This document shows, piece after piece, positions 1 to 64,000 of a stretch of DNA of 64,000 nucleotides. Positions within the stretch are counted from its first letter, which is position 1. The number at the start of each line of letters is the position of its first letter. Source of the DNA: Prorocentrum cordatum (lineage: Eukaryota); assembly GCA_963575745.1 (NCBI GenBank), contig CAUYUJ010000137.1, forward strand, positions 434,001 to 498,000, in the 5' to 3' direction. The notes below the pieces were generated by a model. It was not told the origin of the DNA. It ran no database searches and saw nothing but the letters and a program-made list of their open reading frames with translations. The position numbers and the translations under genes are program-made.

Positions 1-90
1 AGAAAGGAGGAGGGCGAGGAGAAGGGGTTGGAGGGGGAGGGTGAGGAGGGTGCGGAGGAAAGGTTAGAAGAAGAACAACAAAAAAATAAA

Positions 91-235
91 CATAAACTGT
101 TGGCGCTCCGCGCGGATTTCTTGGATCTGCGCCTCCCCCCCCTCCCTGGCGCGCGGAGCGAGCGCCAGGAGAGGCGCCGCCAGGGGGGCCCAGCGCAGAT
201 CCAAGAAATCCGAGCGGAGCGCCAAAAAGTTTATG
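91..235. repeat. Foldback element (33-bp arms at 100-132 and 193-225, 1 mismatch)
   Basis: TTGGCGCTCCGCGCGGATTTCTTGGATCTGCGC and its reverse complement; related copy at ~18857-18983, half copies near 29815 and 51990. Confidence 0.85.
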
Positions 236-656
236 ATTATGCAGTTTGTTTTTCTTCGAAGGGTGCAGTAGAGGTTCCATCGCAAGGACATCGTCGCGAG
301 GGGCCCGTGCCCCGAGGATCCCTTGAGTCAGGTCGGAATTCTAGACGAAAACATTGAAATACACTTAAAATGCTCCGAACATGAGCAACAACAGTTTAAC
401 AAAAATAGTCCCCATACGACTTTTAATATATTTTTGAAGATTCCTCCTCTAGACTCTGGAGGGACAAGCCCGACTTCCCTGGTCTGGGTTCGTCGGCCTG
501 GGGCCTTCCGCGAAGCATGGGCTCCAGCAGCACGAGGCTGCGGAGCGGAGCGGTCGCTCGAACGCGCACGGACCACGGAAGACCTCGGCACCTTCGGCGC
601 CGCACTGGGCTCTCAGCATCCAGACAAGCGCGCTCCACGACTCGCAAAACAAACTA

Positions 657-811
657 CAGTCGGACTCGATTGGAGAGGACACGCGAGAGGACACGAGACC
701 CTTGCGGGGGCCACACTGCCATGGGAATGCGAGAAGGCATGGGCCGCGAGGCACAGGACACAAGGGTAACCCTTCATTTGGCAGGGTCGAACTACTAATC
801 CGGTGCGACTG
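657..811. mobile_element. MITE family B (Tc1/mariner-like: TA|CAGTCG...CGACTG|TA)
   Basis: Imperfect ~20-bp TIRs with TA on both sides. Confidence 0.78.
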
Positions 812-1319
812 TACTCGCAGATGGCCTGGATCTGCCTTGGGGGATCTACGATACACTGCATCGATGCAGACGTGTTTTTGTCGGACGTTTGCGAGTAGGC
901 ACGCTGCGAGCAGCGGAACGCGCTCGGTGAGCAACGGTACCTTCGCAGGGTTCTCTTCAGCAGTGGGCGATTGGCAATAGCCAGCCGAATAAGCGGCCGC
1001 GGGAGAAGCCAGAGGTACCCCGAATTGCCGGAGTAGCTTAGAACTTACAGATGCCCGGCCCGGCACTGCTCGCGCAGAACCGCAGAAACCAATGGCTCAC
1101 CTCGACGGACCTATTTGATGAATGCCTCGACAGACGGGTAAATGAAGAGTAATCGGCAGGGGCAGCGGGTGTGGCAATGGACATCGCGGAGGGCTACATT
1201 GTCTTGCTTGGAGCGATCGCTCGTCGCACAGCCTTGTGGGGCGGCAGCACGGCTCAAAAAAGGGCCGAAATGAGGCTTGAGCGCATGCCCGTCTCGACTT
1301 CCGCATTTCACAGCTGGCG

Positions 1320-1478
1320 TTAGGTCGGGCATGCCCCCCTGCAGACTGGTTTTGGACGGAGAATAAAACATAGTCAAAAAATGGGCCAAAACGATCAAAC
1401 ATTGTTGAAAAATCGTCCCCTGTCTATGTTCTAACTATTTTTGAATATTCCTCCTGTAAAGGGACAGGCCCGACTTGA
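1320..1478. mobile_element. MITE family A copy
   Basis: Same TIRs; flanks AGCTGGCG / AGCTGGTG. Confidence 0.8.
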
Positions 1479-1637
1479 AGCTGGTGGAACCTTGCTGCCG
1501 CCAACATGCTGCTCGACTGCCGAGCCCGTGCGCCTTTGCCCGTGGGATCGCAAAGGTTTCCTCCTCCCGCTCGCGCCTCTTTCCGCACGCCGTCCCCCGC
1601 CTCCCCCGCTCGCCGGCGCCCCAGGAGCTGCGCGGCA

Positions 1638-1662
1638 TCACCGCTTCCGCTCTGGCAGCCAC
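1638..1662 (-). CDS. UTP11: UTP11 terminal exon (WLPERKR + stop)
   Basis: tcag|G TGG CTG CCA GAG CGG AAG CGG TGA; phase matches the previous exon; canonical Utp11 WxxERKR C-terminus. Confidence 0.88.
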
Positions 1663-2614
1663 CTGACGCCCCACCCCCCTGGGCTGTGGAGATAGGGAGC
1701 CCACAAAGGACGTACGCGCCCAGCTATGTGCATGAACACGGCCCCTCGATTCGCGAGACCGGCCGCGTGATACGAACATTTTTGCAATGCGTGCTCTCGA
1801 AACCAGCGTGGATTCATGTACATGTACGTCCTTCTTTCGCTCCTGAGGAGAGGAGGCGCCAGGCTCGCCCCCAAAAAAACCTCGGGGGCATGCTCCCGAC
1901 GAGAGCCTCTGGATCGCGGCACCTCGTGGATGCGCCCCGCCGGGCGAGCGCTGCAGAGACTCGGCAGGGCTCTGCCCGTGCTGGCTCCCTGAGAGGCCCG
2001 AGGCCGAGGACTGCACCAGAATCGGGGAGACGTAAGACCCGGGTACGGGAGACTCGGAAATCCCCGACGAGGTCGTCAAAAAAATGACGAGGCCGAGCCT
2101 GCATTTTGACGAGGCCTCCCGCTGCAGACATCCAACGAAACTCCTCCTCGTCAAAATCCGAGGCGCGGTCGTCAAAAAACGATGGCGAACCCGAGTCCTG
2201 GCAAACCCGGGTCTTACGCTCCCCCGACAGAATGCATTGCACGACCAGGTCCAGGCAAACGTTGACCCATCGATCTGCCCGTGCCACTGCTCGCACCAGA
2301 ACTCAACGAGCCCCTACGACGGGGCAGGATCAGCCAGCATCGAATCAGGAAAACCGGATCGGATCGGACTGCACGCCAGCTCGGGCCGCATCGGCGCGGA
2401 GTCAGCACCGGGTCGCATCGGCTGCGCCAGGATGCACAGCAGCGCCATGCAAGGACCGGTCCGCGTCGGTTCGTCGGCACTTCGGAATCGAACCGGATCG
2501 GACCAGCCGAACTCGACATCGGATCGGTCCGCGTCGGATCGGGGTGGTCCCCGGGGGGGGCGGAGCGGAGGCGAGGACCCAAGTTCGCCCTCCGAGGCCA
2601 GAGGCGGCTGTCCG

Positions 2615-2802
2615 TGACGAGCGAGCAACACACACCCATACCCATAGGGGGGTCGTTGAGAGGAGGACTGGCTATGGGTATGGGTGCGGGTTGGCGGACC
2701 CTGGGGAACGCTCTCGTTCGAGCGGGGACCCCATCCGACAACACGCACCCATAGCCCTCTCCGACCCCCCTATGGGTATGGGTGTGTGTTGTTGGTTCGT
2801 CA
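2615..2802. repeat. Nested foldback element (CACACCCATACCCATAGGGGGGTCG arms)
   Basis: Outer arms of ~40 bp plus inner arms; half copy at ~36708-36792. Confidence 0.82.
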
Positions 2803-3108
2803 TGTCCGCGCCCTGCCCCGCCCGCCGCCGCCCCGCGTGGGAGGCAGCAGCGGGAGGCCTGGGCAGAGCGTCGACCGGTGAGCGACGGCCATCGGTGGCT
2901 CCAAGATGAGGTCCTGAGGGATGGGGTCCTACAGTAGGAGCTCGACCACAAGAAGCCTTCCGCAAGAACCCCAACCCTGAGATCCCAGGATGTCCACCGA
3001 CTTTTGGTATGGGGACGTCACGCTCTCCATCGTAGACCATCGAAACCCAAGAAACCGAGGGCACCCTGGAGGCAATCAGGGTGTTTCTTGGCATGGGCTT
3101 CCTCTGTA

Positions 3109-3319
3109 TGTCAAACGAAACCTCCTCCTGATAGGCTCTGACTGCGAGTGAGCGGCGGTAAGATGACACGTTTATCTCGCCGAAGGCGCGTCAGCTACTA
3201 AAGGTGCCTGTAAGCCAAAAGATGATGACACACATATACAACAGAGCATGACACATGCACAGGCAAAGAATAGAATAACAAAGAGGTTTAATCTCATAGG
3301 GACACACTGAATTCACACA
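3109..3319 (-). repeat. 3' LTR of element 1
   Basis: Direct repeat of 12525-12735 with 2 substitutions; preceded on the minus strand by a short purine-rich AAAATGGGG stretch (possible PPT). Confidence 0.96.
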
Positions 3320-3585
3320 GTGGACCCCATTTTAGTGAGATTAAAACCGGGAGAAACTGCCATCAATGGGCCTCGGCGCTGGACAGAACTGCACTGGAAG
3401 GATGGGAAACAAAACTCGTGACATAGAGCTGCACACGTTACTGATGCCATAGCAAGGTCTTAAAACTGAATGCTTGAGGCGTGAGCCCTAGCATAAGATG
3501 CGAGTCATGCATAATACTGAGGTGGACTATACCTCCCGAAAGTTCAGCCGCTTCAAAAGCTCAGGAACCCTTCCAACACCGACCA

Positions 3586-3619
<34 letters not shown>

Positions 3620-3749
3620 CAGAGAGAGCAGCCGGGGCAGGAACCACGGCGGGGGGCGGCGCGGGCGGAGACAGCAAGAGAGAGAGAGAGAGAAAGAGAC
3701 GTTTCGGCACGTGAATCCGTATGTCGAGTCGATCTTTACCGTTCTAGCC

Positions 3750-6700
3750 CTAGACCTCCTGCTCCTCTTCCTCCTCCTCCACATTCTTCTGAGTTCGACT
3801 CAGATACTTGCTGGAATACGCTTTGCTCCTGTTCCGAGACGATGGTAGATCCTTTCGCTCCTGCAAGCTATCTGCCTCGGCCACAAGACGCAATAGGCCG
3901 GTCTTCAACATCCTGAACTGCGAAGCGTTTCCCTTCGACACATCTGACTTCGTCATAATATCGACGGTCATGGCTGGATGTGGGACCCAGCGAATGCTGC
4001 TACCTATTCTCTCCATCACTTCTCTGATAACTGCAAGGTCCACTGCAATTCTGCGATCTGCTTTCGATCCCGAGGTTATCTTATCTAGAGTATCAAAGAT
4101 TCCTTTGGCGTCAACGATGGACACATTCTTCAAAGGGGACACGTTCAACTCGCTATCCTGCCGGAGGACGGTCGTGAAGGGACCCACATGATCCCTCCAT
4201 GTGTTCGTCAACAGGCCCCCTTGAGTCACCTCCAAGAAAAGCATCTGAAGCCATTCCGCCTCCCCCAGAGCGGCACTCAAGGAAATGACTTCTCCTCCGA
4301 GGGTGGACGGCACCTGTCTTCTGAGGCGGGAGGACCGCCAAGCTAGAGGAGTCACGCGAGAGAGGCGGCCGGTGGAGAGACTCTGATCAGCGGCATACAC
4401 TCGCCATGCTTGTTGAGCATGTCCTGGCCGGGCAGCACCGATTCCACCCGCATCTGAGGCCGTGCCAAAGATCATCTGACCCTTCTTGAATCTCCACACC
4501 GTTATTGGAATCGAGGCAGTACTTCGCAACATGCCCACTGCCTTGTTGGCCTCGAGGGCGTCGCCTACAGTGGGATTGTTGACCCGGGACGCAAGTATAG
4601 ATGCCGTGCCTGATACTTCAGCTCTGGACTCACGGCCAATCCAATTTAATTTATAAATCAAGGATCTGAAATTAACGCACTCCGCGCCGAGCAATGGCTG
4701 GTTGTGATCGCTTCTTCGATGACGAGGGATGTCCAGACGAGTAATCGATTCCAGAATGTACTTTTCCTGGTCGACTTGAGCGCGGTCGGATAATAATCTA
4801 ATGCGTCGTCCAACGTACTCGACTCCATTCTCGTCGATCCGCTCAAGCTTGCCGAAGTTAAAACGAGAACGAAAACGATCTATGCGTTTCTTAGCTATAG
4901 AAGGATGCAAGGCCATGATCCAGTCGTCTACTTCTACAAGTACTTGGCTTAATAGTTCGTTGTCCTTCGTCCTCTCATAGAACCAACAGGGCTCTAGCCG
5001 ACTCTTGCCATATCCTAGCTCCTTCTGGAAGAACTCTGAGGTAGTGGTATGTAGCGCTAACGGAGCATCGTCCAATCCGTAGACCGGTGCTAGTAATTCT
5101 ATTAATGAACCTGTCGGCAGATCCAAGCCTTCACAGGGTTCTACAAATACTCTCCCACGAGAACGCGACAAATTATTACTCTGACAGAACGCGTTCTTGA
5201 GGTCGCCCACGTAGAGCTCTAAACCGTACATCAAACTTATAGTAATGAATAACATCAAAGCTTCCATCTGAGGTGTCGGCGCATACGCGCTGAGCTCAGC
5301 AGTGTCTTCGTCTTCATGTCCCCGAACGCACCAACGGCTCTTGGCCTTGGGCCTAGAGTGGACTCCAGGCTGGGGCTTCCACCGGCGAACCATTCTAGAA
5401 GAGACCACTCTGTTGGGAAACAGACGTCTTAGCTCGTGGCCCATGGAAGGAGGATGAACCTTGACAGCACCAGAGCTCGTCATTGCCTTCCACTCAAGAC
5501 TGTCAGAAGCCCTAAACTCCTCTCGCTCTTCTTCGGTCATTCTCCCAAGATGTGCCTCTTGTCCCTTGTTGGTGGCCAAGCTTAGGCCGCATCCAGAACC
5601 TCCAGGAAAAACCTCCACAAACATGTCCGCGTTCCCGTTGAGATATGTCTGCCAGTCTCCACTCCACCCACAGACCTTCAGATGAGAATCAAGGCTCTTC
5701 TCGACGTAGTCGGCTCGCTCGTTCCACGAGCCGGGGTCCTCACAGCGATCCTGAAACAGACATAGAGCATCCGGGATCTCCTCGTCGAGGTCCTCATAGA
5801 GAACCCAGGTCTCGGCCCCAGGGCCGTCTCGTTGCTCGGGACTCCGGGACCGGGGAGCCTCTCGTTCCTGAATCTGCTGCTGAACTCTACCGTAAGGGAT
5901 CCCGCCGAAATCCTCCCCCCGGGTGGGCAGCCGTCGGGCCCGAGGGCCCAGGTCTAACATTCGGTTCCTGCGGACCGCCTCGGCTGCGGCACTAGACACG
6001 GCCCGCTGAAACTCTTCCTCGGTTCCCCCTGGCAGGGGAGTGGGAAGAGGAGACGGGCGAGGCTCCAGGGACGGTCCCGAACCAGAGGAAACCTCCGGCC
6101 CGACTGGGCCTTCAATTCTTGGCTCAACTTGTCGCTCCTGGCCCAACTCCGACCTCGACCCAGAATCGCTCCCGGAGAGCTGCCGTTCAGTCCCTCGGAC
6201 ATCGTCGGACGAAGAATTTTCCACGGACCCAGGGCCCCGAACTTGGCTCCTAGGTGAAGCCGTGGAATCGACAGGCGCCCCAGGCACCGGCACCCCCGAG
6301 GCAGCTCCAGGTCGCTCCTGATCCAGAGGCCCTAGGAATCGATCCAGAGGAGCCTCCGCAGGAGGCGGAGAGGAAAGGTGGGGAACGGCCCTGCGTGAGG
6401 TTGCGGCACCCGATGGAGTACTTGCTCCACCTGAAGGGGTACTTCGCGTCCCTGTGTCTCCTGCGGGCGCGTCGGAGTGAGCAGGAGGAAGAGACTGCAT
6501 GCCCTCGAGTCTGGTGGATGCTGGAACTGGATCGGACCAAGCCTCTGCAGGAGGATCGCCTTCGGACTCCACGTCAACTCCGGCTCGTTGATGTCCTGAT
6601 CTCACCTCTCGAATGAGCTCTTTCACAGCAGGATCGAACAAGATTTCAGCACCTCTTGCTTCTGGATTCGTTGCAGCACGAACTTGACTAGGGGAACACT

Positions 6701-7331
6701 TCCACAGACGAGTTCTCATTGCCACCCATCCAGTGTTTTGAGAACGCATGATCACAATACCGGGACCTACCCAGCGATCCCGCTGCAAAGCCATCGTCTT
6801 TTTCCCTGTTCGAGGTGCTCGTCTCCAAACATATACCCATTGGCCAGAGTGAAAGACGTGGTCTTTGTGCTGCCTCGCTCGATTGGCCTCCTGGACCTTC
6901 TGGCGACTGGTGATCCTGAAGAGCTCACGGCGTGCATACTCCCTGATGGAATTGCCCCTGGCGTACCCCGCGGCGACCGTGTCCCGATCCCAAGCCGTTT
7001 CCATCAGGTCGGCTGAGCCTACCCCGTTCACAGCGTCATCGGATAGCACGTCGTTAGGGATTCTTGGGTTTTGCCCCAGAACTAACTGATATGGACTGAA
7101 ACCACCGCGATGGAGGTATCTGTTTTTTGAACTTACGATACCGTGAAGTAGTGTCTCTAGGTCACGCTCATCCGAAACCACCTGATCCTCCATCCCCTTC
7201 AGCAACAAGTCCTTCACCCATCCTCCGTGTCTCTCAGCCTTCCCGTTCTCCCAAGGGCTTTCCCCGTTGACGACGTGCAATAGGATACCGTCGTGCTCTG
7301 CTCCTCGTCCAAAATACTGTTCGAACTCGGG
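3750..7331 (-). CDS. pol: Pol part 2 of element 1: integrase C-terminal half, RT, RNase H
   Basis: ESPWENGKAERH (integrase E), KAKSRWCVRG, DLKNAF, YGLDDAP, VEVDDW (RT), ASDAG, GGEV, VDAK and VDIMTK (RNase H). Joins part 1 as DGGPEF if one G is removed from the G7 run at 7332-7338. Confidence 0.92.
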   Translation of the reverse strand, partial: PEFEQYFGRGAEHDGILLHVVNGESPWENGKAERHGGWVKDLLLKGMEDQVVSDERDLETLLHGIVSSKNRYLHRGGFSPYQLVLGQNPRIPNDVLSDDAVNGVGSADLMETAWDRDTVAAGYARGNSIREYARRELFRITSRQKVQEANRARQHKDHVFHSGQWVYVWRRAPRTGKKTMALQRDRWVGPGIVIMRSQNTGWVAMRTRLWKCSPSQVRAATNPEARGAEILFDPAVKELIREVRSGHQRAGVDVESEGDPPAEAWSDPVPASTRLEGMQSLPPAHSDAPAGDTGTRSTPSGGASTPSGAATSRRAVPHLSSPPPAEAPLDRFLGPLDQERPGAASGVPVPGAPVDSTASPRSQVRGPGSVENSSSDDVRGTERQLSGSDSGSRSELGQERQVEPRIEGPVGPEVSSGSGPSLEPRPSPLPTPLPGGTEEEFQRAVSSAAAEAVRRNRMLDLGPRARRLPTRGEDFGGIPYGRVQQQIQEREAPRSRSPEQRDGPGAETWVLYEDLDEEIPDALCLFQDRCEDPGSWNERADYVEKSLDSHLKVCGWSGDWQTYLNGNADMFVEVFPGGSGCGLSLATNKGQEAHLGRMTEEEREEFRASDSLEWKAMTSSGAVKVHPPSMGHELRRLFPNRVVSSRMVRRWKPQPGVHSRPKAKSRWCVRGHEDEDTAELSAYAPTPQMEALMLFITISLMYGLELYVGDLKNAFCQSNNLSRSRGRVFVEPCEGLDLPTGSLIELLAPVYGLDDAPLALHTTTSEFFQKELGYGKSRLEPCWFYERTKDNELLSQVLVEVDDWIMALHPSIAKKRIDRFRSRFNFGKLERIDENGVEYVGRRIRLLSDRAQVDQEKYILESITRLDIPRHRRSDHNQPLLGAECVNFRSLIYKLNWIGRESRAEVSGTASILASRVNNPTVGDALEANKAVGMLRSTASIPITVWRFKKGQMIFGTASDAGGIGAARPGHAQQAWRVYAADQSLSTGRLSRVTPLAWRSSRLRRQVPSTLGGEVISLSAALGEAEWLQMLFLEVTQGGLLTNTWRDHVGPFTTVLRQDSELNVSPLKNVSIVDAKGIFDTLDKITSGSKADRRIAVDLAVIREVMERIGSSIRWVPHPAMTVDIMTKSDVSKGNASQFRMLKTGLLRLVAEADSLQERKDLPSSRNRSKAYSSKYLSRTQKNVEEEEEEQEV

Positions 7332-10300
7332 CCCCCCCGTCGCATATGATCATCTCGGGCGGCCGGAAGTAGCGGGTCCAAGAGGATTGGAAAGCCTCCC
7401 AGCACTCCTTAGATCCTCCCTCATATCGCTGCACTACTTGGAAGTTCGTGCCGTGACAGACAATATTTAAGAAGCAGAGGGTCTTGTCTTGGAACGGGAT
7501 GTAGAACGAATCTACTCCTACCACTCTGTTGAACTGATACGTCTTCGGCAGTGCTACCCTACGATGTGCAGCTGGCTTCTTGTGCGCCGAACATTCCGGA
7601 CATCTCAAATGCTGTCTGACATAGATCAGGATCTCAGGCTTAGCTTGAGCAGCTTTCAATACTTTGACGAAGTTCTCCGGGCACGGGTGTCCAAGGTTCA
7701 CATGAAGCTTGTAAATCATGTCCTGAATATTCGGCGTTATGTCGATAGCCGAGGCGATTTCCTGAGCCTCCGCGTCCTCACCTTGCCCCTCCTGATCTCC
7801 TGCCTCCTCCTCGGGCCCTGGGACCTGGGGAAAGGAGACAGAGGGAGAGGAAACTGGACACGGGGAGCAGCACAAGCAGGGGCGGCCGTCCCCGTACTTC
7901 ATCGGAAGCCTGGCTGGCGGCCGCGGACGCACCCCCTCCCCGCTCTCCCGGCCGAGCCTCAGGACTCTAGGAATCAGACCTATCTCCGCACAAGTCACTG
8001 GTTCCTCGTGATTTCTAGATTTCTCGCTCCTGCTGATAGCCAGGGCGAGACGCTGACACAACTTCTGGGGATACACCTGAGCCGCGCGAGTGAGAGCACT
8101 GCCTTCCAAAGGAATGTGTTCGTGACCTCCCTCGCACATGAAGCCAGAGAGAGTGCGAGCGACCTCTGGGCAATTGGTGAGGAAGCCCGTAGGCTTCTTG
8201 GACACCCCATGTGGTGAGACGCACAGATCGAACTGGCAAAGATCGACTCTTATGTAGAAGACACCTGGGTGAGAGATCAGCTCTCTCAGGCACTCCGTGT
8301 TCCAGGATGTCGCCGCGTGGGGTTGTTCAAACAAAAACTTCCTGCCAGCCTTGACCTGCGTCCACGCAAGTTCCACCGAAAACCTCAACAACTGCATTCC
8401 TTCCGCCTGCTTCCGCAGAACCTCCTCACTGGGCTCCTTGCCCTTGTTCAACGATTGAATCTGAGAAAACGCATTGCACGGAGGTTCAAGCATAAGCATC
8501 CAGGGTGTCTCTCTCCGCACATGAGCCTTCGCCTTCCTCTGGTGTCTCTCGAGCCTGAAGTCCCAGCCTGTCGTAAGATCCCGACTCCCCTGGACCTTCA
8601 CTTGATACTTCCTCAACAGCGGGGACACCCGCGGGGGGGAAAACACTTCCACGAAGCCCCCTGGGGGCTTAGCACTCGGGGGAAAAGGGTTAATTCCCTC
8701 AGAGTCTAACAAAGTACTGGGTTCCGAATGGGAAACTTTCTTCGAAAAATTACGGGGAATGGTGACTTCTGAATCATCGTTGGTTATGTCTCCCATCCTT
8801 AAGTCCTGCCAGCAGGTCTGCTCGAACAGCACCAGAGGTACTCCGCGGACATCAATTGATTTGAGATCTCGGGTACCTTCCATTGAAGAAATCCTCTTGA
8901 CCTGATCCGCACCTGGCTGAGAAATCATAAAACCTGACCAGTTCATGTCAATAGTACCCGAGGTCTCCGATGCAATGGCAGATCGTGCCGTCTCTGGCAG
9001 AGACGAGAACAGCACGACACGATTCTCGCGCTCCGGGGCGCTCAGAAAACTTTTCAGAACTTCCCCTCGTCCTCCTCGGGAATCTTCTGGAATCCCTTCT
9101 CCCTGGCGGAGGAGGCCGCTGCCGGGGTCTGAGGCGTTGGTGGAGCCGACGAGCCCGATGACGTCGCTGCCTCCATGCGGCGCAGCGTGACGTTCTGGTC
9201 CTCCACCACGCGCATGATGTTCAGCATCATCTCCTTCTGCTCCGAGAGCTGGTTCTCCGTCTTCAGCAGCCGCGACGCCATCTCGAGTGCCTCCTCCTGG
9301 TCGGCCCTCTTCCGCGGCCCCGCGGGAGTGGTCCGACTCTTCGGGGGAGATGGTCCCGATGGAAGCTCCTTCTCCTCGACCGGGGGGCCTATCTCGTCGA
9401 CTGACATCGAGCTGTCGTCCTGCTCCTCCTGAGTCCTCTGAGGAATCACCCGACGAACTCGGAAGGACGGCCTCGGGTCTTTGTCCGGGCCTCGCTGCTG
9501 GATCTCCATTATGTCCTCGTAACTCTGTGGAAGACCGTCCGAGATCATCTCCAGAACGTCTCGGTTTGACCGATACCCCAGACGAAGATCGCAGGCCTGA
9601 CATTTCCACCAACGAGCGTGTCCGTTGGCATCCGTCATCAAGAAGTGAATCGAGTGGCCGCAGGAGACTTGCTTCGCCATCAGGCGACGGTCTCGCTTGT
9701 GCACTCTCGCCGGCCACAGGGAACCGCGCTTCACCATGCCCATGAACTCCCAGGCCCTGGTGTTCACCACTGCCAGCAGCGTGCGCACCATCTTCCACCA
9801 CAGGGAAGCCACGCGCTCGCCTGGGGTCCTCGTGCTCGGCATCTCCTCGCACCGAGTCACAAGCTGGACGAAGGCCTAACCACTGATCAACGCTTGAGAA
9901 CCGAAGAAGCTGCGGTCGCACGCCGCTGATACCTTGCCTTCCCGGGTCGTGGTCCTGGGCATCTTCGTCGTCGTCGTGTCTGTCGTTGTTCCTCTTTACT
10001 TCTTGACCTCGTCGTCCCTCCTCTACGGTCGTCTCCTTGTCTCGTCTGTCGGACTCTTCCTCACGTCTGTGAACGTCGTCGTCTCGGGGGGCGGATAACG
10101 GAGGGGTAAGCCGGAGAGCCGAGACAGAAAAGGAAGGAGAGAGAGAGGACGGTGATGGTATGTAGTGGCCCTGGGGCTGCTTCTGAAGGCAAAAACAGTC
10201 CGATTTTAAATTCGGGAACTTCTTCATGAGTCCCTCGGGGCATTTAAACTCGAGGGGGGAAACCACCTCGTCGATCCGAATGCATCTGTGACCTGAGGGG

Positions 10301-11070
10301 AGGCGCAGCATGGATGCCTCGCAGCCCTGATCCCCCAGGAATGAGAAAAACACCTTGTTCTGAACCAGATCTACTACTGCACCTAGAGCCTCAATCAAAC
10401 CTATTGGCATCAGTGGGGGTATGTCACCCTCCATCACGTCTAATTCGATGATTCCCATGTGCTTACCTATTCCAGAAGGTAGTAAAACGCTGCTCACAAC
10501 ACGAGCTGAACCGCCTACTCCCCGGGCTGAGCTGTTTCGGGCTGGTAACTGGACAGACCGATACCCTTTCTTTGCCATATGCTCATCGAACAGTGCCAAG
10601 GCGGACTGGCCTATCAGGCCTTGTCCGGCAGCCGTGTCTACCACGATGCATCCGGGCGGCACGGGCAAGCACGCCTTCCTGGAAGCCTCCAAGGAGACGT
10701 TGTTCCTGCCGAGCACGATGGACAGAGCGCCGTCCACGAGTCTCGCCGCCTCGAGCTCCACCAGCAGCGTGAAGGAGTTGCTGCCACCGGAGTCGTTCAG
10801 AAAGATGAAGCCCGTGTTGCGACCCCCGCGCGGCCCGGCCTCCTTGTTGGACGCCTGCGCCGCGCCGGAGCCACCAGCCTGCGGACACTCATTGCCCCAG
10901 TGCCCTTTTTGTTTGCATATCCTGCACCGCGTTCTTTTCATGACTTCTGAGAGAGGCATCCTGCTCTTCCTCGGCCTCACCTGCCCGTCCTGACCTCGGC
11001 GGCCCTGGTCTCGGGATCGATCAGGGCGAGGCGGCGGTGGAACGCCGTCTGGAGGCGACCGAAGTACTTG
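7330..11070 (-). CDS. pol: Pol part 1 of element 1: CCHC knuckle, aspartic protease, linker, C5-MTase-like domain, integrase N-terminal half
   Basis: Within ORF 7234-11223: CRICKQKGHWGNEC (~10885-10926), IVVDTAAG (~10636), EVFSPPR...PPC...EQP...KKPT...YP (8035-8655), HVNLGH...CPEC, VGVD and ICDGG. Confidence 0.9.
8035..8655 (-). other. C5 cytosine methyltransferase-like domain in element 1 pol
   Basis: Motif I-like EVFSPPR, catalytic-motif-like EPPCNAFS (PPC at 8476-8484), motif VI-like FEQP (8320-8328), KKPT, C-x3-H-x-H and C-terminal YPQKLC. Confidence 0.75.
9054..9860 (-). CDS. Overprinted alternative-frame ORF inside pol (C-x-H...W-x-x-C-x2-C motif plus a coiled-coil-like segment); function unknown
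   Basis: 268 codons open in the +1 frame relative to pol, which also stays open; protein-like composition; CGH...NGHARWWKCQAC motif. Confidence 0.6.
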   Translation of the reverse strand: MTRCEEMPSTRTPGERVASLWWKMVRTLLAVVNTRAWEFMGMVKRGSLWPARVHKRDRRLMAKQVSCGHSIHFLMTDANGHARWWKCQACDLRLGYRSNRDVLEMISDGLPQSYEDIMEIQQRGPDKDPRPSFRVRRVIPQRTQEEQDDSSMSVDEIGPPVEEKELPSGPSPPKSRTTPAGPRKRADQEEALEMASRLLKTENQLSEQKEMMLNIMRVVEDQNVTLRRMEAATSSGSSAPPTPQTPAAASSAREKGFQKIPEEDEGKF

Positions 11071-12311
11071 CGGCCCGTGCGCAACTGTCTCTTGAAGTCG
11101 CGGTTCTGCTTCCATGTTTTTCTCCTCTGCGTCTGCATCTCCACTAGCACCTCTGGCACCTCTGTCTCGCAGAGGTCCCGGCTCTCCAGCGCGGCCAGGA
11201 GAACGATCTCGTCGTTCGTGCACATGCTGGAGACGTCGTCGTAGTCAAGCAAGTCGTCGTCCTCGTCGTCCTGCGCCGTCTGGTAGCTCGCCGAGCCGCC
11301 GACGCCGGTGGCCAGAGTCTCCGTCAGCATGGTCCTCATCTTGCTGGTGGCCAGCGTCTCTTTCTTGGTAATGTCCAATTCCCGAAGCGCCCTGATGGTG
11401 GACGAGTAGTCGTTCTTGTCTCCCGTGAGCACGCGCACGAGTTGGGCACTATGATCGTCAAGAGAAGCTCCTTCTTCGACAAACATCTGTTTCCAGTCAT
11501 CTGGAACTTCCATCCCTTGAACTCGAAGCTTATCAAATTGAAGATCAAGACGCGCTGTGAACTCCGTGAGTGTCTCATTGGGTCTTCTCTGAAACTGAAG
11601 TAGACACTCGCGGGCCGTTTTCCTCCTTTCATCTCCTCTTCTCTCACCTGACAGCACGTCCAAGTAGTCCAAAATGGCTCGGACGCCCCCACTGCTGGTC
11701 AATATATCATCTGTCAAGTGTTCTAACTTTCGTTGAAGCTCCACTCCAAGAGCTTTCATTACTTTGTCTGCGCGACGAGCCACTGCGACGTCCGTGCTCG
11801 ATTGCCATCTCACGATTCTTCGACGCCATAGCTTGAAATCCGGCCAGCCCATCCACGCTTCAGGATCCGTGTAGTCTCCTCTTTCCTTCCCGTCGGTCTT
11901 GCCCTGCCACTCGGATGGAGAAGACCACCACGAATCTGACCATCTGGTCTGCGGCGCCCACCATGACGCCGAGCTATTCTCGTTCCAGGCATTCCACTTC
12001 TGGTCCTCCGAAGTGTCGGCCTTCTTCCACGGATCTGTCACTGGGTCCGTGTGCCACACGTCGTCCTTCTCGCCGTAGCCCTGAGCTCCTGAGCGGCTCC
12101 TCCATTGTCCTTGCCCCTCGCCCTGGTCCCCACGCCAGCGCTCCCCAGAGGCTTCACAATGGTCACCGTTCTCTGCTCTCCTCTCCCATGGTCCGCTCGA
12201 CCACCAACCCTCCCCTTGGCCGGTGGGAGCTGCGGACTGCGGACCGGCACCTCTAGCACCTCGCAGCTCTTCCCGCACGACTTCTCGAATCACGCGGGCC
12301 AGCTCCGACAT
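10977..12311 (-). CDS. gag: Gag-like protein of element 1
   Basis: Open frame after the PBS (first ATG at 12311) with a Trp-rich N-terminus, FKLWRRRIVRW and RRPNETLTEF capsid-like motifs. Homology continues into the next ORF, which is in the -1 frame. Confidence 0.8.
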   Translation of the reverse strand: MSELARVIREVVREELRGARGAGPQSAAPTGQGEGWWSSGPWERRAENGDHCEASGERWRGDQGEGQGQWRSRSGAQGYGEKDDVWHTDPVTDPWKKADTSEDQKWNAWNENSSASWWAPQTRWSDSWWSSPSEWQGKTDGKERGDYTDPEAWMGWPDFKLWRRRIVRWQSSTDVAVARRADKVMKALGVELQRKLEHLTDDILTSSGGVRAILDYLDVLSGERRGDERRKTARECLLQFQRRPNETLTEFTARLDLQFDKLRVQGMEVPDDWKQMFVEEGASLDDHSAQLVRVLTGDKNDYSSTIRALRELDITKKETLATSKMRTMLTETLATGVGGSASYQTAQDDEDDDLLDYDDVSSMCTNDEIVLLAALESRDLCETEVPEVLVEMQTQRRKTWKQNRDFKRQLRTGRKYFGRLQTAFHRRLALIDPETRAAEVRTGR

Positions 12312-12511
12312 GCTACCATCCGTTCCAACCTTGCTAAATCCGCGATCACTCGCGGTCGGTGTCCGTGGCGTGGCGGACTGGACTCGCCGCCTTCCTTGAG
12401 CTGAGCACCCTCCTCGGCGTCCTCTGTCCGCTCGGTGCTCGCAGCAGCCATCGGAGGATTGAGCGGAGGCGCAGCAGCGTGAGAGCTCCCCGGACCGGGC
12501 GTGGTCGAGGA

Positions 12512-12523
12512 GCTCCGCTACCA
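12512..12523 (-). promoter_or_regulatory. Primer-binding site of element 1 (TGGTAGCGGAGC), probably initiator tRNA-Met
   Basis: Begins with TGG 1 nt after the LTR; resembles the iMet-type PBS TGGTA(G/T)CAGAG. Confidence 0.75.
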
Positions 12524-12524
12524 C

Positions 12525-12735
12525 TGTCAAACGAAACCTCCTCCTGATAGGCTCTGACTGCGAGTGAGCGGCGGTAAGATGACACGTTTATCTCGCCGAA
12601 GGCGCGTCAGCTACTAAAGGTGCCTGTAAGCCAAAAGATGATGACACAAATATACAACAGAGCATGACACATGCACAGGCAAAGAATATAATAACAAAGA
12701 GGTTTAATCTCATAGGGACACACTGAATTCACACA
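12525..12735 (-). repeat. 5' LTR of element 1
   Basis: Direct repeat of 3109-3319; TG...CA termini; followed on the minus strand by the PBS. Confidence 0.96.
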
Positions 12736-14284
12736 TGTAAGGATACAATCAAACATGTATCAAGGACGGGTGGTAAGGGCGCAAGACCCTTGGAGGCCGA
12801 AGCTGGATGTTGTGGGCGAAGGGCGACCAGTGAAAACTGCAAAGGACGGGCCACAGAGGCAAGGGCACAAGGGTACCCTAGATAAAGGCGCGCGTCCTTA
12901 CTAGGCGCGTTGACTGTAGGAAGGGATTCAAGGGTAAATGTACACTGATTGGGGAACCTCGTAGGACCCCTGATTCGGTTCGAGCTGGCCAGAGTCGATG
13001 CCGAATCGGATCGATCGGATCGAAGTGGATCCTGGGGGAGAGGCAGCAGCGCGAGGCATGGACACGACGTCGACCGCTGAGCGACCGCAGGATGAGACCA
13101 AAGAACTCTCAAGCTGCGATTGCGCAGTTTTTGTTCTTGGCCTGGCTCTAGAACATGTCGGATGGCTTCTAGATCGGAACCTCGGCGGCTACGGGTGGCG
13201 CAACAAACATACATGCATGCATGCACTCCTGCAGCAAATCACGCGGCCATGTGTTCGCAAGCATGCGCTGCAGAGCGGGCAGATTCGAACCGAGCCGGCC
13301 AGAGTCGATGCCGAATCAGGTCGATCGGATCGAAGGGGACCCCAGAGGCGGGGGGGCAGCAGCAGCAGCGGGCCCTCAGGAAGTGCGGGTTCTGGGGTGG
13401 GACTCTGCAGGGGACCAGCCCAGACCTTCGACGGCACGGTCCTTTCGAGCCGCTGGACGCAGGAGACTCTCGACCCCTTCCCCAGGGCTGGCTTTTCATC
13501 CTCGGTCGCTTCTTCACGGTTCAGGGCCCCAGACACGGCCCCCCACATGCCGCAAGCGGCACAAAAGACCTCGGGAACGATGTGTTCGAATCACCAAGGA
13601 GGTCAGGCGCCGGGGGGTCAAGACATCGGGGTGCGGTCCAGCCAGAAGCCCGAAGCGAATCCGGCCATGGCGACCATGACGCTCCAGGATTCAAGAACAA
13701 ATATCGAACTCGGACAAAACTCAGCACCCGCTCTTCCACCTTCTTTCTCCTCATTGACTACGCAATGCAGTGCCATGCTATGCATCGCGCACCATTTTGG
13801 GATCGTTGTCCATTTCAACGTCCTGCTGTGTCAAGATAGGGGGGCTCTACGCAATGGCAAGAGATGGGAGGAAAGGGGTACGACGTCAGGTATGACGCGA
13901 GCGCACTTAACTTGTCTTCTCCCCCTCGCGTCTCCCCATCGCTCCTCTCCCCAGATGGTTCCTCCCCACCCGCACTTCGCCCCTACCCCGATATCCCCCT
14001 CCCCGGGGGCCGTCCCAGCAGGGCACCACGCAAACGATTCGAGATCCAGCCCAGCCGATGCGCGACCTGCGCTCGAGGAAACGAGTTCCGCTTGTCCTTC
14101 GCTCAGGAATCCGACGGAGGTGGGGAGACAGAAAAGGTATCGATACCGATACTTCCCCAGACCTCCCAGGGTGCGTTCTGAGCAGGATGTCGAGGCGAAT
14201 CTGGCCGTGGCGACCAGGGCCTCCCAGGAGGGCCAAACAGATGTGAACATGGGGGAGGGGTAGCGGTATGGATGCCTGCTCCTC

Positions 14285-14995
14285 CTCTGAGGAGGTTGGC
14301 CAGGAGGAGAAGAGGGGGAGCAACACAGCGTGCGGACGAGCAGGAGGACGGCGACGACGGCGACGGCCGGGAGGAAAAGCCAAGAGAGCAGGGTGGAGGG
14401 AGAGAGGGAGGCAACAGCAAGGAGGCGCGAGGACGGGGAAGAGGCGGGAGGAGGGGAGGAGGAGGGGAGGAGGAGGGAGGAGAGGAGGAAGGATAAAATG
14501 GTAGACGGAGAGGCGGGGGAGGAGTGAAGGAGGGAGGGGAGGAGGGAGGGGGAGGGGAGAAGACACGGGGGGGGAGAGGGAGGAGGGGAGGAGGAAGGAG
14601 GGAGAAAGAGGGCAGAAAGGACGAGGGAGCAGGGGAGGAGAACGGAAGAGGGAGGCCCTCCCTCCTCTCCCCTGCCTGTTTCCTCCGAAGGCAGAGGGAG
14701 GAGGGAGGAGGCTTGACGTCCTCCGAGCAGAGGCGGGGAGAGGGGATGCTCGCCTCCTCTCCCTGCTCCCTCCGACGGCAGAGGAAGGCGGGAGGAGGCC
14801 TGACGTCCTTCGAGCAGAGGCGGGGAGAGGGGATGGATCAAGGGAGAGAACACGGGGGATCAGGAGGGGGCACGATGGATCAGGGGGAGCAGACAGGGCG
14901 GATGGGAAGGGGTCCAGGAGGAGATAGGAGATGAAGGAAAGAGGAATGGACGGGGGAAACGGAGAGGAGTGGGGGAAGGGGGCGGAAGGGAAACA
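14285..14995. repeat. Purine-rich (GGA/GA) low-complexity tract with a short internal duplication
   Basis: Direct reading; CGAGCAGAGGCGGGGAGAGGGGATG occurs twice. Confidence 0.85.
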
Positions 14996-15248
14996 CAGAA
15001 CTCCAACGTCGTCGGCATCGCAATCTGTTCGGAACGTCCCCGAGACTCCTTTCCCCTCATTCCGAGCACCGTTTTGACATTCCCCGGGGCCTGGTAAGGG
15101 CCCCTGGAGGCCGCAAATTGCCACGAACATTCCGCTGTGATGTCTCACATCGCGACGAGGTCTGAGACGAGGGGCAGTTCAGGAGGCGAGGCGTGGAGTG
15201 AGGAAACAATGGAGGCTTGGAAATGGGCACCAACACCATCACAGGAAG

Positions 15249-15410
15249 GTGCCTCCGCCGGGCAAAGATGATCCTAGAGTTCGGTGCTGGTGGTAATGTG
15301 TCGGCCGCATGGGACGCCCGAAGACTACCACCATCACCGAGATCGGGAGCGTCTTCCCTCGGTGGAGGCACACCGCCGATCTTGGTGCTGGTGTCAACCT
15401 CTAGGCCTCT
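15249..15410. repeat. Hairpin-forming dispersed repeat (second copy at ~45716-45875)
   Basis: GTGCCTCC...GGAGGCAC and CGGTGCTGGTGG...CCACCATCACCG stems, largely kept in both copies. Confidence 0.7.
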
Positions 15411-15435
15411 GGACACGGGAGCCCCCCCCTCGCAC

Positions 15436-15473
15436 TGGTACACAGCGGGACGGCCATCGACACCGTCCGCCAC
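15436..15473 (-). CDS. UTP11: UTP11 exon l (VADGVDGRPAVY + first two bases of Gln)
   Basis: ccag|GTGGCG acceptor, 38 nt, phase-2 GT donor (CA|GTGCGA). Confidence 0.85.
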
Positions 15474-15899
15474 CTGGACGGACGCAAGGCTGCACGGCAG
15501 CTCAGGATACAGCGACAAAGCACCCCTACCAGAGCAGAGGGAGGTGTCAGCATGACGGACACTGGTGCTGGAGGAAAGGCGTCTTGGATGCTGAGACCAT
15601 TGCTGCATTCTTCGGCGATCAACTGGATGTTCAAATGTGGGTTGGCAGGGGACGGCCGATAACGCAATATGTTCGCTTTGGGCATCCTCGCGTATACCAA
15701 CGCGCACCAGAATTACTGCGTATCCCCTTCGGACCTGCGTAACCAACAAAATCAATATAATTATCCGTGGGGGGTGGGGGGCGGGCGGACCCGATAACCC
15801 GGGCCACCGCCTGACCCTAGAACAGACTCTTTTGTTCGCCGTTTTCGCGGGCACGGGTGCTAGAACTGTCCAAAAACGCCTCGCGACGGAGAGCTGGTC

Positions 15900-16066
15900 T
15901 TAGGTCGGGCGTGTCCTCCTACAGGCGGATTTGGGACGAACATCAAAAATATCAAAACATATTCAACACATGTTCGAAACATCTTCAAAACAGATCAAGA
16001 ATCGTTCCGACTATTTTTGTTACTAATTTTCGGTATTGCTCCTGTGGAGGGACACGCCCGACTAAA
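15900..16066. mobile_element. MITE family A (TIR TTA(G/A)GTCGGGCGTGTCC; 8-bp TSD AGCTGGTC)
   Basis: Terminal inverted repeats, A-rich interior, and identical 8-bp flanks at 15892-15899 and 16067-16074. Confidence 0.85.
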
Positions 16067-16769
16067 AGCTGGTCCTGAGAAAAACCCCAGGGGTCTCGGA
16101 CCGCTTCCCTCGGCACTCACAGCCCACAGTTTCACACTGTCCCGATGCTATGTAGGTTGGTCTTTGTCGTCGCCATCCTCGTCGTCCAGCGATCCGCCTC
16201 GACTGCGTGCCAGTAGTAGAGGGCCCCAAGAGGGGGCCAAATCCGCCCCAAGATGGCCTCAAGGGCCCCTCAGAGAATCCCGAGATCCGCAAGACGCCCC
16301 AAGAGGCCCCCCAGAGGCCCCCCAGAGGCCCCAAAGACACCCAAAGACGCCCCCAAGTGGCCCTCCAAAGCCCCCGAGAGCCCTCCCAGAGTCCCCCGAT
16401 GGTCATCCCAAGAGACCCTCCTATGCATCCAAGAAGCCTCTGAGCCACAGCCCAGTCACGGCGGCGTCATGGGCCGAAGGTCATACGATATCCACCGCCC
16501 CATGTTGATTCATCACAGGGGTGCCTGGCGCGTGCTAGATGCTTTCGGTGTTGGCTTGCGACTACGACCCACGCCCACGCCGTACGGCGCCTGTGACATC
16601 TCGCGGCAAGCGATCCGCGCCCGCGTCCCTCCGCCAGGAGCGCCTGGGTGGACGAGGAGCCCCGGAGGAGCAGCCGTGTGGGGGACCTGAGCAACTGCAG
16701 GTCCCTTCCGAAGCCCAACAGCTTCTCATTTCAGCGTCGTGACCGTACAGCAAGCTGTGCTCTCCCACG

Positions 16770-17634
16770 AGCGGCTCAGCGCAAGATGCTGCAGACGGAC
16801 TTGGGCGAGCTGCCGGAGGAGAACTTCGTCAGAGAGCTCGTCTACGCAGACGACACCCTGCTGATCAATAGCGATCCACGCGTCGTGCAGGCGCTCATGA
16901 ATGCCATCGAAGCGTGCGGGACGCATTACGGGCTCAAACTGAACTGACAAAAAGTGGAACTATTGAGGGTAAGAGCTGGCGCTGATATTATGAACGCTTC
17001 TGGCGTCCCTATCGCGTGCAAGAGTTCAATCGCATATTTGGGCACCCGTCCTTCTGCAGACGGCAGAATTGGATCTGAACTGAGCTGCCGGAAAGGTGCA
17101 GCAGGGCAAAATTTCAAGTCCTGAATTATGTATGGGCGCATTCCACACTTAGCCGGGCGCGCAAGCTGCAACGCGTGCATTGTGTCGAAATTGATATACC
17201 GTATTTTTGCTGGCTGTCTGAAAACAAAAAACGAACGCAAACGGTTAGACGGAGTTCACGCCAGTTGCCTCCAGAAAATCTGCCGCGTGTCGTCGGCGTA
17301 TGTCAGCCGAGCGTCCAATTCTGCAGTTCTCGCCATGGCTGGACAGAGGCCTTTGAGTAAGAGTCTCTTCAAACGACAGATGGTCTTCCTGGGGCAACTC
17401 GCAAGGCGCCAAGACGAAGACCCTGTGCGACGTTCTGTTTTCGAGTCAGCTGGATTGTGTCTCCGTCCCCCGTCAGGCCCACGGGGACGCCCAAGACAAT
17501 CTTGGGGCAGCATGGTCATGCGAAATTGTTTGTCCGTGGCTGGCTCCAGGGAAGCCTTGTCTGTATTCTTCTGTCAAGGAGACAGAGCAGCGGCTTCGTG
17601 GGGGTCAGCAGTGAAGAGGTGGAGCCCGACGTAA
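16770..17634 (+). pseudogene. 5'-truncated, decayed non-LTR (LINE) reverse transcriptase fragment
   Basis: ELVYADDTLL (YADD at 16843-16854), YGLKLN*xK with a stop where W is expected, YLG, RLDGVHASCLQKI and RGRPRQSW, all typical of a LINE RT C-terminal region. Confidence 0.85.
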
Positions 17635-17848
17635 ACAGTGCCGATGTTCTGCACTAATGTTCTCAGGTTTCACCCTGCTCGCGCGCCGTCCGGCGCAAAG
17701 GCTTACGCTCGCTCGCTATCCGCGACCTCGCGGGCCAGGCCCCAGGGCCGCGACCTTGCGGATACGGGGACGATTTTTCGCTGATGCCCCGCACGGAAAA
17801 TATCCGTGCGACCGCGTATCCGCTGGATCGCGCCCCAGAATCCAGACC

Positions 17849-17905
17849 GCATAGGCGCGGAGACGGGTATGCTTGCGGCAAGCATACCCGTCTCCGCGCC
17901 TATGC
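17849..17905. repeat. Perfect 57-bp palindrome (28-bp arms, 1-nt centre)
   Basis: GCATAGGCGCGGAGACGGGTATGCTTGC-G-GCAAGCATACCCGTCTCCGCGCCTATGC. Confidence 0.95.
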
Positions 17906-19471
17906 TCGTGGCTGATGCTCGTCTCTGGGCTATGCCCCACCTTCCCGCCCCGCCCCTGCTCCCAGCCAGGACCCCTCACTCTTGCCTGCAACTGCGCGGC
18001 CCAAATGCAATCCCGCCGCGGATGGTGTACGAGGCAGCCGCGGGAGCACCGTGGTGAGCGGATGTGCTGCAGGCACTGTCTGCGAAGACACGGGCGAGCC
18101 CACGCAGAGGTGGGCAAGAGACTGGCAGGCTGTGGCCACAGGCCGCACGGCAGCTGCCCTGAAGGCACCTGGGTGCTGTGCCCAGGGGCAGATGTACAAC
18201 GCAGGCATGCAGGATGTGGCGCGCGAGGACGCAAGGAGAAAGCCGTTGGCTCTGATCAGCCGCGAGGAAGCCGCTGGCCACTCATGAGCGAGCGGTGTGC
18301 AACCCAGGGAAGCTTGGTCGAATCTGTCGGCAGAGGAGATGGCGCCCCCCTGCAGGTGCCACGACGGGGGGCTTGTGCGCCCGAGAGCCGCGAGCGGGCC
18401 CGGCACCTTCCCGCTCCACTCCGCACTCTCGAGCGAGAGGCAGTCTGTAAAAAACAAAAAACATGCATACATAACAGGACATTCTCAAACAACCACACAC
18501 ACGCACGCACGCACGCACGCACGCACGCGCACACACACACACACAGACACATGCACATGCACACACACACAGACACACACACACACACTGCAAAAAGAAA
18601 GCAATAAATGCACGCATAAAAAACGCTCTCACACAAAAGCACTATTTCTTGATATGTGTGTGTGTTTTTTCCTCTCTCTCTCTCTCTCTGAATCACACAC
18701 GCAATACACAAAACGAAAACTGTGTCGGCCACTGTCGACAGCCTGTTTGATCTTGCTTCGGGCAGCGTCGCCTGAACGGCGGCCTTAGCCGACCCTGGCT
18801 GCGGCGAAAAGAGGCCCTCACCCAGGCGGAGTGAAGACGGAACATGTGTATCAGCAAAAACTGTCAGAGGTCCGTGCGGATTTCTTAGGTCTGCGCTGGG
18901 CCCCCCTGGAGGCGCCTCCAGAGGCGCCCCTTGTACAGCCCTGGTCCAAGAAATCAGCGCGGACCTCCAAAACAGATTGTTTATACCGATGTACGCAGTT
19001 CTTCGAAGAGCAAGTCCCCGCTGACCCAGCGGCGTGAAGCGGCAATCGCGAGACCAAGTAAGCAGGCATCAGTCCACACTGAGTGGTGACACGCGCTTCC
19101 CCTTTGCCGCATCATCCTCTCACCGTTCACCTTGTCCTCCTCGCCCTCCAAACTAAGTACCACCGCGTCATGCCCACTCATCTCATCAACGACGAAACAC
19201 GGCAGGAAGAAAGAGAGAGAGAGAGAGACATAGAGAGACAGAGAGAGACATACAAAAGATATCATTGCAAACCTGACTCCAACATGACCTCGATGTGGCA
19301 GGAGGAGCGGGCGGAGGGATGAGTGCTTCAATATGATGTGGCATGTCAATCGACCTCGTCTTGCCCAGTCCCATGCGTGATAAGCGGCATATAGATCCGA
19401 TAAGAAATGAAAGCTGGTAAAAGCGGTGGAGGTTGGCACGAAGAAGACACACGACAATGCAAGGACCCCGC

Positions 19472-19510
19472 CTTTCTTCGACGGCCTTTTTGCCGAAGAT
19501 TGTGTCGCAG
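19472..19510 (-). CDS. UTP11: UTP11 exon k (LRHNLRQKGRRRK)
   Basis: aag|CTGCGA acceptor, 39 nt, GC donor; LxxKGxRxK motif. Confidence 0.85.
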
Positions 19511-21248
19511 CTTGCGGGGGGAGTCGCAAGGCGCAGGCACACGTAGCGTGGACGGGTATGGAAGAAAGAGTGGTCGTCAAGGGGGCTTGCCGAATCAGGA
19601 GGCAGGAGGTCCCAATGTATTGAGAAAGCGCCTGGCGGCGTTGCCAACCCATGTGCATGAAGCATATTCCGTGTCCCCTCCCCTCCCTATCCAACCCTAT
19701 CGTCCGACCCGAGGAGGCACAGCCACAGCGCAGGCAGACGCAGCGTGAAGGGCTGGCGATGCAGTGGCGACGGCTGGCTCGGAGCGGAAAGCTTGCGTGG
19801 AGGCCCTGTTGCGAAGAGCGAGGGCTGCCACCGAGATCTAGGCAAGGGCGCTGACAGAATGCCTCCCACGCGGGACCAGAGGCCGCGGCCCCAAGATGGG
19901 CGCCGGACAATTACACAGGTCCACCTCCTTCCTCCTCCCTTCCCCTCCTCCTCCTCTGATTGTTTTCTTTGTTTCTGTGAGGGGGATGGGGGAACAACGG
20001 CGTGGACCTGTATAACTCTTCTCTTACGATAACATCGTACCGCGTCGCCGGTACAATTTGCGGTTGGGTACTGCCAGATTAACTCGGGAGTTCCCTTAAG
20101 ATTGATCGTGGGACCTGCCGCCATTTGGTATGGTAACCCAAAGGTCGCGCAAGGGGATCGTTGGGGGCGTGTACGACGCGTCGCCTGGGGCTGAAAGAGA
20201 TCAAACAAAGAGCTGGGGTGCCCGAATCTGGCTCCGCATTGCCCAATGCCCCGGGGTAGGACGCTTCCGTGTATATATATATATACACATACATACATGT
20301 ACATACGGGTGCACATACATAATGTGTACGTATGCATGGGTATCTATGTGTATGGTTGTATGTATGCATGCATGTATGTATGGGTGAATGTATGCATGTA
20401 TGTATGTACATTTTCCTCTTCCTATAGTTTTCTAAGCTAGGGCGGGGGGACCCCCCCAAAAAAAACTGGACTCCCGGGATCTGGGGCTTTGGGACCCTAT
20501 GGACGGGCCTCGAAGCGACACCCCGGGCCTCGCAGGGCGTGGCGCGCTCCCGAAACGACCCCAGAGAGCCCCAATACGGTCCACGACGACCCCCAAGAAG
20601 CCGTCATACCCCCAAAGATCGTCCCGAAACGTCCCAAGAGGCCTCCATGAGCACTCCCAAGAGGGCCCCAAGTGGCAAAAATCATTTTTTTTATCGTTTC
20701 TGGTGAATTTTGAGGTTCTCCTCTTTTCGGCTTCCCACCGCTCCAAGACGGCGGTCTTCTGGGCGTCCGAAGCCGCCTGGGAGGCTCAAAAAACGCCCCA
20801 CAACCGTCTGAAAGAGCTTCCAGGCAGTCCAAGAGGGCCCCAAAATGGCACAACAGGGGTCCAAGATGGTTTTCAGAGAGCCCCATGGCGGCCCAAGATG
20901 GCCCCAAGACATCCTCCGAAGCATTCCAAATCGTGACCCGGTCGTTCAGGGAGACCGCGGTTGGAGGCAGGGTGGCCCGAGAAGCCCCCAGAGGCCCCCA
21001 GAATACGCCCAGGAGGCCTCCAGAAGGCCTTTCAGAAAGCCTGAAACAACTTTTGTGAGGCCCCCAAAGACTCTCCAAGGAAGAGCCTCCGCAAAAAGAG
21101 CTGAGGAGGTTAGGGAGAATGCGCAGGGCATGGCGAAAATGAGGAATTACCCTGTGACGTACCCAACCCATTTGTATCAATGGAAACGATGAGTTGGCCG
21201 AAACTTGTATGGACAGTCAACTTGATGTGTAAGCTGCCTGGGAGGCGT

Positions 21249-22623
21249 CACTGTGCTGGGCCCCGCAAGCAGGCCTCGAAAGTGGCGACAGTTTTACAGA
21301 TCGCAGCCCCCCAGGGATAGCGAGGTCTAATTAGAATCTGCGTGTGGCGTCACTGTGCTGGGCCCCCCAGCACGCCGCGAAAGTGGCGACAGTTTCACAG
21401 ATCGCAGCCCCCAGGGATGGCGAGGTCCAATTTGAGTCCGCCGTGGGTACCCACTGTGCTGGGCCCCCCAGCAGCCCTCGAAAGTGGCGACAGTTTCACA
21501 GATCGCAGCCCCCCAGGGATGGCGAGGTCCCATTTGAGTCCGCCGTGTGTGCCCACTGTGCTGGGCCCCCAGCAGGCCTCGAAAGTGGCGACAGTTTCAC
21601 AGATCGCAGTCCCTGGGATGGCGAGGTCCAATTTGAGTCCGCCGTGTGTACCCACTGTGCTGGGCCCCCCAGCAGGCCTGGAAAGTGGTTTCACAGATCG
21701 CAGCCCCCCAAGGATGGCGATGTCCAATTTGAGTCCGCAGTGTGTACCCACTGTGCTGGGCCCCCCAGCAGGCCTCGAAAGTGGCGACAGTTTCACAGAT
21801 CGCAGCCCCCCAGAATGGCGAGGTCCAATTTGAGTCCGCCGTGTGTACCCACTGTGCTGGGCCCCCCAGCAGGCCTCGAAAGTGGCTACAGTTTCACAGA
21901 TCGCAGCCCCCCAGGGATGGCGAGGTCCAATTTGAGTCCGCCGTGGGTACCCACTGTGCTGGGCCCCCCAGCAGGCCTCGAAAGTTGCGACAGTTTCACA
22001 GATTGTGAGTCCGCCGTGTGTACCCACTGTGCTGGGCCCCCCAGCAGTGGCGACAGTTTCGCAGCGGGATGGCGAGGTCCCCGTGAACTGTTCCCAGAGG
22101 AAAGTGGCGACAGTTTCACAGATCGCAAGGGATGGCGAGGTGAGTCCGCCGTGGGTACCCACTGTGCTGGGCCCCCCAGCAGGCCTCGAAAGTGGCGACA
22201 GTTTCACAGATCGCAGCCCCCCAGGGATGGCGAGGTCTTTGAGTCCGCCGTGTGTACCCACTGTGCTGGGCCCCCCAGCAGGCCTCGAAAGTGGCGACAG
22301 TTTCACAGATCGCAGCCCCCCAGGGATGGCGAGGTCCAATTTGAGTCCGCCGTGTGTACCCACTGTGCTGGGCCCCCCAGCAGGCCTCGAAAGTGGCGAC
22401 AGTTTCACAGATCGCAGCCCCCCAGGGATGGCGAGGTCCAATTTGAGTCCGCCGTGTGTACCCACTGTGCTGGGCCCCCCAGCAGGCCTCGAAAGTGGCG
22501 ACAGTTTCACAGATCGCAGCCCCCCAGGGATGGCGAGGTCCATTTGAGTCCGCCGTGGGTACCCACTGTGCTGGGCCCCCCAGCAGGCCTCGAAAGTGGC
22601 GACAGTTTCACAGATCGCAGCCC
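21249..22623. repeat. Tandem satellite, 102-bp unit, about 14 copies
   Basis: CACTGTGCTGGGCCCCCCAGCAGGCCTCGAAAGTGGCGACAGTTTCACAGATCGCAG... recurs every 102 bp (22261, 22363, 22465); deleted units near 22000-22150. Confidence 0.95.
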
Positions 22624-23042
22624 GCCAAGGAGGTCAAAGGCAAGGGGGAAGAGACGGACGGGAAGGAAGGTTCGCGCGAGCAGTGCTCTATTCAAAACGA
22701 GAACCCAACGCAGGAGGGTTGGGAAAAAGAAGTATGAAGGAAGGATGACAAATAATACCCTATACGACCACCCTGCGGGTGATAAGGAGGTTGGGGGGGG
22801 AGCTCCAGGCAACTTTCACTCGGCAGCCTGGTCCAGCAACGACCGAGGATCGACGACCCAGGATCGACGAACATGGCCCCCAAGACCCTCGGAGGATGAG
22901 GAAGCTAAGATGGGGAGGAGGAGGGAAAAGGAGAGGTCCAGAACCGAGGGGTGCGTGGTGGAGGAGACCTTGAGAGAAGACCCCATTCGCTGTCTCACTC
23001 GGTCTCACTACCGATCTCACAATCGATATCACTATCCACGTC

Positions 23043-23515
<473 letters not shown>

Positions 23516-23797
23516 GGGACACCGACGGGACACGGACGGGACACCGGCGGGACACCGGCGGGACACCGCGCCGCCCCGGCCGCCCGGAAGGGAATCATTT
23601 CGTCCGGCCGCGCCTCAGCCACACGGGACACCAGCGGGACACCGGCGGGACACCGCGGGGCCCCGGCCGCCCGGAAGGGAATCATTTCGTCCGGCCGCGC
23701 CTCAGCCACACGGGACACCAGCGGGACACCGGCGGGACACCGCGGGCCCCGGCCGCCCGGAAGGGAGTCATTTGGTCCGGCCGCGCCTCAGCCACAG
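23516..23797. repeat. Three tandem copies of a ~87-bp GC-rich unit containing GGGACACCGGC subrepeats
   Basis: AAGGGA(A/G)TCATTT at 23588, 23675 and 23761. Confidence 0.88.
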
Positions 23798-24066
23798 GAG
23801 ACTTTCTCTCGCCCGCCCACGCAGCTTCGCCTCGCCCGCACGGCACGCACGAACACGAAACCGAAATCGATTTCCCGGTAGGGGGGCTCTCCGTTCCACT
23901 TCGATCTCACCCCCCAACCTCCTATCATTATAGCAGCGATGCCGGAAAAGGCAACAAGGAGTTATCGCTAAATTGTCGGCTTGACCTTCCTGCTAGTCCG
24001 CCTGCGTACCAAACTTCAAGGACCAAGGTGCATGGCGCGAAGCACCACTGTTGTCTTGTATGTATG

Positions 24067-24099
<33 letters not shown>

Positions 24100-24234
24100 T
24101 CGGCGCACTCCTGAGAAGCTCCGAGGGTGTCGACTCGCATGGCCACGTTCGGCTTCGGCTGCCAACACAGAAGAAGTAAACAGCGATCGGAGAGCGAGTG
24201 CACAGTGGCGATGAGATGGGCTGGATTATACACC

Positions 24235-24621
24235 CTATGCTCCGTCGACCTTGGCCATGTGCTTGATCAGGTCAACGACGCGGCACGAGTAGCCCCACTC
24301 GTTGTCGCACCAGGCCACGAGCTTCACGAACGTGGGGTCCAGCATGATGCCCGCCTTGGAATCGAACGTGCTGGAGATGGGGCAAGTCTCAAAGTCGGTG
24401 GGCACGAGAGCCTCGTCGCAGTAGCCCAAAAACCCCTGTATGTCGCCCTCAAGACGCCTCTTGACCTCGGCGCGGATCTCCGCATAGGTCGTCGCCTTCT
24501 CCAGCTCACAAGTCAGGTCCACGACCGACACGTCGATGGCACCTCTGGGACGACCTTGATTGGCAACCGCCTTGGCCACCCCCGTCGAGGAGAAGGTGAT
24601 GTTACTCGACGCCGCGCGGCC
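24235..24621 (-). pseudogene. GAPDH: GAPDH C-terminal pseudogene fragment (GapC1-like), intronless
   Basis: [20 protein letters not shown]...[10 protein letters not shown]...[37 protein letters not shown] is out of frame and the KGKLTGMAFRVP segment is missing. Confidence 0.92.
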
Positions 24622-26725
24622 ACAAGATATAATAGTATGTATGTACGGTGATATAATATATAATGAAACGGCCTGCTACAATGAGATGGTATGAGATATT
24701 ATATAAAAATATTGAATGTATGATAGTAAATGACAATGAAGTACAACGCACTATAACAACATGAGGCCGTCTAAAACATGCAAACACAATATACCAGACT
24801 ATGGTATACAAAATACATCGTCAGACCATCGCATACAGCAAAGTATGACACAATCGAAGATGATATGTTATGGTATACTATGATATATGGTACACGGTGT
24901 AGCGATATAGTATTGCATACTACAACATACCACAACAGTATATGTTCTGGACGAATATCACTTAGGAAAGAGCAGATCCGTGCACACTATTATATAAGAG
25001 GATGCAGGCTGTTATAACAGTATGAAATAAGAATGGTCCACCACAATAGTATCAAATAAATTGTACTATCATATGCAATACAAAAAAGAAGTACACAAAA
25101 ACAACGCATTAAACCACAATATCGCATACACTAGGCAGGTAAGCCTACTATATGCATACACATATACATATACATATGCATATACATACATATATACATA
25201 TCTATGTGTAGGTGTGTTCGCTTTCGGACCATCCCGCCACGGTGCCTGGGCTGTGTGTCAGAGGCCTCTTGGGTGTTCGTTGGTTCCTCGTGGCAATCGT
25301 TTCAGGAGCCTCGTCGAGGGCGGCTGTGAAGCCTCTTGCGGGGCGTTCCAGGATTCCTTGGGCCCTCTTTTGGGCCTCTTGGGGGTCTCTTGTGGCCTCT
25401 TGGGGGGCCTCTTGGGAATCTCGAGGCGCCTCGTCGGAGCCTCTTCGGGCCTCCTGCGGGCCTGGGGGGGCGAAAGGCTGGAACTGTGGGTTCGTGTTCC
25501 CCCCCTTGGAGCCTTCTGGGGCCGCTCGGGGCCTTTCTTGGGCCGTCTTGGGGGGCCTCTTGAGCCGTCCATGGGCCATCTCGAATCATGCTGGGGCTCC
25601 CGAGAGGTCTCTGACGCCGTCGTGGGGTTTTCTTGGTCCTCGTTTGGGCTGTTTCGGGGCGGTCTTGGACGCCTCTTATCCGTCTAGGAGCGTCGAAATC
25701 AAGATGGGGTAAGAACGCCGAAATCTTTCAAAAATCGATGGAAAATCTGTAAAGTTGGCCTCTTGAGGCACTCGTCGGGGTCCTCTTGAATCCTTCTTCG
25801 GGGTTGCTCGGGGTCGAATTGATCCGCCGGATCGGATGTCTGATCGCTCTGGGGGCCGATTTGCGACCTCCAAATAGCGGGCCCCGCCCCGAAACGCCCC
25901 GAAAAAAATGTCTCCTCTCCCCCCCCTGGGACTAAAAACAGGACCGGGGGGGGGAGTGCACCGCCCCCGGGGCCGAGGGTCCCGTTCCCAGTTACATGAT
26001 ACATGATATTAGCATCAACGTCGCCACGGGACACCACTGGGACACCACAGCGCTCAGGATCACCGACATCGGCGATGCCCTGCGACCTTTGAAGCCCCGT
26101 CGGGGGGTTGCGGGAAGCATCGCTGCCAGCGCTGCTGGGCACCGCTGGAGCAGAGACACCGTGGGACGTGAGAGCAGCAGCCGTCGTCGCGCGATCGGTC
26201 TAGGCACCGCGTGCATCTTAACCGGCCCCGGCCATCCGCCCACCATCCCCTCCAGCTCCCTCCTATTATCCCCCATTCCGACTCTCCACCCTCCTTCTAC
26301 CCTCCCCCCCGCGCCCTTGCCCACCATCCACTCCCCACGGGCTCCCTCGATCTGGCACGAGTCGTCTTCGAAGGCGGTAGTTTTCGCCCGGTTGCTGCGC
26401 CGGCGATCGTCTTCACACGCGGTCGTCTTCGCCAGCCGCGTTCGCGTTCGCCGACGATCGTCTTCGCTGCGGTCGCTGCGCCGGCGGTCGTCTTCGCCGG
26501 CAATCGTCTTCGCCAGAGTCGTCATTCGCCAGCGGTCGTCCTCGACGCGGTCGATGCGCTGGCGGTCGTTTTCGACGGCGCTCGTCTTCACTGGCGGTCA
26601 TATTCGCTGGCGGCCGCACCGATCTGCAAGCAAGCGAGCGGGCGGACCCGACTGAACCAGCACGTCTGGCGAGCAGACCCGAACTGGCGGGCCAGGCAGG
26701 CGGCCCCTGACCGGCGGGTCTGGCA

Positions 26726-26871
26726 TTCGGTCGGGCATGTCCTCCTACAGGCGGGTGTTGGACAACATGCACGAAACAGAATTAAAACAAAAGTCGTAAA
26801 TGGTCCAAACGTTCCCGAACAAAGAAAAAGAACGGACAATGTTTTACCAGAGAGGGACGTGCCCGACTTGA
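26726..26871. mobile_element. MITE family A copy
   Basis: Same TIRs; exact 8-bp TSD GTCTGGCA. Confidence 0.82.
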
Positions 26872-29365
26872 GTCTGGCACAGGTCGGGCGTTGGCAGAAC
26901 TGGGTTCAGTGGGACCTGGTTCAATAATCTGTACTGGGGGACGCCCCCCCCCCCGCCCGTCAACCACTCACCCGAGCTGCCGCCACCCGAAAAGACACCA
27001 GCTGCGGCAGACCTGGTTTAGTGATTCTGGCCAGCTTCGGGGATGGACAGAACCCCCTTTAGTAAACTGCGGTTTAGTGAAAACGACCTGAGGCCCAAAC
27101 CTGGCGGGCGCAAGCCTGGAAAAGGACGGCCACGGCGCCCTCTCGAGAACCGAAAACGGACAATTCACTAATCGACGTGTCACTATTGGGGCTTCTGCCC
27201 ACCCCCGACAACTCAGGGGCTCCGGGGTCCTACGACCAGCCGGGTCCCCTCACCTGGGGCCCTGGCCTTCCCCGACCTCCGCACCGTGGGGGCGCCTCGG
27301 AGCCGGCGGGTCTGCAGCCTGCGCGCGAGAAGAGGGGCCCCTGGCGGGCGGGTCGGGCGGGCGGCCCCGACCCCCGAGCCGGGGGGGGGGGGGCGCGTCG
27401 GGCGACGTCAACTCTCAAGCCAGAGGACATTCGCACGGGTGCGGCGCCCCGCGCAAGTGGCCGCGAGCACGGCCCAACCCGTGGTGGGCCCGGCCCCCGC
27501 GGATCGGGGGCCGCTTGCACGGGCGCCCCGTGCAAGCGGCCGCTGGGGCGGGCCAACCCCCGGCGAGTTCCCGGGCCGAAGGTGATGGGCCGGCGGGGGG
27601 CGTGTCGGGCGACGACAACTGGGTGAAGAAGCGAGGACAAAAGAACCGAGGACATAAGAATTGTCCTACAGTCCCTCCGCCGGCCAGCAGGCACAGAGCA
27701 TCTAAGGGTACCCTCCTCAGGGTGCACAAGAGCATCCAACAAGCACGAAGAACACTAGGGTACCCTCCCCGAGCCGACCCCGATCTTCTACCCCGCTCCG
27801 ACTGACTCCACCCCCCGATGCGCGTGGCTGACCAGGGCTGGACCTAAACGTTGCGTGTTGTGTTCGTTTTGTTGTTCGTTTTGCTCTCTACCCGTTTTCC
27901 TGCACCTCCCTGCCAAGACGAAAAGCAAGACACGGCCGAAGCCCATCAGTGCAGCGTTCAGGTACAGCCCTGGCCCCGACCCCCGAACTGGAGGGGGGCC
28001 GTGTCGGGCGACGACGCCTGGGTGAAGACGACTGGTCGGGACGGCCGCGCAAAGACGGCTGGGCGAAGACGACGCCGGCGAAGACGACTGGGCGGAGACG
28101 GCCAAGGGAGAGGACGAACGGGCGAAGACGATCACGGGCGAAGGCTACTCCGTCGAAGACCACGGCGGAAGCGAAGACGACCGCGGCGAAGGCGACAACT
28201 GACGAAGGCAGCCATGCCCCCGCTCCCTGCCCCCACACGAGACGGATCCGCTACTGTTCGAGCGTTGGCGGGACTGGGTATAGTGGCACCTAGTTTATGG
28301 ATGCCCCGCCGCCCCCTTCCACTAACCGTACCTGCCGTCACCCGAAGAAACACCAGCTGCGGCGGACCTTGATTGGCGATTCTGGGCCCGTTCTGGGAGC
28401 CTCGGGGCCCAATCGTGGACCGGGCGATATCCGAACTTCGGCAGCAGGCTCGGAAGTCCCCTGGCCTTCTGAGAAGTGTTCCAAGACTTCCCAGAAGACG
28501 CAGAAAACTTCTTAAAGGCGCGAGGGTTTCTGAGAAGTCCCGCCGCCTTCTGAGAAGGACTTCTCCTTCTCGCTTCCCCCCTCGCTCGCCGCCGAGAACT
28601 GTGCTGCCCCCTGCCGCGGCAGAACTCGAGCCCAGCACTGCTTTAAGGCGGGGTCCAGGCTGCAGCGGCAGGGAGGGGCCTCAGCCCGCCCTCCTGGAGC
28701 AGCAGAACGGTCGGGGGCACGCATGGTTTGCACGTGTAGGCGCGCGTTTACACTCGCACACTCGCGCGCAAGCTGGCGGGCACCCACGCGCGCACAAAAA
28801 GTACGCGCTCGCGAAGTGCACCGACTGGCACCACCGAGGCATTGGGCAAGGGCGAAAGCATGTTCATCCCAAGCCAACAACAGACCCTGGCGGCAACGAA
28901 GACCAGCCCGAAACCAGAACCGGTGAGCGTGCCCGCCACTTCCTGGAAACAGATCCAATCAAAACTGATGCACCCACCGCAGAGCGCAGCCAGGGAGGTT
29001 GTTACCCACCTCAGGCCACAGTCGAGGCCCGCCGCAGATCACGAACTTCGATGAGGAGGGCAGGCGAGGAGCTGAGGGACCCAACAGTTTTGTTGACGAC
29101 GGCTGTGGAGATGCGCCTGCTCCTCAGCGGGGCCAGCAGCGGGGGGGCAGAACCCAGATGGCAGCAGAGCGGAACAGGGGTGGCTCACTTGCTCCGTCCC
29201 AGTCACAGCTCCCCCGCACCCTCATCCCTTCTCCCACTTCCCCTCCCGGTCCCCCCGCGCATTCACGGAATTCTGACCCCAGCTCGAAACAGAAACTGTC
29301 GCGCATGAACCAAACCGCTCAACTCAGATGAACTCGAGCTTGGACTGCACTGCAAAGGCGCCGTC

Positions 29366-29407
29366 CTCCAGCTCTCCGCGGACCAGCTCCAGCCGCTTCG
29401 CGCGCTC
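29366..29407 (-). CDS. UTP11: UTP11 exon j (ERAKRLELVRGELE)
   Basis: ctcctcag|GAG acceptor, 42 nt, GA donor. Confidence 0.82.
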
Positions 29408-30428
29408 CTGAGGAGGGGGGGGCCAGTCGACCATGGTGCAGTCTGCGCGACCTCGCTCCACACACGCTCCTCATTCTGCTGCTGCCGCTGCCGCTGGAGC
29501 CCTTTCTCTTACTATTCGCGAGAACGCCCGTGACCGGCCCCGCCCCACCGCCGTCCAACCCTCTGGTCACGTCACGATTCGCGCTGGCGCCGTCTTGGAC
29601 TGAGCCATTCGCAAGCATGACATGACGGCGCCGACGCGAATCGCGACGTGCCCGGTGCCCCTCCGGCCCCTCCTCCACCGTCACGCCCACTATCGCCAGA
29701 GAACCAAAGAAACGCTCTCCCGCTGCCCATAACAACGTCTCCTCATCCTCGAAACTCCTCCTCCTCCAACTCTAGCATGAGAGACGACGGCATCAGATAA
29801 ACGTTCAGAGGTCAGCGCGGAATTCTTGGATCGGCGGACCGCTCCCCCTGGCGCGCGGAGCGCGCCCGGGGGGGAGCGGGCAAGGCATTAGGTAGCGTTC
29901 TGCTTCCAGGACCCTCACCAGGGCGCGGGATGAAAAACCAGTCCCCTGGGAAGGGGTTCAGGCCACCCAGGGTCCACGTAGTGGACAAAAACACGACGTT
30001 GGAGTTCTGGGGGCGTGTGGCGGGCGGTTGCCGGACATGCGCACCAATACTGCAGTTGACCCAGACGGCGTGGGGAACTTCGCCAGATGCCGACGTGTGC
30101 CTGGTGGGTGGTCGAGGAGTGGGCGAGATGCGCCCAGCGGGCGCGCTCAACTCTCAGGGGCGGTCGTAAAATGTCTTGGGGCCCTCTTCGGCCCTCTGGG
30201 GCCGCTCCGAGGCTTGGCACGACAGATCGCAAGGAGGGCAGGAATAGGTCGAATGGGTGAGGTAGAACATAGGGCGAAGACGTGGATACAACAGAAGCCG
30301 AGGATTGGTTTGAGTTCCATGCTCAACACCTCTACAGCGGGGGGCGAGGAAGCGGACAGACAGTCGAACATAGAAATGCAGGGGCGAAGGATGAAATAAG
30401 AGGTAGAAGACCGAAAGGCGAAGGAGTC

Positions 30429-30497
30429 CTGTTGATGTAACAGCTTGCGGTAGTTCCCTCTGGAGCCCTGACTCAGCTCGGCCACGTCAGCGAAAGC
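30429..30497 (-). CDS. UTP11: UTP11 exon i (AFADVAELSQGSRGNYRKLLHQQ)
   Basis: cag|GCTTTC acceptor, 69 nt, GA donor (CAG|GACTCC); YxxL motif preceding ER. Confidence 0.8.
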
Positions 30498-30811
30498 CTG
30501 CACGCTAACCATCTCCCATATCAACAACCTCATCAACCTACGCTCCTGAACCACTTGATCATGGACTGCCTGATCATGGACCTATCCTCCGTCTGATGTC
30601 GCTTGATCATGGGCCGCCTGGCTTTAGACTTAGCATCCCGTTTTCCTCTTCCTCCTCCTCCTCCTCCTCAGCCTCCTCCTCCTCCTAGATTTCTACTCCT
30701 TGTAGATGACTCCTCCCTGCCGCACCCCGGGGCCAGTTTTTCGGGCGGGCCGGGCGTTTCGCCTGAGACTTCCTCACCTGGCACTGAAGCTTAAAAAGTG
30801 AGTCTGTCAGA

Positions 30812-31897
30812 TGGAGGGCGGGTGGTTTGCAAAATGTGGCTCTCGCCTTAGCGCCACGCACATTCGTCCTAAAAAATGTGCAAAAGAGCTTCACGGATTG
30901 AGGGCGGGTGGTTTTCAAAATGTGGCTCTCGCCTAAGCGCCGCGCACAGACGTTTAACATAATTTGCAAGAGCTTCACGGGTTGAGGGCGGGTCGACTTG
31001 AAAATGTGGCTCTCGCCTCAGCGCCGCGCACTTTCGTTTAACAAATTGCAAGAGCTGCACGGGTTGAGGGCGGGTCGTCTTGAAAATGTGGCTCTCGCCT
31101 TAGCGCCGCGCACATTCGGTTTGAACATTTTCAAGAGTTTCACGGATTGAGGGCGGGAAGTCTTGGAAATGTGCCTCTCGCCTTAGCGCCGCGCACATTC
31201 GTTCTAAACATTTGCAAGAGTTTCACGTACTGAAGGCGGGTGGTTTTCAAAATGTGGCTCTCGCCTTAGCGAGGCGCACATTCATTATAAAAATACGCAA
31301 CAGGTTTCACGAATTGAGGGCAATTCCTTTTCAAAATGTGGCTCTCGCCTTAGCGCCGCGAACATTCGTTTTACACATTTACAAGAGCTTCACGGCTTGA
31401 GGGCGATCCCTGTTTGAAAATGTGGCTCTCGCCTTAGCGCCGCGAGCATTCGATTTACAAAATTACAAGAGCTTCACGGGTTGAAGGCGGGTAGCTTTCA
31501 AAATGTGGCTCTCGCCTTAGCGCCGCGCAGATTCGCTTGAAACATGTTCAGGAGTTCCACGAATTGAGGGCGGGTAGTCTTGAAAATGTGGCTCACGCCG
31601 TAGCGCCGCGCATAGTCCTAAAAAATGTGCAAAAGAGCTTCACGGATTGAGGGCGGGTGGTTTTCAAAATGTGGCTCTCGCCTCAGCGCCGCGCACAGAC
31701 GTTTAACAAAATTTGAAAGAGCTTCACGGGTTGAGGGCGGGTCGACTTGAAAATGTGGTTCTCGCCTCAGCGCCGCGCACTTTCGTTTAACAAAAATTGC
31801 AAGAGCTTCACGGGTTGAGGGCGGGTCGTCTTGAAAATGTGGCTCTCGCATTAGCGCCGCGCACACTCGTTTTCAAACGTTGCCAGAGCTTCACGGG
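30812..31897. repeat. Tandem satellite, ~83-84-bp unit, 13 copies, with higher-order structure
   Basis: Core AAAATGTGGCTCTCGCCTTAGCGCCGCGCAC recurs every 82-86 bp. Confidence 0.95.
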
Positions 31898-33103
31898 GTC
31901 CCATGATCAACATACCAAACATGGTTTTGGAAGGATTTAGGATTATGCGGGCGCAACAGTTATGTTGATTCGCTTCTGGATCGTCAAGACGCAGCAGTCA
32001 GGGTGATATGTGGCGTTGAAATCCCGAGAACAATGTTCTGGCACGCTTCAGGATCTTCAAACTGTTGTCTTCCAACGAGGCAGTTCCCTCAATGGAAATG
32101 AACCGTTGTAGGGGCCTATGAAGAGGGAGCTTGGAGGGAGGGTTAATTCCAGCATCGTTGATGACTCTTCGGTTTCCACTGGTCTTCATTCCTCCTCCTC
32201 CTCCTCTTCGCCCTACTCCTCCTCATCCTACCCCTTGCCCTATTCCGCATTATTCCTCCCTGGTCATCGTCCTCCCCCTTCGCTCCTCCTCCCCCCACTC
32301 CCGGACTGAAGATACATTCACTGTCGCACTCCCCCGGCTGAAGCTTGCATTGCGAGCTGCTTCGCGGACACCTGACCGACCGACCCTCCCCCTGCTCCTC
32401 TTTCCGTCCTCCTTCTCCCCATCGCTGTCGTCTTCCTCACGCTCCTCCGCACTCCTTCAGTGCACCCATGCTGCTCACCCTCCCTCTTGCCCTCGAACTC
32501 TCATCCCTCTCCGTCCAACACGGTTCCTCCGCGTCCTCATCCTGCCAAGGAGATGCATCGCTCGACGGGACTTTCCAGTGGTGCTGATAAGAATGCTTAC
32601 CGGCTTACCGGATCTTTTGGCCAGAGGCGAAAGATCAGTAATCCGTCACTGCAACATTCCTTCCTCCTTAATACTCATCCTGCTCGCGTTCATGCTCATA
32701 CTCCCCCTCCTGTTTCTCAACCGACGCCCTCCTCCTACTCACTTTCGTTCACCCTGTCCCCTCCCCTCCTCATTGTCCTCCGCCTGTGACGTGGAAAGAA
32801 GAGGGCTGGAAAGGAGAGAGAGGGGGGGGGCTTGGAGAGCAACAAGGGCAGGAGAGCCCAGAATCGAATCGATAAGTTCGATGGGCAATCGAAGTGAATC
32901 GAATCGGCGGAGACAGCAGCCAAGTCGGGATACGTCGAATCGGTGGAAATCGGCGGGCTGGTTAAGCCTCCATCGAGAAACCGAACTCAAAAGTCGGAAC
33001 CCGAAGTCGAACCGAATCAGAATCGGATTCGATCGAGATCGAATCCAGTCGAGTCGGAGGACTCGAAATGAGCCCTGAAGGGGGGGATGGGCGTCGCGAG
33101 GGC

Positions 33104-33157
33104 CTGCGTCTCCAGCTGCTTCTTCCGCAGCCTGTTGGACGTGCGCCCGAGCAGCTC
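33104..33157 (-). CDS. UTP11: UTP11 exon h (ELLGRTSNRLRKKQLETQ)
   Basis: Tandem cagcagcag|GAG acceptor, 54 nt, GC donor; ELLxRxxNR motif. Confidence 0.9.
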
Positions 33158-33256
33158 CTGCTGCTGGCCACTGGCTGCCGACGCCGAGCACCGGGGCCCC
33201 CTCCCGGCCCCTGCTCCCTCCCCACGCCCCCGGGGCCTCCCCATCGCCCCCTCCTT

Positions 33257-33349
33257 CTCCTCCTCCTCCTCCTCCTCCTCCTCCTCCTCCTCCTCCTCCT
33301 CCTCCTCCTCCTCCTCCTCCTCCTCCTCCTCCTCCTCCTCCTCCTCCTC
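33257..33349. repeat. (CCT)n microsatellite; similar runs at ~37565-37640, ~40400-40440 (GGA), ~45641-45700 and ~53114-53157
   Basis: Direct reading. Confidence 0.95.
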
Positions 33350-34585
33350 TATAGTGGTCATGGTCCTACTGCTGCTGCTCCCGCCGCTGATCCTCCCTGC
33401 TGCCCCCCATGCCATCTTGTTGGCTCTTGCGCATCGACGCTGATCGACGCTGACTCGACACCAAGTCGACGCTCACCGACGCTCGTCGACGCTCCATCGG
33501 CACTGCACTCGAAAAGCGGAATGTTGAAAGTACACACACAAGGCTCCATTGATTTGCTCCCGAGCTCGTCCACCTTCTCCACCTCCTTGAAGGGGCCCTG
33601 GGACGCACAAATAAATAGACACAAATAACAGGATCCCCCATATTTTCCAACATTTTCTGGGTGTTCGGCTTCCCCCCCACTTCCCATACTTTCCCAGATC
33701 CTCTGGGGGATCGACGATGAATTGTGTCTGTGGTTTCCCCCCTCCTGCACCTCCTCTGGGCCACCAGATCTCGAGGACCACGCTTCGCGAGGCGCGGCGC
33801 CTGATCGCCCTCCTCCTCCGCCTCCAAGCCTGCGATGTTCAAAGGAATAATACTGAGCATTTTCTTGGGGCTTCTTAGAAGGAGGCTGCTTCTTAGAGGG
33901 CGCCGGCCTTACATCTACAGATAAGGCCCGCGCCTTCTGAGAAGCAGGGGGGCTTCTGAGAAGCCCTCCCCCCTCCCCCCCACCCCCCTCTGCGCGCGGC
34001 TGATCCTCTGGGTCATCCGATTTCGAGTACCACGCTCCGCGAGGCGCGGCGCGCGGTCGTCCTCCTCCTCCGCCTCCAAGCCTGCGGTGTTCAACGGAAG
34101 GATCCTCCGATCACAAATGACCACCCACCAGACCGCCCCAACCTAACCCCAAGACCCGAATTTCGGGTTGGGGAGGGCGGGGCACATGCGTTTTTCAACG
34201 TTCCCCGACCCCCCCCCCACTGGAAATGGAGGGCAAATCGGGGCCTTCGGGTTGGGTTGGGGTGCTTTGGTGGGCGGTGACAAAAAGAAGCCCGGGACAA
34301 CACCCCACAAACAACCTGGACAGTCCGTGCCGACGCATGACGCCAAAACGACCGGACAGGACAACCCCCTTGGACAACCCAGCGGGCATCTGGACAACCC
34401 CACCGGACCGCCCCCCTCGGACAGGCCGCCCCGGGATGTTTTCCAAAAGGAGAAGGGATGTGACCCAGCACATCACGGAGGGATCTCTGCCGTGACAAGC
34501 GCACAAGCGCACTCGAGGAGCAGCACCTGCTGCACGGCGACGCGCGGGGACGTGCCAGGAAGAGCAGGGGGGGCAGCGTGAGCGC

Positions 34586-34653
34586 CGGGTGCGTGTCGAA
34601 GTGCGCCGCCACGTCGTAGTTCTGCAGCGATTTGGCGAGGCTGCGCTTCTTGC
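34586..34653 (-). CDS. UTP11: UTP11 exon g (KKRSLAKSLQNYDVAAHFDTHP)
   Basis: cag|GCAAG acceptor, 68 nt, GC donor (CCG|GCGCTC); F/YDxAxxFDTHP motif. Confidence 0.9.
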
Positions 34654-34941
34654 CTGCGCACGGACCGGGGAGGGGACGGGAGTGCTCCGGGTCGTTAGAT
34701 GCGCGCAAGGAGGGTGGACCACGCAGGGGAATAAGGAACGGAGGCACAAGGACCGACTCGCCCCCGCTACGAAACTCAGCATGTGGCTGTTCGGCATCAT
34801 CCCGTCTGTTACACCTTCTGTCTCTCTCGTTTCCTCTCTCTCTCGCTCTCTCTGTATTCATTATATATATACACCTGTATACACATCTGTGTAGATACAT
34901 GTGTCTTCATGGCTGACTCTCTGTCTCTCTCTCTCTCTCTC

Positions 34942-34973
<32 letters not shown>

Positions 34974-36905
34974 GCTTTCTCACTCTCCCCATATACATAT
35001 ACACACTATGTAAATATAGAAACAGATCATGGATGCGAGAACTTATTCAATGCCAAACACTGCTTGTACTTGGGCCCCCTGTTTAGTTTCTCCATATCTG
35101 GCATGCCCTTCTGCGTCGGGTTTGCGGATTCAGCCGGCTACTCAACCAGGGAGTGGCTCTCCTGCGGGGTCGAGGGCGGGGATCGTGGAGAGGGGGAATG
35201 GGCGGGAATTCGGCGAGCGTGGGAGAAGGGCCCGCCGGACGGGGTGCCATGAGTTCACGATTGATTTCACAGTGTGGAACAGGCAACCACAAGTGAGCCC
35301 TACCCCCACCCGTCCAGATCCCAGTACGTAGCCGCGAGACACCTTCTGGGGGGGGTCAGAGAACGAAAGCAGGCACGAAGGAAGTGAACCTCCGTCAATG
35401 AGCCCGTACAGGTATACCAGCCCGATTGGATTGGCGGCGCGTGCAGGGTTCACATTCCGTCCCGGACTGGGAAGACGGCCAGTGAAAAAAAGCAGTCCCT
35501 CCCCCTGTTCTCCTCCCTCCGGTTCTTCCCCTTGCTCCCTCCTCCAACCCCGGCCCTCCCATTCTCCGCTCCTCACCCCCGCGCCCCCGCGCTCCACGGA
35601 GCCACACCCCGCCACCGCGAACAACTCCATCCTCTCTCCCCTCTTTTGCGACACCGCGGAGGTCTGGACGCCCGCTGCCGCGAGCGGTATTGCAGCTTGA
35701 TCGGAAGAGCGTCTCAAAGCAAATTTGCGCGGATGACCTGTAATCCAGAGCACCCGCCAATCGGAAGAAGTAGGTGGAAGCATGAAGTAGATAGGGGCCG
35801 CACCCGCCCAAATAAAAACAAACAACAAAAACATGTCTATAGCTGAAATAGGAAGGCGTTGACAATAGATTCGGATCTGGATCTCCAGAAATACCTACTT
35901 CAACGACTGGCGTGTAGAGTGGGGCTTTCGTAAATGGGGCGGCGGGGGGGTGCAAAAGCACTTGAAATAGTCTACGCCTGAATGCAACCGTGGGCGGGTT
36001 GGATGCACTGCGAGTGGTTGCGGTTGTATGCTTCTTTTTGCTTTCAAAAGCAACAGATGCTGTTCCATACAATAGTTCGCACCCCCCCCAATAGTTGCGT
36101 TCGGTTGCGCGCAACAATGCACTTTGAATGTACTATTGCGCATCTCCCAGCGACCCTATCTGCGCCCGCCCAACTACTCCAGACCGCCCACTCAGGCCTC
36201 GGCTGTGGTTGCTCCCTGGGGGGGGAGGGGGGAGGGGCGAATGCTACACGGTAGACTGGCAAGCGTGCACCCCACACACGAGAAAGCGTCTGCCGAGGGG
36301 GGCGAATGCTTCCCAACTAGCCCGGGAAAATGCCCAAGGCGCCTTCGTGGTTGTTTCACATCGTGTGAACTTGCAGAGGTCTGGACAGCGGCGCCTAATT
36401 TCGCCGTTCGCGCTGCGCGAAGCGCGAAGCGGGAGTACCTTCATGCTCTCGCGCCGTCCCCCAGGGAGAAAAGGAGGACGAGGGGGAATCGGAGCCGAAG
36501 CGCGAAGCGCGAAGCGCGAGTAACTCCGCGCCCGCAAGGGCGCCCGGGACCAACTCTACACCCCGCGCCGTTTTGCTGAGACGCTGCTGGGGCCCGGGCG
36601 GAGGCCCCCGGAGGCTGAAAGCAAAGCCCAAAACCCTGCATCGCGACCTCTGTCGCAGCGCGAGCGCTGGCTCAGGCGTGCGGCCATGACCGGGAGCCTC
36701 CCCCGCGGTCCGACAACCCGCACCCATACCCCTAGCATGTCCTCCTCCCGCCGACCCTTCTATGGGTATATGGGTGTGTGTTGTGTTCGTCACCTTTGGC
36801 GCTCCTGCCACAACGCCGACCGGGCCCCTGCTCGGGGAAAAGGCCTACGAGAGCACGGGGTCCTCTCGAAGGGGCGGTCCGCTGCCAGAGAGGCTCGCGG
36901 TGCGC

Positions 36906-36954
36906 CTGAAGGTGCTGACGACGACGAGGCACAGGAGCCCTTTTGCAGGTCGTC
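36906..36954 (-). CDS. UTP11: UTP11 exon f (DDLQKGSCASSSSAPS + first base of Gly)
   Basis: aag|GACGAC acceptor, 49 nt, phase-1 GC donor (CAG|GCGCAC) that supplies exactly the phase the next exon needs. Confidence 0.75.
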
Positions 36955-37825
36955 CTTCAGGGCGAATGCTAGGAGGCAGATTGAAGAGAGAGGCAGAGAA
37001 AGAGAGAGAGAGAGAGAAAGAAAACAGAAAGAAAGAGAGAGAGGGAGCGAGAGATTGGCAGAAAGGGGTGAACAGTGAGGTAGAGATAGAGGAAGACTGG
37101 CAGGGACAGGGGGGGAAGAAAGAGAGAGATAGAGAGAGAGAGAGGCAGAGAGCGAGGAAGAAAGAAATAACGAAATCAAGCAAAACAGAGGGTGGGAGAG
37201 AGAGAGAGAGAGAGAGACGAAGAGAGCACACCAGTCCGGACAAGAGCCTGTCCAGGCCCGCGGGGCACCAGCCCATACAGGGCCTGCCTCGACGAGGCGG
37301 GCAGTGCCGCGAAATACGGGATTGGGAAAACCATCCCCCCGTCAGATTAGATAGACTACGAATAAATTTCGGTCGGGCATGTCCTCCTACAAGCGGAGCT
37401 TGGACGAAACATTGAAAACAGTCAAACAAATGCCAAACTGATAACACAAATTAGCAACAAATCGTCCCCAGCCGATCTGCGCGCCCGTGGCGGGGAGAGT
37501 GATGGGCCTGTTTTCCACCACCACCACCACCACCACCACCACCATATGTTGGAGGGGGAGGGGGTCCTCCTCCTCCTCCTCCTCCTCCTCATCCTCCTCC
37601 TCCTCCTCTTCGTCCTCCTCCTCCTCGTCCTCCTCCTCCTTCCCCCGTCCAACTTATGGTGGTGGTGGTGGTGGAAAACAAGCCCATTAGAGAGGCCCGA
37701 GCGCAGCACGTTTAGGAACGCGTGCCTTCAGGTCCCTGCACTGGCTTGCGTTCAAGAGGGGGGTCCGAAAACCATGGCCAGAGGCACGTACGCGGCCCAG
37801 GGGGGCCGAGGGGCGCCTTGGAATA

Positions 37826-37978
37826 TAGTCGGACTCGATTGGACAGAACACGCGAGAGGACACAAGGCCCTTCCGAGGGCCACGGTGCCACAGGAATGTA
37901 GGAAGCATGGGTCGCGAGTCACAGGACACAAGCGTACCCTTGATTTGGCAGGGTCGACCTACTAATCTGGGCCGACTG
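37826..37978. mobile_element. MITE family B copy
   Basis: Homologous to 657-811 over its whole length and TA-flanked; a third copy starts at 45082. Confidence 0.78.
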
Positions 37979-38837
37979 TATTACGAAGAGGGCCAGGAAA
38001 TCTGGAGAGATATCATGGTCCAGGTCGCGTTTCCTCCCCCCAGTCATCGCCCCCCTCTTGGCCGTCCCCGATCAGTGCCCATGCCTCCATGCCTCACGGC
38101 CTGAACCTCTCGACCAAAATCCGCTCCTGGGCATCTCCTGGAGCCCATCGAGGAAGTTTTCGCTTGACTGTCCAGGAGCCCGACAACCTAGGACGCAGCC
38201 AGGACGAGGACAACATCAGGTGATGACAAATCGAGAATATCTGAGATCTGGGGGCTCTGGAAGATGTCTCGGGCGCCGCGGCCTTCTCAGAGCGTTCCGG
38301 GGGGGAAACCAAAAACAAACTGAACGGATTTATCCTCGTCCTAGCCCCGTCCGACCACCTCCTCCAAATGCCGACACCACGAAACTACCATATCCTGCCC
38401 CCACCCCTGGGACAGCAGCAGGGGCGTGGATCGAACGTCGACCGCCGAAGAGGGGGGCCAGGAAAGGGTGAGCTTAGCGCATCGTGGCCCGAGTTACGTA
38501 CGCGGGCGAAGGGGGGCACGGACACTTGTTGAAAGAAAGAGAAGAAAAAAGAAGAAGAAGAAGAAGAAGAAGGAGAAGAATAAGAAGGAGAAAAAGGAGA
38601 AGAAGAAGGAGAAAAAGAAAAAACATCCGCCTGCCCCCTTGTGGGGCCACCAGGCTGTAGGACCAGTATTTGCTGTTCCCTGCGCCAGTTCCAGTTTCCA
38701 ATTTCCACTGTTACAATTATTGCTTTACGCTGATCACTGTTCCTTGTTCTAGACCGCGCGAGGGGGGGGAGCCGAAAACCAGCAAATTTAGCGTCTCCTG
38801 GGAGGGTTCTCAAAATTTCTAGGGGGGTCGAAATTGA

Positions 38838-39603
38838 CACCCCTCACGCAGATCGGCGGGGTCAGGGTCCAAAAACACATTGGATTTGCAACATTTCTAA
38901 AATTCGGCGGCACCCCTCACGCAGATCGGTGGGGTCAGGGTCAACAAAAACACATAGGATCTGCCACATTCCTAAAATCCGGCGGCACCCCTCACGCAGA
39001 TCGGCAGAGTCAGGGTCGACAAACCAATGGGATTTGCCACATGTCTGAAATCCGGCGGCGCCCCTCACGCAGATCGGCAGAGTCAGGGTCGACAAACCAA
39101 TGGGATTTGCCACATGTCTGAAATCCGGCGGCGCCCCTCACGCAGATCGGCGGGGTCAGGGTCGAAAAACCGATGCGATTGGCCACATGTCTGAAATTCG
39201 GCGGCGCCCCTCACGCAGATCAGCGGGGTCAGGGTCGAAAAAACGATAGAATTTGCCACGCAGATCAGCAGAGTCAGGGCCCAAAAACCTATGGGACTTG
39301 CTACATGTCTTAAATTCGGCGGCGCCCCTCACGCAAATCGGCGGGCTGGGTCGAAAAACCGATGCGATTGGCCACATGTCTGACATTTGGCGGCGCTCTC
39401 ACGCAGATCGGCGGAGTCAGGGTCGAACAACACATGGAATCTGCCATATTTCTCAAATCCGGCGGCACCCCTCACGCAGACCGCGGGGTCAGGGTCGAAA
39501 AACCTATTGGAGTTGCCACATGTCTGAAATTCGGCGGCACCCCTCACGCAGATCAGCAGGGTCAGGGTCGAAAAACCAATTGGAGTTGCCACGTCTCCGA
39601 AAT
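38838..39603. repeat. Tandem satellite, ~73-bp unit, about 11 copies
   Basis: CCCCTCACGCAGATCGGC...TCAGGGTCG...GCCACATGTCTGAAAT recurs every 70-75 bp. Confidence 0.93.
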
Positions 39604-40821
39604 TATGTGGGAAACCTCAGTGCACAGCATACGGGGGCAAGTTCAAAACGCAACACTGAGTTCAACAATATCATCAGAATCTCAAGTTCTCTTGCCGATG
39701 CTGCTTCACGGTGGCGCCGAAGCCTCATGATTCAGCCCTTGCATAGCCCATTATCCGAGAGAGGGGGCCAGCGGCAGGGGCGAAGCCCTTACGGATAATA
39801 AGAGGAAGAAGAAGGAGAAGGAGAAGGAGAAGAAGAAGAAGAAGACGAAGAAGAACAAGAAGAAGAAGAAGAAGAGGTGGCATGGAATATGTGAAAGATC
39901 TCTCTCTACACACACACACGCACACACACACACACACACACACACGAACACACACACACACACACACACACACACGGGTCCTCACCCACCTCTGGGACGC
40001 CCCCTGGTCCCCACCCACCTCTGAGACGCCCCCGGCAGACTACCGCAGGGGGAGGGCAAGAGGGGGCCCGGGGAAGCTCGGAGGGGCGATGCGGGCGTTG
40101 GGCTGACCGAGAACCTGCCATGGCTCGGACGTCCCCTTCCCATGCATTTTTCGGCCTCGTGCGCGCAGCTCTTTTGCAAGATGCTCCAGGATGCTCCTGG
40201 ATGGTCCCCGACGAAGAAGCATGCACACGTCGGGGCGATGCCAAGAGAAGCCTGTACAAGATTGGGGAGGAGAAGGACGAGCAGGAGCAGGAGGGGGAAC
40301 AGGAGGGGGAAGAGGAGGAGGATTAGGAGGGGGAACAGGAGGGGAGGAGGGGGAACAGGAGGGGGAGGAGGGGGAACAGGAGGGGGAGGAGGGGGAACAG
40401 GAGGAGGAGGAGGAGGAGGAGGAGGAGGAGGAGGAGGAGGACGAGGACCCCCCTGGCTTGCCGTGTTCCTTGCCCTGGCGGCGACGCAGCGGCGGCCACT
40501 CCCCTCCCTCCCTGGCGGCGGACCTGCCAGGTCCCTTTTGCTTACAGAGCCCATCGATTAGCTTGCCATCGCTCGGACGTCCATTCCCCTTGCAGCTGTC
40601 GGCTTCGTGCGCTTATTTTCCGTAAGATGCTACATGCTGCGTCTCGATGGTCCTCGCCGAGGGAAACATGCCCACGTCCAGGCGATACCAAGTCCCTCCC
40701 TGGCAGCGGACCTGCCAGGCCCCTTTGCTGACCCAGGCCCCCTCCCCAGGCCTCCAGGGACCTCGAGAGTCGCGCAGTCGTCACGACGCCCAGCGTAGCG
40801 TGCGGCCCATGGCGCGGGGTC

Positions 40822-40899
40822 CTCGTCCAGGAAGAGCACGTGCTTGTTGCTCTTCGGGGCGTCCAGGAAGTGCAGGCTCTCCAGCGCCCTCGCCGCTTC
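40822..40899 (-). CDS. UTP11: UTP11 exon e (EAARALESLHFLDAPKSNKHVLFLDE)
   Basis: cag|GAAGCG acceptor, 78 nt, GA donor (GAG|GACCCC); LHF...NKHxxF motif. Confidence 0.9.
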
Positions 40900-41904
40900 C
40901 TGCAGGGCGTCAGAAATCGTTACACCTCAACCGCTCCCAGGCCTAGGGGATGGGCCTGGACAGGGGCAGTGGATATGTATAGATCTCGCCGCCCGACCTC
41001 GGCGCACAGCCAGACTGGACGCGGAGAGGACCTCTCGAGAAGCTGGACCCCGTCTTGCCTGGCATCTCACGAAGACGCGCGCGGTCGCGGAAAGAATCTC
41101 GCGAGAGACTGGACCCCGAGGGGCCGGGCATCTGACCTGACAGGGCTGCGCGCTCCTCGGTGTCGGAACGACCTGCGCTCTCCTTGTCTCACGGGGACCG
41201 AGGTGGCAGGGAAAAAGACTGGATGTCCTTGGCTGTTTCTCCAGATCTCTCCAGACACCAATTTCTCGTCCTCCCCCGCCAGGACTGGAAGCGGAAAGAA
41301 TCCCATAAGAAGGTGGATTCCGAAGGGTTTGGCATCTGAGGAGGGTACGCTCCCAGGTCTCCGACCGACCTGCGCCCCATGACTTCCTGACTATCGAGCC
41401 CCCAAGCGCAACCAGAAAGAAAAATAACCAGGCGTCCCTTGGGGAGGACAAGGTATCGATACCCGTCCTGCCCAGGCCTCTGCCAGGGTGCGTTCTGACC
41501 ATAATTATAAAACTTGATACAGCCATGGCGACGAGAACTCCTCAAGACGAGCAGCGGTATCAGTACCTGTTCCTCCTCTGACCCTTGGCTATGTCTACAG
41601 CTTTACCTTCCAGAATCACAATTCTCGTCCTCACTGGCCAGACAGTACCCAGTAGTAGTATCATGATAAGCTGGACCCCGAACGATCTTGAATATGGCGA
41701 GGGCGCCCACGTTGATGTCCGAACGACCTGCGCCCTATTTGATGTTCGAGGCCCGAAGCACAAGAAGAAGAGCCGGGCGCCCCATACATTCGTCTCCAGC
41801 TTTGCGTTACGGCGCAAGGCCTTAGTGTTTTGTTGTTGCACCGCTTCCGAAAATTCCCCAAACAGTGCTTGCATTTAGGAGATCTTAGTTGTTTTCTAAG
41901 GATC

Positions 41905-42105
41905 TGGGCCCGACGGCTGGTCTGGCGACTATGTAGTCGCAACTGCCACCCCGTCGCCGCCTCGTCGCCACCCGTCGTCTGGGCCTCACGGCCCGTCTGG
42001 CGGCTATGTACTCGCTGCCGCCGCCCCGTCGCCACCTCGTCGCCGCCTGTTGTCTGGGCCTGTCTGTCGGTCTGGCGGTTATGTTGTGGCCGCCGCCGCC
42101 CCGTC
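41905..42105. repeat. About 2.5 tandem copies of a 75-bp unit
   Basis: GTCTGGCG at 41920, 41995 and 42070. Confidence 0.75.
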
Positions 42106-42604
42106 AGAAAATTGCACAACATAGATTGCACAACATGGATTACACCACACATGTTGCACAACATAGTCCTGTCTAGCAACATAGTGGAATCTACCCCCAC
42201 ACGCCCGGAATGAACAGCCCCCTTGTATTTTACATATGGCTCTGCCCAATCGTATGTCTGCAATATGAATTCGTACCATCCCAGGGAGGCCCGTATCGCC
42301 CGCCCCTCATCATCTGCAACAACAGGTATGCGCGCACATCAGTTTATCAACAATCATATGTGCTCAAAAATCCCTTGCAAAAAAACGTGACGAAGTGCAC
42401 ACGCGTGCGTCGTCGCGCGCGCATGTCACAATCCTTCAAAAACCTTCGGTTTCGACAATGTTTCAAAATCGAGTGCCCCGAAAACACGTAGACACACGTG
42501 GTGCCGCACCAAGAATTGTCAGACATGCAGACATGAAAAACTTGCACCCGCGCTCTTGCGAATGCTCATGTAACAAGTGCATGTTTCAGCATGTGCATGC
42601 AATA

Positions 42605-43345
42605 CTCGCCCAGGACGACTCCAAGACGGTCCAAGACGGCCCAAGAGGCCCCCAAGAGGCTTCAAAGACGGCCCAAGAAGCTTCCGAGAGGTCCTCCAGG
42701 AGGGCCCGAATAAGCCAAAATCAGTGATGTATCTTCGGTGTCCAGAGAACTTTGGTGCCTGCTTCTTTTCGGCCTTCCAACGGCCCCCTCTCGGCCGAAG
42801 ATGTGCCCAAGATCGCTTTAAGCTGGCCCCACGGGCCTCCAAGATGAGCCCGTGGCGGCCCGAGAAGCCGCCAAGACAACCACTAGAGGGCCGTCAAGAC
42901 GGCTTAGACGCCCCAAGATGGCCTCCCAGACAGCCCAAGATGGTCCAAGATGGGCCCCAAGAGGGCCAAAGGGGGTCCAAGATGCCCTGAAGTCCGCCCA
43001 AAAGCCCCCAAAATGGCCCAAGACGGCCCAAGACGCCCCCAAGAGGTCTCCAAGACCGCCCAAAAGGCCTCATCGAGGTTCTCCAGGAGGGCTCCAATAG
43101 GACAGAATCATTGATTGCGAAGGCTGTTAGCAAGCTTCTTTTCGGCCTTCCGACGGCCTTAGATGGCCCAAACGCTCCCCAAGATCGCCCCAAGATGGCC
43201 TCAAAGGCCTGCAAGATGAGCCAATGACGGCCCAAGAAACCTCCGAGACGGCGCCAAGAGGGCCTCCAAGTTCGCCCAAGAGTGTCCAAGATGGCCTCCA
43301 AGACAACCCAAGAGGGTCCAAGATGGCCTCCAAGACTTCCCCAGA
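42605..43345 (+). repeat. Degenerate CCAAGA/GGCCC-rich repeat tract (dispersed family)
   Basis: Dense CCAAGA(T/C)GGCC motifs; related tracts at ~16220-16480, ~20540-21090, ~46550-47360 (+) and ~25220-25680 (-). Confidence 0.8.
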
Positions 43346-44973
43346 GGGTTCTTTGTATTCATTCTCGCCCACGTGTTCACCCAAGGGTGTCCAAACCAAC
43401 TCGGGGAACACGTGGTCCGATGGCTTGGCCGAGCTCTAAACAAACTTCCGACCACGTAGGCGCTTTCAAAAAGGCAGGGGGCGGCGGTGATTCGCCGTAG
43501 GCGTCTTCGATATTGCACACACCCCTATCGTTAGAAACACACTGTTCGGGGCCCACGCTGGCTAACAGCTTGACCGTAAGAATGAAAACGAGAAAGAAAC
43601 GGCTCGCCGAAACGGAGAAACCAACTGCTCCAGGATTGAGACTGGAGCGGAACCAGACAAAATGGAGACGGAACCAGAAAAACAACGGCGCCAGAACCAG
43701 GAAGGAGAGCCGCAAAACGAAAACAGACACACAAAATAGCGTCGCTTCCGAGAACCAGACGAAACGCGTGGTCGACCCCAACAAAAACTCTCCGCTGCAC
43801 CCAGCCCCACCCGGGGAGGACGACAGGAGGGATAGTAGAAAAGGCATCGGAATCACCGCCGGCTGGCCAGAGCCGAGGCCTGCACGAGGAAATCCAGACT
43901 GAAGTCGCAATCCAGAATCGAATCGAATCGAAAGCGGGATCCTCGACAGCGAATCGATTCGAATCGACAGAGTCGATATGTTGGAGGCGGCCAGGGGGTC
44001 TGAACTGTTCGGGCATCTAGAGAATCTGTCAGGAGGGGGAAAGACGCAAACTCCGCTCAAATCGGTCCCAGGACCAGGCCCGTCTCGTGTAGTTACTCGC
44101 CCCGGACTTCTTCTCGGCGGTCCTGGCGCGATCGTGTCGTGTCCACCCCGGCGTTGGCTCCTGATACCGCGGGGATCGTCTCGGATTGAAAGACCCGCCG
44201 CTTCTGGAACGTCAGATCGTTCAACATGGACTGATCCTGATTGGAGGGTGAAAGAGGGGGTCTGCAACAGGGGGTCTTCAATGGGGGCTGAATGGCCTAT
44301 GTATGCTCAATTATCTTCATGTATGTGAACGGGTACGATTGGCATCCAATGTTGGCGGTCATTGAGGGCCAGTCGTTCGTGCCCGCGCGTTGCCCGCGCG
44401 GGCACGCGCGTGTCAGGCGGCGTTCATCGTCGAACGCCGGCGGCGGGGTCGCCGACGGTCGACAGATCGCGAACCTACCCTAGATGGGGTCGGAGGATCG
44501 GGCCGCAACGCCGATGCATCGGCGACGCATCGCTGGTGCGTCGTCCACGTCGGCGGTGCCTCCGCGACGTCGGCGTGCAGGAAATCGAACTCCATCCCCA
44601 GCCTCAGATCAGGCATCTCCAGGCGGACGCTGGAAGGAACATGACAGATCATCAAAACAGATTCGAAAGCATTGAAGAATGGTCGAAACATCGCCCCCCA
44701 TCTATCTCTTGACTATCCCTGAACACTCCTCCTGCAGGGAGGGACATGTCCGACTCAACCCCAGCCAGCTCGGGCGAGCGCCCAGCGGCGCGGCCGACGC
44801 CAGCCGCAAGCGGCAGCGCTCCGGCGCACGGGCCCCCCCCGGGCAGAGGTCTCCATGCAGGCCCGCCCCAGCGATGAGAGCAGCGGCACCCCGCGGGCGA
44901 GCGGGGCCGCCGCCGCCGCCCGTCGTCGTCGTCGGCGTCGTCGTCGTCGTCGTCGTCGTCGACGGGGCCGCGC

Positions 44974-45015
44974 CTTCTTGTCCATCTGCTCGCGCATGCC
45001 GACGTACCTGGCGTC
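44974..45015 (-). CDS. UTP11: UTP11 exon d (DARYVGMREQMDKK)
   Basis: cag|GACGCC acceptor, 42 nt, GC donor (AAG|GCGCGG). Confidence 0.88.
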
Positions 45016-45211
45016 CTGCGGGGCCGGGCGCGTCCCGAGCCGACGGCCAGGGCCGTTGGGTCGAATGGGGGGGGAGGGGTGCAGTCGAGTTCGACTGGAG
45101 GGGACACGTGAGAGGACTCGAGACCCTTTCAAGGGCCACGCTGCCCCGGGAATGAGGACGCGAGCCCGCAGAACAACGGGGTCCCCCTTATTTGGCAGGG
45201 TCGACCCACCA

Positions 45212-45321
45212 TTAGGTCGGGCGCGTTCCCCTACTCAAAAAAAATTATCTAAAAATCTTCCCAGGCAATTGTTTAAACTAGTTTTGAATGTTCCTCCTGC
45301 AGAGGGACAAGCCCGACTTAA
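45212..45321. mobile_element. MITE family A copy (internally shortened, nested in a family B MITE)
   Basis: Same TIRs; flanks ACCCACCA / ACCTACCA. Confidence 0.75.
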
Positions 45322-47928
45322 ACCTACCAACCAAACTCGATGGTGCAGTCCTCGTGTCACCAGTGAGCCGGCGGTGGACAAGCCTCCCTTCAGTAAACCT
45401 CCCCTTAGTGAAAACGGCCAGGGACGGAAACCGACGGACCTGGACCCGGAAAAACGACGGCCGCGACGCCCCCTCGCCAACTCGAAAACGGCCAATTCCT
45501 TCATCGACGTGCCAAGGGTCAGGGCAGGAGGTCTGTCCACCCCCGAGTGGGGGGGCGCAGAACAGGCAACGGAGGGGGCCTCTCAGACCACTGCAAGCCT
45601 CGGCCACGTGCAGGCTTCCCGGCACAGATTGGAGGCCTCCACCTCCTCCTCCTCCTCCTCCTCCTCCTCCTCCTCCTCCTCCTCCTCCTCCTCCTCCTCC
45701 TACATAACCAGGGGTTGCCTCCACAGGAGGAAAGGTGATCCTAGATTTCGGTGCTGGTGCTGAAATTTCGGTCACCTTGAAAGCCAGGATCTTACCACCA
45801 TCACCGAGATCCGGATCTCCTTCCCTCGGTGGAGGCACACCGCCGATTTTGGTGTTGGTGTCAACCCCGAGGCCTGCGAAGCTGTACAGATCTGAGGAGC
45901 GGAACGAAACCCAGAGCCCCTCCTGAGCCAGCCCGAAGTGGTCCGTATGTCAGCGCGTGGCGCGGAAGGCGGAAGAACCACGCCGCAGAGTGATCACCCC
46001 TGCAAAAAAATGTTACTGCGGCACGGGGCGCAGAAGGACATACTAGAATTACGCGCGCATGTTGGAGACGCACGTCGGACCAACACTTGCACAACGGACG
46101 GACCTAAGACGGAAAAACAACCTTCAAGAACACGAGACCCTGCGCCGGCCAAGCTGAAGAACATTCGAGGGTACCCTCCCCCATACTGCACAAGAACATC
46201 CAACAAACACGAACATGGGGGTGTACTCCGCGAACCGACCTCGATCGTATACTTCGGTCCGACCGTACTAGAACTGCGCGCCCATGTTGGAGACGTACGC
46301 CCGACCCGCACATGTAATACCAAACGTCTTCGAATATGTCGCTGCCCACCGGCATCATGAGAAAGTGCCCGCCACGAAACTCATACTATTTCGGGGCGCG
46401 CGCCTCGCGCCTGCGTGCCTCGAGGCACGATTTGGAATGTCCTCAGATCCTCTGCACGGAATATATGGAGCACCAAGGGGTCGGGACCCCGCACTGCCTG
46501 ATTTCCTGGGGGGTCTCGCAGAAAGCTTGAGGCTTTTCGCGTGACTTTGAGGCCAGAGGTCCCCAAGACGGCCTGAGATGTCCTCAAGCGCCCCACGACG
46601 GCCCAAAGATGTCCTCAAGTTGGCCCAAGAGACTCCAAGACGCCACTAGTGGGCTCCAAGAGACCCACCAAGAAAGCCCCAAGAGGCAAAATCACGGAAT
46701 CACTAAAAAATGTGGCATGATTTTAGCAGTCTCGCCTTCCGGGCTTCCAAAAGGCTCCAAGACGGCCCAAGAAAAGAGGACCCCAAGACAGCCCTAAGAC
46801 GGCATAAGAGCCTCCAAAATGGCTCAAGAAGGGCTCCAACCAGCTGGAGTGGCCTCCAGAACATCCAAGATGGACTCAGGACGGTCCGAGAGGCCTGGAA
46901 GACGCCAAAAGAGGGCCCAAGTGGACCCACAAGACGGCCTCAAGGTGCAAAAATCATGGATGGTTCGATTGCTGTTGACTGATTTTCGCATTCTCGCCGT
47001 AGCACGGGGATCTGAACCCCGAGACGGCCCGAGAAGCCTGCAAGAATGGCCAAAGACGGCCGAAGAGGCCCCCAAGAGGGCCCAGAGATGAAGAGGACCC
47101 CAAGGCTGCCGAAGAGGCCACCAAGATGGCCAAAAAGGCAATCAAGAAGGCCTAAAGAGGGGCTAGGGATGCCCGAGAGGGGAACTCGTAAGGGCCCAGG
47201 GGGCCTTCCCCCAGAACACGGCCCCAAAGACGCCCAACATGCCTCAAAGATGGCCCCCGAAAACCCCCAAGAAGCCCTCAGAGGGTCACGAAAACCCAAG
47301 AGCCCTGAAAACTCCCCCGAGAGGCTGCACCCGAGGCCTCCCCTAAAAGGCCGCCAGGAAGCGCCGCAACTGACGCGGAAGAAGAGAGGGACAAACCAGG
47401 AACAACGATTCAAACGCAGGAAGCACGACGAGACACTGCAAACAACGCATACGAAATCGGAAGCCGTTCATTTCGTGTTCTGGGTGTCGGTGGAATAGCG
47501 GAAGCCTCTTGAATACGTGTAGGTAACACCTACTTGCACGGGTGGAGGGCTGTTCCTTCGAAGGTGGTTGAATTGCAGCATCGTTGGCGCATCCTGGGTT
47601 TACTCTGGCCCTCGCTGTCCTCCTCGTCCTCATGCTCCATCTTCTGTCGACCCAACATGCCACAGGAAACCCGTCGACCGTCCGCTACAGCTTTCGCTGA
47701 GCTCAATATGTGACAACAAGATCCGCACTTGCAAGACCGAGCAAAGCGACCTACGTTGTGATAACTATGTACCCATTTCGCGGCGACGTCTACAGCACTG
47801 AATACTTCGGTAAAGATCATGTCGGCATGAGAGAGGGGCGACATGTTTGGGTGACTGTACCAGGGGGGACCACGAGGAGAAAGACGCGACAGTAGAGGGT
47901 GAGTCGCTAGCAGTGACGAGCACAGCGC

Positions 47929-47994
47929 CTGCGTGTCGACAAGGGCCACCTCGTCCTGGGAGAGGCCCTTGCCCTTCTTGCGGTTACGCCCATC
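47929..47994 (-). CDS. UTP11: UTP11 exon c (DGRNRKKGKGLSQDEVALVDTQ)
   Basis: cag|GATGGG acceptor, 66 nt, GC donor (CAG|GCGCTG); ends in the TQ of the TQDxxY motif. Confidence 0.88.
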
Positions 47995-48769
47995 CTGAGC
48001 AGACATGCGGCTGAGGCGAGATCAGAAGATGGAAGAATCCACACTAAGGGAGTCCGCGATGTAGCACAACCCGTACGCGACCTGCCTTATCGTCTGGACT
48101 GCAGTAAGGAGCTAGAGCGCAGTTCTACATGATGAGAGAGGTGGGGGGCATAAGTGAAAACATAAATGAAATGCGGGTAACCGGAAGGAAACTGGCATGG
48201 AGGGGAGGTAAGTGAAGAGGAACAATATAAAGCCATGGAGGGAGGAAAAGGTTGGACCGAGAACGAAAGGAACGCCAAGCGAGTCGGAGAGTCGGAAAGG
48301 CAAAGAGCGAGAGAGAGATAGAGAAACCAAACAAAAAAACGTGAAAGCGAGGGGAAAGAGAGAGAGAGAGAGAGAACGAGAATAAGTGAGAGGGAGAAAG
48401 AGAGAGAAAGTGAAAGAGAACGAGAGAACGAGAGGAAGGAATAGAGAAAGGGGGAGAGAGGAATTAAGCTAGTGAGGGAGAGGAGAGAGGGCACGAGCTA
48501 GCGCGCGACAGGACGAGGGGAGCGGAGAGCGCAGCGGGACAGGAGAGTCGGAGGGGGCGAGTCATAGAAGCGTGTATCTACATAGACAGGTAGATAGATA
48601 GATAGATAGATAGATGTAGTCCCCAAACAGTGCGTGCACCCAGGGCTCCTTACTCCTCTAAAGAACCAAGCCCGTGTGCAGTCCCGTCGGCTCCGTTCGC
48701 CCCATGGCTCCCAACAGAATGCCCGTGCGCGGGCCCGGCGACCACCGCTCCCATGCGTCGCCGCACCAC

Positions 48770-49075
48770 TCATCTTGCACCACATAGCGTGCACCACAAA
48801 GCGTACACGAAATAGCTCGCACCACGTATGCTGGCCCACATGGCTGACACCACATGTCTTGTACCACATAGCTTACACCACATCGCGTAAACTGCATAGC
48901 TTGCACCACGTAGCTGGCACCACATAGCTTATGTCATATAGATTGCTCCACGTAGTTTGCAGTGCATAGCGTGCACCATATATATATACATACACATAGG
49001 GCTTACACCACATACCTTGTGCCATCCAGCTTACATCACAGAGTTTACACCACATAGCTTACACCGCATAACTTT
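48770..49075. repeat. Degenerate CACATAGCTTACAC short-period repeat (also ~52455-52660 and ~42110-42185)
   Basis: Direct reading. Confidence 0.7.
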
Positions 49076-49598
49076 CATGTCACGAGTTGAATAGCTCACT
49101 GCTTCGGGTCAACGCTTGCGAACATGCGTATGTGTGTAGTTATGTATACATACACAGCGAGACTTAGAGAGAGAGAGAAGAGAGAGAGAGAGAGACAGCA
49201 AGAGAAGGAGGAGGAGGAGGAAATCGACCGGGGGAGGTAGACGGAATAGGGGGCGAGGCGTGGAGAGAGGAAGAGCTAGAGGATGAGGCGCGTTTGAGGA
49301 GGGATGTGAACTAATGTTAGATAGTACCTCTCCAAGTCTGCCAGGAAGGCAAGGATGCGAAGGCGAAACAGCATTGGGAGAACAATGTGCACACACTGTG
49401 CTGGACGGCGAGCGAAGAGGCCCACAATGACAAGACAGAACATGCAAGCCTCGATAAGACTTGCTGCGGGTGACCCTTACTCACTGCAGCTGTGTCACTC
49501 GTGCCTCTGCGTGTTCGTCCTGATCCCCTGACCTTTCACTTTGCCCGCGAAATGACTGCTTCTCCAGCACAAGCGGCCACCCAGAAGGAGGGAGAGTC

Positions 49599-49637
49599 CA
49601 CGGTCGTGTGGTTGATCATCGACATGGAGAACTCATC
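49599..49637 (-). CDS. UTP11: UTP11 exon b (DEFSMSMINHTTV)
   Basis: cag|GATGAG acceptor, 39 nt, GA donor; completes the N-x-DEF motif. Confidence 0.85.
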
Positions 49638-50647
49638 CTGCGATTGAACGGACGTGGTGAAAGTGGCTTGATGAACAGTGCATGCCCACAGTGGCTCCCA
49701 GGCAATTTCAACATGAAGAGATCGTTGCTAGCACACAACACGACAACTTTAGACAAGGCAACTACGACAAGAAAACCGAACTCAATCATCACGGAATCGA
49801 CGGCGACATCGTCCTGTACGTGTACATAGATGAGTGCTCGCCTTTGGGGACCTACATTGTAGGAATCTGGGGTGGGGCAGTGCACAATGTTCGGGGGATG
49901 GAGGATTGCCCAGCACAAAGGGTGCTCAAGGCTTTAGAAAGGATTGGAGGAGGGCAGAGGGGGACGAGAACGTCGAAAACGAGGTCGACCAGGATGGGGA
50001 GTATCAACCAAAGCGAACTCCAAAATGCGACACGTACGTTTTTCAAAGCCAATCGAACAAAGGCCCTCCCACGATCTCTCGATCCACGGCAGAGGAAGAG
50101 AACGGTGGGAACGAAGGAATGCGGAATGGATGGATGGATAAATTAGGAGCTGCGAAGAGGGGTGGCAGTCAATCGGGTGGCACTCAAGAAGAGAAGCGAA
50201 GCGCACATTGAACTGTGGGGATGTGTCAAGAGCAGAAGGTGATCTCTTCTTACAACTTCTGACAGAGACCATGCAACGAATCACCTCATCATAGCATTCC
50301 TTTTTCTTTAAAAAATGAATTGAAGAACAGGGAAGCGGGAGTGGTACGGAGAGAGGACAGGATGGCATACAGAAAAGGATATAGATGTATGGTTGTACAT
50401 GTCTACATACGCACCTACAGAAAGGTCAAGGAATGAAAACAAAAAAACAACGTGGTCTACGCATATAAAAGGAATTGAAGCAGGACCGGCTGCACAAAAC
50501 AGTACGATGGCACACAACACGCGTACAGCTTCATAGGTGGGCGCGGAAAGAAGGAGACAGCATCAAACAAGGAGACAGTATCGCGACACGAGGGTGGGAA
50601 GAGGCCACGCCGACAAAGAGAGGAACGGCGAAGTAGCAGGAGGGATC

Positions 50648-50695
50648 CTCGTTCTTGAAAAACGCCTTGCGCTGCAACTTCTTGATCCCGTCTTC
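50648..50695 (-). CDS. UTP11: UTP11 exon a (EDGIKKLQRKAFFKNE)
   Basis: gag|GAAGAC acceptor, 48 nt, GA donor (GAG|GATCCC); Utp11 KxLxxKAxxKNx motif. Confidence 0.85.
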
Positions 50696-51816
50696 CTCGC
50701 ACCAACGCCCCGTCTTCCCCACACCGTAAGCACGCAATGCAGCCCTGTATGATGATCCTTCGAAGGGCTCATAATTCAGACCCCCTGGTAATCGTCAAAG
50801 GCGCATGCAACAGCGCTGGCTTGAGCATCGTCGCCGTGGAACTGGCACTCCTAGAAACAATGATAGAGCATCGCCCCACCGCTGCCCATTCGAGCTGTGT
50901 AACCGAAGCGCACCCTCGTCGCTGGCACCCTGTTTCTTGTCGAGGGTGGCCTTAATTGGGCGAGCAACGACATATGTACATGTACGCCCTCCGCGGTCTT
51001 GCCTGCACGAACGTCCGCGTTGACACGCACTCCAGGGGAAGCTAACCGCGTACGTGTACATATGTTAATGGCCTCTGATTAATGCTCAAACTGCGACCCT
51101 TCCTCCCGACTACAACGACACGGGCTCCTGCTCCATATCTCCTCACACGTTTCTCGGGAATCGCGCTCCGGTCTGAGCCTGCCTGGCGACTACTCTCAAC
51201 GTGTTGAAGGATCGCGCGCTCGCCTACCAGGAATCCCGATCTCGCCCCAGAACTCCACCCACAGATTGAGGAAAGCTGCCTCGCCTGGGACTCCCATACA
51301 ACTCACTCAAAATCACGCGCTCGCTTGGAACTCCTCGCTCAGTCTACGTCTCGCTCTCGCCAATCGGGAGTCGTGCGGTCGCTGGTTCGCTGGGCTGGGG
51401 GCCCATCCGCCCGCTTGCATGTCCCGCTGGCCCGACCTGCAAGACGAGCGCGCCCGACCCGAGCGTCGGGGCCCATCCGCCCGCCCCGCCCGTCCCACCC
51501 ACTCGTTGGAACGCCCGCCCGTCCGCTGTCAGGTCCCGCACAGCCCGCTCGGCCCGCCAAGAGCCGCCCGTACGACCCACCCGTGAAGGGCCGCCCGCCC
51601 GTCATACCCTGTCGGGGCTTAGCCGGGAGCTGGCACGAAGGAGAACTCTCGCCCTCACAAGCCCTGGGGGCGAGTACAAGAGGCAGGGGGGGAAGGCGTA
51701 CGAGGATCGAAGCGCGCTGTGGACGGTCGTTTCACCGCTTTGCCAACGCTCCTCTGGCGTGCACGGCCCAATTCTCTCTCGTTATGGAAGCCGCCCAAGT
51801 GAGGCCCGAGTAGACA

Positions 51817-51945
51817 GGGTCGGAGGATCGCGCCGCATCGCCGATGTATCGGCGACGCATCGGCGATGCATCGGCGACGCCGACGTGGAGAAACATCGAG
51901 CTCAACATCGAGCTGCATCGACGATTCGGCGAGATCCTCCGACCC
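51817..51945. repeat. CpG-rich MITE-like element (TIR GGGTCGGAGGATC)
   Basis: 13-bp terminal inverted repeat with interior CGCCGATG(C/T)ATCGGCG palindromes; relatives at ~44487-44600, ~62980 and ~63318-63527. Confidence 0.7.
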
Positions 51946-53327
51946 CGTGTGCCCAGGCCCCACGTAGGCGGCCAATGGGAACAGCGCCGATCCAAGAAAT
52001 CCGCGCGGGCATCCAAACGAACATACCCCACGCTGTGCGTGCACTTCGGGATTCTTACTCTGTTTGCTTCAGGAACTGAAGGGGTATGTTGGATGCTCGC
52101 CACGCTGCGGGCCCGTGCCGCATCGTGGGCGCATCGTGGGCACCGCGCGCCTGGAGGGCATGCTGGGTGTTCACCCCGTTGCGGGCCCGTGCCGCCTTGT
52201 GGGCGCCTCGTGGGCGACCCTGGCTTGGGGGACATGTTGGGTGTTCGCCACGCTGCGGGCCCGTGCCGCCTCGTGGGCGCCTCGTGGGCGCCGCGCGCTT
52301 GGGGGGCATGCGGAGCTTTCGCCACATTGCCGGCCGGTGCCGCCTCGAGGGCGCCCCGCGCTTGGGGGCTAGGCTGGTGTTCGACAGGTGGCCGCTCGTG
52401 GGCGCCTCGTGGGCGTCTCCTGGGCGGCCCGTGGCCTGTCTGAGCCTGTGCGGCATAGCTTCCACCACGCAGCTTAAACCACAGAGCTTGCGCCGCACAT
52501 CGCACACCACGCAGCTTACACCCCTTAGCTTTAACCTCCAGTGCAAGCCGGCTAGTTTATACGCCTTAACTCACATCACATCCTCCACAGCTCACACCAC
52601 CTAGCTCACACGGTTACACGACGTGGCTCCCATCACATAGCTTACACCGCAGAGCTTTCACCTCCCCAATGCAATAACGCACTGGTTGGGGTTCACGTTG
52701 TCTAACATGTTCATGCCGACCAAGATGTCTTAGTCGAACTCAAGGTATTATCTGTATCCCTCTCTCTCTCGCTCTGTCTCGCTTTCTCACACACTCTCTC
52801 TCTCTGTCTTTCTCTGTCTCTGGTATAGGACGTTGAAGGAATAGCGCCGTCCTCCGCTCACGGATGCCCCTGGACGCCCGCTGCGGGCTATCGCGGGCCC
52901 TCTATGGGGATTCATTCTGGCCGTGACCCCCCCGAGGACTGTCGAGCCGCGGCTGGAAGTACGGGCCCCCGACAGGGTGCAAGGTGGCCTGTGAGACTCG
53001 ACCTGGGCCCCCCTTTGGTACCTTCCTCTTTGTCTTCCGCCGCTGACGCTCCGAAACGTACAACAGCCATCTGCCGGCACTCCTCCGTGTTCCCGTTCTG
53101 TCCCTTCTCCTGTTCCTCCTCCTCCTCCTCCTCCTCCTCCTCCTCCTCCTCCTCCTCCGCCCACCTCCTCCTCCTCCTCCGCCCACCTCCGCCACGACGA
53201 TCAATCGCACGCAGACGCAGGAGGTTCCCAACGCCGGGTCCACACATGGGGCCAAATCCAACAGGGCAGCTGACCCTCCGCTCGCGGATGCCCTCGGGCG
53301 CCCAGGGCGGGCCTTCGCAAGCTGGCC

Positions 53328-53494
53328 TTAGGTCGGGCGTGTCCCCCTGCTGGCGGATGTTGGACGAAAACTTTAAAATAACAGAAAAAAAGCTCAAAAA
53401 TGTTCCCAAAAAAGGATACCCCAAAAAATCGTCCCCGTACGATGCTTGGACTAGTTGGGGACGTTCCTCCTGTGGAGGGACACGCCCGACTTAA
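53328..53494. mobile_element. MITE family A copy
   Basis: Same TIRs; flanks AGCTGGCC / GGCTGGCC. Partial copies also at ~330-476, ~37368-37470 and ~44610-44760. Confidence 0.82.
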
Positions 53495-54107
53495 GGCTGG
53501 CCCCCACGCGGTGGCTCACGCGAGCCGCGCACGCGGCACGCTGCGCGGGGAGGAGGGCGCTGTCGCGCGCCACCCTGCGGGGGCAGCCTGTGCGCGCCTG
53601 TCCCCGCCGTCGACCTCGCTTCGCCTCGTCGCTCAGATGGCCCCGAAGGCGCGACCAGGACGACAACGAGGATAACGAGCAAGAGGACCATGAGATGGAG
53701 GAGGAGGAGGAGGAGATGGAGGAGGAGATGGAGGAGGAGGGCGAGCCGAGGGGTCTCCCTTCCTTTCCTGTGGCGGCGCATCCGAGGGGGAGGCGTGAGA
53801 GGGGGCAGGCCTTCTCAGGAGGCCACGGAGCTTCTTGGGAAGCCCTCGCGCCTTCCGTGAAGGCTGCTGCGCCTCCTCCGAAGACATACGAACTGAGCTT
53901 CTGGGGAGGCAGGAGGCCTTCCGAGAAGCCCCGCCGCATTCTGAGAAAGCCTGCCACCGCTCACTGCACCCCCCGGGCGCGCCGCCGATGCTCTGCTCGC
54001 CTCTCGCGCCTGGAGCGCCGTCAAAGTCGCGGCCGGCGGCGCCAGCCCACCCGTGCCGGAGCGCGGCGCCCGTGCGGGAGCAAGGGGAGGAGCGGAGGTG
54101 TGAACCA

Positions 54108-54285
54108 TGTAAGTCACGGCCGGTGTGCAGAGAGCATAGAGAGCTTGTCTCGTCTTCGCTAGGTTTGCCTGTTGTGCATAGCGTAATATATGCAGCCATG
54201 CTGGAGCATGCTACGGCCGTAGCTAGAGGACTGTAAAAACAGTGCATCGCCGTGACCGGCGCTTCGAGAAAGTACTGACATCACA
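54108..54285 (+). repeat. 5' LTR of element 2
   Basis: Direct repeat of 61452-61629; TG...CA termini. Confidence 0.93.
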
Positions 54286-54287
54286 TC

Positions 54288-54299
54288 TGGTGGCGGAGC
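54288..54299 (+). promoter_or_regulatory. Primer-binding site of element 2 (TGGTGGCGGAGC)
   Basis: Starts 2 nt after the LTR; 11/12 identical to the element 1 PBS. Confidence 0.7.
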
Positions 54300-54330
54300 C
54301 GTGGCTCCGAGAGCCGAGGCTTGGCACGCA

Positions 54331-56015
54331 ATGGCTGGATCCTCCGGAGCCCCCGCCCTGCGCACAGACGTGGCCATCCCGACATGGAACGGGAAGGCCG
54401 AGACGTTGGAGGACTATGCCATTGCGGTGGAGCTGCTCACGTTGGGCTCCTCCAAAGAGGTGAGGCCACTGCTGGAACCCAGGCTCGCGGCCACCTTGCC
54501 GCAGGGGTCTGCCAAGCAGCGCTTCGCCCTACGACTGCCTCGGGAAGCTGGCCTGGATCTGGACGGAGCCCCACTCGAGCCGAAGTCGATTGCCACAGCG
54601 GACGGCCCCAACAACCTGATAGAAGCGTTCAAGAGGGAGCTGGGAACTCAGGTGGTGTCCGACATCGGCGAAAAGACGGACGCGTACTTCTACGCAGGCC
54701 AGGGTCGGAGTGCACTGACACGGCGTTTGGGACAGAGCATGCCACAGTGGATCGAGACGGGGGAGGAAGCTTACGATCAACTCCAACGGGCATACAAGCT
54801 GCTGGTGCCGGATGTGGGAGACATCTTGCCCAGTGCCGTGCGGGGTGTCCTCCTCTGGCGCAACAGCAATCTCGATCCCTCGGAGAGAGCCGTGGTGAGC
54901 AGCACTATCCAGGGAGACTGGAAGCTTGAGAATGTGAGGAGACGCCTGCGAGACGCGTGGGCAGAGAACGACCTGGCCGTGCGAGACAAAAACAAAAAGC
55001 AGAACAATCAACGCGCAGCTCACTACACGGATGAGGCCCTCGGGCAGAACGACGAGCACGGAACCGACCTCGAGCTGCCGCCGGATGAGTACGCACATGC
55101 AGACGAGGACGTTGCGGCACTGGAGGAGCACGAGGCCCTGGCCGCGCAGGAGGCGGATGCAGTGAACCGCACCTGGGAGCAGGCCAGGACGCTGCTCTGC
55201 GACGTCTCCCGGGCCCGCGGCTACTACCCGGTCTCGGGCCTGGCCGCGCTGCCTCCGGCACAGAAGGGCGCGGGCAAGGGCGCGCGGGGGGGGCCCAAGG
55301 GTCGAGGCCGTGGCGACAAGGGTGCGCCGTCCCCCCCGAGAGCCCCAGCCGGCCCGGCACGCGATCGACCAGGGCGACTACGGCAGGGCCGCGGCGCGGG
55401 CATGAGGTGTCTCCTCCGCCAGCAGCTGGGACACAAAGCTGTGGATGGCCCCTCCAGAGACCAGACAGGGGGGCAGTGGCAACGGGAACATGAACATCGG
55501 CTACGAGGAGGCGGTCGAGGAGGCCGCGGACAAGGCCACCGTTTCCTGCGTGTCCTACTGGGAGAGCGACGACGGGTGGGTCCTGGCCATCCCGCTGAAC
55601 ACTGCGCTGGGCCTGGCCAACCTCTGGGGCTACGCGATCGTGGACAGCGGGGCCACAAAGTCCATGAGTGGCATGGCCCTCTTCGAGTACGCCCGGGAGC
55701 AGATCTACGACACGTACGGCCAGGACCTGACGGAGAACACGAAGGAGTGGACTCACTTCACCTACGCCAGCAACACGACGGGCATGAGCGTCGGCAGAGG
55801 AGGGATCCCTCACATGTTGGGACTACGAGACCAGGGAGGTAAGCTCTGGTCCTGGTTCTCCCTCGTGCCCTCCCAGGGCCCGATGTTGCTGGGCCTGGAC
55901 TGCCTGAGGGAGGCAGAGGCGAACGTGACGCAAGATGGCTACCTGGAGTTTTCGGACGGTCACCGGGAGAGGCTCGAGCCGCTGCGCTCCGGCCACTGGG
56001 GCCTCCCGCTCCTCT
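54331..56015 (+). pseudogene. gag: Element 2 gag plus protease (frameshifted)
   Basis: IPTWNGKAETLEDY, RRLGQSMPQW, RARGYYP and a degenerate knuckle CLLRQQLGHKAVDGP; shifts near the G-run at ~55470 into the frame carrying YAIVDSGAT, LLGLD and SGHW. Confidence 0.85.
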
Positions 56016-57276
56016 ATAGGGACAGCGACAGCACCCGGATAGCGCGGCGCCAGGTGAGAGTACCGGCATCCCCGAGGGAGCAGAAAATCCGCCATCAGCC
56101 TCTGCCATCGTCCTGGTTGCTACGGTTACCTCGACGGGTGACCCAGCAGACTCATCACCACCACCATCTCCATCGTCGACCTCAGGAGCGAGTGCGTCTC
56201 GACCGATGCCGACCAAAGCGAGCACACGTCCGAGCACATCGACACAGACACTGAGAGCGACTTCGACACGAGCGAGCACTCTACCGAGTCAAACAGCAGC
56301 GCGATCGAGGACCCCATCGAGTCAAACGGCCATGCGATCAAAACTACGGGGCACAGCGATGCTACTACGAACCATGGGTCCATCCTCGTGTCCGTCGCCA
56401 TGTGGGCTCGAGAACAGGAAGAGGCTTCAGAGCCTATCCTATCCACATGCCGAAGGGCCAAAGCCAACCCCGAGGAGAGCGACTCGGAATGGGAGAAGCT
56501 GGGCATGGCCCCGCCCGCCGAGGAGGCGCCCTCCTCCTCAGCCGGACACGTCTGCTCACGGCCACCTGTCTCGCTGCACCCTGGATCCACCAGGCCGAGC
56601 ACGAGCACGGAGTCGCTGCCGACGGTGGAGGCAGTCCCTGCATCGGGGAGTACGACCCACCGCCCGAGGAGCTGTACCACGACGCGCTGGAGCAGGCCAG
56701 CGACCTCCTGGCGGACGCGGACCCCCAGGCGAACCCCGAGCAGGTGGCCCACGTCTGCAAGGAGATGGCTCGGTCGGCTGTGTACGAGGAGGCGGCGCTT
56801 CGGTCGAGGCTCGGCAGTCTCACGGGCCGGTGGGCAGAGCTGGCCGGGAGTGCATGCGCCCCCACAGCGACCGAGCGGCCGAGTACTTGAAGAGCGTGGC
56901 CCCTCCGGAGACCCGCCCGGTCCCTCAGGTGCAGAACAGTCGCCGCCGCTTCGCCGAGGGGGACGGCGAGCCCTCCTACGCAATACAGGAGGGATCCCGG
57001 CCACCACTGGCATCGCATGGTGGCCCTCGCTCAAGACAGAAAGAAATGGAGTTCCCGTGGGCACATCCTCAACTACAACCAGAACGGTCTCCCGAAGTCA
57101 GTGGATGGACCGGCGAGGGGGCTGGGGAACTACCTGGGCTGGTGGGGCTGGCGAGAGATCCGACCCTACTGGTAAAGGCTCAGAGCGTCGCAGAGAGGCG
57201 TGCGGTGGCTGCCCAGCTGCAGGGCTACCAGGCGGAGCTGAAGGACAACATGCTGGCCGTACTGAGGCCCTCGCAG

Positions 57277-57880
57277 CTGGATCTTCTCGAGATCGGGTGC
57301 CCAGAGGACTCATCCCTGGGTCAGGCCATGGAGAAGGGGGGCGGCACCGTCTACCGCATGGAACAAGTACGACTTCCAGAAGGCCAGCACGGTGACCCGG
57401 GCCAAGGCGCTCATCGAGGCCAGGAGGCCCCGGCGGGTCCACATCTCCCCGCCATGCACGCCCTTCTCTATCCCGCAGGCCCTGAACCAGAGGAGTGACC
57501 ACCAGATCACGAGCCTGAAGAAGAAGATAGCCTGGGGCACCAAACTCATGAACAACAAAATCGAGGTCGGCCTGCACGCGCTGCGTCTGGGGTGCGAGCT
57601 GAGTCTCGAGCAGCCCGCGAACGCCACCAGTTGGAGGACCGTGCAGTCGCTGATGAATCTTCGGAAGCGGCTGTACGAGGTCACCACAGCAGGTTGCGCC
57701 TGGGGCATGCGGGACAGTGAGACGGGCCAGGCCGTATACAAGAACTGGAGGTTCCTGGTGTCCAACCAGCGGGCAGCTGAGATCCTTGAGCGGAAGTGCC
57801 CTCGCGATGACGTGCATCGGCAGATGGAAGGGTCCGACTCCGCCAACTACCCGGACGCCCTGTGCCGAGCTCTCAGCCGG
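57277..57880 (+). pseudogene. C5 cytosine methyltransferase-like domain of element 2
   Basis: LLEIGC (motif I position, in a different frame), HISPPCTPFS (PPC at 57449-57457), LEQPANATSW, GCAWG, YKNW and YPDALCRAL; collinear with the element 1 domain. Confidence 0.72.
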
Positions 57881-58049
57881 GAAGTGCTGACCCATGCCCT
57901 GGTGTCCTGGATCACCGCTGGCGCGAGCGAGATCGAGGGATTCTGAAGGAGCTGACCGAGGGACACATCGAGCAGGCCGAGGTCATGGCCATCGAGAAGG
58001 ATACCGAGACGGAAGACCCGACTGACGAGTTGAGGAAGTCGGTGCGCCT

Positions 58050-61000
58050 CAAGCTCCACCGGCTACACTCGCAGCTGGGTCATCCTGGAGCCCGAGCGTT
58101 CAATCAGTTTCTACGACGACGCCAGGCTCCCAGCTGGGTACAACAGGAAGCCGAGAGCTGAAGTGCGCCGCCTGCGAACGCTTCCAGAAGCAGCCCATGC
58201 ATCCTACGGCATCGGGGAGACTGGCGGACCCACTGGACGTCCTCATGATGGACGGGTTCGACTGGGTCCATCCCTTGTCAGGGACCCGGGCGCGCGGCAC
58301 GCTCCTGGTGGACGAGGGCAGCGCGAAGGCGGTGGCCCGCGTGCACGCCACTCAACCGGATGGAGGCGGATGCGGCAACACCAACGCAGACGAGGCCTGG
58401 GACACCTTCGTGCGCTGTTGGGCTCAGTACTTCGGACGCCCGCTACGGATCCGCACCGACCCAGCAGGAGAGTACGAGGCCCACGTGAACAAGGAGAGGG
58501 TCGCCCAGCACGACATCCAGAGGGAGTCTGAGCCAGGAGGAGCGCACTGGAGGACGGGCAAGGTGGAGTCCATCATCATGCTGGTGAAGAACATGGCCAC
58601 GACGCTGGCCTACCTGGACCCGACGTGCAGCATCGACGAGCTCTTCACGTGGCCGGCGGCCGCCCACAACGAGATGCCGAATAGCTCAGGCTGCAGCCCG
58701 GACCAGATCGTCCTCGGACGCCGCCTAAGACCCCTGGACAGCGAGCTGATGGGATCGGTGGTCCCTTTACAGGAGGAGGCCCGCTCAGGGTCAGCCGCGG
58801 AGGAGGCCATGCGACGACGCCTCCTAGCCCGCTCGGCATATGCGGAGAGTCTGGCAGATCGCCAGGCCCGACTGACCGCGGTGAAGCGCACCCGGGCGCA
58901 CCAAGAGTACACCGTGGGCGACCAGGTACACGTTTGGCGCCAGGCGGGCAAGACGAACAGGGATGAGAGCAAGACGTCCAAGGGAGGCGACGTCGGGCCA
59001 GCGACGGTGCTCGCTCATCTACGGCAACCATTGGAGCAAGGACGCCTCCGGAACGTGGTGATACTGGCCTTTCGGGGACAGGTCCTTCGAGCCGCCCCAC
59101 AGCAGCTGCGCCTCATGTCCGACGCTGAGCGGACCCTGATCGAGCTGGACACGGAGACTCGGGGCCTTTTGCACCAGCGCACGGACCCGGCCCTGAAGAG
59201 ACTCTCCCGCGTGGTGGAAATCACCAGGGAAGGCGAGCCCGACTACGACCAGCTGGAGGATCCTGCCAACGCCGAGGAGCCACCCCCGGCGGTGGAGGTG
59301 AACATGGAGCCGGGTATGCCGCTGGACGAGGGCGTCTCCCGAGGTACAGAGACACCGCCACCAGATACCCCATGGAGGTCGGAGCCGGGGCAGGAGCAGC
59401 CGGTGAGCGAGCCCTCTCCAGAGCGTGGAGCCGAAGCACCTGAAGAAGACGGAGGAGCACCACCGCCGCCAGCGAGGCCCTACGACCCGAGAGACGACCT
59501 GGCCCGGCGCCGAAGAAGAGTCGCGAACAGTTCGGCATGGAGGACGTCCTGGCCTCCCTCTCAGACGAGTCCCCAGCCTACGAGGTGCACATCGACCTCC
59601 CCGATAAGGAGACCGACAAGAAGGCCTGGCGCAGGCTCGCACGGGACCCCTCGGCCTGCGCTGCCGCCGCCGTGAAGAAGGGCAGCCCGAAGGTGATCCT
59701 CTGGAAGCTGGACCACACCATGAGGGAGCAGACCCGTGCAGCCAAGAATGCGGAGATCAACAGCTTGCTAGCCAACCAGGTCACTACGGCGGTCAAGAGA
59801 GCGGACGCCGGACCCAGAGGACCGACGAGAATGCGCTGGCACCTGACGGTGAAGTCGGACGGGAAGGCCAAGGCCCGTATCGCGCTCCTGGGCTACGAGG
59901 ATCCGCGGCTGGGTCACATGAAGACGGCGAGCCCGACCGCGTCCGTCAGGGCGAGGAACCTCGCCTACCAGGTCTGTGCGAACGAGGGCCTGGGCGACGT
60001 GGAGGCGGCAGTCCTGCAGTCCCAGAGCTCCGACACCGGCATTCTTGTGGAGCCCGTCCGCGAGCTGCGCGAGGCCATGGACTTGCAGGAGGACGAGGTC
60101 GTGCTGATGCTCGAGAAAGCCTACGGCCTGTGCGACGCCCCGAAGGAGTGGTACGACGAGGTCGCCAGGCGCATGGCCGAGTCCGGCTGGGTCGCCATGA
60201 AGCTAGAGCCGTGCGTGTGGACTATGTACGACGAGGGCCGTCTGGTCGCAATAGTTTTCGTGCACGTGGACGACTTCGTGTTGGGCATTCGGGAGAACAA
60301 CGACGTGGCGAAGAAGAAGAACGAGGAGCTGCGCAACTACTGGCAGTGGGGCTCCTGGGAGACTGGGTGCTTCAGGCAGACGGGCGTGGAAGTGGTGCAG
60401 CTGTCCGATTTCTCCATCTCACTCTCCTTCGCCGCCGCCGCCGCGAAGGTGGAGATGATCGAGGGATGGAGCGGACGAGCGGGGCGAGCTGACGACGCCC
60501 TGCCGGCCCCGGGAATCACCGCGTGCAGAGCGGCCATTGGAGGCCTGCAGTACCTGGCATCACAGGGCCAGAGCCTCATCGCTGCAGGCACCAGCATACT
60601 TTCGTCATACACCAATACCGCGACGCGACATATGGGCTGGTCACGCGCATCAACAAGGTGATCCGCACGGCCCACCAGACCGCCCGCATACCAGTACGAT
60701 TTCGTGCAGTCAAGGACCCGATCTTCATCGCTTTCCACGACGTGGCCTGGGCCGTCAGGAAGGACGGGAAGTCGCAGGGAGGCTACATCATCGGGATGGG
60801 CGAGCGAGCGTTGCTACACGGAGAGAGCCAAGCCACATCCCCATTACAGGTCACCTCGAAGAAGCTCCAACGGGTGACCCGGTCGAGCCTGGTATGCGAG
60901 GTGCGGTCGGGGAACATGTGCCACGAGGACCTGACCTACATGCGCATGGCGTGGACGGAGTTGATGCAAGGCGGGGTTAACCTGAAGGACATCCAGGCTC

Positions 61001-61310
61001 ACTTCAGCTCACGCAGGCGACCATGGTCACCGAGGGCAAAGGTCTGTACGACGCACTGGCGCGCAGCGTGAGCACTGGTCTGGGCGCAGATGACCACCGC
61101 TCTGCACTCGAGGCGCTTGGCCTCCAACAAGCGATGGAGGAAGGAGCCACCGAGGCGCGATGGGTTCACTCAGAGGCCATGCCAGCCTACGGCCTGACCA
61201 AGGGATCGTGTGCATCTAGATCCGTGTTGGCGGACTTCTTGACGCGGGGCTACTGGCGTCCAGTACAGGACCCGACCTTCACCTCAGCCAAGAAGCGGCG
61301 TCAACAAGGT
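58050..61310 (+). pseudogene. pol: Element 2 integrase, RT and RNase H (several frameshifts)
   Basis: HSQLGH...CAAC, MMDGF, RTDPAGEY, GKVES; KAKARIALLG, YGLCDAP, VHVDDF; FHDVAW, RVTRSSLVCE, KGLYD and RWVHSEAMPAYGLTK. Confidence 0.9.
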
Positions 61311-61451
61311 CGCGAGGACATCCTGGACGACGTTTCTTCCCATCGGTCAGCCCCGACGATGACCTGGGCGACTTCGAGATACTGGCTGAGTATGACAACT
61401 ACTATGACGAATCGCAGTACGATAGCCACGACGACCTCCCCGTGTGGATCA

Positions 61452-61629
61452 TGTAAGACACGATAGGTGTGCAGAGAGTATAGAGAGCTTGTCTCGTCTT
61501 TGCTATGTTTGCCTGTTGTGCATAGCGTTATATATGCAGCCATGTTGGAGCATGCTACGGCCGTAGCTAGAGGACTGTAAAGACAGTGCATCGCCGTGAC
61601 CGGCGCTTCGAGAAAATACTGACATCACA
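61452..61629 (+). repeat. 3' LTR of element 2
   Basis: About 94% identical to 54108-54285. Confidence 0.93.
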
Positions 61630-61978
61630 TCTGCATTGACAGGAGGGGGCATCGCGCGAGGGGGCTCCGTCGGTCACAGGTCTCTGTGTCCGTGGCCTGC
61701 AAACGAAGACGCAGCCGAGGGTTGGGCTGAGTACGCGAGGCGTCTTACGCGGGGCAGCATGGCGACCTTACGCGGTGGCTTGCGCGAGCGGCCAGCGCGG
61801 CACGCTACATCGGAAACGAGGGCGCTCACGCGCGACCTCGCGCGGGCAGCTTTCGCGCGAATGTCCGCGCAATCGAACCCATGCTTCTGCGTCGCGCACG
61901 TGTACTTCAGGAACTGCCGCTGAAAGGTGCAGGAAAACGGCCACTTAAACTGTTAGAGCAAGCAGCGTTTGAAGACCT

Positions 61979-62124
61979 ACCAAACCACCCCAACCCAACC
62001 CGAAGACCCGACTTTCGGGTTGGTGGGGTACGGGCTTCACAAGTGTTCTTTCAATGTTCTCCGACCACTCCACTGGAAATGGAGGGCAAATCGGAGCCTT
62101 CGGGTTGGGTTGGGGTGGTTTGGT
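61979..62124. repeat. MITE-like foldback with perfect 27-bp TIRs
   Basis: ACCAAACCACCCCAACCCAACCCGAAG and its reverse complement; diverged copy at ~34120-34278 shares CCACTGGAAATGGAGGGCAAATCGG. Confidence 0.82.
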
Positions 62125-62512
62125 GGTCGGTGAGCGTTAGGATCCGACACGACCCGAAGTAACTTCGACGGTCGAGCTCCCGTGCCTGAGTTCCCCGCCT
62201 CCCGCACGGGAGGAACGAGCGCCCTTCGCGGGGCGTGGGGAAGGCTGGATATTGCGTCAAGGGGTCCGTTCGGTGCGCGCGGCTGGAGGGGGAGGGGAAA
62301 ACGCGCCGGCTGGCGGGGCGCGGCGTGGGGGGGAGGGGTTGACCAAAACTCCGCCCACGTGCTTGGCCGAGGAAATCCCACGAGAAAGAAGGCAGGAGGG
62401 AGAAAGAGAGAGAGAGAGAGAAATCCCAAGGGGCGGCGCTCTGGCACCGGCGGCTGACTCAGTGCCTCGGGGGTTTCGAAACAAAAAGGGACTGCATGAT
62501 CATCGCCCCCAA

Positions 62513-62850
62513 TCAATAATTACAATCTGGACTGTAAGTGCTGCCCCCTATCTGGATACCTACAGCGTTCACCGAGTACTTGTAGCAGCTCTTCCCGTCG
62601 AGCGTGCAAGTCTGCAAGACAGTCGGCGTCACTGCGTTGCCACCGATCGTTATGCCAATCGACGCGCCCGCGGGCAACTCACCGCCGTCCGTGCAGGTCG
62701 GCGAACCGCCCGACGTGATGTTGCAGTTGTATTGCAGGATGTTCTCGCACGTCGGCTCCACGCACGTCTCTGGCGGGCCCACGAACGTGGTTACAGGGCA
62801 GCAGCCGTCGTCGCCGAAGTCGGCGAAGGCGATCGGGCACCCGATCTTGC
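62513..62850 (-). CDS. Probable exon of a Cys/Gly/Thr-rich protein of unknown function
   Basis: Pyrimidine tract plus ccag| acceptor at 62851-62852, GC3-rich codons, and KIGCPIAFADFGDDGCCPVTT...CYKYSVNAV. The 3' end is uncertain (possible GT donor near 62558). Confidence 0.55.
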
Positions 62851-63061
62851 CTGGGGGAAGCAAGAGGAAGGCCGAAGAGGGAGGGAAGAGGGAGGGGGGA
62901 GGAGGGGGGAGGAAGGGGCAGGAGGAGGAGGAGGAGAGGGAAGAGGAGGAGGAGGAACAGCAGTTGGGGTCGGAGCAGCTGGGGTCGGAGGATCGCGGGC
63001 CGCATCTGCGCTGCGTCGGAGGATCGCACACTGCATGGACGAAGAAAAGGTGGGTTTATCC

Positions 63062-63147
63062 TGAACACACTGCGTCACCCGCGCACGGGCGGTGCTGGAG
63101 TAGGGACTATAGGCATACCACGACGCGTTCGTAGCAAAGGGGAGCGT
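63062..63147 (-). CDS. Possible upstream exon of the same unknown gene (TLPFATNASWYAYSPYSSTA...)
   Basis: aag| acceptor and protein-like reading; the donor position is ambiguous. Confidence 0.3.
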
Positions 63148-64000
63148 CTTAAGATCAAGAACGGATATTCTTAAACATGAGGCCGACGTACGAAAGCAAA
63201 ACGGCATCGATCAGAAAATGAGGAGGAAAACAAACAAAAACAAACAAACAAACAAACAAACAAACAAACAAACAAAAAAACGCACCCCCCGAACAAGTAC
63301 AGAAAAACTTCCCAAATGGGGTCGGAATAAATGGGGCCCGGGTATCGCGCCGCATCGCCAATACATCGCCGATGCATCGGCGTGGCATCGGCGATGCACG
63401 ATGCATCGTCGACGTGGGCGGTACATCGGCGACGTCGACGTGGAGAACATCGGGCTCCACGTCGAGCCGCGTCGCCGATGCATCGGCAAGGCGGCGAGAT
63501 CCTTCAATCCCCATCTTCTCCGACCACATCTAGGAGGCCTGGATGGTGGGCTCACAGACGTGCCAGGACGCCTCGCCACTGCTTGAGACGCCGCCGGCGC
63601 GTCGGCGGAGAAGCGGGGGCGCTGCGCGGGGCAGCGGGCGCGACCACCGCCGCGCCCCGGAGCGAGGACGGGGAGGGGGAAGGAGGAGGGGGAGGAGGAG
63701 CGAACGTCACCTGAGGGGGCGACGGTCTGGTCAGCCGCGCCGCGGCGCGCCGGCTCACCCCGTCGGATCTGCGGGAAGATGGAGAGCACGGCGCGCGGCG
63801 GCGATGGCGGAAGTCTGCTTGCTGCACGTCATGGGCTGGACGTCATCTCTCGTCAGGTGGCATGCCCTGGCGGCCACGCTGAGGCGCGAGACCGAGTTCG
63901 GGATGCCATTCTCGCCGTCGAAGGGCTCTGACAAGTCACTGACGAGGGGGGCAGGGCGAGGCGCGCGAGAGGGTTGGCACTCAGCCGGCCACGCAGCAGG

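Follow-up and report, generated by a model that had tools for sequence, protein, structure and literature searches.

Compact viruses such as HBV and complex retroviruses are characterized by long genes nested within others on the same strand, and the locus studied here raises the question of whether an LTR retrotransposon of a protist carries one as well. Within the window, by which we mean the whole 64,000-nucleotide stretch of Prorocentrum cordatum DNA that was analyzed, the pol frame of such an element (frame A) shares about 800 nt with a second open frame on the same strand (frame B, +1 to pol), and the original prediction was that this second frame is a dual-coding accessory gene overprinted on pol. 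Our analysis leads us to conclude, with a probability of roughly 0.7, that positions 9054-9875 code in two frames and that this arrangement is conserved within a dinoflagellate lineage of copia-like LTR retrotransposons, and that the frame B product would be separate from full-length Pol.

The host element is a young copia-like LTR retrotransposon of the dinoflagellate P. cordatum, with LTRs that are 99% alike, and the paired long terminal direct repeats around a coding region by which Ty1/copia elements are recognized are present at 211 nt each (Table 1). The 3′ end of gag overlaps the pol frame over 268 nt, with pol at offset 2 (-1) relative to gag, and no X XXY YYZ heptamer was found in this gag/pol overlap. 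The 3′ end of pol frame A encodes the integrase N-terminus, and the integrase core holds a frame break near position 7300 (DGG|PEFEQ). We read the order PR - IN - RT - RNase H off the translations, the only domain matches being two below their cut-offs, i.e., zf-CCHC and RVT_2 (E 1.4e-6, 28.5 bits against a cut-off of 31.6); Pfam gave no match for the protease or the integrase of the element. The window copy is not intact, with two further frame changes, one between gag and pol and one within the integrase.

Table 1. Features of the element, of the nested frame and of its candidate expression signals, in window coordinates
Feature	Position	Strand	Basis or remark
LTR element overall	12735 -> 3109	minus	
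5′ LTR	12525..12735	minus	211-nt direct repeat, 99% identical to 3109-3319
3′ LTR	3109..3319	minus	direct-repeat partner of 12525-12735
gag frame, stop to stop	10977..12587	minus	homologous to gag part of L003/L005 and P0009
pol frame A	7234..11244	minus	1336 codons, open
CCHC knuckle in pol frame A	about 10879-10926	minus	weak zf-CCHC match, below cut-off
Protease (VVDTAAGQ) in pol frame A	about 10195-10662	minus	38% identity to P0006, E 2e-41
Conserved domain in pol frame A, family not assigned	about 7945-8727	minus	
Remaining integrase, then RT and RNase H, other frame	3750..7349	minus	RVT_2 match and comparison with L005
Nested frame B, +1 to pol	9054..9875	minus	273 codons stop to stop; TGA at 9054-9056
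Likely coding sequence of nested protein	9054..9842	minus	first ATG 9842-9840; 262 aa plus stop
TAG closing frame B upstream	9876..9878	minus	A (9877) is third base of pol codon TTA (9879-9877)
Upstream frame B ATG, cut off by TAG	9960..9962	minus	ACG in part of the aligned contigs (short, low-complexity pieces)
Predicted N-terminal long helix, residues 7-39, then conserved L-W-P motif (L42, P44)	9726..9824	minus	AlphaFold model, invariant columns
Zinc-ribbon-like unit, candidate ligands C61, H63, C81, C84	9567..9662	minus	AlphaFold model, alignment
Predicted long C-terminal helix, residues 177-228, coiled-coil-like	9159..9314	minus	AlphaFold model, pLDDT 86-92
Splice-acceptor-like motif CCAGCTTGTG (CCAG|CT) at frame B entry	9858..9867	minus	single match in window, 0.3 expected
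Pyrimidine-rich tract, 80% C+T, ending ...CCCCCCGAG	10085..10165	minus	
Candidate GT..AG intron joining frame A to B	9876..9921	minus	46 nt; 58 nt if ending at 9864

As predicted, two same-strand frames are open inside pol, both over 9054-9875, and the third frame has 13 stops across the overlap. Over these bases frame A encodes pol residues about 457-730, which make up the spacer. The nested frame had been placed at 9054-9860 with a product of 268 aa; its 9054 end was right, but it starts at 9875 and has 273 codons (262 aa from the ATG). Both motifs quoted for it, CGH...NGHARWWKCQAC and LEMASRLLKTENQLSEQKEMMLNIMRVVEDQNVTL, were found in frame B, and the in-frame ATG at 9962-9960 is indeed cut off by a TAG (9878-9876) whose A is the wobble base of a pol Leu codon. 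The length of the frame is not in itself evidence of coding, because long open frames are common in the window, where 41 stop-to-stop frames reach at least 250 aa. This abundance and the further frame breaks of this copy would be in keeping with an artefact, i.e., two compensating indels in this copy or a chance frame in GC-rich DNA. We compared copies using contigs from four sequencing runs aligned to 8500-10500, and none of the aligned copies contains an insertion or deletion over this region, including pieces that are 10-15% diverged. Compensating indels in this copy are excluded by this absence of indels from diverged copies and by the identical +1 layout of a second family (see below); had the shift been recent, about 5-7 stops should have appeared in frame A, in which none is seen, and frame B has homologs. 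An artefact of either kind is thus extremely improbable. One joint in run X2 (10024 to 9060) was disregarded, as it has only 18 letters per side, in low-complexity sequence.

A search of 1.84 billion representative proteins identified seven homologs of frame B at E<=1e-3, of which four are labelled Prorocentrum cordatum (one being 99% identical), and a profile search added one further homolog, P0009. These relatives have in common the helix, a putative C-x-H...C-x2-C zinc ribbon and the predicted coiled coil, as well as the columns L42, P44, N73, C84 and R87. Prorocentrum gene models hold pieces of the ORF as 'unnamed protein products', and two of them fuse it with gag or protease. P0006 (CAK0828923.1) is a single protein in which the B homolog is combined with the protease and with the domain downstream, and P0009 contains gag, protease and B. 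The models P0001 and P0009 both finish in B-frame sequence, the last residues of P0001 being those that directly precede the stop of B. In the spacer frame, the transcript-derived P0005 is 31% identical to the window over 147 aa (E 9e-6), and its spacer frame is open for about 200 codons further.

The second family consists of the metagenome loci L004 and L005, in which the protease is about 31% identical to that of the window and a 378-codon homolog of frame B lies +1 both to the protease and to the downstream pol. In this ORF the helix recurs, as does the putative zinc ribbon (hmmsearch E 2.9e-7 and 9.1e-6), along with a Q-rich, putative coiled coil. The two loci have one frame A TAG in common inside the overlap (L005 1678-1680) and only 10 differences in 900-2400; their 3′ breakpoints differ, so that they may have arisen separately, as copies of a master in which the TAG was already present. 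The upstream ATG at 9962, pointed out in the original prediction, is not needed: the Met encoded by the ATG at 9842 aligns with the Met of the L005 protein, just 5′ of a common [M/Y]-x-[S/L]-T motif; in three relatives this presumed start Met is replaced by Tyr. The other metagenome loci cover less of the region: L003 and L008 end about 370 nt past the protease, L002, L006 and L007 likewise, and L001 extends just 120 nt into the B region, with two stops and a 5-nt indel. A word-index protein search with frame B (near length) and with pol spacer region 380-800 gave no match, and frame B alone gave 59 pattern matches against metagenome contigs, none of them confirmed. The protease alignment matched neither viral nor genome contigs, the L005 protein likewise had no match in viral contigs, and four accessions looked for in the proteome supplements of PMC10449503 were not present there.

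Composition, stop avoidance and substitution pattern all bear on whether both frames are kept. GC content at codon positions 1/2/3 of the overlap is.61/.48/.79 in frame B and.80/.61/.48 in frame A, and frame B is the one that resembles gag and pol outside the overlap (.55-.65/.45-.50/.54-.68). Pol after the protease had been described as reading like off-frame sequence, and its composition there is unlike that of pol elsewhere. Stop avoidance was examined using synonymous shuffles in which the +1 protein and codon usage were fixed: frame A has 0 stops against a mean of 6.8 in the shuffles, and only 0.02-0.05% of shuffles were stop-free. We calibrated this result with five ordinary coding regions of the element in the same frame relation, which have 74 stops where 109.9 are expected from shuffling (a ratio of 0.67), and in which every control region of at least 230 codons had at least 6 stops. 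After calibration, about 4.6 stops are expected in frame A and none is seen (Poisson P(0) about 0.01). In family 2, frame A of L005 has 1 stop, where 9.2 are expected from shuffling and about 6.3 once calibrated. The calibrated stop avoidance is modest, at about P=0.01 per family. In the reverse shuffle, with the spacer protein fixed, frame B was stop-free in 1.8-4.7%.

Differences between copies were scored for 20 variant positions inside 9054-9875, among the 40 listed of 124; a single 271-nt metagenome contig, which covers the putative zinc ribbon, supplied 18 of the 20. Of these listed differences, 14 of 20 fall at the third codon position of frame B (P=9e-4), and 14 of 20 are synonymous in frame B against an expected 24-28% (P=2e-5 to 1e-4); in frame A, 6 of 20 are synonymous, against an expected 28-31%. 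In the diverged contig that supplied most of them (9447-9717), 13 of 18 listed differences are synonymous in frame B. Purifying selection on frame B, for which the original prediction had proposed a test, is supported by this small sample of listed differences. These data also bear on the idea that frame B is a relic, i.e., a former in-frame pol domain that an old frame change made into spacer and that is no longer translated. A relic would fit the 1.8-4.7% of shuffles in which frame B stays open, a proportion that makes openness alone weak evidence, and the TAG that lies four codons ahead of the first conserved motif in the window. It does not fit the preponderance of synonymous differences in frame B, the candidate zinc-ligand and other columns conserved across seven sequences, or the retention of the +1 layout, with an open 378-codon B, in a family at about 31% protease identity, and we consider it very unlikely.

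The AlphaFold model of the predicted nested protein (mean pLDDT 66) contains a helix at residues 7-39, three strands at 68-92 and a helix at 177-228, the last preceded by an acidic, proline-rich disordered stretch. Among the candidate zinc ligands, C84 is invariant and C61, H63 and C81 are kept in 5-6 of 7 sequences, and N73 and R87 in the same region are also invariant. Frame B had no match in Pfam at cut-off, in a PDB sequence profile search or in the Atlas; the best Pfam scores, below cut-off, were Cas12f1-like TNB (E 0.23) and FdhE central (E 0.007), and a Foldseek search of the model on the PDB gave no match (best E 1.0). As to function, B could be an oligomerising accessory protein that binds nucleic acid or a partner and that would be needed for the element's own replication.

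Downstream of the overlap, pol encodes a conserved domain that had been labelled an MTase. This label was not sustained, since neither Pfam nor a PDB profile search matched a DNA methylase family or fold. Pfam returned no family at E<=5 for window positions 7945-8727 and only a chance-level ENTH match for the L005 counterpart, the PDB profile search returned only CCHC knuckles, from P0006, and the structure model of the domain, with a pLDDT of 43.7, is too poor to support a fold comparison.

In the overlap, the third codon position of B is the first position of pol, so B can vary silently while the spacer varies freely. Frame A there is a low-complexity, probably disordered spacer tying the protease to the downstream domains, and selection would keep this spacer stop-free without conserving its residues. 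Since it is the +1 frame that has the coding-type composition, has homologs and is constrained, the pol linker, and not the nested gene, looks like the overprinted frame. The proposal of a dual-coding accessory gene thus stands as regards dual coding, by stop avoidance, selection and the family 2 layout, and would be reversed as regards which frame was overprinted.

Several routes could lead ribosomes into frame B. A long pyrimidine tract had been noted upstream at ~10090-10160 and is present, but the CCAG|CT motif at 9858-9867 is the better acceptor candidate. The identical ten bases (CCAGCTCGTG) occur at the entry of the family 2 ORF, in another codon phase, and the first ATG past CCAG|CT lies in frame B in the window and in L005 alike. 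Between 10226 and 9780 there are only three ATGs, all in frame B. Translation of B would most likely depend on this acceptor-like site, at 9864/9863, in either of two ways. A subgenomic mRNA, made by splicing or by spliced-leader trans-splicing, could be translated from the ATG at 9842. Alternatively, ribosomes that translate Gag and protease could be carried into B by the short candidate intron 9921-9876, so that a Gag-PR-B fusion ends at 9054, and a +1 ribosomal frameshift could give the same fusion. The spliced-leader core (searched as 10-15-mers) is absent from the window, and the +1 frameshift heptamers of Ty1, Ty3, prfB and antizyme (CTTAGGC, GCGAGTT, CTTTGAC and TCCTGAT) are absent from 10200-9800. 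That host spliced-leader trans-splicing, or an internal cis-splice, acts at a conserved acceptor inside pol to give a subgenomic mRNA, with pol reading the gene as spacer in the other frame, is a tentative proposal that we think more doubtful than probable.

Introns of this kind could also make B an ordinary pol exon, in which case two short spliceosomal introns (A to B and B to A) would give one polyprotein, Gag-PR-B-X-IN-RT-RH, with no true dual coding and with the openness of frame A incidental. The window does contain GT..AG candidates for both junctions: the A to B junction could use 9921-9876 (46 nt), and one of the five candidates for B to A is 9162-9119 (44 nt). L005 has candidates at 1253-1295 (43 nt) and 2131-2177 (47 nt), the latter with a perfect GTAAGT donor on the stop codon of B, and L005 minus both introns reads through 1348 codons without a stop; the frame A TAG common to L004 and L005 would then do no harm. 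Gene model P0006, with PR, B and the next domain in one protein, points the same way, and in Ogre LTR elements GAG-PROT is separated from RT by an intron that is spliced (in the available part of PMC6317226). Doubly open sequence nevertheless yields many candidates by chance: L005 has 96 from A to B and 34 from B to A. For the A to B junction of the window, candidates of 30-120 nt number only two (9921-9876 and 9921-9864). Just one GT-AG intron in the window would leave B whole, with a length of 20 nt. The fusions in P0006 and P0009 are those of gene models, B is stop-terminated in the window, L004 and L005, and the models P0001 and P0009 end in the B frame. An exon would also leave the frame A stop avoidance in two families unexplained (joint probability about 1.5e-4, calibrated Poisson). 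We therefore consider an ordinary exon unlikely, and retain dual coding as the preferred reading.

If B were expressed from such a subgenomic mRNA, a copia-like retrotransposon of a protist would possess an overlapping accessory gene in the style of retroviruses or hepadnaviruses, with an overlap old enough to be common to families with about 31% protease identity. In the portions of the literature searched, we found no report of a long same-strand nested gene in an LTR retrotransposon. If conserved, such a gene would mean that an overprinted frame can evolve and be kept even in a retrotransposon whose host genome is giant and far from compact. Retroelements would gain a new candidate module that combines a zinc ribbon with a coiled coil, and dinoflagellate genome annotation would gain from recognition of the nested ORF.

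Ty1, of the Ty1/copia superfamily, reaches its +1 frame by ribosomal frameshifting at CUU-AGG-C, a shift from gag to pol, whereas here a shift would lead from pol into a terminating accessory frame. The Ty1-copia-like SmTCL elements of Symbiodiniaceae also have the integrase before RT, and the available part of their description mentions no nested ORF, extra protease-integrase domain or overlap (PMC5776459). In Symbiodinium, Copia is described in the available part of PMC5890265 as the most abundant LTR superfamily and as being without a DNMT domain. In Ogre, a Ty3/gypsy element, the region just past the protease is processed in part of the transcripts, which sets the polyprotein made, according to the text available (PMC6317226), and a similar arrangement is proposed here. 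In Ogre, however, the intervening region is a spliced, non-coding intron between two ORFs, whereas here it codes in two frames, pol is open without splicing, and splicing is only a candidate.

The closest parallel is the P/S overlap of HBV, to which the window overlap has no sequence relationship. In both cases a gene lies wholly within a reverse-transcribing polymerase gene, on the same strand, and the overlapped part of the polymerase separates functional domains as a variable and probably disordered spacer, as the available part of PMC9093120 describes it for HBV. The codon geometry of the S/P overlap is that of frame B relative to pol. The two differ in that HBV, a virus, transcribes its S mRNAs from promoters of their own and has an envelope protein as the nested product, whereas the present case is an LTR retrotransposon of a protist with a predicted zinc-ribbon and coiled-coil protein. 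One published model for HBV holds preS1 to be ancestral and the spacer to have arisen by overprinting (PMC9093120, in the part available), and the overlap described here would provide an independent test of this model of a spacer overprinted on an older gene.

Two same-strand frames are open across 9054-9875 within the pol gene of a 9.6 kb minus-strand LTR retrotransposon (Table), as observed in the original prediction, and we consider dual coding of this interval to be supported, with a probability of about 0.7; the function and expression route of the nested frame (frame B) we only infer. The frame-B motifs and the upstream ATG at 9962 described earlier are present, the TAG at 9876-9878 and a TTA codon of pol have one A in common, and the tract of pyrimidines was borne out (80% C+T across 10085-10165). 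The first ATG of frame B, at 9842, gives a product of 262 aa; 41 frames in the window reach at least 250 aa, so length alone is weak evidence. Contigs of 31-46 nt from one public run (X5) reach a very high summed depth at 9907-9978, over a GACGACGACGAAGATG stretch, a low-complexity acidic-repeat sequence that unrelated loci probably share.

Table. Features of the retrotransposon (window coordinates)
Feature	Position	Strand	Remarks
LTRs	3109-3319 and 12525-12735	minus	211 nt each, 99% identical
gag frame	10977-12587	minus	element read from 12735 downwards
pol frame (frame A)	7234-11244	minus	1336 codons
Frame B	9054-9875	minus	+1 to pol, 273 codons stop to stop
Conserved domain between spacer and integrase	7945-8727	minus	motifs GWDF, EPPC.AFS, F.FE.P
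Frame with the remaining integrase, RT and RNase H	3750-7349	minus	

Frame A encodes a CCHC knuckle and an aspartic protease (VVDTAAGQ), then a long spacer, and beyond it a conserved domain of unknown family and the beginning of the integrase. Pfam matches on the element were limited to a weak zinc knuckle and RVT_2 (E 1.4e-6, under its cut-off), so the copia-type assignment draws mainly on domain order. This copy is young and not intact, with frame changes between gag and pol and in the integrase core near 7300. The pol frame lies at -1 to gag, and their 268-nt overlap (10977-11244, minus) contains no X XXY YYZ heptamer. In a second family of metagenome loci with a related protease (L003-L005), a single frame holds gag, CCHC and protease, and the window has ~35 additional bases relative to L005 between KYFG (gag frame) and DRSRDQ (pol frame). 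The integrase break at ~7290-7320 (minus; ...ICDGG / PEFEQYF...) is absent from L005, which reads DGGGEFQE unbroken, and has the look of either an assembly error or a single-nucleotide indel of this copy. A second long low-complexity linker, rich in Pro, Ser, Gly and Glu, lies between integrase and RT (5670-6450, minus; pol2 residues ~300-560), with GC by codon position of.72/.59/.60.

Three lines, i.e., composition, homologs and selection, point to B as a coding frame. GC at codon positions 1/2/3 of the overlap is.61/.48/.79 in frame B, matching gag and the remainder of pol, and.80/.61/.48 in frame A, an off-frame pattern. HMMER searches of 1.84 billion representatives returned seven protein matches to frame B, all of 90-305 aa except for one 1005-aa gene model, and including one labelled Prorocentrum cordatum that is 99% identical to part of the frame, which makes this dinoflagellate or a near relation the probable host; another gene model (P0009) came from a profile search of longer proteins. 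Word-index searches with frame B and the spacer frame, and family and fold searches with frame B, gave no match. The relatives have in common a long helix, an L-W-P motif, a zinc-ribbon-like motif (C-x-H...G-N-G...W-x-x-C-x-x-C-x-x-R-L-x-Y) and, further on, a heptad-like region; the AlphaFold model (9-row alignment, mean pLDDT 66) places helices at 7-39 and 177-228, and between them three strands (68-92) followed by a disordered segment. Two related proteins, P0005 and P0007, are labelled Pyramimonas sp. CCMP1952 (EukProt); P0007 shares a 90%-identity cluster with a Prorocentrum cordatum protein, and label and sequences may be mismatched.

Comparing copies, as the original prediction had proposed, revealed an excess of synonymous change in B. 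Contigs of four public runs compared over 8500-10500 showed no insertions or deletions, even in pieces 10-15% diverged (X1 records 3, 4 and 6; X2 record 11). Among the 40 variants listed, of 124, 20 fall within 9054-9875; a single metagenome contig of 271 nt, covering the zinc-ribbon-like motif, supplies 18 of them. The third codon position of B takes 14 of these 20. Synonymous in B are 14 of the 20 listed, against 24-28% expected (binomial P 2e-5 to 1e-4), and synonymous in A only 6, against 28-31%.

Frame A itself is depleted of stops. When synonymous codons were shuffled with the B protein and codon usage fixed, 6.8 frame-A stops were expected, and only 0.02-0.05% of shuffles had none. The test was calibrated on five normal coding stretches of the retrotransposon, where the frame whose first base is the third base of the coding frame has 74 stops versus 109.9 expected (ratio 0.67), which by our own arithmetic lowers the expectation to ~4.6 and sets P(0) at ~0.01. 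The third frame has 13 stops across the overlap. The direction of overprinting is likely the reverse of that originally proposed, with the pol spacer laid over the nested gene.

Scanning metagenome contigs with the protease alignment yielded 16 loci. L004 and L005 are 99.2% alike, have ~50% GC and share ~31% protease identity with the window. Each carries a 378-codon ORF at +1 both to the protease and to what follows it downstream (the conserved domain, integrase and RT), so the out-of-frame layout is old and no accident of the window copy. Within this ORF are the helix, a Q-rich coiled coil and the zinc-ribbon-like unit (NWDCVH...GGNRHGRYTHCVLCKTRIEY; hmmsearch E 2.9e-7 and 9.1e-6). Frame A of this family has one stop against 9.2-14.8 expected (~6.3 calibrated, P(<=1) ~0.013): a TAG common to both loci (L005 1678-1680, L004 1932-1934; AAC TAG GAT), derivable by a single C-to-T change synonymous in B, and either a nonsense mutation that the two have in common or a site of read-through. 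The transcript-derived P0005 begins in frame B and continues in the spacer frame for ~200 codons, 31% identical to the window spacer; it looks like a frameshifted copy, and in this distant relative, too, the spacer frame stays open.

As to how B might be entered, the four +1 frameshift heptamers of Ty1, Ty3, prfB and antizyme do not occur between 10200 and 9800, and the window has no spliced-leader core. All ATGs between 10226 and 9780 (9962, 9842 and 9791) fall in frame B. The ten bases CCAGCTTGTG at 9858-9867 occur nowhere else in the window (0.3 matches expected), and the identical ten (CCAGCTCGTG) mark the B entry of L005, L004 and L001, where their codon phase differs, suggesting that they serve as a nucleotide-level signal, for example a splice acceptor. 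Downstream of these bases the first ATG in any frame, at 9842 in the window and 1367 in L005, belongs to frame B; Met 9842 aligns with the L005-protein Met ahead of a common [M/Y]-x-[S/L]-T motif, and three relatives have Tyr in place of this presumed start. A candidate 46-nt GT..AG intron (9921-9876) would bring ribosomes translating Gag-protease into frame B, and between 30 and 120 nt the window offers only this candidate and a 58-nt variant of it; since GT..AG candidates abound by chance in L005 (96 A to B, 34 B to A), it argues for this route only weakly. One of the L005 candidates, a 47-nt GT..AG stretch at 2131-2177 that has an L004 equivalent, carries a perfect GTAAGT exactly on the nested-ORF stop codon and would rejoin B to the pol frame. 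The predicted gene models P0009 (gag-protease-B, terminating on B-frame sequence) and P0006 (CAK0828923.1; protease-B-next domain) fit such fusion products.

The domain after the spacer (L005 2899-3798) is ~35% identical among the window, L005 and P0006. Neither a Pfam family nor a PDB sequence profile matched it, it modelled poorly (pLDDT 43.7), and its earlier "MTase" label found no support; it is an extra pol domain of this copia-like lineage.

Excerpts of work on dinoflagellate copia-like and DNMT-bearing retroelements (PMC5776459, PMC5890265) make no mention of a nested ORF, and one of these states that a DNMT domain is missing from Symbiodinium Copia elements (PMC5890265). Ogre elements carry an intron right after the protease that is spliced in part of the transcripts (PMC6317226). 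The known system closest in its logic is the P/S overlap of HBV, whose polymerase gene contains a nested gene (p1 = s3) over a variable, probably disordered spacer, which one model has overprinted on an older preS1 (PMC9093120). Like HBV, the window element would nest a gene in pol over a spacer.
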